The notes below the pieces were generated by a model. That model worked only from the letters and a program-made list of their open reading frames with translations, had not been told where the DNA came from and ran no database searches. Made by a program: the position numbers and the translations under genes. A stretch of DNA of 63,424 nt, the filler included, from Collodictyon triciliatum (taxonomy: Eukaryota): NCBI GenBank assembly GCA_043381765.1. It is 6 parts of 6 records of this genome, joined end to end, with 100 filler letters (N's around TTAATTAATTAA, not from the genome) between each part and the next. Parts side by side here need not be neighbours in the genome. Positions count along the whole stretch, not along the records: positions 10,604 to 21,098 come from JBHJMP010002654.1; 5 more parts are not named here. One strand, written 5' to 3'. This document shows positions 1 to 63,424 of the stretch, piece by piece (positions within the stretch are counted from its first letter, which is position 1; each line of letters opens with the position of its first letter).

Positions 1-103
1 AAAAACATAAAAACATAAAAACATAAAAACATAAAAACATAAAAACATAAAAACATAAAAACATAAAAACATAAAAACATAAAAACATAAAAACATAAAA
101 ACA
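1..103. repeat. (AAAAACAT)n tandem repeat at scaffold start
   Basis: Direct reading; about 13 copies of an 8-nt unit. Confidence 0.95.
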
Positions 104-180
104 AATACAAATACGAAAAAGAAAACTCACAAAAATAAAAAGAAAAAGTGCACGAGGATAAGATAAATTATTTATTACAG

Positions 181-3100
181 TTCCTCAGATTGTTGGCCGA
201 AGCCAACCAAGTCCACTACACGGATGATCTATCGAAACAGGCAGTTATTTTCCACATCCAAGCAAAAACACAATCGATGCAGATCCAAGTGGTGCCCATT
301 CATCGTCGAGATGTATTGTGTTTCCGAATGAGCTGTGTCCTACCTTTAGTAATTCCAAGCAGCAGTCTTCGCAGCGTCCTGGAGAATGTTTGCCACCGCA
401 ATATCACTTCCCGCCGAGGAGCCTTCACGGTCGATCCAGATTCACAGAAAGTCATCTTCATGATGAATACTTTAGACTTATTTGAAAATCAGGACGGGCT
501 CGCTAAAGCTCTCACGGCTGATCTATTCACTAGTATTAAAATCTTACAAGAATCCATGGAGCAAATTCATGCTCTCACTTTGACGAGACCATCAGTGGGT
601 ATTGGTTCCACAGAAACCGTCGTTCCAGGTAACTTAGCCCGGACTAAATGGAAGCATAGCAAAACATAAATGGAAAATAAAGACAAAAAAACGACAAAAA
701 AACGACAAAAAAACGACAAAAAAACGACAAAAAAACGACAAAAAAACGACAAAAAAACGACAAAAAAACGACAAAAAACGCACCATAATTATATTATTAA
801 ATAAAAAGCAGAATTGCCCATAAAAATGAACTCGATAGTCATGATTATTCCTCTATCAACGATAAAATATCGAAAAATGAACTTTAATTCATCTCAACAC
901 TATCATCAATATACTGCTTTTTATTCAATACATCAAAGACTTTGTCAGAGAATACGGTTCATTAAAAATTTTCTCAATCTAGTTGATATTCAATAATCTC
1001 AACTTGTTTCATCAGAAAAATACAAAAGTCAGTCAACATTGAGGATGCTAAAGGAACTCATTGATCCACAAATAATTTCAAAGTGTATTGATGGACCTAA
1101 GGGCAAGCTTATATCAATCGGAGATCGATTCATTCACAGTAACCGTGGTTATGGATGCTGTATCGGTGAAACAAATGAGAATATGTATGTCTTTTACGAT
1201 TTGGAAGATGAGCCCTGTACCTTTACCGAGCAAAATCTAGACAATGTAATCATCGTCCGAAAGGCTGGTAATCAAAATAATAATAGCACATGGAACCTCG
1301 ATTAATTATTATTGCTATATATATATTTTGCTTGCTTTCGTTATTTATTGGAAAGATTCTCAGTCGTCGCACTGACCTCCTTTTTTCTTCATTTTTGAAG
1401 GAAGAGCCTCCACCTTTCGAAAATACATTACTAACGAAGCACAAATGATGGATTTTGATGTGTGCATGGGGGCCATGTATAACGACCACCAGTTTCTCCC
1501 AGGAGACCGGGTCAAATCAAATATAGCTTATGCAACGGTGATTGGAATCGCTAGAAATCGTCTCTGGGTTCATTTCGATTACAAAATCGGAGCCGAACAG
1601 ATAACAAACTCTACAGAATTTACTTTGGTTTCCAGATACGGTACCTAACTTTTATTCTCAATGAACCCATGGAATCTGTTTTCGATAAAAGATTGCCAAA
1701 ATCTTAATTTTTTAACATGGAACATTTTTTTTTATTAGAATAACAGATAAAGACATTTTTTTTCAAAACATTCTTCTTTCTATTCTTAACTCATCCAAAA
1801 TTACTTTGCCAAGTTTGTAATATATACACATACCCATATATTTTAAAATATGTTACGAAAATAAAAATTGCAAATTAGTGCAATATCTGGTGTTGATACC
1901 ATCGCGTTTGTATAGGGTTACACGGACAAGGTCAATCGAGTATGGTGGATGGCAAGAGCGCAGTCCGCGTTTCTTCAATCGATACATTAGCTTTTCGATT
2001 TAATGCTGGGGACTATGTAGACACACCGAGGAATGGATTTGGATCCGTTATTGGGTTGTCTACTCATGGAAAATTGACTATGAAAATGACACAGAGAGCC
2101 TATGATGGGTATTGGATTCCTGATGATTCGACCAACCCAGATTTAAGGAAAGAGGGCTTTGTACTTGTCCGCAGATTTGGTAAGATAACTTTGGAGTTTT
2201 TTTTTTCAATTTTTTTTTTTCATAGGAGTTTTCTTTTTTCTGTTGCTAAATTTATTTTGAATATGTAAATATAGCTGGGTCTGGGCAAGCAAATGTCCGA
2301 GGGATGAATGGGACATTTGTCTACGATGTCTCTTGTGACCTTTTCCATGAACTCGGCTTTTACCCTGGGGACCGTGTCACCACCCCAAAAGGAGAAGGAA
2401 GAGTAATTGGGCTGCGAGATAGAGATATTTGGTTCTACATCGATAAATTACATGTTTCTTTCAATTTCAAAAGCGTTGAGAATTATAAGCAAGGGTTCAC
2501 CAATATATCCAAACAAGTAGACTTTCCCGATGTTCCTTTGTTACCAGTTGAACTATCTCCCTTGTCGAATTATATAAATGGAAGACACCAGATTTCCCCC
2601 AAATCATCTGAAAAGACAGACAGCTCAAACATGACGGCCAGTTCTAGTGCACCTGATAGAGAAGCCGTGAGAAGATCGTCTCAACTACTTGAACAGCAGA
2701 AAATCTTTCACGATATCTTTCTCGATGACGATTTTCTGACTCCATCATCACAACCTTGTACACAATCGCCATCAGAAATATCATTACATACAACAAGCAG
2801 GACCTTACGTCAATCGTCACCACTTGTAACCCAGACGGCCCAAAATACTACTCGATCTTACAGATCGATCTTCTCTAAAACTCTTATCGGTAAGATTCAT
2901 AATTCATTACTTTAAAGCACATATTTTCTGCAATTTTTTTTTGTCTTAATCATTTGATGTTCCGTTTCTATTGGTTATACATTGAGATAGAGAAAATAAA
3001 AGTTTGGGGAAAATAACCAACCATACTCTTTTTCTTTTTGATCTCTCACTAAATCAATAGAGAGACTTGAGTTAGACAATCAGCTTATAGCAGAAACTGA

Positions 3101-4289
3101 TTTTCAGTACGAATATGGTTCGGACGGAAAGCCCATCACACTCGGTAAAGGAGGATATGGTAGTGTATACAAGGGGTTTTATAGAGGACACACTGAGATT
3201 GCAATCAAGAAGATAATTTTAAATGAAAAGTCTGCGTATGACCAAGTTCGAAAAGAAGTAGAAAACCTTCGGTCCGTGTTCTTTCCAATATTTGCATGTT
3301 CGCCTTGTTACCAATCAATTTGTATGTATATTTGTTTGTTTATAGATCACACGATCTGGTTTTTGTTTCATGAATAGAAAACATAGTCTTGCATTTTGAT
3401 TAGAAGTCTTCAATCAATAGGCGCTTACGTCATGATAATCTGTTGAGCTTTTTTGGACTGGTCAGAAGTGGTGAAGAAGTGTGGATAGTCACTGATTTTT
3501 GTGATGGAGGCGACTTGGCCACTTTCATAAAAAAGGGGGTGGCTGAGAAAACCTGGACATGGTCGCTGATGCAAGAATTCTCGACGCAAATACTGATAGG
3601 TTTGGATGTTATGCACTCCCGGCATAATATCGTTCACCAAGACTTGAAGCTTCAGAATGTGCTATTAAAGAAAGGGAAGTGTGTCATTGCAGACTTTGGG
3701 TTGTCGGTGAAGGACATGGATATTTCAAGACAATCGGGAACCTTCTTGTGAGTGATTGAGATTCATATCACAGTTATTTTCTCTTGCATTTTTCAATACT
3801 TGATGGAGGCAAACATCGTGACGCTTTGCTCAAACACATCCACATTTGCCTATTTAATCCCAAAAGCATGGATTCATTATAATTATAATTTATTGTTGTT
3901 TTATTTATTTACTTTCGCTGCAATTCCAATCTGTGTGTAGAAAACCTCTCCTGACGGTTGCGCCTTGCGGCCACCATCTCTGCATTAGGTACATGGGCCC
4001 AGAGGCATTGTGCGAAGAAAGCTACACCCCAACACCTGCTTTGGACATATTCTCCTTCGGCATGCTGCTTTGGCGCATGTGCTACATCAACTACCACCCG
4101 TATGAGACATACAAAGCAAATACACCCCAGGCGGTCAAGGATGTTTTGTCGAAGGGGGACCACCCACCTGTGGGGAGCGAAATACCCCAGGGAGTCGGCA
4201 AAATGATGAAGTCATGCTGGCTGTTGGAACCAAAGGAAAGGCCGACAGCAGAAGTGCTATTGAAGGACATCAGAGCTGCGTGGGTTTGA
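181..4289 (+). CDS. Multi-exon protein kinase (TKL-like, non-RD) with an N-terminal YbjN/T3SS-chaperone-like domain and four SH3/KOW-like repeats; 5' end probably missing
   Basis: GT-AG exons 181-628, 1016-1267, 1401-1640, 1916-2179, 2275-2889, 3061-3271, 3421-3747 and 3989-4289 join in frame. Kinase motifs: GKGGYGSVYKG, IAIK, HQDLKLQN, DFG, YMGPE, DIFSFG. Confidence 0.85.
685..780. repeat. (AAAAAAACGAC)n intronic minisatellite
   Basis: Direct reading; 11-nt unit. Confidence 0.9.
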
Positions 4290-5026
4290 TCCCGTCGCGG
4301 ATTTGCTCTCCTCTTCGCCGCGCGCGGTCAGAAACGAACACGGATGACTTGATCCAGCAGCACCCATAAAGGCACCCCAATCTAACCAACTTGCTCATCG
4401 CACAGGATTGTAAGGCTGGATTGTACAAAGTCGCCCTGAACATTTCCCAATCCTTTCCATGACTCCCACGAATACCACAACGGAGGTTCGAAAGAGGGCG
4501 AGGCACAGACTAAACCGGACGACGATTTTGTTGGTTGTTTGCGGTTTGCAGTTGGTTTCATAATTTCCAGATTCAATATCCTAGAAAGGATATAGATTGG
4601 GAGATTTGCTCACGCCTTGGGCTGCGTTTGAAATTTGTCAGCCCTGCTATCGACACCACGAATTCTCTTTCCCTTCCGCACATCCGCCCAGGAACCTCGC
4701 GCCCGGTAGATTCTCTCGAATCAAGCGTAAGTCCCTCACGTCCCCACCGATGCAGCGCTCGAAGTCGTCCGTGAGAGACGCATCCCCACTTCATTCTTTC
4801 ACCACACACTCTGAGTACTGAATGTGGCAAGGCACCCAGATGGGTGATACCCTACCACAAAAACCCCGAATAAGGTGTTCCTAAGCGTCCTATCTGCCCA
4901 ATCTTAATTTTTCCTGGTGAGGGATTCCGTGCGACTACAGGAGGAAGAGAACAACTCCCCGCCACAAGATCTCCTGATCTCTGACGTTTACATCTGTCAC
5001 ATAGCTTCAACCCACTCGAAGCGAAC

Positions 5027-5952
5027 ATGATTGTCCCCAAGAAGGATCGCCTGGCTGTCTACAGATACCTCCTCCAAGGTGAGCGCCAGATTATGTCGTT
5101 GCCGTAACAACCATTGCCTACACCGATCTCCCACCATCCCAAGCCTCCAGGGAGAGAGACCACCAGCCCGAGATAACTGTGGTCACGAGTCTTGATCGCG
5201 TGGTTGAGCTTGACTCACCCAGACCAGCCCAAAGCGAACTCACTCTTTTCCACGCCTTCAGCCCCCATCCTACCACATAACCCCCTGACCCTCTCCCACC
5301 GCCATACAGAGGGAGTGCTCGTTGCCCCCAAGGACTTCAACAAGCCCAAGCACGACATCCTGGACGTCCCCAACCTCTACGTCCTGAAGCTTCTCCAGTC
5401 CCTCAACTCGCGCGGCTACGTCAAGACGCAGTTCAGCTGGCAATGGTACTACTACTTCCTCACCGACGAGGGCCTCGTCTATCTGCGCCAGTTCCTCCGC
5501 ACCCCTGAGGATGTCATCCCCAACACCCACAAGAAGACCGAGCGCGCCGTCCCCTCCCACATCCGCGAGTCCCGCGACAGTGCGTCCCTCTCTCCCATTC
5601 CGCCACACCCCCGACCCACGCTGCCTGTTTCATCTCACGCAACACCTGCGCCGCAGGACGAAACATGCAGACGCTTACTCTCTCTCTTTCTCTCTCACAC
5701 TAACAAACACACACACACACACACACACACTCACTCACACTCACACTCACACTTTCAGGATATCCCCGCCGCCAGGACGGCGAAGGCAAGAACATCGCCC
5801 CAGGCTCCGACTTCAACCCTGAGTTCCGCGGCGCCGGCCGTGGCACCGGACCCCGCCCCTTCAACCGCGGCGGCGCAGAGTCCAGCGGAGCCGAACCCCG
5901 CCAGCCCCGCCCCTTCGGCCGCGGCCGCACTGACGCCCCGGCCTCCTCGTAA
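5027..5952 (+). CDS. RPS10: 40S ribosomal protein S10 (eS10), 3 exons
   Basis: Exons 5027-5078, 5310-5579 and 5759-5952 give MIVPKKDRLAVYRYLLQEGVLVAPKDF...VPNLYVLKLLQSLNSRGYVKTQFSWQWYYYFLTDEG...DFNPEFRG. Codons are strongly GC-ending. AATAAA lies at 5962-5967. Confidence 0.97.
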
Positions 5953-6108
5953 GCGCCACCCAATAAACGTGGCTTTGGTCCGCCCACCCCCACGCCACTC
6001 GGCCTGCGTCTGATGCTGAGGGAGTCTCCCACAACGCCGCGGCCTCTGTCCTCTGTGGTTTGGCTGCGCGGACAGGTGCAGTGTGACGCGCGCGAAAGAG
6101 TGCGCTGT

Positions 6109-6185
6109 GTGACGTCACGTCGGCTGTGTGGTAGGTCAAACTTGCGGTGTGGCGTGGCGAGAAAGGAGCGGCTTGTCCTGCCAAT
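6109..6185 (+). promoter_or_regulatory. Candidate promoter elements: CRE-like palindrome GTGACGTCAC and a CCAAT box
   Basis: GTGACGTCAC at 6109-6118 and CCAAT at 6181-6185, in a GC-rich stretch upstream of the ATG at 6491. Function is inferred only. Confidence 0.35.
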
Positions 6186-6490
6186 CAGAAGTTGCGTCCT
6201 GGCCTGCCTCCTCGTGCCCTTGTGAGCGGCGCGGTTCTCTCCTCGGACTTGGTTCCCTTCCCGCCGAAGTGCCGGGTGGCCGCGCTTGGGTTCGGGTGTG
6301 GAAAGAGCAGAGCGCGGCGTATTTTCGTCGTCCAACTTTTTATTTTATTAATTTTATTTTAATTTTTATTTTATCTTATTTTATTTTATTTTTAATTAAT
6401 TTATTCCTCGGCGTCGTCGTCGTTGTTGTTTTTCTGTTGGGAGATAGCCGCTGGTGGGCCGACTCCGCGCCGCTCTAGCCCTTCCTGCAG

Positions 6491-9400
6491 ATGTCGAGTG
6501 GCTCTCGGCTTGAATCCCTCCTCGCAAGACTAAGAAAGGCTCAGAGCGCCTCTGGACCGGAAAGAAATCGTATTCTTCGGGCAGAATACGACAGGCTGTG
6601 TGCGGCTGGTGAGTTGTTGCTGACAGCCACGCACTTTCTCTGTTTTTCTTTTTTTCTCTTTTCTGCTTTGCTTCTGTTTTTGAGTGGGTTTAGTGTCCCT
6701 TCTTCATTTTTGGCGGCAGAAACTTTGACGGAATATTTTCTTTTGTCCCTCTTCTTTTTGAACGCCCGAATACGTCTCGACTGCGCATGCGTCGTAGGTG
6801 CTGCGGATCGGCCTGCGTTTGAGTTGTTGGCGGTTGAATATGAGGCGAGCCCCTTCCTTTGGGAAAGCTACCAAAGCTCCCTTGTTTCTATGCGAAGTAA
6901 CGCTGTGTTCTCTGCGATATGGACGTTAGTCAGCTATCGTTGGGTAGAGTACATGCTCAATATCATATATTATATTCTTTTGACTGTGCAGCATAAGATT
7001 AGTCTGGCGGTGTATTCTTGCTTTTTATTTTATTTTATTTTATTTTAATGAATGTATTGGACTTTAAGAATTCATCTACCATTTCACACGTATTTATTTG
7101 TTGATGTATGTTGTATTTCAAATTATAAAAATTCAATACGCCCAGCGTAAACAATCATGGACATAAACATTTATTTTCCCCTTTATTGCATCGACATATA
7201 TACATGTATATTAAAAAAAAAACATCATAAGTGATTGTAATGTAATCTTTTCCACATCCTATATGATTATTTCTCTCTCTCTTTTTTTTTTCATGGCAGA
7301 TATTTGCTGACGTGGAGCACCAGACAGCAATTACTCTAAATATTTTCCTAAAAAGTTGCAATAGAATTTTCTGGTATTATTTCCTATTTCCTTATTCCTA
7401 TTTTCTTGCGTTTCTCTATTTTGGTGCCACAGATGACACTCTCCACATCTCTTTTTTTTTTTCATTACAAATAAAATAAACTCGAAAAAAAAAACGTACA
7501 AGCAACATCAATTGCATATTTTGATTAAATGATTACAATCTATCGATGCGAACTAAAACTTTGTGAACCTGACGCTGAAACAAATTATGGAAATTTAGGT
7601 CAGATTTATCGGGACAAAGTATCAATTTTCGAGAAATTTATAAGGTTTGTTCAACATGATACTTTTTTTTCTCTTCTCCTTTATTCGACTAAAAGTCTTT
7701 TAACGTGATTCTATTGCGGTTTTACGATATACTGGCGGTAATGCCTTGTCTGTTCATAAAATTTTCCCTCTCCACAAAACAAAGTACATCAGATTTAGCT
7801 TATGTGACAAAGGCTTTCACTTGGCGAAGTCTATCGCACCATACTATTCGATCGACCTGACGAGGCTTTTGTGTAAATACTACTTCCATTACGAATTTTT
7901 GGGAACTATGGAAGAACTGAAAGCAAGTTATCCAATTTTACACTCACCAACCTTTTCTCTACCAAGTCCATTATAGATTCATTCAATCCTTCTATATATA
8001 TGTACATTAGTTAACTCTGACTACATTATTGGTATTGGTATTCTAGTTTAATTATTATTTTTTTTTTTTTAATAACGGCATCGTTTCTAGGATTTTACCG
8101 CACAGCTGGATTTCGTGTTACACATAGTATCTGAAAAACTGTCACCAGAAGGGAACAAGGACGCGCCTTTAAAGAAGGTTTAGCACCGCAACGCACTACA
8201 CCACATTCCCAGATATTTATATCCAATCCGATCAATTATAATGCTATCAAATTAGTTTTGTTTGGTTTTCATTTACTTATTTACCTTCCTATTATGGTTT
8301 TTATCATTTATGTCTTCATTGTGAAAAGTTCAAAAGATCCGAAACATTATCTTCTCTATTTCACTCATAACTTTACATGCTGACTACTTAGTCGCGGGAT
8401 TATATCTATTCTACAGAACATAAAACTCATATTGTTCCAAGAACTTACTATTCACTCAACGGTCATGTAACAATAGAGCGCATCGGCCATTCTCCTGAGC
8501 ACTCTACAGGACAATAAAGACTATCTGCTGCAGACTGCAAAGGACCTCTACAGCGACGAGACTGCATTCTGGGAAGAAAGCGATGCCGACAGCAGTAACG
8601 AGGGTATCCATCTTCCCGCGAATGCGGGTGAAAGTAGGGAAGACGAATCGTCTAATCAACCATCCCAAAAAAATGGCACGGAGACCGAGCCCGCCCTGTT
8701 TGACGTATCTGCAGGGAGTGAGACACTGCCCCCTCCATTGGTGTCGTCTGCGCCAAATGCATCAAAATACGAGAAAATACAATCAGATCAAACAACCGCT
8801 TTATCGAGTACAGATTTAACAATTTCATCCGAGGGTTTGGAAAGAACGCACGAGCACGTCATTTACGCACCGGATTTGGTCGGCCTGGAGAGTGCTGCAG
8901 TGATATCCTTGATTCGAAACGAGGATACGATGGTTCAATACATGGATAAATTACTCTTCCTTAAAGGTAATCTCACTGCATTTATATATCGATTTGAGTG
9001 CTATGTGTTGAATGTACAGGAACATCGTTAGGTGTTTATACGAATTCAGTATTTGCATAAATCAAAAAAAAATCGGTTCACATGAAGGCTCTCTCTTTGA
9101 TTCAATACTCATGCGCCATTTCCTTCCACTCCATCGGTAGAGTACGAGCTTCAGAAGCACACATTAGTGAAGATACAAACATGCTTGCACCGATGTTCTC
9201 GACCAGGTCATACCTCTCTTTCCTTCTACCTGGCATTTTCGTTTTTTTTTTTTTCAGATAAGAAATTAATAAACAGATTTAAAGTATGCAAATAAAATGT
9301 ATCGAACAATGAACAAATATATCAGGCGGCCCTCTGTACCCAACACGACGCGTCCGCTCCAAAGCCCGAGAAGTTGCCGATTCTTTATTCCCGGTAAGCA

Positions 9401-10329
9401 AAGCAATATTTCAAATGATCAGCAAGATTGGTATACTTTGAGAAAGATTGAAGTATCATTCGTATATTTTCAATTGTATATACTATGAGGGGGTTTCAAG
9501 GCCACACGAAGGGTAATTTAAGTTGAAGAGTAAAATGTTCCATGGCTATCTCTATGTCTAATTCCTCTTCTTTTTTTTTTAAAAAGAAAGAAAACATCTT
9601 GCAAACACGTTGTATATCTATAAAGAGAGTTTAATATCACAATAATTGAGTATCATATCCCAGAGTCGGGGATGTATGTTGAATCGAAAAATAGTGAATA
9701 AAAGATTAGAGGAATGTCATCGCACGCGCAACTAAGCAAATATGATTTTTTTTTTTCAAAATAAATAACAAAAGAAAACCTCAAGTTATGTTAATTTTTT
9801 CTAGATTGGTCGAGTTCTTCGCAGAATAGTGCGGGTCTTATTTGCGCTCTGGCACCCATACTATACCGCATCATCACTGATTTATTGGACACATTACCGA
9901 GTTCGTGCTACATTGGACGGAATCTGGCATTACTTCTTCCGCTCCTGATTGTCGTATTCCAAACTTGCTCTTCATATTGTGCCGTCGTTGTAAACGCAAC
10001 ATCACATGCAGATATACCATTCTCGTTTGCCTTCTCATCCATAAAAAAAAAATAAAAAAAAATAATAATCCTAAAATGCTGAACACTTTGGCACTATAAC
10101 GGTCCATAGTCACACTTAAAAGAAATATTTAATACAAAAATTGGGTATCAAAATACTTTTACGCCTTTAAAGGGGGAAAATAAAGTTCACGAATACACAC
10201 CCTACTATTTTTCTTTCGGGTTCTTCATTCTTTTTCAACCGCAGTTTGTTTCGTGTGGGTTTCTATTGCAGGAAAGGTTGCGAGTGCTTTGAGAGAAGGA
10301 AAAATTGAGTCTGCAAAGGAAGGCACCTT

Positions 10330-10362
<33 letters not shown>

Positions 10363-10503
10363 TATGGTTCTCTTTCTCCTCTGAAAATAAAGAGAGAAAA
10401 AAAAAAGTCATCAGTATACGGAAACTGTCATATCAGACCAGTTTGCAACATAGAAGCGCTCGTCAAGTCCAAACGCAATGCCACTGGGGTGCAAATGCTG
10501 AAG
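6491..10503 (+). CDS. Hypothetical multi-exon protein, 3' end cut by the scaffold end
   Basis: Exons can be joined in frame: MSSGSRLESLLARL.../AADRPAFELLAVEY.../IFADVEHQTAITL.../YIRFSLCDKGF...EELK (GC donor)/DFTAQLDF.../DNKDYLLQTAK.... No family recognised; downstream exon boundaries are approximate. Confidence 0.6.
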
Positions 10504-10603
10504 NNNNNNNNNNNNNNNNNNNNNNNNNNNNNNNNNNNNNNNNNNNNTTAATTAATTAANNNNNNNNNNNNNNNNNNNNNNNNNNNNNNNNNNNNNNNNN
10601 NNN
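10504..10603. other. Artificial scaffold-joining spacer (N run, TTAATTAATTAA, N run)
   Basis: 100 nt with stops in all six frames; the same spacer occurs at 21099-21198, 31691-31790, 42278-42377 and 52860-52959. Confidence 0.97.
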
Positions 10604-10626
10604 TTTGTTTTTTTTTTTTTTTTTTT

Positions 10627-10701
10627 GGTTTTTGGTTTTTGGTTTTTGGTTTTTGGTTTTTGGTTTTTGGTTTTTGGTTTTTGGTTTTTGGTTTTTGGTT
10701 T
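10627..10701. repeat. (GGTTTTT)n simple repeat
   Basis: Direct reading. Confidence 0.9.
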
Positions 10702-10790
10702 CTTAACACAGTTCTTTCTTTCCCTTTACTTTCTATATCTTATTGTATGCTCCGCTACGTCAGTATTATTCAATAATATTAGAATCTCAC

Positions 10791-15037
<4,247 letters not shown>

Positions 15038-15941
15038 TGTGGGTAATGATGCACCTCTACGAGCTCCAAGTGTGGGTTATCGAGCAAAAACTTTGAAGGC
15101 ACTGGGTGGAGACGCAAAGTCTTTGGGACACACAGGAGTCGAATCTGGGTTGAGCAGACGCAGGATGGGTTTTTTTGGGGTGGCTGGGAGGGAAAATGAA
15201 TATAAGTACACTATTAAAAACAACTCGAATAGAATACAATGAGCGACTGGAAAGGGCAAGGTGGGTAAATCTCACATTCAGTCATCCTCAAGACAGGGAA
15301 TATTAAGAGTATCAGATGAATACCGTAAGTATAAAAAGAGAGAGAAAGAGAAAAAGCGACAGCCAGGTGGGCGTAAATAAAACTTTATATATAACTACGT
15401 AAGTAGGAGAAAGAGTAACCGAAGGCTCTTTAATATGCTCAACTGTTTCAGAAGAAACAACTAAAAATGGAGAAACAAGGAAATAACATCTTTCTTGGTC
15501 TCATGCCCCATTATTTTATATTATTTTATATTATTTTATATTATTTTATATTATTTTATATTATTTTATATTATTTTATATTATTTTATATTATTCTTTT
15601 CTTCCTCATGCACTCCTTTTCTCTTCGTTTTTGATATCGCCTTCCCCTCTGCGGTCGCGTGGATGGGCGACTTGTCGCTGGGAATGTCTCGCTGGCGCGC
15701 TGATTCTACTTTCTCTGATCCGCACTCAGGCCGCCGCACACCGCCACCGCGCACGCCGGTAACACATTTGAACAAGGTGGTTGTCTTGGCGTAACCGTTG
15801 ATATCAATTCCTACTTCTGGAATTATCGTGTTCAAGGGTCAAGTCGGTTTTGTCTCCTGCCCTGGCCACACGCGCAAACCCCCCAAGCAGCACCCGTCCG
15901 CCAGTTGCCACCGATTTAGAGACACAAACCCTAATTCTCTT

Positions 15942-15975
<34 letters not shown>

Positions 15976-16091
15976 CCCAATATTTAGGAGATTTTTAATT
16001 TGTGTCGCATCGCTAAATCAGTTGTATGCATCCAGGGTTTATTTGCAAATGATGTAAGTCATCATGAAGTACCTCACTTTTTATTATGATT

Positions 16092-16220
16092 ATACTAGAA
16101 GGGGTATACCAATCTTTCGGCTGGCAAACTTCGTCCGCTAGTATCCAAGATCTCACCAATTTTTTCACTATGGTCGTGTAGTGGTGGAGGCTGCCAGGAA
16201 AGACCCGACAGCCTGTTTTT
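16092..16220 (-). ncRNA. Candidate Fanzor omegaRNA scaffold
   Basis: Lies immediately 3' of the Fanzor ORF. Hairpins at 16188-16214 and 16166-16183, plus a multibranch stem at 16092-16144. The G-U pairs form only on the minus strand. Confidence 0.6.
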
Positions 16221-18192
16221 TTATAGGAAGGTGTTTTTCTTTTTTAAAGGATTAAAAAGAACTTTCTTGAGTATATTATGGGCGCTGTTAAAGTCCCTTG
16301 TCAAGAATATACTTTGTTTGCTTTCTGAGCGATGGCATTCTTTACATATGAAACTTCTATACACTTTTTTTTTATTTCCTTTCGGTTTTATATATTCCAG
16401 TTCCTTTTCGCAGTTGCAGCACATCTTGGAGGTTCTAAATTTATTTACGCTAACTATTTCAAAACGTTTGAATAGTATATTTCGTAATCCTCTTCCGATT
16501 ACTGCCATAAAATGGTTCATCGGACATTTTCTGCTCCAGTCTCCTTACGCCAGTACAACATCCTTGCCAAATGCCTTTTCGATTCAGTCCATAAACAATT
16601 CTTCACTTCCTTTTGTATTAACATACTGCCTTCATCTCATCTTCCGAAAAGTCACTTGTTCATAAAATCCGGAAAACTATCTGGTATCATGGTTTCATTG
16701 ATACATATTCTCGAAATTTTTCATAATCGACCGTGCATGAATTATATTAATCCAGTTCTGTCTCTAAATCGATTAAAGATACTGTTAATGTCTCAAATCA
16801 CTGATTCTCTTCAAAAGTCCTGAGACCAAAAGAAACAGGATTTTGTAAACCTGTTGCCATGCATATCCCTGAATAATTGTACTTTTCTTTCTCGCGTAAG
16901 ATTATTTTGTGATTTATAATGGATTTGCTATGATGTCTTCTTGGTGTGCCGCGTAACGTAATTTCTTACCTGTCTCATCCACCATGTAAACCAAATTAAA
17001 CTTACCTGCGTCCACTCCAACTATTCTTTTTTTGTCGCTAATAAAGATAACAGCTTTTCGGAAAGTTCATCTAAATAAATATATTCTTGGGGGTTTTCGA
17101 TTATATTTTGAATTTTGAATTTGAGATACCTTTCTTTTCAAACAATAATGACACTGCCAACCGTCTGTTTGTATCATGTATTAAATATTGTAGTCTCTTT
17201 GATGAAAGACCCTCTTCTTCATTTCAAAGAACTCATCCCATGGGGTCTCTATGCATCCTGATATATTCTTCAGTAATAATGTTTTTCCAGTTGATACTAA
17301 TAGACTTATCAAACATGCAGTGCTAGAGTAATATGACATGGTATATTGTTAGTTCTTATAGGAATTGATTGGAGCAGTTTGGTTCCAATGTCCTGAAAAA
17401 TGCGATTCATGTAAATTAGACATGGAATGTACTTATTTGGATTGACTTTGACGTCATATTCGATAGTTTTTACAATATCGCTGGGAATGATATGATGCAA
17501 GTGCGTTCTAGTCCATTATTTATATTGTTCCGTTATGTCGAGTTTCTTGAAGATAGCTTCTTTTTTAACTTTCGTAACTCTGCCTTTTTAATAGCTTCCG
17601 TCATATTCTCATCTTTAGGTACTGTTTGATTTATAAAGTGCAGTAACCTCTTTACAAAATGCTCCTTAATGTTATCATGATAAGCTGTTAACACTTGTTT
17701 CGCCAAGTACGGTAATAAATGATACAGTCCAACCAACGAAAAGCGTTCTTGTCGGGACGAAAGGAATCGAAAATCATTAAGATGAAAAAGTCATCATGTC
17801 ATTACTCATTTCTGGATGTTTTAATCTTGCGGGTCTATCTTGTGAAACTATTCTGACTGTCTTCAAAGCGTACAAAAAAAAACAAAAAAAAAACATTTCA
17901 TCGATTGTTGGGACTTTTGTGATTTCAATATGTAACATCTTGCAAACAGATAAGTGTTGGTAGCCAAATTATGACACAATAAAACCGTTTCGTTGATTTT
18001 GTCATAGTCATACGCATTCTTTACAATCGACTCTAAATATGTCTTCACATTTCAATAGCTAGGTTTTACAGACTTTAGATTCTCAGACTCAAGCCGTTTC
18101 CTTTCCTTCTTATGAAAGTCTTTGTTTTACTTTTTCCCATAGAAAACTACCGAGTCTTCAATTTTAATTAGTCAATTTAATAAATAAATAGA
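16095..18192 (-). mobile_element. Non-autonomous Fanzor1-carrying element with possible Helitron-type termini
   Basis: Contains only the Fanzor relic. Putative 3' end is hairpin-10 nt-CTAG|T at 16095; putative 5' end is A|TCTATTTATTTA at 18192. No TIR or TSD found. Boundaries are tentative. Confidence 0.45.
16221..18140 (-). pseudogene. Fanzor1 (eukaryotic TnpB-like RuvC nuclease), disrupted by stops and frameshifts
   Basis: Collinear fragments: VKTYLESIVKN...TYLFARCYIL; YLAKQVLTAYHDNIKEHFVKRLLHFIN; LLQSIPIRTNNIPCHITL; IQTDG; RuvC-I IVGVDAGKFNLVYMVD; FRKMR*RQY...VLA*GDWS; RuvC-II VNKFRTSKMCCNC; CKEC; RuvC-III TRDFNSAHNIL. About 640 codons in total. Confidence 0.9.
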
Positions 18193-18264
18193 TAAACAAC
18201 TGCAAAAAGTCAATTTATTTAAAATTAAGCCTCTACTGAGACTCTCAAAATGTGCGCATTGTGA

Positions 18265-18357
18265 CAAACAAACAAACAAACAAACAAACAAACAAACAAA
18301 CAAACAAACAAACAAACAAACAAACAAACAAACAAACAAACAAACAAACAAACAAAC
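18265..18357. repeat. (AAAC)n microsatellite
   Basis: Direct reading. Confidence 0.95.
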
Positions 18358-18984
18358 CTTGGAAATTAATTATTTCCTACTATTACTGCTTTACTTTAAA
18401 ATCCTTTTCGTTTATCTACCTTATATTCTTGTTACTTTTAATGCGTCGTTCTTATTCTTTTTTACTTGTCCTGAAGATACAGCGAGATTTTCTGCAAGTT
18501 TGGCCGGCAGCAAAGGACAAATAATTTCCAGGCACAAACGCAACGTTGAAACTGGCGCTTCTCCTTGGTAGCCTATAACCCATCTATGGAAAACCTTTTA
18601 CCATACTTTTCGGCCAACTGTCATTTCCCAGGTTCAGTCCTAAATCTGATGTGCGAGGTGGAGGCGATTCCTGAGAAAGCACGCGTGCCTCGCAGCATGT
18701 ATCCACATTAGGAAAATTCTAATTGTGGGGTTTTCATTCGAGAAAGAGCAACAAGCCCAAACGAAGCCGGTGGCCGACGGAGTCCTCTGTGGTGGCATTG
18801 GTCAAACAACCAGGGCATACGATCGAGAGCAACAAACTCGTCCTTCAGTGTTGTTCGTCACACTGGTCTGAGTATATGGTATCGCTGAGGGGGAAATTGG
18901 GCGGCTAACAGTGGTTACCTCTGGCCCTTTTTTTCTTTAATGCACATTCTCATTTATTTTTGCCTCGTATCCTTGGGTAAGCAT

Positions 18985-19236
18985 CTTTTCTCTTTTTCTC
19001 TTTTTCTCTTTTTCTTTTTTCTTTTTCTTTTTCTTTTTTCTTTTTCTTTTTTCTTTTTCTTTTTTCTTTTTCTTTTTTCTTTTTCTTTTTTCTTTTTTTC
19101 TTTTTCTTTTTTCTTTTTCTTTTTTCTTTTTCTTTTTTCTTTTTTCTTTTTTCTTCTTTCTTTTTTCTTCTTTCTTTTTTCTTCTTTCTTTTTTCTTCTT
19201 TCTTTTTTCTTTTTTCTTCTTTCTTTTTTCTTTTTT
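18985..19236. repeat. T/C-rich low-complexity tract
   Basis: Variants of (TTTTTC)n. Confidence 0.9.
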
Positions 19237-19357
19237 CAACAAAAATATATCATACCTTTCCAACACAACCCTAAATTCTTGGGTGAAACAAAATATGGTA
19301 TTGATGGGGGAGGACTAATGTGTCTGATGATATAGTCGCGACAACTTCTAATAACAG

Positions 19358-21037
19358 AGAGGATTGGGTAGGATGGACGCTCAATGGCTCAGCCGGGTTG
19401 CTGGATCACACGCCGATCGATACTTGTTGGACCAACACCTAATCCCACTTTGGTCCGAGAGCGGAGCCAATGTACTATCTCTTTGGTCGGTGCTTTTTGT
19501 TCAGAGCTTTTTCACCGCCATCTTTGCCCTGATGCCAATCACTCTGTTTTACGTCCCAGCCCTGACGATGCCTGCAGATGAGCTTAACTTGGTAGTTGAC
19601 CTCATCTATGTGGTTCTTTCAAACGCTATTATGCATACCGCCTTTGCCGCTCTTGCCTGCTTGATTCTTCGTCATCTGTTTGGCTCTCGCATTGCTGCTC
19701 TAGTTGCTTGCAGAATTTACATATATGTATTTCTAGCTGCAGTCTCTTTGTCTTTACCGATTATTTTCGATAAGCCGATTCGTTTGTGGATTCAGCGTTT
19801 TCTTATTATGAGCTACTTTTTTGGCTTCGGTTATATTCACAAATTTGCAGATAGTCTATTACCATATGCAGAATCTGACTTACATCGTAGGCTTCTCGTT
19901 GATGGTACTGCAATTGTTTTGTGTAAAACTTTAGTGGCATGTGTGATATTTTACAATGGTGTTCTAATCGTGTATCCCATTTTTGTAGAGTCAGATTTCT
20001 ATACCCAGTTGTTTATACGGCTAGTTTTTATGCCATTGATTTTCTTCTTTGTGGATTATATACAAATATACTCATTGATTAGTCTGTCGCCTGGACATAT
20101 GACTAAGAGAATGGACATTGTTTCATTGGTGAATTCATATGCTCGACTTCTTGGTAGATTAATGATTGCCACTGTCAACAAGGATAACTATGAACGTAAT
20201 TTGATTGTCATGTGCACCGGTGTTTTACTGATAGATATTTTCAACCGAATTACATATAACATTCGATATCATACTGCTTCTCGACTTCATTTTTTTTGGA
20301 AAAGTACAGATGTAACTGTTGGGTCCATCTATTCTTTTTTAAAAGAAAAGGTCATGTATCCTGTTCACAAAATAACGCATCAATATACTGAAGAACAACA
20401 AAAATACCAGTCGTCCCGAAAGAGAGGCAAAGACAATCCCCACACAGTTAGAGTAGAGCAATCACACAGTACCTCGAGCTCTCCCCATGTCCACGTAACT
20501 GAGGTTGTGGAACACGACCAACAGATTCTGCCTGCTGAAACGGCTGCTTTACAAATATCCGTGGCTGAGGTTGATGATAATCAAAGTCGTTCTGTTAATG
20601 TTCGTATTCATCATACTATATCTTATACTGACAATGCGGAAGGTGATGATAAAGCTCCTTTTGAGCTACCCAGCCCCTTAAAGGAAATGCGTGTCAAGCA
20701 GATCATCGATAATGTGGCCGTTGAGATTCGTCTCTGCATTCTGATGTCTTTCTTTGTGTTCTATATCGGTCGTTTGTTTCCTGCCAATGAGCTCCATTCT
20801 CCGTCCAACCTTGTTCAATGTTTTTATCTGCTCGGAATTCAAGTCATATTCGAATTTATTACAGACGCCGTATCTTTCTATGTAGAAATTTACTTTTATA
20901 AGCTTCCTTTGGACATATCTTACGATGATTTCAAGGGAGTCAATCGACTTGTCTTTGCATTTTCCTTGTATGCTATCATCGGCTTTCAGTCTTACATATC
21001 TTTCATAGTTAATTTTCATTATCATGTTGAAGACTAA
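19358..21037 (+). CDS. Uncharacterised multipass membrane protein (about 8-10 TM) on one large exon; small upstream exons near 18650-18880 are possible
   Basis: Uninterrupted ORF of about 557 aa with many hydrophobic helices and a polar loop. Acceptor AG at 19356-19357; first ATG at 19373. Confidence 0.8.
   Translation, partial: RGLGRMDAQWLSRVAGSHADRYLLDQHLIPLWSESGANVLSLWSVLFVQSFFTAIFALMPITLFYVPALTMPADELNLVVDLIYVVLSNAIMHTAFAALACLILRHLFGSRIAALVACRIYIYVFLAAVSLSLPIIFDKPIRLWIQRFLIMSYFFGFGYIHKFADSLLPYAESDLHRRLLVDGTAIVLCKTLVACVIFYNGVLIVYPIFVESDFYTQLFIRLVFMPLIFFFVDYIQIYSLISLSPGHMTKRMDIVSLVNSYARLLGRLMIATVNKDNYERNLIVMCTGVLLIDIFNRITYNIRYHTASRLHFFWKSTDVTVGSIYSFLKEKVMYPVHKITHQYTEEQQKYQSSRKRGKDNPHTVRVEQSHSTSSSPHVHVTEVVEHDQQILPAETAALQISVAEVDDNQSRSVNVRIHHTISYTDNAEGDDKAPFELPSPLKEMRVKQIIDNVAVEIRLCILMSFFVFYIGRLFPANELHSPSNLVQCFYLLGIQVIFEFITDAVSFYVEIYFYKLPLDISYDDFKGVNRLVFAFSLYAIIGFQSYISFIVNFHYHVED

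Positions 21038-21038
<1 letters not shown>

Positions 21039-21098
<60 letters not shown>
21039..21098. repeat. (CA)n microsatellite at scaffold end
   Basis: Direct reading. Confidence 0.95.
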
Positions 21099-21198
21099 NN
21101 NNNNNNNNNNNNNNNNNNNNNNNNNNNNNNNNNNNNNNNNNNTTAATTAATTAANNNNNNNNNNNNNNNNNNNNNNNNNNNNNNNNNNNNNNNNNNNN

Positions 21199-21290
21199 AG
21201 AAAGAGAGAAAGAGAGAAAGAGAGAAAGAGAGAAAGAGAGAAAGAGAGAAAGAGAGAAAGAGAGAAAGAGAGAAAGAGAGAAAGAGAGAA
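21199..21290. repeat. (AGAAAGAG)n repeat at scaffold start
   Basis: Direct reading. Confidence 0.9.
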
Positions 21291-21349
21291 AGAGAAAAGA
21301 GAGAGAGAATGATATGAGATGGGTCAATACATGGCCTTACTGGCCCACG

Positions 21350-30108
<8,759 letters not shown>

Positions 30109-30626
30109 CCTAAGACTTGGGCCGCAAAAAAACGCAGGAGGAAAAATGGTCAACAAGCAGCACAGAACGAGGGGGAGTGGGCACATGAGGAGAAGGAGAG
30201 GACTTATGAGGTCGCTCAAATGACTCGTCAGAAGAGAGGGGAAAAAGAAATTCAATACTTGTGACCAATACGCAAAGTCAGCACAGCCGCAGTTGATCTT
30301 GTCTTCTGTCCTTCTGTTTGCTTGCCTTCTCTGATCGCGATTCTTGGCTGCCTTTGTGCGATTTTGGCTTCCCGTTCCACCCAGTGATGCCAAATTCAGC
30401 ATATAAGGTATCTTGTTATATATACAATTTAATACTATATTCATAATAATTATATTATTTATTAATGTATCTAAGCAACTTTACATTATATAATAATTCT
30501 TGATAATATAATATCCGCATTAAGAAATAACTTGTGGAATTTACTTGCTGGCTGATTTTCCTGCTTGCAATCGCGATCAAGAGCACGGGAAAAGGCGATC
30601 CTTGAAAGCAAACGCAGCCGCCAAGA

Positions 30627-31453
30627 ATGTCCGGGCGAATAGTCTCCTACGAGCCGTATAGCGAGGCAGACCAGAACTACACAAACGCACCGAAGCTGCT
30701 TCCTGTCCCCAGGGTAAGACTTGCACCCTGGCTTCTTTTTTCCTTTTTCTTTGATCTCGTAATCAAACATAATTGCCATTTCGCCGATGCCTTGCAACGC
30801 CACCGAGCCAGTCTTTCTGTTTCTGCCGTTCCGCACTGACACGCCTCTTTATGCCCTTCTGCCCGCATAGTTGACCGAGAGAGACGTCGTTGTCTGGGAA
30901 GCAGTTCGGTAAATAAAAGCAACTTTTCACTCTTTTTTTTCTTCTTCATTTTGCTTCATTTTACCTTTCTGAGCGCTGTTTGTCTGCTGGTGCATGAGTC
31001 ACTGAATGTTATCCTTCCGTGCTTCATCATCTGAGAATGGCTATACATCTATGATGAGAATAAAATGCCTCTAAAGGTCAGGCGAGTCGGCCACCAGAAA
31101 GAGGTCCCTACAAAGTGAGGGCGACGACCACGAAGGACGGGAGTCTGTGCAGCCTGCAGCAAGTAGCATTTGTTCCTTTGCAGCAAATTATTTCAACTGT
31201 AACAATATGATTAATGCATTCATAACCCCCCAATAAACCAAGTTTGTATCTAATTCAAATATACTGGAAGCTTGTTCTTTCATGGCGGAGTAAGCTTTAC
31301 TTGTTAAAATAATCCTGCTTTCCTCCTTGTAAAGGTTTGGAGAGTCTTGTCAAGCCATCCAACATCAGCGTTGGCTGGAAGCTAGGGAATGCCCAAGCCA
31401 GCACATCCTTAAGCACGCGCGTTGAAGCTCTACCCAGGCTGTTTTCTGATTGA
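30627..31453 (+). CDS. Small hypothetical spliced protein, divergent from GSAP
   Basis: ATG at 30627: MSGRIVSYEPYSEADQNYTNAPKLLPVPR|GTAAGA, then LTERDVVVWEAVR|GTAAAT. Later exons are ambiguous. Confidence 0.35.
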
Positions 31454-31554
31454 TCAAAGGCCTTTGGCAAAGCTCTATCTGTCAGTGCCTACTTCTGCAC
31501 AAATAGGACATCTGGGGTTCTTGTTTCGATAAATAAGAGAGGAAATTTGCAGGC

Positions 31555-31645
31555 TTTGTTTGTTTGTTTGTTTGTTTGTTTGTTTGTTTGTTTGTTTGTT
31601 TGTTTGTTTGTTTGTTTGTTTGTTTGTTTGTTTGTTTGTTTGTTT
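31555..31645. repeat. (TTTG)n microsatellite
   Basis: Direct reading. Confidence 0.95.
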
Positions 31646-31790
31646 TTGTACGCTTTAAAGACAGTCGGAGGAGTTTCTTAACATAGACACNNNNNNNNNN
31701 NNNNNNNNNNNNNNNNNNNNNNNNNNNNNNNNNNTTAATTAATTAANNNNNNNNNNNNNNNNNNNNNNNNNNNNNNNNNNNNNNNNNNNN

Positions 31791-31883
<93 letters not shown>

Positions 31884-32914
31884 TTGCATTATCAATAACC
31901 CACAAGAAAACGGACACCGAAGACGAAACGATGGATGAAAATTACATACTGAAAGAAAAAGTTCAAGATCTGGAGAGACAAAAGAATCGATGTAATGTTT
32001 CTTCCTGATATATGCATTTTTAATCTTAACCTTCCGCCCATTATCATGAAACCCCATCAACGTATTTTATTGTGGTGTACGGTCAATCCCAATTAAAATT
32101 TTTTACTCTTTTAGTGGCCAAAGATCTGGATGAGACAAAGAATAAGGTGAAGCATACACAAATTATCCAAATTATAGTATTTATAATGTGTGTTTGAAAT
32201 TAAGCCGAATATTCCGCCGAAATCAACATTTTTACTCAAATGGGCCCACGATAGTTATACGATATGGAGGATAGGTTGAGAATCGCAGAGGTAGTGAAGA
32301 TACTATCTTATTCTGTTTGATTAAAGTGTTGGCTTGCAATTATTTTATTTGACGTTTAAATTATGAAATATTACTATATTTTCAGAAAGGAGCGCAGTCC
32401 AAGACGTCCAACGAGGTTAATCTCCTCAACAAGCTACATTTGATAATTTCTATTCATCAATACTTTACATTTGCCTCTTCTTTTTTTTTTTCTTGAAGAG
32501 AAAGTGATGAGATTTTAAATCAAGTACATGTCCGAGGTGCTATGTTTGTAATTGTTAAACAAATGAAATAAAATAGGAAAATGAACAATTAAGAGAAGCG
32601 CTCAAAAAATACCAGGAGACTTTGACAATTAAAGAAGTGGAAATCACGAAAGTATACCTCATTTCGCACATAATCTTTGAACTGCTATATATTTTCTAAA
32701 AAAAATATAAGAAAGGACGAGTTGTTAAACTTCTTGGTATTTAATGAAAGGGTATCTGTAATTTCCTGGTCTATACTCTGACCTACAAGATTCGTCTGAA
32801 CCCCCTTTAATTTCTCTCTCTCTATTTCCTTCAATCACCAAAAGTTACTTGGGACGCAAAAGGAGTTTGATAACATCGTCGACCAGAATATTCAATTGAA
32901 GGTGCGCAATCTAA

Positions 32915-35240
<2,326 letters not shown>

Positions 35241-35624
35241 GTACATATTATATACTGTTTTTGACTTGATAAAACTCCTCATATGTGTTTTTTGGATGTA
35301 ATAAATAAAACTTCCTTTTTGTTTTCTGTAACAATTTTTTTTTGAGAAACTACACTCATATGGCTGTACAACTAGGGTCTTCTATATTAATAAATTGTTC
35401 TAAATATGCAGGTAACCGACAAAATATGCGTGGAATGTAGCCCTCCAAAAATAATGACGAAATTGAGGAAATCATTGATAAAAAATAACTCTATGACCTC
35501 AGAAATTAGCAACCTGCATATTCCCAGGTTTCTACTTCCTTCTTAAACTTGATTTTATCAATACATAGTGTCTTACATTAAAAGAATATATGAAAAGGTT
35601 ACCATCCACAATATTATTTTAAAG

Positions 35625-38600
35625 GCCAAGATATTCCCCCCGGTCATTCTGTCGGGATCTAGCCGTCACACTAACAGTACTCATGACTATCATAAGTCAA
35701 ATTAGATGCATAGAGAGGTGAATGTAAATAATATTATGGTTAAAAATCTTGATTTCTAACGTAGATTTACACATGATACTGTAGCCAACAGATGAAATAC
35801 AAGTGCATTTATACTCGAAAAGAACTTTTGTCGATGAAAATAGAAGATGCATTTTATATTCTTCTTGATTCATACGAAAATTCATGCCTCAGAGGACTCA
35901 ATGATGATATGGCCAACTCTAGAAATATCGAAGAATTATCGATATTTTCAGACAAGGAAGTTTTTGAATCTCTACCTCCTGTATATGACATCGATAATCA
36001 TAGGAATTCGATAGGAAATCGTCCCATTTTATTTGAACATGCGAATATTATCCATGATAATGGTCTCTCTGCAGACGATGGTAACATGAATCGCAGTAAT
36101 TTAACAGATAGAGCAACCCAAGTAGATTCCTATATCCTTTATACCCTTTATGATAAATCGAACGGGAGCCTTTGGAATGATAATACAGGATGGAAAAACG
36201 AGTCTGTCCCTGTTTGCTACTGGTATGGAGTAGAGTGCGATAGTGGGTGTAGTGACGAACAGATCAGGGTTAGTGTGCGCAATATAATATTTTCTTACCA
36301 ATATAGTACTAATGATAAAGATTATATTTTAATTCATCGACTTGAGAATAACCAGTAAAATGAAATTATAATAAATCACAGGGTAACGCTTGTCCTGTCA
36401 CTGGAATGTGGATGCAAGGAAACAATCTTTTTGGAGATATCGGAGATATTGGAATCTTATTGCAACAAATTCCCACTCTTATCCATGTTGATATAAGCTT
36501 GAATTCAATATTTGGAGCCATTCAAGACTTCTCCTTCCCTATTCTTGAATATTACAACCTGTTTGGAAACGAGATTGGAGGTGCTTTAGTTGATTTTCAA
36601 GGTATACCGAATATCAGACATATGGAAGTTGACAGTAACTATATCAGCGGAAGTGTACCCAACTTTACTGGAATACACCTTATCAATATATTATGGATAG
36701 GTGCTTGTGATTTGATAGAAGGTAATTTTATTTAAAACAATAGTGAATGGTTAAAGTTGATGAGTGATTGTCGAGTATTAATGACGTATGTATCATATAG
36801 GTCCTATGCCAGATTTTTCTAATATTCCAATCATCGGAACACTTGGAATCTACGAAACTCAGATATATGGTTATTTCTTTTAAAAGCATACTTATTTCTC
36901 TATATTTCTGGTTTCTTTGATAGATTTTTGAACTCTCATGTTCAAAACATAGCTCAATCCCGTATTATTAAAAAAAATTTATCATAGGATCTGTGCCCGA
37001 TTTAAAATCCTCCATATTCATTAACTGGATATATCTACATAAAAATAATATTAATGGTAGCAAATATATTTTGATATTTATTGTAAGATACTCATCAAAA
37101 TGATTATTTCCTTTAATAACATATTAACTTAAGAAAAACCAATATGATAGGAACAATACCCAATTTCACAAATAAGCCCACAATTAACCGAATTTCTCTT
37201 CATAGCAATTTGATATGCGGTAATTGAAACTTTAGGAATGCTTTATACCCTGATAAATGAATGACATAGTTTTTTATTCTCATATTTGTTCTACTCATTT
37301 CTTTTCAGGGACTATCCCTGATTTCGCTTACATCCCAGAAGTAGACCGCATATACCTATATGGAAATATGTTGCATGGTTTTATTTACCACAATTGCTCA
37401 TTATGGAACCTTTTGATAACGAAATGCCATCTTATTTTAAATTCTTTGAAGAAAACAGAATGGCTGTTATCGTTAACTTGACTAATGCATACAACAATGC
37501 AGGTTCAATTCCTGACTTCAATTATTTGGTGCAAGCCACAGAATTGTATTTATTTGACAATGACCTTACTGGTACATCATTTACATATCGAATTATTTCA
37601 AAACAGTTATTTTTCCCTTTATTCTATCCGAAATGATTTTACAACAATTATATCATCGTAATTTAAGACTTCAATATGACTATGCAACTATCATAAAGCA
37701 AATGGTCAAAACAATAAAGAAGCCGAAAAATGAATAGGTACCTTGCCCAATTTTAGCTCACTGCCAAAGGCCAAAGAGATATACTTTTATAATAACAATA
37801 TTACAGGTAGTTTTGAATCAATTTTAAGCCGAAATTTTACAATTCTATTACAATATTTACATTTCAAATGACAGAAATCATTAAATTGCAAAGCTTGTTT
37901 GTTTTCAAGCAATTATTGTTTTGATTTTGTATATTCACTTGTCACCATCAACATCTAGGAACTATTCCAAACTTTTCTGGTTTGCCAAATATTATATGGT
38001 TTTCCGTATCAGGGAATAATTTAAATGGTTAGTATGATAAAAAAAAAACATTCAAAAACATCATACATTCTTAAATTCTTATATTCTTGGAATTTTCTTA
38101 CATCTCGGGACTCACTAAATTCAACAATATCGATAGGGGAAATTCCAAATTTTAGTCATATGAGGGAACTAAATTATCTAGATGTTTCAAACAATAAACT
38201 AACCGGTATTTATTTCGTAAAAAAAAGCGGCTATATTTGAAGTGTTTTTTCTTTATTTTTTGGTTTTATTGATTATGGATCGGATAAATTAATAGGATCT
38301 GTGCCTAATTTTGACAACCTTGGAAACTTGAAAACCTTAGACCTGTCAAGGAATCTTTTCAACGGTAACATAGTTATTTTGATTTAACATTAATGATTAT
38401 CCAAGTTTATTTATATTATATTTAAGCAATGGTGATCGTAGCATTCTCTCACTTTTTTTGTCATTTAGGGGCACTCAAAATGATTTATTTTTGTTATGAA
38501 TATTAACACTTTAGGGCAGTTACCCGATTTTTCATCTGCAAGCAATTTGACATCCCTGTACTTGTATGGTAACATGCTTTCTGGCTTCCTGCCTACTTTC

Positions 38601-41323
38601 GAGAACTGTACAGAGATGAAAGAACTCGTCTTATTCAGAAATTATTTTAACGAATCACTACCATATTTTAATTTACCAAATTTAAGCATATTGGATCTGA
38701 GTGAAAATGAAATATCCGGTGAAATGCCTGAATATTGGAATATTCCATCGATTCAACATATAGATTTGTCAAGAAACAAAATAAGTGGCACAATACCAGA
38801 TTATGTTCAGCATCTTTACCGACTCATTTCCTTTGCCGTCTCCCACAACAATTTTCATGGCACGATGCCCTTATATTTCTGGAATCTTGGAAATCTTATG
38901 ACGATTGATTTATCCAAAAACTCATTTTCAGGAGATGTCAACTTGTTTATTTCGCCTATTCTTTCCGACAATAATTACAACTCTAGTTTCATAACGTTGC
39001 TTTTAGATGATAACTTGCTGCACGGAGGACTGGATTGGAGACTCTATGATTTTGTGCCAAATATTAAGACGCTCAGTTTGAAAAACAATAGGATCTCAAA
39101 GCTCGGGGACGTTACTACCTTGAAAAAATGGACGCGGCTTGAGCTATCTGGAAATCCTATTAAAGGGCATATCCCAGAGTCGTATGAGCGATTTACAAAA
39201 CTTGAATACATCGGTCTATTTGACACAGAGATGAATCACGGAGATGAGGGATTTCTACCGAAATTTATGAATCATACTGACCCGTTTAATTTACAAGATA
39301 AGTCCAATTCATACATATGCCCATCCATAGTATCCAGAGCGGGTCTAGTGAAGACGGATGTAAGATTAAATCCAAAGTATTATGACTTTAGTCTATGCCA
39401 ATGCCTTCCCAATTATTTTGGATTCGGGAACAGATGTGTCGAATGTCCTAAGGAGTGTAAGTGTATCGATGGGTCGAGTATTTTATACTGTCATGCATCA
39501 CCCACCGTATTTCAGATTGAAACAGTTATACCCTGCCCACGCCCTGCATCATGCAACACTACATTACCGGAGAAAAAATCGCATAATAAGATCCCCTCTC
39601 AAGTGAATCACTTTTGCGAGGAGGGGTACACTGGACGAGCATGTTCAAAGTGCGTAGAAGGGTATGGGACCAGGGGCAGAGCGTGCATTCATTGCAATGA
39701 CTCTGTCATTTATACAACTTTTGCTATTGGGTTGATAGGTCTCGTTACATTTACCACATTCTTGTATTACAGTGAAAATAATTCGTCAGGTTGGTGGCGT
39801 ATGGTCTTTTTTTTTTATCACGTGTGCTGTTTTATTTTATAACTTTACTCTGTAATAGTATTTTTACTTTAGTTTTAATTATTATTGTATTGTATTTTCA
39901 ATTGAATTTTTTTCTATTCCATTTTCCAAAATAATTTTCTTTCATTCTGGTGGTAACATTATTTTGTGGATTAAACAGTCACACATTTTCTTTGATAGGG
40001 AATATTCAAATAGTCCTTTTTCACATGCAAACACTTTCCATCCTTTCGTCTGGATTCACACTGTCAGATAATACTGATAGATTCACAGATACATCCTTTT
40101 CAGTTGGTTCTCTTCAATTTCCCAATTTATCTTGCGTTCTGGGGTCTACAGACCCAATTGACAGTATAATATTCAATTTTGCCAGAATTCCTGTTGTTCT
40201 ATTTCTCGGGATTTTATTCTACTCTACTGGAAGTGGCCGTTCGAGAAACAAGGTGTGTTATGTCATTACATATAAGGTCAATAGATGGTTGCCTTTTAAA
40301 TAATCTTATCAGCAAAATCTTATAATCTGTATCTGCCGATTCAGGGTTTAATTCTGATTAATCTTATATCAACCCAAACATTTTAATTAATTTATTTTCC
40401 GTCTATATGGCACAGGCGGTTTTTATCACTCTGAATTACCTCTTTATAATGTATTATTCGGTCGCAAAAGAAGTCTTTGGTGTTTTTGGATGCACCGTTT
40501 TTGACTCTGGAGATGGATTCTGGTACCTAAATTATTCCCCTTGGATTCGATGCAGCCCAGCTTCTAATGAATACAAGAGTATGATAGGACTATCCGTCCC
40601 TCTCTTTGCATTATTTTTGGTAGGATATCCATTATTCGTTTGGTGGAAAATCAGATCATCTCTGCATAAAAAAAATTTAGACGAAAGATACGGATTTCTA
40701 TACCTTCCGTATAAAGAGGTTGGTACTTGAATAGCTTTTCCATTTGCAGTGATCACCTCATTTGTCAACTAACTTGGGTGACATACCATTAGAAATATAA
40801 GTACTGGGAATTTGTTTATATCGCTCGCCGAGTAGCATTCTCTTTTGTCATCGGTGTCATACCATACACAAACGTACCTACGTTATACCTATTACTGGTG
40901 ATAATTATACAGGTGAGAGGCATCTATAAATGTGTACTCATATCTTGCTTTCTTTAACCCATTTTCTTCTTCATCAGACCTCCATATGGGTACAGAGGGA
41001 GTTTCAACCCTACAAAACAGATGTTGAAAATAATTTGGAGCTATCTAGCTTGTATGTGATATTTGTTTCATTCTTTCTGGCCTTAATGTCTAGTCTTTTT
41101 GGTTCTCGTGTGTGGTTAACAGTTTTTTTTGATTGGATTGAATACATTGTGGTTCACATTTGCTGTTGCATCGACTTACATCGCTCCTCTCTTGCAAAAA
41201 GATAGCTTTCTGATGGCAAATTTCGCTAAATTGAAAAACTTTGCATGGAGGGCCATGTTGAAATTAATGCGACCGGATAGTGAGAAGGATGTCTTCCCTG
41301 ATATACAAGATAATCAACTCTGA
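35625..41323 (+). CDS. Leucine-rich-repeat receptor-like protein: signal-like segment, LRR N-cap, about 20 or more LRRs, Cys-rich stalk and a multi-TM C-terminus
   Basis: Cap WNDNTGWK...VCYWYGVEC; repeats of the type GxIPxFxxLxxLxxLxLxxNxLx; CQCLPNYFG...CEEGYTGRACSKCVEGY; TM region with YGFLYLPYKE/KYKYWEFVYIARR and QPYKT. The start is uncertain, and there is a 1-nt T-run frameshift near 41123-41130. Confidence 0.88.
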
Positions 41324-41814
41324 ATACAAATGCCCTTTAATAATACCTCTTGCTTTCATTGTTGATTAGCACTGGTTCAAAGACTATGTTTTTGACGAGA
41401 TTCACGGAATAAAACGAGCTGTTGTCTTATTAAAGGAAATGATAAGACTACTAGTAATCAATACAAGAGGTTATAGTGCGGTTTTTCTTCTCTTTTGTTC
41501 TTTGTTTTTGTTTTTGTTGTGGGTTTTGTTTGTTTTGTGTAAAGAATTCTTTCAAATGTCGATCTGCTCTATACCTCGCGATGTGAGTAAATGTGGTGGT
41601 CGCACTGAGAGAGGGACAGGGTTGAGAAGAGCAATAAAAAAAAAATAAATAAAAACAACATGAATAAGATAAAGTGTTCTTTGCCGAGAAACAAGCACAC
41701 TGAGAGAGAAAAAAAAAACATATTCTTCAGAAAGTAATATTATTACACTGGCGTTCTTTCCTTCTTCTCTCAACCCACCACATTCTGAAGCCGGAAAAAA
41801 AGAACACGCAAGCG

Positions 41815-42026
41815 ATGGAAAAGAGGGATCCTGAGAAGGACGAGATCACTTACCAGATGACCAACGACACAGCCCTGCCCCATGGAATGCATACGGACCG
41901 ATCGCAAACTGAGGGAGGCCGACTCAGCCAACGCAGAGAGCGAAAAGGTCACTCGATCACATCCCTTGCAACACAGTTTATGCACCGAAACACACCGACG
42001 ATCAAGACCCCAGCTGCCACCGACCC
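41815..42026 (+). CDS. Possible first exon of a gene cut by the scaffold end
   Basis: ATG-initiated hydrophilic ORF ending at a strong GTGAGT donor. Confidence 0.35.
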
Positions 42027-42072
42027 GTGAGTATAACCACCTATGAATAAGGTGGAACGAGCTCTTTGAAAC

Positions 42073-42156
<84 letters not shown>

Positions 42157-42502
42157 GAGGAATAAAAAGAAGGATTGAGCTCAAGCTATCGATCCACGGA
42201 TAGCAAGATAATTGTGAATAAAATGTTCAGTATTAGTTGCTCTGATTCATTTCTCTTTTCTTTTTTCTTTTTCTTTTNNNNNNNNNNNNNNNNNNNNNNN
42301 NNNNNNNNNNNNNNNNNNNNNTTAATTAATTAANNNNNNNNNNNNNNNNNNNNNNNNNNNNNNNNNNNNNNNNNNNNAAAAACAACAAAAAAAACAACAA
42401 AAAAAACAACAAAAAAAACAACAAAAAAAACAACAAAAAACAACAAAAAACAACAAAAAAACCTCCCAGAAACCGCCCGAACTTCGATTCAAGACCCCGA
42501 AG

Positions 42503-50400
<7,898 letters not shown>

Positions 50401-51039
50401 GAGCCAACCCCACGCGAGCGAGATATAAAAACCAACCAACGATTTTCCATATTTATTGACACCCAACCGCAGGATTGCCCTCTCGCATGCAGTGTGCCAG
50501 TCGCGTCGAAAAGTAACGAATTCGACTTCTCACCCCAAGCAGAAAAAGAAAAGGAAAAAAGCGCTATGCATTTCCTGTGCGTCACCTTGGGAAGAACAAA
50601 CATGGTCGCCATAGCACTTCCTCGAAAAAACTTCCATCTACCACCGCGCGGTTGACACCGAAAACAAGATTTAGCAGCATGCGAACCCGGGTATCTTCCG
50701 CCCTTTCCATTTCTTCCACATGAAGTGAAAATACAAATATGGACAATAAATTCTACCCATTGATTCATCGAAATACTACAGCTCGCGTCCAATGCGCACT
50801 TTTGGTTCTGATCATCCTACCAGACTTGTGTGTGTGGCTTCTCTGTTTGCCGAGGCTTCTGTGTGAAAGGAATCTGGCTTCTCGGCCTGCTCAAGTAACA
50901 CCGTTCACACGCTTCAATATCCTCACAAGGCTCACAAGAAGCGCCGAGAATTCAACCACGTGTCTCTTCTTCGGTGCTTGGCTTCCTGCGCTCTCCCTCT
51001 TTCTTTTGTGCTTTTCTCGCCTCTCGTTTCTTTCTTTCT

Positions 51040-51075
<36 letters not shown>

Positions 51076-51121
51076 TGTGTGCTCTTCCTGCTTCGAGTCC
51101 GTGTGGGTGATTCCTTGTGTG

Positions 51122-52531
51122 ATGGACAGAAGCGAGCCATTCCAGCCGAGGCTTCATGCGCACAGACCAGCTGGTTATTTTCACGAGGCGGTCTCATCAG
51201 AAGAGATGCTGTTATCGCAGAGCCACGGTTCTGTTGCATGGCGGGCTCAGAAGAAGGCTGAAGAGACGGCCAAAGGAGTTGGAAGCGCCAGGGTGGGCAG
51301 GGACTACGTGTATGTGCCGGCTTGGTCTCCGAACATATTTAATAGATGATTCATTTTTCCCTTTATTTATTTACTTATTCATTCCTTTATTAGTTTATTT
51401 ATTTATTACTTATTTCTTTATATATTTCTTTATTTATTCATCGGTTGATTAATAAACTAGGTTTCACACAGAGCCCGTTCAAAAGAGTGTTTCTGCTCAA
51501 AGACCTATTGAGCCTTTTCAAAGTCTGCGGCCAGAAGAATCTGTCGTCGTTATATCTCTGGGTCATCAGTTACTATTTTCTTTTTCTCTCTTTTTTTTTT
51601 TTATTTTTTTTTACTTATTTATTTTATCGAAATTAAGTATCATACTCAAGTCTTTTTAATATCGCGAAAAATTACATGTTGCGTTTTATGCGCGCACATG
51701 TTGGTAATGCTCTATTTACTGTTGCTCTTTGATTGCCTGCTGGTGTAGAATCAAATTCAAGGTGGCCCTGGTAGGGAAGAATCAAACTGTCATCATAGAT
51801 GAAAATGAATCTGCAGCCACACCTTCACAAGCATACCCTGTCAAAGGATATGCGCCTATTTTCCCGTGCCAATTCACCACAGACTCGACCTCGTATCAGT
51901 TTATGGTGCTCATTGACGGTAGAAGAACGAAGCGTGAGATCAAGACAACATTCAATCTTGTCGAAGATGTCACATTACAGGATATCCCAAACGCATTCAA
52001 AACTAAAGGAGACACACCACATACGATGGTATTTCTGTTTTGTTTCTTTTTTTTTCATTATGAATTCATACTTAAATTACATCCAATTACCACTGTGTGC
52101 TTAGAAGTCATTCGCCTCACTTCATGGTAACAAGAAATGTGTCCTAGAATGCACAGACGTCGGTTGCAGTCACCGGGATGTACAAAAAAACATATTCAGA
52201 GTCATTTGGATTCTGTCGGACAAGTTGCGATGTATTTTCGTGCGGTTCGGTCTCTACACTTTCACAGCATCCATCGCATGGCTTGTTTCGAATCAGAGCG
52301 TGCATTTCTGTCGGAAACAATACAGCTGTGATTCTCCTATCCCCTCCTTTCTGGATTGTCTCAAAACGAGTTCCTAGCATCGATGCCTTTGGCTTGCAGA
52401 CAGCTGAACCTGATGCACGGTTTCTGTTGATGCCTCACGACGTTGAAAAACGTGCCGCACAGGGAGAAAGTGCTTCGGCTGAGCAGCTTCACAACGATGG
52501 CGAATCACGACATAAGAAGCTCAGACAGTAA
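51122..52531 (+). CDS. Hypothetical protein, about 4 exons, with a putative beta-sandwich DNA-binding domain
   Basis: Exons of about 51122-51309, 51461-51568, 51749-52028 and 52148-52531 can be joined in frame. Motif SFGFCRTS...GLFRIRA...SPPFWIVSK; basic C-terminus RHKKLRQ. Confidence 0.55.
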
Positions 52532-52760
52532 GTGGCGAACAGACTGACGTGTACCCTCGCTCTACCAATGCTCAAATGATGCTTTTTGGCTTAGGATATT
52601 ATCCTTATATTTCAAGCTGATTTTTTCTGATGTATTAATACACTTGCAATTTCAAGGTTACCATCACTACGGAAGTACAATCGCACCATAAATCTTTATC
52701 TTGCAAGTGAGAGTTTACCCACCATCTCGAAATCATTTTTTCCTGCCGTTCGCACATTCG

Positions 52761-52859
52761 CTTTTCTTTTCTTTTTCTTTTTCTTTTTCTTTTTCTTTTT
52801 CTTTTTCTTTTTCTTTTTCTTTTTCTTTTTCTTTTTCTTTTTCTTTTTCTTTTTCTTTT
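52761..52859. repeat. (TTTTTC)n repeat at scaffold end
   Basis: Direct reading. Confidence 0.95.
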
Positions 52860-53052
52860 NNNNNNNNNNNNNNNNNNNNNNNNNNNNNNNNNNNNNNNNN
52901 NNNTTAATTAATTAANNNNNNNNNNNNNNNNNNNNNNNNNNNNNNNNNNNNNNNNNNNNTAAAACAAGAAAACATGTAACGAAATCAATGAATGGACGAA
53001 TTAAACCTAAAAGAGTGACAAAGGGACCATATGAGTTACAAATGGAATATTC

Positions 53053-53150
<98 letters not shown>

Positions 53151-53190
53151 AATGATAATAATAACAATAATAATAATAATAATAATAATA
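53053..53190. repeat. (AAT)n microsatellite
   Basis: Direct reading. Confidence 0.95.
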
Positions 53191-53687
53191 AAAGCCTAGA
53201 CCCAAGCCGGATAAGGTTCTATTGGTTTGCAGAAGCGAAAGAAAGTGGAAACATGGCAGGAGTAAACCTACTGTCTTCCGGGACATCCGATCTTTGCGTG
53301 GACATCGAAACAAAATAAATGTACAGCCTCTGCTCGTTTCCTTAGGCCTTCTTGCGAAATACCCGATCACAGGTGCGCCTTAATGCCGCAGTTTCGGATA
53401 AGTGCAGCGTTATCGTCTTATGGCGAAAGCGTAAGCTGACTGCTTTTCTTTTATCTTTTTCTCTTTTTTCTTCGCATCAGATCGTGTGTGTGAGAATGTG
53501 TGGGTTTATGGACAACACGTTTGAGAAGAGGGAGGCTAACACCCCTTCAAGGCCGAGTCTTGGCGACTCTGTCTAGTCCATCGCCGCGTTTGTTTCGGCT
53601 GTGGGGACGTTATCATGATAATGTTTAAGATTATCACAAGCAGAACATGATAAGTGGTGAAGGTAAGGAGATAACGAGCGAATAGCA

Positions 53688-55635
53688 CTACTGGACAATC
53701 AAGTGAGAGGAAGGCTTGCTTGTGCCAGTCGACATTCCAGGCTTAAGCAACGATGAATCCACAAACAACTTTGAGTCTTCGTGTATCTTCTCCCAGAAGG
53801 CGTCAAGGTGCTTTGAATAAAGATGCTTTGTGTACTGAGACGGTGGGACAGTGGAGCGGATGGCATCAGGTTTCATGGCACTGCACGGAGATGAAGGGAG
53901 TGCGGGAGATTCGTTAAGAGAATTTTTCTTTTCCTTAGGAGTCCTCAAAGTGCCTGGTGGTTCGATAAGGATTTTCCATCTGGAAGGCAAGTCTTTAATC
54001 ATGTCTGGGTTTAACTTGTAGGTTCTCATCCGGCAGTAATCTTAGAGATATAACAAGAAAAAAAATTCAATATAGTATTATGATATGCGTGGCTTAAAGA
54101 GGGATTTTGGGAAGCGGTTTAGGACATCGCACAATGGCTTCAGTGTGTAAAAAATAAAAAAAAATAAAATAAAAAAATAGACGATTAAATAGCTTGCCTG
54201 AGAAATCAACTTCATATGTGAAACGAAATTGTGCGGCTGCCTCTTTATCGTCTTGAGGCACAGTCTGAGAGACAGAGAAGTGTTTCTTTGCTTGAAGAGA
54301 TTGGTGCTGATTGATTATTGAGATGCTGTGAGAACGATGTTCGCACTCATTTTCCTGCTCAGGCTCCGGTTCAGTTTCCTGTCCATCATCATGCTCATTT
54401 ACTTGCACATGGTCATGTACTTGCTCATACCCCTTCTCTTGCTCTTGTTCATTCTCGAACTCTTGCATTTGTTCATGTTCGCGCTCCACTTTGTCACTAT
54501 TTCCATTTATGTTTTGGACTGTCATCTGTAGAACATGGATTGGAAGCGGCATATCAAGAGACGGTAAGCAAGACATGTCATGACATGCTAGATTCGTACA
54601 TCCTGGTGGTTGGGGAATGGAGGTCCAATTCCTGTGCATGTGTTGAATATGTGGAATACGGCCCCTGGTATTGGATATCATGGTCTTGTGTTGAGATTCT
54701 TCTTGAATGATTGGGCGCTTTCGTGACCTGTACCGTGTGTACCCACGACTAATGCACCTAATGTGTATTCCAGAGTTTTCTTGATATCCATTTCGCACAG
54801 CAATATCCCTCCACATGGGATTGATTCCGCGCAACTGGGGCAGCTTGCTGACCGACCAAAATTCTGGAAGGAAATGAAAATATATTGCGGTATCCGTTTT
54901 GACAAGGACTGCAAGGCGAAAAAATCCACCCTCTCGCTTGGGAAATTCACCAATGATACAGTTGTAGTACTCGCTGCTTGTTTTTCCTACCCCGAATTTG
55001 AGTGATTGGAACCTATCATTGTCGCGCTCACATTCGCAGTATGTCTGTTATGGTTTTCAGAACCAGACGAATATATATATATATATGTGTGTGTGTGTGA
55101 AAAGTTAAGTATTGGTCCTGTGTGAACTATGAAACAATTTCATTTTCAGCATCGTGCAAAAGCGATTGATTTGAATTGCATTTACCCGGTTAGGCATCTC
55201 GGTGTCTTTGAGTCCCTCAAGAATCGGATGATACTTTGCGTCGAAGAGAACAATCCGAACATAGTCAATGCGACCAGGCTGAGGCTTTGGGAATGAACGT
55301 GAGTTTAATGTGATTCCGCCGCGGATATTTGCGGCCTCAGTGCACCATATGGAAAATGGATTTGGGAAGGTGGCAGGTGGTTCCGCCTTTGGTGGAGAGC
55401 AGTGGGTTTTTTCAAAGGTGACGCGGTATCCAAGACTGTGTTTTTTTAGTGGACAAGTTTGAAATGAGTAAGTCAAATTAACATACATACAGTTTGTATA
55501 AGGTAAAGAGTCTAGGCAAAGCCCACATATCATATAATCAAATGAGTTTTATAACTACCTTCCCACTCCTCCGTGAACGGGCTGCAAGTATTTCATGAAC
55601 GATTCCCCAAGAGTTTCTAACATATCCCCATCCAT
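53688..55635 (-). CDS. Hypothetical protein with the same putative DNA-binding motif as 51122-52531, plus an E/Q/H-rich low-complexity region
   Basis: ATG at 55635: MDGDMLETLGE.../SLGYRVTFEK...DYVRIVLFD...PNR/TYCECERDNDRFQSLKFGVGKTSSEY...GGFFRLAVLVK...LPEFWSVSK. The 3' exon structure is uncertain. Confidence 0.6.
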
Positions 55636-57243
55636 TATTCTTCCTGTTCCGTAACTTCTCCGGTTTTTTCTGTCTGAAAGAAAATATTGAGTTTTTGTTT
55701 ATCTCTGGCTTTTGTGTGCAGTTTTTTTGTGTTGCTTTTATTTTAAAAAAAAAAGCTGTTGGGTCATCTCAGAATATGAGCAGTCGGTGGGGGAAAAGTA
55801 TGCGATAGAGTTCGCCGAGGCATCACGATCCGTTTCAAATTCGGTGATTTGTTTGCTTGTTGAGTCAGAGAATGTAATAACGCCAGGTAAAATGTTTGAA
55901 AACTTTAAGGGTATTGCCAAATGTAAATATTTTGAATAACGAATGTCCTGCACAAGGATTTGGCTTGACTCTCTAATTTCTGCTCAGAATATTCTGAATG
56001 GTTTTGTTCTTTGGTTTTTTGGTTAGGTATGGATTTTGTTAAAGAATAATTTTAAAAAAAAAAGTAGCAGTGCGGTGGTAATAGGTGTTGGTGGTGTGTG
56101 ATATGAAGCGCAGGGGCTGTGTCGTTGGAGTTTTTCCCGTATATTTTTTACTTTCCAGGTCTCTCCTCTAGTGTTTTTTGCTTCTTTTTTATATAAAGCT
56201 CTTTTAAATAGTCGGGTAATTGTCAGGAGATAGCTTCTTCGTTTTAGGCTACTTTTGCAAAGAGATTATCTTATGTTTGAAGAAGCAGAGGAAAAAAGAG
56301 TAAGGAAATCATGCTCTTCAGTCTTGCTTTGATGACTCGCTACTTGGGTTTGTTATTTTTTGTGCTTCGTAATGGCTGGAGGTGGCCGTACGAGCATACA
56401 CAATCCCAGCCCAATTTGAATATCAAAAGTCAGAGACAAAAAAAATGCAACGAGAAACAGCGCCGCCCAATTTTGAGTGAAAAAGCGAAGTGCGGGTCGT
56501 CAAGCCATTGGGCTTGTCACCGCAAGAAATATAGGAAAATTGAAAAGCGCGCTTCTTTGCTGGCTATTTGTACCAACCCTTGTAAAAAAAAAAAAAAAAC
56601 ACGCAACACTAAGCGCCCAGAAACGAACTGGAGGGAGAGTGGGTCAAAGTACCTTTGGTGGCTGCTTTGTGCGACCAAGGGGCTGTGCGTTTTACGGTGT
56701 TTTGTTCTAAAAGACCCAATGGCTTCTGTGCGCGCAATGAAAATCCTTGAATTGGGTGCACAATTAGAAAAAAATGAAAAGATTCAGTGAATTGCACAAA
56801 TACAATTCCACTTTTGTAGATTTAGAATTCAAAGAGAGAATTATTCAAAGAAACACCTCATTTGTAATTCCACCTTTGGTTGTAAGTTAATTTAACCATT
56901 CGAAGATACGAATTATTTTGGCCTAATGCAGACTTGTGATTAGCTTTTCGTCCATGGAATCTCACTGCATTATACATATACATACTATTTAAATATATTT
57001 AGTCTTAAATATTGTAAATAGTTTTCATTTATCAAATAAATAATCTATTGTGTATAATTTCCAGAAATATCGAAAGATTGATCACAGCCAAATCACAAAC
57101 CCAACTTTTCCGACACGCATCGCAACCTTGCTTGCACAGGCAGGCAGTAAGACTGGAAGAGTGGGACAGTACTGGGCAGTGATGAGAGACTTCGAGTGCG
57201 ACATAATATCCCTGGAATCCTCAACACTTTATTACTCGCAGGA

Positions 57244-57763
57244 ATGTCCGTGCGAATCCGCCTTGCTCGTTTCGGATCCAAGAACCACCCCTTCTACCGC
57301 ATCCGCGTTGCCCACAGCCGCTCGCCCCGAGACGGAAAGTTCATCGAAACAGTCGGCACATACAACCCCGATCCTCACCCCAGAGTGCGTCTCTAATTTA
57401 AAACTGCCTGTTAATTTTATCTGCTTCCTTTTCACTTTTATGAGTTGTCGCAGTGCGGAAAAGATGGGGTATAAGAGCTGATGGCTGCTACAAACTAGTT
57501 TAACTGGGATACCTTGTTCACACTAGGATGAAAGCAAGCACGTGACGCTTAATACAGACCGCATCAAATACTGGCTCTCTGTTGGAGCTCAACCGACCGA
57601 AACCGTCCAGGAGATTCTCTCTCTTGCCAACATCCTCCCTGCGCGCCCGAAACCACCACCGGGCGAGTACTTTGGCATGAGTCGCGACGAGGTCAAAGAG
57701 AAGGAGAAGGAGCTGGAGAAGATCCGAGATGCACAACGCAAGGAAGCAGCAAAAACAAAGTAA
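57244..57763 (+). CDS. MRPS16: Bacterial-type (mitochondrial) ribosomal protein S16, 2 exons
   Basis: Exons 57244-57384 and 57527-57763: [42 protein letters not shown]...[20 protein letters not shown]. Confidence 0.95.
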
Positions 57764-58335
57764 CCCGACCCCAGATTTCTCATGCTTATCGTAATCCCCT
57801 CATTTGATAGATATATTTATATGTACACGCAACTACGAAAATCTCACAATACCGCCTCCTAGGAAATAAGACAGGAATGCAACCGGATTACCCTCAAACG
57901 TTAATAAACATCCAAAAAATAAACTCCCTTTTTTTTACGCCATGAACGAATTGGGATTCGTGAATGAGTCTGTTCAGCCAGCCTCACCGACCGCGGCTTT
58001 TACCTGCTTCATCACAAACCTTTTTCTGCCCACTTGCCGCCCAACCTTTGTAGCATATGACGCGCCTCGTGGCTTTGTCAGCATCAAACCAGTCCGTCCC
58101 ATAAAATGGACATGTTCGAAGCCCATGCGATTATACTCAGGTCATCCCAATCGCCAAAGAATCCAGGAACCGCTGCAGAATCTGGTTCGGTAGGGTTTCT
58201 GTCGCGATCGCAGCAGCTCCATGCAGAGTTAAACCCTCGCTGGCCTTTTGGGACAATAAGACGCGAAACGTTCGTGGCACTATAAGAATCTATAGTTTAA
58301 GTAAGTGATCCTGACAATTGTCTGCACAGCTTCGA

Positions 58336-60183
58336 ATGGCGGAAAAGATCGCAGCAGCATTATCACGCAAGCTCAAGGTTCTTGGATTTCCCAAGGCGGA
58401 TCCGACCCTTTTTGCCAACTGGAGTGAGTATTTTAGTTTTTCTGTTTATTCCGAGTGGCTATTAAAGATAGAGCAGTTTCCGTATCATTTTTTTGTTAGT
58501 TGGGAATGATTACAGAGTCCCTCTCAGCGCACAATCCCCGCTCTTTTTCCTCTTTTCGTACACCTATATTCAACAAGCAGCAAATAACTGATCAGTAAAG
58601 AAACGGGCAGATTCATAGTTTCTTGATTTATTTATTAACGCTTTGAAAAAAAAAAAGGCTTAAATACTCTTGGCGATATTATACTATGGCTGGAGGATGA
58701 AAAAATCCGAGCTTTTGATGAGAAGGATCGCTCGGGTCTCAGACAACGCAAAGATCCGAAATGGTTAAGCGAAATCCACCAGGTATATCCTTGTCACGTT
58801 GGGTACACAAATCATACTTAAATCAACCATTTATCACTTACATGTATCGTCAGATGGAAAGAAATCGTCAAGACGTAAAGGAGCAAAGCATACTTGTGTT
58901 TTCATCATGATGTTAAAAGACGTATACATGGTCCTTTAGTACCTGGAAGCTACAGGCTGTCCATATGCTCCCCCTGGGCGCAACTCACTCAAGGACTGGA
59001 GTGTAATTTTAGAGTGGCTAGTCAACCAGGCTATCACTCTTGAGCTGAAGGACAAGTGTAAGAATTACAAGTCCTCAACCTTCATTCGTAATTACATATT
59101 TATCTCAAGTGATTTCATAAAAATAAAAAAAAAGAAAGAAATATTGCCCAGTGCAATCATTGTGTCAAAATTCTGTGTTTCTTCACATCCCAATTTAGTG
59201 AAAGAAAAAGGACCTGTTGCTTCCTTTTACCCGCAGCCAAAAAAGTCTACTGCAATTCCAAGCATCTCCAAAGAAGGTTTGAATCTTTGTAGTTTATGTA
59301 TAAGTTATTCCTCGTTCTGTCTCTACTAACAAGAAAATTTCGCATGCACTGTTCGTTAGATATCAGCAATCCTGCTTTTGTGGAAGCTGTTCGTAATTTG
59401 GCACGGATAATACGCATTCCTGTGGATGCCAGTGCTGACACATTGACCCTTCTTCAGGTTAAATATCTCTTGAATGTGTATTTATTTGATGGAAGGTTGT
59501 CTTGTATTCTATTGTACTTTTAACATTATGTATTTTTTTAACAGCATACAATACTATTATCTTAGACATGCTGTAATGTGGTTGTGAGAAAATTTCATCC
59601 CAGTGCATTGGCAACAGCGAGAGAAACATCCCTTAAACTGAAGGAGATTACGGTGATTTTATTTTCATTTTCGTTTCAATCAAATACCAGCAAGGTACAT
59701 GATGATTCTGTATTGACCAATCTATGTGATTATAGGATTCCAGTGTCGATACAGAGTCTTTCCCGTTGGGATTCCAAACGGGAGGTAAGTCATGTCTTTA
59801 ATACCAGAACTGTGTAAAGCAAAGTCACGAGTGTAAGCATAACAGAAAGGTATATATACATTACTTTGTTGTATGCTTTGTTAGATATTCTAGTTGACCG
59901 AGCGGCGACAATTCTTCGACTTTTGCATATCAACGAGCTGCGCACGTTGCAAACATATGTAAACGACATGTTTGACATTCTGCAGGGATTCACTGCCAAT
60001 CCTCGAGTGCGTCCCCCTTTTTTATCGCTTTTTTTTTTTTTGTTAAAATAATTTCAAATGCCCATGAAAACACATAGTCTTTGTGATAGTGTTGGTTGTT
60101 TGTAGCTAAGGTAATTTTAAATCTCATAAATACACATGTATTTCGATTAGGCTGACCCAGCGCTGGGCAAAGTTGGTGCCTGA
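58336..60183 (+). CDS. RTRAF: RNA transcription, translation and transport factor (CGI-99/C14orf166; tRNA ligase complex subunit)
   Basis: RKLKVLGFP; IILWLEDEKIRAFDEKDRSGLR; YLEATGCP; LEWLVNQAI; FPLGFQTG; DRAATILRLLHINELRTLQTYVN...QGFTANPRADPALGKVG. Confidence 0.92.
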
Positions 60184-61123
60184 CAATAAATAAATAACCG
60201 TATCATACCCCAAGAAATCATAATTATAACCCTAATAATCACATTTCCATTATGAACTTATACACATGAAAGGAAAAATGAACATTTTGAAAATATGATA
60301 CTAAGTAGGGGTTTCGCACGGGTGTGGCCGTAGTGGTCACTTGCAAAATCCCACAAACATGGCAGCCAGAAGCTGGATGTAGGCGGTATCTACCCGCCAT
60401 AGTGCCTGACAACCGCACCAGACATATTCAAACGTTTGAATGTTTGAATATTGAAATGTTGAAAGTGGGCTTATAGAAGTGTTTCATGGTATGCGCGGAA
60501 CACAAAGCAGAGTATTTCGAGGCGATATCAGGATTGCGTGCATCTCGCGCGGCCATTTGCTGACTCAGCTCGTGGACTGTTTTCCTGCAAGGTGGAATAT
60601 ATTCCCTCCCTATTCACAGAGCTATTTCCGATCATATATCCAAGTGCTTTGTATCTTGCTTTGTTGTTGAAGTAAATATAACTACAACACTATTGATTGT
60701 GCACGCTGAAAGTAAATGGCCAGAGGCGAGTAAATATTATTGTTTTTTTTTTCCTGCGTTGTGAACCTCCATCTTTTTCTTATCAATCAGATCAATCATC
60801 TAGCCAGCGATAGGCGTGTTCGCCGCTTCCTTTCGAAACTTTACTATCCACTATTGCACTTGAACTACACAAATGGCACCTCTTTATTTATTACTTTCCT
60901 CTGTCTCGTTTCGTCTGCCGTGATAATTGCGCAAACTCCGACTGCAATTTTGTTTTTGTCCTATCAGCCGTTTACAGATTAAATCAAACTTATTCCTATT
61001 CCTATTCCCACAATCACCTCGATCAAGTCTAGGATAGAGATGGTTTGAAGAGGCTTTATCTATCAAAAAAAGGCATCGTATGCGCCATAATAACAATGAA
61101 TTATATGTCAGAAAGCAGGGACC

Positions 61124-62281
61124 ATGTCAGTGAAGGATACCACGGGATTGCTGACAAAGGAGTCTGAAATGTCTCCCATCATACGGGCATCATCTTCAGC
61201 GATGATAGAAGAAATTGCTGTGGAACATGCAGAAGGACGACGCGAGGTTGGTATAAGTGCGCTGTTTGGTATCACAGCTATTCATGACGTAGCCCAGACC
61301 TTTCGTGTGGATATCATGTTCTATTTTCACTGGCCCGAAAGCAAAACTGAAGCTAAGATTAGGGAGATTGAGAACGGCTCGTCGCTTGGAGATCGAGAGT
61401 CGACGGCAAGTTCCAAGCGAGTGAAAATTGAGGGATATCAAAAACTCAAGGTTAAACCCAATTGGGTGCCTCACATATGTTACTACTCGTTTGAATCTTT
61501 TGAACTGAGCGATGAAGTATACTTCTTCAATGAAACGACTGGTATGTACTACGCAGCATTGAACTACATTATCACGTTCTTGGAGCCATTTGAGCTCCAT
61601 CGATTTCCATTTGACCGACAAACCATGAGGATTGCCTTCTGCTCTACAAATTCAGCTATTGTCCCGTATGACCCGAAACACGGCTACCCTCCAGGATTTA
61701 TGGATGATTGCATCATATACGGAATATACAAGTATGACAACTGGATTATTGACAACATCGAATCTGAAATTGAAACAGATGAGCACGATGTTAGTTTCTA
61801 CATCAGGATTTTTGCTACAAGGAGAGCCGACTTTTACATATACAACATATGTGCTGTGGTCTTTTTAATCGTTTTATGCACAGCTACCGTCAATGCGATT
61901 GATGTCCATGAATTTTCGGATAGAATGTCCGTTACAATAACACTTCTGCTAACGGCTGTTGCATTCAAATTTGTCACGAATACGTACATTCCCCAAGTCT
62001 CGTATCTTACACTTTTAGACAAATATACTATGTTTAGTTTTTTGATGTTGAGTGCTGTTGTACTAGAAAATTACATCATGACATTTATAAGTCACCAAAA
62101 GGCTGAATACATCGACAATGTATTCACTATAGCTTTTGTTGGTGTTTGGGTGGCGCTGCATGTGATTATCAGCATAGGAAACCGCTTTAATGTTTTTCAC
62201 CAGTCATGGACCAAGACACTTGCAATGGACAACAAACAAGTAACTAGAATCAAAAAGAAAACCATCGACAAGGTCGGATAG
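61124..62281 (+). CDS. Cys-less (Pro-loop) pentameric ligand-gated ion channel, intronless
   Basis: WVPHI; FELHRFPFDRQ Pro-loop with no flanking Cys pair; pre-M1 Arg (TRR); M2 DRMSVTITLLLTAVAF; M2-M3 IPQVSYLTLLDKY; four TM helices with a short M3-M4 loop. Confidence 0.92.
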   Translation: MSVKDTTGLLTKESEMSPIIRASSSAMIEEIAVEHAEGRREVGISALFGITAIHDVAQTFRVDIMFYFHWPESKTEAKIREIENGSSLGDRESTASSKRVKIEGYQKLKVKPNWVPHICYYSFESFELSDEVYFFNETTGMYYAALNYIITFLEPFELHRFPFDRQTMRIAFCSTNSAIVPYDPKHGYPPGFMDDCIIYGIYKYDNWIIDNIESEIETDEHDVSFYIRIFATRRADFYIYNICAVVFLIVLCTATVNAIDVHEFSDRMSVTITLLLTAVAFKFVTNTYIPQVSYLTLLDKYTMFSFLMLSAVVLENYIMTFISHQKAEYIDNVFTIAFVGVWVALHVIISIGNRFNVFHQSWTKTLAMDNKQVTRIKKKTIDKVG

Positions 62282-63424
62282 GACTTTCTTCAAATGAATC
62301 TTTGCATAAGCATGCGCAACTTGGGGCTCCGACAACTGATTTTAATGTCCATCATCTTGACTTCCCTATTCTAAGCTCTCGACTTTGAGGACAATTGCTT
62401 CCAAATGATTAAAACTCCCTTTGCCGCACGATAAATAAATTCTTATAAAATAACATCCTTCGAATCCAATATTTAAATATATTGTCCAAAAAAAAAGCTT
62501 TAATATTTTATTGTACTCTATAATCAGACCCTTAATAACCTTTTGATGAATGCCAGCAAAATTAACCACTGGAAGCTTGTATTCGAACATACAGACACAT
62601 TTCACAGTTTTCATAAGGTATGTTCCACCGTGCCTGTAACAGTTCAGGAGTGTTTGGCGAGGGGATCGGAGTTTTACTTTCACAGAGTTGTGCCTTGAAG
62701 TTCGGGCATATGCGGTGTATTGGGTGCCACATCCCACGCTGTCAACCCCCTTTCGAATGCATCACCATACCTGTCCGCCGTCTCATCGTGAGCGAGGTAC
62801 ATGTAGTACTAGGCGTGGATGGATTCTGAGATATTCATGATAGAATACCCCCTAAAGTGATACCAATCGCGCCTGTAAATACTGAATATTCATTAATTTT
62901 CCCACCATTAGACTGAAGATCATATATTCTATGTAGATTTGTATCATAAAGGAAAGAATACACATCTTGAGTTTTAGTTAGACATTTAGTCTGCATGTGG
63001 CCCATTGTACTTTATCGTCGGTCTTATATCAATATCATGGATTCACTCAAGACGGTTGCGGCTGTTGGCCCAATCCAGGCGATATTTGAGCCTCTGCAAC
63101 AGCTGCGCCCAGATGCGAAAACGTTATGGGCAGTGACGCGAGGCCATTTGCTATGGACTATGTGGATAGCAGGCATATACTCACGCAAAGTAAGACCCAA
63201 CAACCAGCCACCCATTCCTGATAATAGACTGGATGACATCATACAAATCTCTTTCCTCAATAGCTTTCTTCGCCACCTGCACGTTCTCTACTATTCGGAC
63301 CCTGTGAGATGAGAAATGTGGAAAGAGGCTGAGAAGGATATTCAACCTCACCTTGTCTCCCTCATGCAAGCACAAGACCCAGGCTACAGGCCAAAGCGCA
63401 GGATGCAATTCCTGATTACCGACT

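What the first reader, a model, noticed from the sequence alone, without database searches (positions are those of the whole stretch)
16040..16230. Structured candidate omegaRNA directly downstream of the Fanzor ORF
Seen on the minus strand, starting a few nt after the stop: (1) an 11-bp hairpin AGGCUGUCGGG-UCUUU-CCUGGCAGCCU; (2) CACUA...UAGUG; (3) a stem AUACUAG...CUAGUAU enclosing CGGAC-GAA-GUUUG and CCAGCC-GAAA-GAUUGG. The wobble pairs are G-U only on the Fanzor sense strand, which suggests selection at the RNA level. Known: TnpB/Fanzor omegaRNAs come from the element 3' end, and the flanking host DNA supplies the guide. Inference: the scaffold runs about 16220 to 16095, and the spacer would begin near UAUAAUCAUAAUAAAAAG.
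Basis: partly seen in the sequence, partly recalled or inferred. Interest (0 to 1): 0.78.

Follow-up and report, generated by a model that had tools for sequence, protein, structure and literature searches.

The report
Relic Fanzor guide-RNA hairpin
At the tail of a dead copy of a eukaryotic RNA-guided nuclease gene (Fanzor1) sits one very stable RNA hairpin, probably what is left of the nuclease's guide RNA, while the rest of the proposed RNA folds no better than shuffled sequence.

Summary
Only the first element exceeds chance. That is the 11-bp hairpin at 16214-16188 (-19.2 kcal/mol, z -5.85, 0 of 200 shuffles as good), the most stable of 391 simple hairpins found on both strands of the window.

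Stems 2 and 3 fold like shuffled sequence. The remainder, 16085-16187, gives z -0.85.

The adjacent "Fanzor ORF" is a heavily decayed Fanzor1 pseudogene with 9 frame changes and 9 in-frame stops. Its apparent stop at 16221-16223 follows a frame shift. In the ancestral frame the reading continues KKQAVG... through the hairpin to a TAG at 16168-16170, as in the closest relatives.

The hairpin begins where the conserved protein ends. Published Fanzor1 omegaRNAs, and three distant loci fetched here, carry their first stem-loop (SL1) at that position. Two relatives' tail peptides differ from the window but can still encode all 11 pairs. This support is indirect and modest.

The hairpin is not the canonical SL1 of 7 bp with a 6-nt loop. 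No DNA of close relatives could be reached, so covariation, the element's right end and the guide remain untested.

Verdict: probable relic of an omegaRNA SL1, a known kind of element, and of low interest.

The parts
16188..16214 (-). Hairpin 1: 11 uninterrupted pairs (7 G-C, 2 A-U, 2 G-U) with a 5-nt loop. Candidate relic of omegaRNA stem-loop 1.
   Evidence: -19.2 kcal/mol, z -5.85, 0 of 200 shuffles as good, rank 1 of 391 hairpins. It lies at the end of the conserved protein. The tail peptides of P0002 and P0172 can each still encode 11 of 11 pairs.
16168..16251 (-). Ancestral C-terminal reading frame, SFKKEKHLPIKKQAVGSFLAASTTTRP*. It runs through hairpin 1 and ends at TAG 16168-16170.
   Evidence: ORF. 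BLASTP to P0002 residues 628-642 gives 9 of 15 identical, E 0.031. KKQAVG is also present in P0001 and P0172.
16221..16223 (-). Present-day stop codon (TAA) of the 16221-16544 ORF. It is secondary to a frame change between about 16257 and 16222, a stretch that holds the A-rich run 16234-16245.
   Evidence: The window has 35 nt where P0002 has 11 residues (33 nt), by my count from those outputs.
16166..16183 (-). Stem 2 (CACUA / UAGUG). It contains the ancestral stop TAG.
   Evidence: Present. Region 16146-16187 gives z -1.15, with 32 of 200 shuffles as good. Not above chance.
16092..16144 (-). Domain 3 (AUACUAG...CUAGUAU with two inner hairpins).
   Evidence: Present. Region 16092-16146 gives z -1.27, 28 of 200. 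Not above chance, and whether it belongs to the element is unknown.
16170..18108 (-). Fanzor1 pseudogene.
   Evidence: tblastn against P0002. Chain of 10 collinear segments with 9 frame changes and 9 in-frame stops. The TNB zinc-ribbon family PF07282 scores 26.3 bits, at its cut-off. GVDAG and RDFNSA motifs were read in the translation.
31646..31690 (+). Second Fanzor fragment (LYALKTVGGVS*), cut off by a contig end. It shows that the element is repeated in this genome.

Best explanation
The region is the 3' end of a long-dead Fanzor1 transposon nuclease gene. Hairpin 1 (16214-16188, minus strand) is most likely the relic of stem-loop 1 of that element's omegaRNA.

In intact relatives the expected mechanism is as follows; it is inferred from published Fanzor1 systems and not shown here. 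The 3' part of the Fanzor transcript is an RNA whose first stem-loop overlaps the last codons of the ORF and binds the RuvC/TNB face of the nuclease. A variable scaffold then runs to the transposon's right end. The next 14-21 nt, copied from flanking DNA, act as the guide for cutting DNA next to a TAM.

In this copy the nuclease is destroyed. Only SL1 still stands out as structure. The locus is therefore inert unless an intact copy elsewhere uses the RNA in trans.
For: Shown here:
1. Hairpin 1 is exceptional. It gives z -5.85 with 0 of 200 shuffles as good, ranks 1 of 391, and is far weaker on the antisense strand (-10.4 kcal/mol).
2. The gene is Fanzor1.
3. The hairpin starts 7 nt after the codon that aligns with the F of the '...RP..F.R' end of the conserved protein. 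In the 107 of 175 collected relatives where that motif could be located (loose pattern), the tails beyond it run from 0 to 93 residues, and 17 of 107 stop within 3 residues. That pattern is what translation running on into a non-coding RNA gene would give.
4. The window, P0001, P0002 and P0172 share KKQAVG (the 5' arm) and then diverge: SFLAAS, YLP*, YSSTAL and FHSAAC, with four different stops.
5. In the same register P0002 and P0172 can each still encode 11 of 11 pairs. Random hexapeptides do so in 10 of 5000 draws. Under a neutral-drift null starting from the window's own hairpin the chance is 0.10-0.15 per relative.
6. In real DNA of distant relatives, 3 of 5 loci (L001, L002, L005) have exactly one AAUUCA-prefixed hairpin of 7 bp with a 6-nt loop on the sense strand, and it sits at the ORF end. 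All 7 of its pairs change on both sides among the three loci, with 0 of 500 shuffles as high.
7. The AlphaFold model of P0002 has pLDDT below 50 for residues 621-648, which is the tail. The model is poor overall, with mean pLDDT 61.

From papers:
- SL1 is the one conserved omegaRNA element of Fz1, and 'the region beyond SL1 ... may not be constrained' (PMC11423790, section 5 read whole).
- The GtFz1 omegaRNA overlaps 17 C-terminal codons (PMC10432273, passage).
Against: - The hairpin has 11 pairs and a 5-nt loop, not the seven pairs reported for SL1. It also lacks the UUCA/UUCC-type prefix directly before the stem.
- A covariance model built from L001, L002 and L005 gives no match at the locus at E<=10.
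- There is no nucleotide similarity between the window's 3' region and the five distant loci.
- No DNA of any close relative was available, so no true covariation test was possible. The peptide-based test is indirect, and under the fair null it is only modest: about 0.1-0.15 per relative, and the two relatives are not independent.
- The KKQAVG match on its own is marginal (E 0.031).
- Everything beyond hairpin 1 folds like shuffled sequence. The equivalent ~106-nt stretches give z -4.48 (0 of 200) in L001 and z -3.48 (0 of 200) in L005, but only z -1.42 (11 of 200) in L002.
- There is no expression evidence.
Confidence: 0.6

Rival explanations
1. An essentially intact scaffold of about 125 nt runs from about 16220 to 16095 (hairpin 1, stem 2 and domain 3), and the guide starts at UAUAAUCAUAAUAAAAAG.
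For: - The size fits known Fz1 omegaRNAs. These are 75-150 nt in PMC11423790 section 5 and 71-229 nt for the Fanzor1 rows of the supplementary table of PMC10432273.
- The minimum-free-energy fold of the whole stretch reproduces the drawn stems.
Against: - Stems 2 and 3 are not better than shuffles: z -1.15, -1.27 and -0.85.
- Nothing marks 16095 as an element end. No inverted repeat was found and there is no second copy to show where homology stops.
- A short scaffold ending near 16150, or a long one reaching about 15985, is equally allowed.
Confidence: 0.12
2. Hairpin 1 is a chance palindrome in decaying sequence and has no RNA function.
For: - The copy is a pseudogene.
- The hairpin does not match the canonical SL1 geometry.
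- There is only one instance in the window.
Against: - 0 of 200 shuffles fold as well, and it ranks first among 391 hairpins in 63 kb on both strands.
- Its position coincides with the expected SL1 site.
- Its 5' arm is shared with three relatives, and two relatives' tails remain fully compatible with pairing.
Confidence: 0.1
3. The hairpin is a cis element with another role. It could be a subterminal hairpin recognised by a transposase, or an mRNA 3'-end or stability element of the Fanzor transcript, rather than part of the guide RNA.
For: - It lies near the 3' end of a mobile element.
- Its geometry differs from that of SL1.
- From general knowledge: ends of IS200/IS605-type elements carry hairpins that TnpA uses.
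Against: - No transposase gene or terminal repeat was seen around the locus.
- In the studied Fz1 systems the first hairpin at this position is the nuclease-binding SL1.
Confidence: 0.1
4. KKQAVG... is a functional C-terminal peptide of the nuclease, and the hairpin is a by-product of that coding sequence.
For: The six residues are identical in the window, P0001, P0002 and P0172.
Against: - Directly after them the four sequences differ at almost every residue and stop at four different places.
- Many family members end before this point.
- The tail is predicted to be disordered, though the model is weak.
Confidence: 0.06

Closest known systems
GtFz1 omegaRNA (Guillardia theta Fanzor1; PMC10432273, PMC11423790)
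   Same: - Sense-strand RNA at the 3' end of a Fanzor1 gene.
- Its 5' part overlaps the last codons of the ORF: 17 aa in GtFz1, and about 16 codons from the hairpin's start to the ancestral stop here.
- GtFz1 is the best solved-structure match of the nearest full-length relative, P0002 (E 2.1e-28).
   Different: - SL1 of GtFz1 has seven pairs. The hairpin here has 11 pairs and a 5-nt loop.
- GtFz1 has three further stem-loops that are seen in the structure. Here nothing beyond the first hairpin exceeds chance.
- The nuclease here is dead.
SpuFz1 and PpFz1 omegaRNAs (Spizellomyces punctatus, Parasitella parasitica)
   Same: - The order is SL1 first, then a variable part, then the guide from the flank.
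- The proteins are homologous (E 3.7e-23 and 2.7e-24 against P0002).
   Different: - In those RNAs a 7-bp stem with a 6-nt loop follows directly on a UUCC/AUCC-type motif. This is my reading by eye of the table rows.
- The SpuFz1 RNA lies wholly downstream of the stop.
- Their element ends are defined by 30-nt inverted repeats. None were found here.
Fanzor1-like loci L001, L002 and L005 (contigs of metagenome-assembled genomes labelled bacterial)
   Same: A hairpin sits at or over the end of the ORF, right after the RP..F/Y motif.
   Different: - Their hairpin is AAUUCA followed by 7 bp and a 6-nt loop, and all seven pairs covary.
- A model built from them does not find the window's hairpin.
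- The proteins are only 25-31% identical to P0002 over the best segment (all five loci span 22-31%).
ISDra2 TnpB omegaRNA (bacterial OMEGA system)
   Same: The guide RNA is derived from the 3' end of the nuclease gene, overlaps the ORF, and takes its guide from beyond the right end (as cited in PMC10432273).
   Different: - It is a bacterial IS200/IS605 element with a different scaffold.
- Processing by TnpB itself is reported in PMC10278001. I saw only its search listing and the start of its abstract.
S. punctatus 'ghost' loci (an omegaRNA without a Fanzor gene)
   Same: An omegaRNA-bearing locus without a working nuclease, which could be served in trans.
   Different: Ghost loci are conserved, bounded by inverted repeats, and shown to be active with SpuFz1. 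Here there is a single decayed copy and no evidence of use.

Membership tests
Fanzor1 omegaRNA | Encoded on the sense strand at the 3' end of a Fanzor/TnpB-family gene | tested here: met
   The pseudogene at 18108-16170 (-) is collinear with P0002. The hairpin at 16214-16188 (-) lies at its 3' end.
Fanzor1 omegaRNA | The first stem-loop sits where the conserved protein ends, overlapping or just after the stop | tested here: met
   The hairpin starts 7 nt after the codon aligned with the F of RP..F.R. The equivalent distances in L005, L001 and L002 are 9, 11 and 16 nt (my count).
Fanzor1 omegaRNA | SL1 of seven base pairs (PMC11423790, section 5) | tested here: not met
   The hairpin has 11 uninterrupted pairs and a 5-nt loop. 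The window has no 7-bp/6-nt hairpin with a TTCA/TTCC/ATCC prefix at the locus. Model R1 gives no hit there at E<=10.
Fanzor1 omegaRNA | Structured scaffold between SL1 and the guide | tested here: inconclusive
   Region 16085-16187 gives z -0.85, with 38 of 200 shuffles as good. The published view is that this part is variable and may be unconstrained, and this copy is decayed.
Fanzor1 omegaRNA | Scaffold conserved between copies up to the transposon's right end, followed by a variable 14-21-nt guide | not testable with these tools
   The window holds no second 3' end. Close relatives are known only as proteins.
Fanzor1 omegaRNA | Base pairs supported by covariation | tested here: inconclusive
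   Only an indirect peptide-compatibility test was possible. P0002 and P0172 each allow 11 of 11 pairs. The random null gives 10 of 5000 and the neutral-drift null 0.10-0.15.
Fanzor1 omegaRNA | Transcribed and bound by the nuclease | not testable with these tools
   No expression data are available.
Fanzor1 omegaRNA | Partner nuclease intact in cis | tested here: not met
   9 frame changes and 9 in-frame stops relative to P0002.
Fanzor1 nuclease (the neighbouring gene) | Homology to solved Fanzor1 proteins; TNB zinc ribbon; RuvC motifs | tested here: met
   The window's C-terminal fragment is 68% identical to P0002. P0002 matches 9cer, 9cf0 and 8gkh at E 2e-28 to 4e-23. PF07282 scores 26.3 bits against a cut-off of 26.3. 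GVDAG and RDFNSA were read.
Any Rfam family | Score at or above the gathering threshold | tested here: not met
   0 matches in the whole window. At E<=1 the only match is snoZ196 on the opposite strand, 22.6 bits against a threshold of 55.

The most novel reading that the evidence does not exclude
An uncharacterised Fanzor1 subfamily (the window's copy, P0001, P0002 and P0172) uses an omegaRNA whose first stem-loop is extended to 11 pairs and is written inside the last codons of the nuclease gene. In this genome the hairpin has outlived its own nuclease because the orphan RNA is still used in trans by intact copies, as with the 'ghost' omegaRNAs of S. punctatus.
Probability: 0.12. Interest if true: 0.45.

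Novelty: new member of a known kind. Interest (0 to 1): 0.22.

Why it matters
If the reading holds, it adds one more Fanzor1 lineage in which the guide RNA begins inside the coding tail, with a longer first stem than the seven pairs seen in the three solved complexes. That would be a small datum on how much SL1 can vary.

It also explains why database 'proteins' of this family carry variable C-terminal tails: those tails would be translated guide-RNA sequence.

The family is large, with 6223 cluster representatives at E<=0.001. The locus itself is a dead copy and offers no new mechanism.

Tried and rejected
1. Generic back-translation test, asking whether a relative's tail could encode any long hairpin. 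It has no power. Shuffled tails did as well or better: 31 of 200 for P0002, and 83 to 193 of 200 for six other relatives' tails and the window's own frame (no bulge allowed).
2. A covariance model of the canonical SL1, built from L001, L002 and L005, found nothing at the locus.
3. Alignment and BLAST of the window's 3' region against the five distant loci showed no similarity.
4. Search for terminal inverted repeats. The best pair is 17 nt at 82% identity (18363-18379 with 15985-16001), E 1.1, among 121 inverted pairs in 3 kb. Rejected as a boundary.
5. Search for other copies of the hairpin or of the locus in the window found none. The exception is a 45-nt fragment from the N-terminal part of the gene at a contig end.
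6. Homology upstream of the two (GTTT)n tracts, tried as a way to find a left end, gave nothing.
7. Rfam gave nothing.
8. My first regular expression for the RuvC-III motif in the loci returned nothing and was replaced by tblastn.
9. I first supposed that P0002 has a longer loop and a bulge. I withdrew this once the gapless BLASTP alignment showed the same register.
10. The phage, plasmid and E. coli collections were not searched, because a eukaryotic transposon is not expected there.
Full report
**What is in the sequence.**
- Hairpin 1 is AGGCUGUCGGG (16214-16204), loop UCUUU (16203-16199) and CCUGGCAGCCU (16198-16188). It forms 11 uninterrupted pairs, two of them G-U.
- Stem 2 is CACUA (16183-16179) with UAGUG (16170-16166).
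- Stem 3 is AUACUAG (16144-16138) with CUAGUAU (16098-16092), and it encloses the two small hairpins.

**Is it more than chance?** Only hairpin 1 is.
- Hairpin 1 folds at -19.2 kcal/mol against a shuffle mean of -7.14 (z -5.85, 0 of 200 shuffles as good). Its reverse complement reaches only -10.4 kcal/mol.
- A scan of both strands of the 63-kb window for uninterrupted hairpins (stem >=8, loop 3-8) found 391, and this one is the most stable.
- Region 16146-16187 gives z -1.15 (32 of 200). Region 16092-16146 gives z -1.27 (28 of 200). Region 15985-16095 gives z 0.05.
- Everything after hairpin 1, 16085-16187, gives z -0.85 (38 of 200).
- The whole 141 nt gives z -2.49 on the sense strand and z -1.81 on the antisense strand. 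Hairpin 1 therefore carries the signal.
- Rfam has nothing at gathering scores in the window. At E<=1 it has only a sub-threshold snoRNA match on the other strand.

**The neighbouring gene.** The 'Fanzor ORF' is a pseudogene.
- The C-terminal ORF (16221-16544) hits the Cas12f1-like TNB zinc ribbon exactly at Pfam's cut-off (26.3 bits).
- It is 68% identical to two database proteins, P0001 and P0002.
- P0002 (648 aa) matches the solved Fanzor1 proteins of Guillardia, Parasitella and Spizellomyces at E 2.1e-28, 2.7e-24 and 3.7e-23.
- Against P0002 the window aligns from 18108 to about 16170 as 10 collinear pieces, with 9 frame changes and 9 in-frame stops.
- The family is large. A profile of 17 members finds 6223 cluster representatives at E<=0.001 and 1297 at E<=1e-30.

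**The stop codon is secondary.**
- The relatives read on past that point. P0002 ends ...HTKLFKKQAVGYSSTALTVTHKRMRM, P0001 ends ...LFKKQAVGYLP and P0172 ends ...LFKKQAVGFHSAACMVTHRNM.
- A different frame of the window, ORF 16168-16251, reads SFKKEKHLPIKKQAVGSFLAASTTTRP*. It aligns without gaps to P0002 residues 628-642 (9 of 15 identical, E 0.031 for that single comparison).
- The frame change falls between about 16257 and 16222, a stretch that contains an A-rich run (16234-16245).
- Hairpin 1 therefore lies inside the ancestral coding tail. Q-A-V-G is its 5' arm, and the ancestral stop (TAG, 16168-16170) sits in stem 2.

**Why an omegaRNA stem-loop is the best reading.**
- Published Fanzor1 omegaRNAs start with a stem-loop, SL1, that binds the RuvC/TNB domains. 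It is the one conserved RNA element, and 'the region beyond SL1 ... may not be constrained' (PMC11423790, section 5 read whole).
- These RNAs come from the 3' end of the element and read 14-15 nt into the flank. The GtFz1 RNA overlaps 17 C-terminal codons (PMC10432273, passages). Jiang et al. report the same 3' origin (PMC10530073, passages).
- In this family the conserved protein ends at an '...RP..F.R' motif. Beyond it the tails vary from 0 to 93 residues in the 107 of 175 proteins where a loose pattern located the motif, and 17 of 107 stop within three residues. That is what translation running on into an RNA gene would give.
- The window's hairpin begins 7 nt after the codon aligned with that F.
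- One scan of genome contigs returned five distant Fanzor1-like loci, 22-31% identical to P0002. Three of the five (L001, L002, L005) have exactly one AAUUCA-prefixed hairpin of 7 bp with a 6-nt loop on the sense strand, at or over the ORF end. All seven of its pairs change on both sides among the three loci, with 0 of 500 shuffles as high.
- The other two loci, L003 and L004, have no such clean hairpin.

**Indirect test of conservation.** No DNA of close relatives could be fetched. I asked instead whether their tail peptides, in the gapless register, could still encode the hairpin.
- P0002 (YSSTAL) and P0172 (FHSAAC) each allow 11 of 11 pairs, although they differ from the window (SFLAAS) at 5 and 4 of 6 residues.
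- Random hexapeptides reach 11 pairs in 10 of 5000 draws, and shuffles of P0002's own tail in 18 of 5000.
- A fairer null lets the window's own hairpin drift by random substitutions until at least 4 of 6 residues differ. It gives 0.10-0.15 per relative.
- This is modest support, and the two relatives are not independent.
- P0001 stops inside the 3' arm and cannot be tested in that register.
- An AlphaFold model of P0002 puts the tail (residues 621-648) below pLDDT 50, but the model is weak overall, with mean pLDDT 61.

**What speaks against, and what stays open.**
- The hairpin is not canonical. It has 11 pairs and a 5-nt loop, against the seven pairs reported for SL1, and no UUCA/UUCC-type prefix directly before the stem.
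- The covariance model built from L001, L002 and L005 does not find it at E<=10.
- The window's 3' region shows no sequence similarity to the distant loci.
- The ~106-nt regions after SL1 give z -4.48 in L001 and z -3.48 in L005 (0 of 200 shuffles each), but only z -1.42 in L002 (11 of 200). The window's does not fold above chance.
- The right end of the element is unknown. No terminal inverted repeat was found; the best pair is 17 nt at 82% identity, E 1.1. There is no second copy of the 3' end.
An end near 16150 or near 15985 is equally allowed.
- The wobble argument is weak. With two G-U pairs and no mismatch, neutral transitions would give that outcome a quarter of the time (my reasoning).

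**Context.**
- The window is not one stretch of genome. It is six pieces of 10503 to 10465 bases, in descending order of length, joined by N44-TTAATTAATTAA-N44 linkers.
- The end of the third piece holds a second Fanzor fragment (31646-31690, LYALKTVGGVS*), cut off by the contig end.
- P0173 and P0175 are further decayed copies in public data. P0173 matches even an out-of-frame translation of the window at 29 of 32 residues, by my comparison by eye.
- The element is therefore repeated, and other copies should allow the decisive alignment.

**Verdict.** The region is the 3' end of a dead Fanzor1 gene. One exceptional hairpin there is probably the relic of omegaRNA SL1 (confidence about 0.6). 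It is a known kind of element in an uncharacterised subfamily, and of low interest.

**Unchecked.**
- Of the supplements, I read only Supplementary file 5 of PMC10432273 and Table S3 of PMC11423790. The larger tables of Fanzor loci in PMC10432273 (files 3 and 4) were not opened and might list this subfamily.
- In two full-text searches I saw no paper on this subfamily's RNA, but I did not search for it specifically.

Noticed in passing
window 10504-10603, 21099-21198, 31691-31790, 42278-42377, 52860-52959: The window is a concatenation of six pieces of 10503, 10495, 10492, 10487, 10482 and 10465 bases, in descending order. They are joined by N44-TTAATTAATTAA-N44 linkers. Most piece ends lie in microsatellites, and the pieces share no similarity with each other. 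Features must not be read across these joints.
   Followed up: yes
window 31646-31690 (+), preceded by (GTTT)n at 31555-31645: A second Fanzor fragment (LYALKTVGGVS* against LYALKTVGIVS in P0002) runs into the end of its contig and carries a stop of its own. It is 84% identical over 64 nt to 17833-17895. The element is repeated in this genome.
   Followed up: partly
proteins P0173 (136 aa) and P0175 (82 aa): Public protein sets hold short ORFs from further decayed copies, 73-76% identical to the window's C-terminal ORF. P0173 begins in a frame that matches an out-of-frame translation of the window (16517-16636) at 29 of 32 residues, so its DNA must be close to the window's. Its DNA could not be fetched.
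   Followed up: no
L001 552-584, L002 3230-3262, L005 1390-1422: Contigs of metagenome-assembled genomes labelled bacterial (Chitinophagia, Planctomycetia, Alphaproteobacteria) carry Fanzor1-like genes with an AAUUCA + 7-bp + 6-nt-loop hairpin at the ORF end. All seven pairs covary. These contigs may be eukaryotic or giant-virus DNA binned by mistake.
   Followed up: partly
L001 623-654 and L003 4752-4783: The two loci share a 32-nt block (84% identical, E 1.2e-5) about 60-100 nt downstream of the ORF ends, after which they diverge. It is likely the conserved 3' part of their omegaRNA scaffold, next to the guide.
   Followed up: no
window 18264-18360 and 15943-15975: A (GTTT)n tract of about 24 units lies upstream of the pseudogene, and a 33-nt poly(A/T) run lies downstream of it. 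The same (GTTT)n tract abuts the second Fanzor fragment. No homology was found beyond the tracts.
   Followed up: partly
window 23265-23782 and 24491-24908: There are two long runs of N (518 and 418 bases) inside the third piece, which are assembly gaps.
   Followed up: no
window 13730-15037 (-) and 19364-21037 (+): The two long ORFs flanking the pseudogene (435 and 557 aa) have no Pfam match at E<=0.1. The first is rich in Ser, Thr and Pro, and the second looks like a multi-pass membrane protein.
   Followed up: no
family tails: In the larger sister group (P0003-P0012 and others) the tail ...GLT..(variable)..EKVGQSVDFTVGKAT is conserved as peptide across many members. This may mark their omegaRNA 5' region or a real peptide. 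It cannot be resolved without DNA.
   Followed up: no

Follow-up and report, generated by a model that had tools for sequence, protein, structure and literature searches.

A very probable Fanzor1 pseudogene in a contig of Collodictyon triciliatum

Introduction

The minus strand of a Collodictyon triciliatum contig carries, at about positions 18113-16168 of the DNA analysed here, what is almost certainly a neutrally decaying pseudogene of the Fanzor1 type. The DNA in question, called the window throughout, is a stretch of 63,424 nucleotides from assembly GCA_043381765.1, and the relic occupies 16168-18113 within it, i.e., a full length of about 649 codon positions as judged by tblastn and by frameshift-aware alignment to P0157, an intact homologue discussed below.

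Fanzor genes are by now familiar components of eukaryotic and viral genomes. A catalogue of 3655 unique putative Fanzor nucleases has been reported (Jiang et al., PMC10530073), and Fanzor1 genes, along with decayed copies of them, are on record by the thousand from fungi, protists, animals, and giant viruses. Earlier work described Fanzor1 within Tc1/mariner elements of large DNA viruses, such as the PGv-1 element of Phaeocystis globosa virus (Bao & Jurka 2013, PMC3627910). With Fanzor1 so well documented in eukaryotes and in giant viruses, the relic is a real but ordinary member of this assemblage.

The ancestor of the relic would have been a Fanzor1 protein, namely a eukaryotic, transposon-borne homologue of TnpB and Cas12. 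By analogy with SpuFz1 and other Fanzors, it would have bound an omega-RNA derived from the 3' end of its element and cut the matching double-stranded DNA, presumably with a RuvC active site composed of an Asp from RuvC-I, a relocated Glu from RuvC-II, and an Asp from RuvC-III. The relic itself is incapable of guided cutting, as its start codon is lost, its reading frame is broken by ten frameshifts and nine premature stops, and the catalytic Glu has become Lys. It is a solo remnant, in which neither a transposase nor inverted repeats survive and a guide RNA can no longer be recognised.

To read what follows, the make-up of the window has to be kept in mind. It consists of six contigs of 10503, 10495, 10492, 10487, 10482, and 10465 bases, in descending order of length, separated by artificial linkers of the form N44-TTAATTAATTAA-N44. 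Most piece ends fall in microsatellites, and the pieces are contigs of a fragmented assembly. Because the linkers join six contigs, the true genomic context of the relic is restricted to the second piece (10604-21098), and the chaining of unrelated contigs affects any gene-neighbourhood reading of the window. Another of the contigs includes an eS10 exon at 5303-5560, whose best matches among solved ribosomes are fungal: yeasts score 102-112 bits, plants about 90, and mammals 83. This exon is the sole taxonomic clue in the sequence, and by itself it lends no support to the protist of the sequence-only reading, a fungal host being at least as likely on this evidence; Fanzor1 is on record from both groups.

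Homology to Fanzor1 proteins

When the minus strand from 18300 to 16000 is translated in three frames, pieces of protein appear in all three, each interrupted by stops. The sequence-only reading had joined such fragments into one TnpB/Fanzor protein of about 640 codons, and this holds, as intact Fanzor1 proteins can be aligned collinearly with the locus from one end to the other. In tblastn searches of the whole window, P0157 (648 aa) detects the locus with E=5.4e-127 for four joined pieces and 1.7e-41 for a further match, P0003 (634 aa) with E=1.3e-84 to 9.4e-83, and P0010 with E=2.4e-57. The relic locus is the only place in the window with significant matches to intact homologues; elsewhere the E values are 0.012 or higher.

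The frameshift-aware and profile searches that the same reading had proposed gave a concordant result. A family HMM was built from an alignment of 30 full-length homologues (alignment A1, 611 positions), and it matches six stop-free minus-strand fragments in collinear order, at profile positions 17-67, 104-183, 194-258, 259-306, 358-389, and 490-583, with E values from 1.5e-33 to 3.2e-5. Moreover, a purpose-written protein-to-DNA alignment permitting frameshifts pairs residues 1-642 of P0157 with positions 18111-16177 of the window, 384 of 633 codons being identical (60.7%), and the same procedure with P0003 gives 253 identities out of 608 (about 42%). The 107-aa C-terminal fragment (16544-16224), searched against 1.84 billion representative proteins, returned 215 matches at E<=1e-3, 44 of them at E<=1e-10, and many of the proteins matched are 620-650 aa long.

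Regarding the type of nuclease, the A1 profile matches three Fanzor1 proteins of solved structure, PpFz1 (9cf0, E=2e-90), SpuFz1 (8gkh, 2.2e-90), and GtFz1 (9cer, 3.3e-78), and the match to SpuFz1 runs nearly from end to end, covering profile positions 5-599 of 611. The match to PpFz1 is split into two pieces because this protein has about 110 extra residues (chain 985-1096) between them. The sole other PDB matches of the profile at E<=0.01 are two LaTranC chains, at about 2e-3. P0157 alone retrieves three PDB sequences at this threshold, and all three are Fanzor1; PpFz1 (Parasitella parasitica, 9CF0, E=2.7e-24) and GtFz1 (Guillardia theta, 9CER, E=2.1e-28), both from Xu et al. 2024 (PMC11423790), are distant homologues. 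Fanzor2 (mimivirus ApmFz2, 9B0L) and TnpB (ISDra2) have the RuvC/zinc-ribbon core in common with these proteins, in the arrangement D...[TS][TS]xx-C4...RD, but their chains do not match A1 or P0157 at E<=0.01. The long N-terminal half of the family aligns with the solved Fanzor1 proteins as well as the RuvC half does, and it aligns with Fanzor1 only, not with Fanzor2 or TnpB; a fit of this quality in the N-terminal half is the signature of Fanzor1. Homology extends over the full length, the REC-containing N-terminal half included, in agreement with the Fanzor1-like type proposed from the motifs: the relic matches P0157 and P0003 throughout, and A1 in turn matches SpuFz1, PpFz1, and GtFz1 at E=2e-90 to 3e-78.

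Curated libraries are less informative when queried with the relic directly. In a Pfam scan of the relic fragments, one of ten matches a TnpB-type family, PF07282 (Cas12f1-like_TNB), with E=8.3e-6 and 26.3 bits, which is exactly the cut-off. Pfam is insensitive for this family, given that the PF07282 cut-off is reached by one of seven and by none of three intact members. Searched alone against PDB, the 107-aa fragment has no significant match, its best scores being for an unrelated epimerase (E=0.042), for PpFz1 (0.07), and for L79, a TnpB-like protein of mimivirus (0.26). As relic fragments alone are weak against curated libraries, the assignment to Fanzor1 goes via the intact homologues.

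Extent of the locus

The sequence-only reading had placed the gene between an ATG at 18140-18138 and a TAA at 16223-16221 on the minus strand. Both codons are present, and the locus as such was correctly located, but neither codon delimits the gene. The N-terminal residues of P0157 and P0003 find their counterpart from 18111-18114 onwards, in a frame other than that of the ATG at 18140, and no ATG occurs at the homologous start position in the alignments to these two proteins. At the other end, past a frameshift near 16252, homology runs beyond the TAA at 16223 as far as 16177, and the next in-frame stop is a TAG at 16170-16168, about 55 bases further than the end first given. The homology start and this in-frame TAG together place the relic at about 18113-16168.

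Active site and zinc finger

The motif coordinates in the sequence-only reading proved exact, every one of them, when the minus strand was rechecked, and the motifs are collinear with those of Fanzor1, a point on which that reading had staked itself. The RuvC-I motif GVDAG (17018-17004) keeps its Asp (GAC, 17012-17010), and the next residue, an invariant Pro in the DPG motif of the family, is Ala in the relic (GCA, 17009-17007). Further on lies *GDW (16547-16536), in which a premature TAA (16547-16545) stands where at least 90% of the family has Tyr, and the Gly that follows (16544-16542, in GDWS) occupies the canonical RuvC-II slot. Then comes VNKFRTSK (16448-16425), with Lys (AAA, 16442-16440) in place of the alternative RuvC-II Glu and with a [TS][TS] pair preceding the zinc finger. 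The C4 zinc finger CCNC...CKEC (16421-16335) retains all four Cys, its halves being CCNC at 16421-16410 and CKEC at 16346-16335. Finally, the RuvC-III RD (16298-16293, within RDFNSA at 16298-16281) keeps its Asp (GAC, 16295-16293).

This succession agrees with the TnpB/Fanzor superfamily motif, described as D-X(125,275)-[TS]-[TS]-X-X-[C4 zinc finger]-X(5,50)-RD (Bao & Jurka 2013, PMC3627910): from the Asp at 17012-17010, the TS pair (16433-16428) is reached about 193 codon positions later, and it is followed by KM, the finger CCNC...CKEC, 12 residues, and the RD at 16298-16293.

A1 contains 12 invariant columns, which include D372, E530, and D581 (P0003 numbering), together with four near-invariant Cys. 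D372, P373, G374, and E530 are the same in all 30 family members. The relic keeps 10 of the 12 invariant columns, the exceptions being P373, which is Ala here, and E530, which is Lys, and 22 of the 25 near-invariant ones, the losses here being E399 (His), Y495 (stop), and R601 (Lys). When the A1 profile is aligned with 8gkh_P, D372, E530, and D581 fall on D383, E541, and D606 of SpuFz1; these are chain residues 777, 935, and 1000, with a fusion offset of 394 that was verified on the DPN triplet. In the SpuFz1 structure, E541, D383, N385, and D606 are reported to coordinate two Mg ions (Saito et al. 2023, PMC10432273).

The sequence-only reading had stated that the RuvC-II Glu is Lys. The substitution is real, as the E530 column is Glu in 30 of 30 members and maps to SpuFz1 E541, and the residue in question is, more precisely, the alternative RuvC-II Glu, the canonical slot being the G of GDWS. 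This is the arrangement described for Fanzors in general, where the canonical RuvC-II slot is filled by Pro or Gly and the Glu in use is an alternative one located further along; its mutation in ApmFz2 abolished cleavage (Jiang et al., PMC10530073). For Fanzor1, an additional conserved G (G500) and E (E536) have been noted (Bao & Jurka 2013, PMC3627910); of this pair, the relic retains the Gly (16544-16542) and has Lys for the Glu (16442-16440). The Glu is kept in P0001 (VDEFRPSK), in P0164 (VNEFRTSK), and in P0157, so that the Lys is private to this copy. Loss of the Glu marks inactivation, not membership in another family.

SpuFz1 (PDB 8GKH) is described with the same layout of D, E, D, zinc finger, and RD, and with Gly in the canonical RuvC-II slot (PMC10432273), whereas the relic is a pseudogene with Lys at the position equivalent to E541. 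SpuFz1 loci, according to the same account, have inverted repeats of 30 nt and a 3' guide RNA (PMC10432273), neither of which is recognisable at the relic.

Decay of the reading frame

That the copy is dead, as the sequence-only reading had proposed, is borne out by the alignment to P0157, which reveals 10 frameshifts and 9 internal stops, by the missing start codon, and by the change of Glu to Lys. The frameshifts lie near 17915, 17788, 17582, 17322, 17158, 17105, 17025, 16939, 16677, and 16252. Five of the stops are TGA (18054, 16800, 16689, 16634, and 16586) and four are TAA (17518, 17183, 16749, and 16547). The alignment to P0003 yields 9 frameshifts and as many internal stops, among them a TAG at 16679. 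The stops fall within conserved blocks, such as VLA*GDWS and KMR*RQY, and a functional nuclease, which combines an uninterrupted open reading frame with an intact D-E-D triad, is not encoded here.

Could the gene nevertheless be alive, with its apparent breaks explained by introns, by an unusual genetic code, or by errors in the sequence? Eukaryotic Fanzor genes are reported to acquire introns (Jiang et al., PMC10530073), the assembly is fragmented, and a homopolymer of at least five bases lies within 12 bases of the frameshift at four of the ten sites. Introns, however, would not account for frameshifts of 1-2 bases, which occur without a single intron-sized insertion in the alignments to P0157 and P0003, and the one insertion of 33 codons is coding and common to P0157. 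An unusual code would have to accommodate both TGA and TAA within conserved blocks, and TAG as well on one of the alignment paths, and the ORFs next to the relic pose no difficulty for the standard code. As for assembly error, it is unlikely because the flanking ORFs on the relic's contig, of 448 and 560 codons, are open and only four of the ten frameshifts are close to homopolymers. In addition, substitutions affect both the DPG motif, at its Pro, and the catalytic Glu. Taken with these observations, a live gene is extremely improbable, and a pseudogene remains the reading that we adopt.

RIP-like mutation was considered as the source of the stops and rejected, as the dinucleotide indices of the relic (TpA/ApT 0.79, (CpA+TpG)/(ApC+GpT) 1.2, CpG observed/expected 0.94) are similar to those of its flanks and of the whole window. 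With no signature of RIP or of CpG decay, the pseudogene points to ordinary neutral decay.

The insertion after RuvC-I and the 3' hairpin

The relic and P0157 differ from P0003-type proteins by a 33-residue insertion after RuvC-I, which in the relic spans 16875-16777 of the minus strand and is alignable in P0157. An intron was rejected as the explanation, since P0157 encodes the insertion; these 33 codons are native to the subfamily formed by the relic and P0157.

Near the end of the gene, the minus strand at 16214-16188 folds into an 11-bp hairpin with nine Watson-Crick pairs, two G-U pairs, and a 5-nt loop. The hairpin sits within the codons of the C-terminal tail KKQAVG, conserved in P0157, P0156, and P0162. 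Folding of the whole 271-nt 3' region is marginal against shuffled sequences (z=-1.86), 10 of 200 shuffles folding as well. The hairpin is possibly a remnant of a guide-RNA or element-end structure, and we treat it as a candidate lead only. Rfam searches were negative, both for the whole window at gathering scores and for the locus at E<=1, and a tRNA scan found no tRNA.

Other copies and close relatives

The window holds traces of a second copy on another contig. At 31625-31690 of the plus strand, 64 nt are 84% identical to the minus strand at 17895-17833 (E=5e-13 and 2e-14) and translate as FLYALKTVGGVS, the P0157 counterpart being FLYALKTVGIVS. This fragment is preceded by (TTTG)n and stops at the contig end (31690); it represents a second copy, at which the assembly came to a break. 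No second full copy was found in the window by tblastn or with the family HMM. Weaker tblastn matches in two places, one at 46072-46242 (E=0.022 and 0.71) and the other at 63084-63284 (E=0.088 and 0.31), were dismissed, as they look like chance and the family HMM is silent there at E<=10.

Outside the window, the closest sequences are two short predicted proteins on NCBI contigs. P0001 (136 aa, contig of 582 bases) is 73% identical to the C-terminal fragment of the relic and reads the wrong frame in part, which indicates that it is itself frameshifted; P0164 (82 aa, contig of 530 bases) is 76% identical and partial. Next come P0157 and the fragments P0156 and P0162, with 68% identity over the C-terminus. 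The close copies, namely the 31625-31690 fragment, P0001, and P0164, are all partial or broken, and the nearest intact relative is P0157, encoded on a 2610-base ENA contig from environmental data and 61% identical to the relic. The relic therefore belongs to a small subfamily made of at least a few decayed copies and this intact 648-aa environmental protein. The suggestion that the family could be rebuilt by consensus does not carry over to practice: it is not feasible from present data, and it is unnecessary because P0157 exists.

P0157 has no relative in the viral contig collection, and among JGI metagenome contigs it has one distant relative only, with 21% identity. A search of a sequencing-run index listed four runs, each with 0.06-0.08 of the sampled words, probably owing to simple repeats, and no RNA run was listed.

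Giant-virus relatives and genomic context

The comparison with giant-virus homologues that the sequence-only reading had advocated was carried out as a quick maximum-likelihood tree of 37 rows, unrooted, built without Fanzor2 or TnpB outgroups, and with most rows lacking a taxon label. The relic pairs with P0157 (SH-aLRT 100), and the two are sister to a giant-virus-borne clade containing L001, L003, and P0003, with SH-aLRT 90, i.e., below the starred level of 95. The end branch of the relic is 0.41, as compared with 0.20 for P0157.

Proteins of the P0003 type, which share about 42% of their residues with the relic, are encoded by giant-virus contigs of 57-254 kb in IMG/VR (L001-L004). The scan of viral contigs, in which the queries were single proteins, returned five viral loci (L001-L005) among 42 pattern matches; L002-L004 are essentially one sequence, and L005 is viral too, placed in another clade. 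L001 and L003 have in common a 3.3-kb unit (4631-7952) with inverted repeats of about 33 nt at both ends, and this unit includes a DDE_3 transposase (E=1.3e-13) and a sub-threshold HTH, located upstream of the Fanzor and in the opposite orientation. The unit fits the mariner-borne Fanzor1 elements of viruses and is likened here to PGv-1 by its published description (PMC3627910).

The relic differs from the viral Tc1/mariner Fanzor1 elements in having no transposase remnant or matching inverted repeat. Within its contig, it is flanked by two ORFs without a Pfam family, and no convincing inverted repeat brackets it. In the window, neither the inverted repeat of the L001-type element nor a remnant of its transposase was found, the best tblastn match for the latter (E=0.13) being on another contig. 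The marks of a transposon, i.e., terminal inverted repeats and a target-site duplication, with a DDE transposase as an option, are thus missing at the locus. As the search for element ends, for a target-site duplication, and for a guide RNA was negative, the qualification "transposon-borne" is transferred from the relatives.

These viral relatives raise the question of whether the relic is a piece of integrated giant-virus DNA, in which case the Fanzor would have come with viral DNA instead of being a transposon resident in the cell. A sister clade whose Fanzors lie on giant-virus contigs (SH-aLRT 90), the viral nature of L005, and the proposal that viruses spread Fanzors (Bao & Jurka 2013, PMC3627910) are all consistent with this origin. 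Yet, the Fanzors apart, no ORF of at least 80 aa in the five viral loci has a counterpart in the window at E<=1e-3, neither of the ORFs that flank the relic on its contig has a Pfam family, and no viral hallmark family appears in the 20 long ORFs scanned, 18 of which lie on other contigs, where five show eukaryotic families (eS10, LRR, Cys-loop-channel-like). Moreover, P0157, the closest relative with 61% identity, was not found in the viral collection, and the viral copies themselves reach only some 42% identity to the relic. Weighing these observations, we regard integrated viral DNA as very unlikely and retain the decayed cellular Fanzor1 gene as the reading of the locus.

A broader scenario can be sketched in speculative terms, and taken as a whole we find it doubtful. 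The window copy and P0157 might represent an uncharacterised Fanzor1 subfamily, distinguished by the 33-residue insertion after RuvC-I, that reached the host lineage by exchange with giant viruses, in which copies reside in a DDE-transposase element; its intact environmental members might be active RNA-guided nucleases, and the hairpin in the KKQAVG tail might be the start of their guide RNA.

Significance

Taken alone, the relic matters little, and its interest is that of a clean, fully mapped case of Fanzor1 gene decay. It also serves as a pointer to P0157, an intact 648-aa protein of a subfamily with a distinctive insertion, and it ties the subfamily of the relic and P0157 to copies that are borne by giant viruses and associated with a transposase.

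Composition of the Window and Other Genes

The window consists of six separate contigs, sorted by decreasing length from 10503 down to 10465 bases and joined by artificial linkers of the form N44-TTAATTAATTAA-N44, which occupy positions 10504-10603, 21099-21198, 31691-31790, 42278-42377, and 52860-52959. Any gene neighbourhood that spans these linkers is not real. Microsatellites are found at most of the contig ends, and the third contig includes two internal N runs, 23265-23782 (518 bases) and 24491-24908 (418 bases), which represent either gaps in the scaffold or withheld sequence and give rise to spurious long ORFs in the ORF lists.

Regarding the other genes of the window, an exon of the ribosomal protein eS10 lies at 5177-6010 (+), where the GC content is locally raised (56% in 4001-6000 versus ∼38% overall); its top matches among solved ribosomes are fungal sequences, and downstream of the exon comes a (CA)n-type repeat translating as HTHTHT. 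In addition, a 393-aa ORF at 61100-62278 (+) has a weak match to Cys-loop neurotransmitter-gated ion channels, sub-threshold for both the membrane region (E = 3.8e-5) and the ligand-binding domain (E = 2.2e-3).

Further Traces of the Fanzor1 Family

The window holds a second Fanzor fragment of the same family as the relic, the dead Fanzor1 pseudogene of the second contig. This fragment, at 31625-31690 (+), comprises 64 bases with 84% identity to 17895-17833, and the contig end falls within it. It is directly preceded by a (TTTG)n microsatellite, which seems to have originated by expansion of a T-rich run within the ORF. Within the relic itself, the conserved C-terminal tail (KKQAVG...) contains an 11-bp hairpin at 16188-16214 (-), which may be a remnant of the scaffold of a guide RNA or, alternatively, of the end of the element.

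Fanzor1 Loci in Giant Viruses

Two of the Fanzor1 loci on giant-virus contigs, L001 (4631-7952) and L003 (4625-7951), are 3.3-kb mobile units with inverted repeats of ∼33 nt. These units encode an intact 634-aa Fanzor1 and, on the opposite strand to it, a DDE_3 plus HTH transposase; they also contain a 69-aa ORF without known family. Only ∼15 bases separate the Fanzor stop from the start of the right repeat. On the giant-virus contig of a further locus, L005, two 626-aa ORFs are arranged tail to tail, at 5998-7878 (+) and 7995-9875 (-); the first is a Fanzor1, and the second, of equal length, may be a second, inverted copy.
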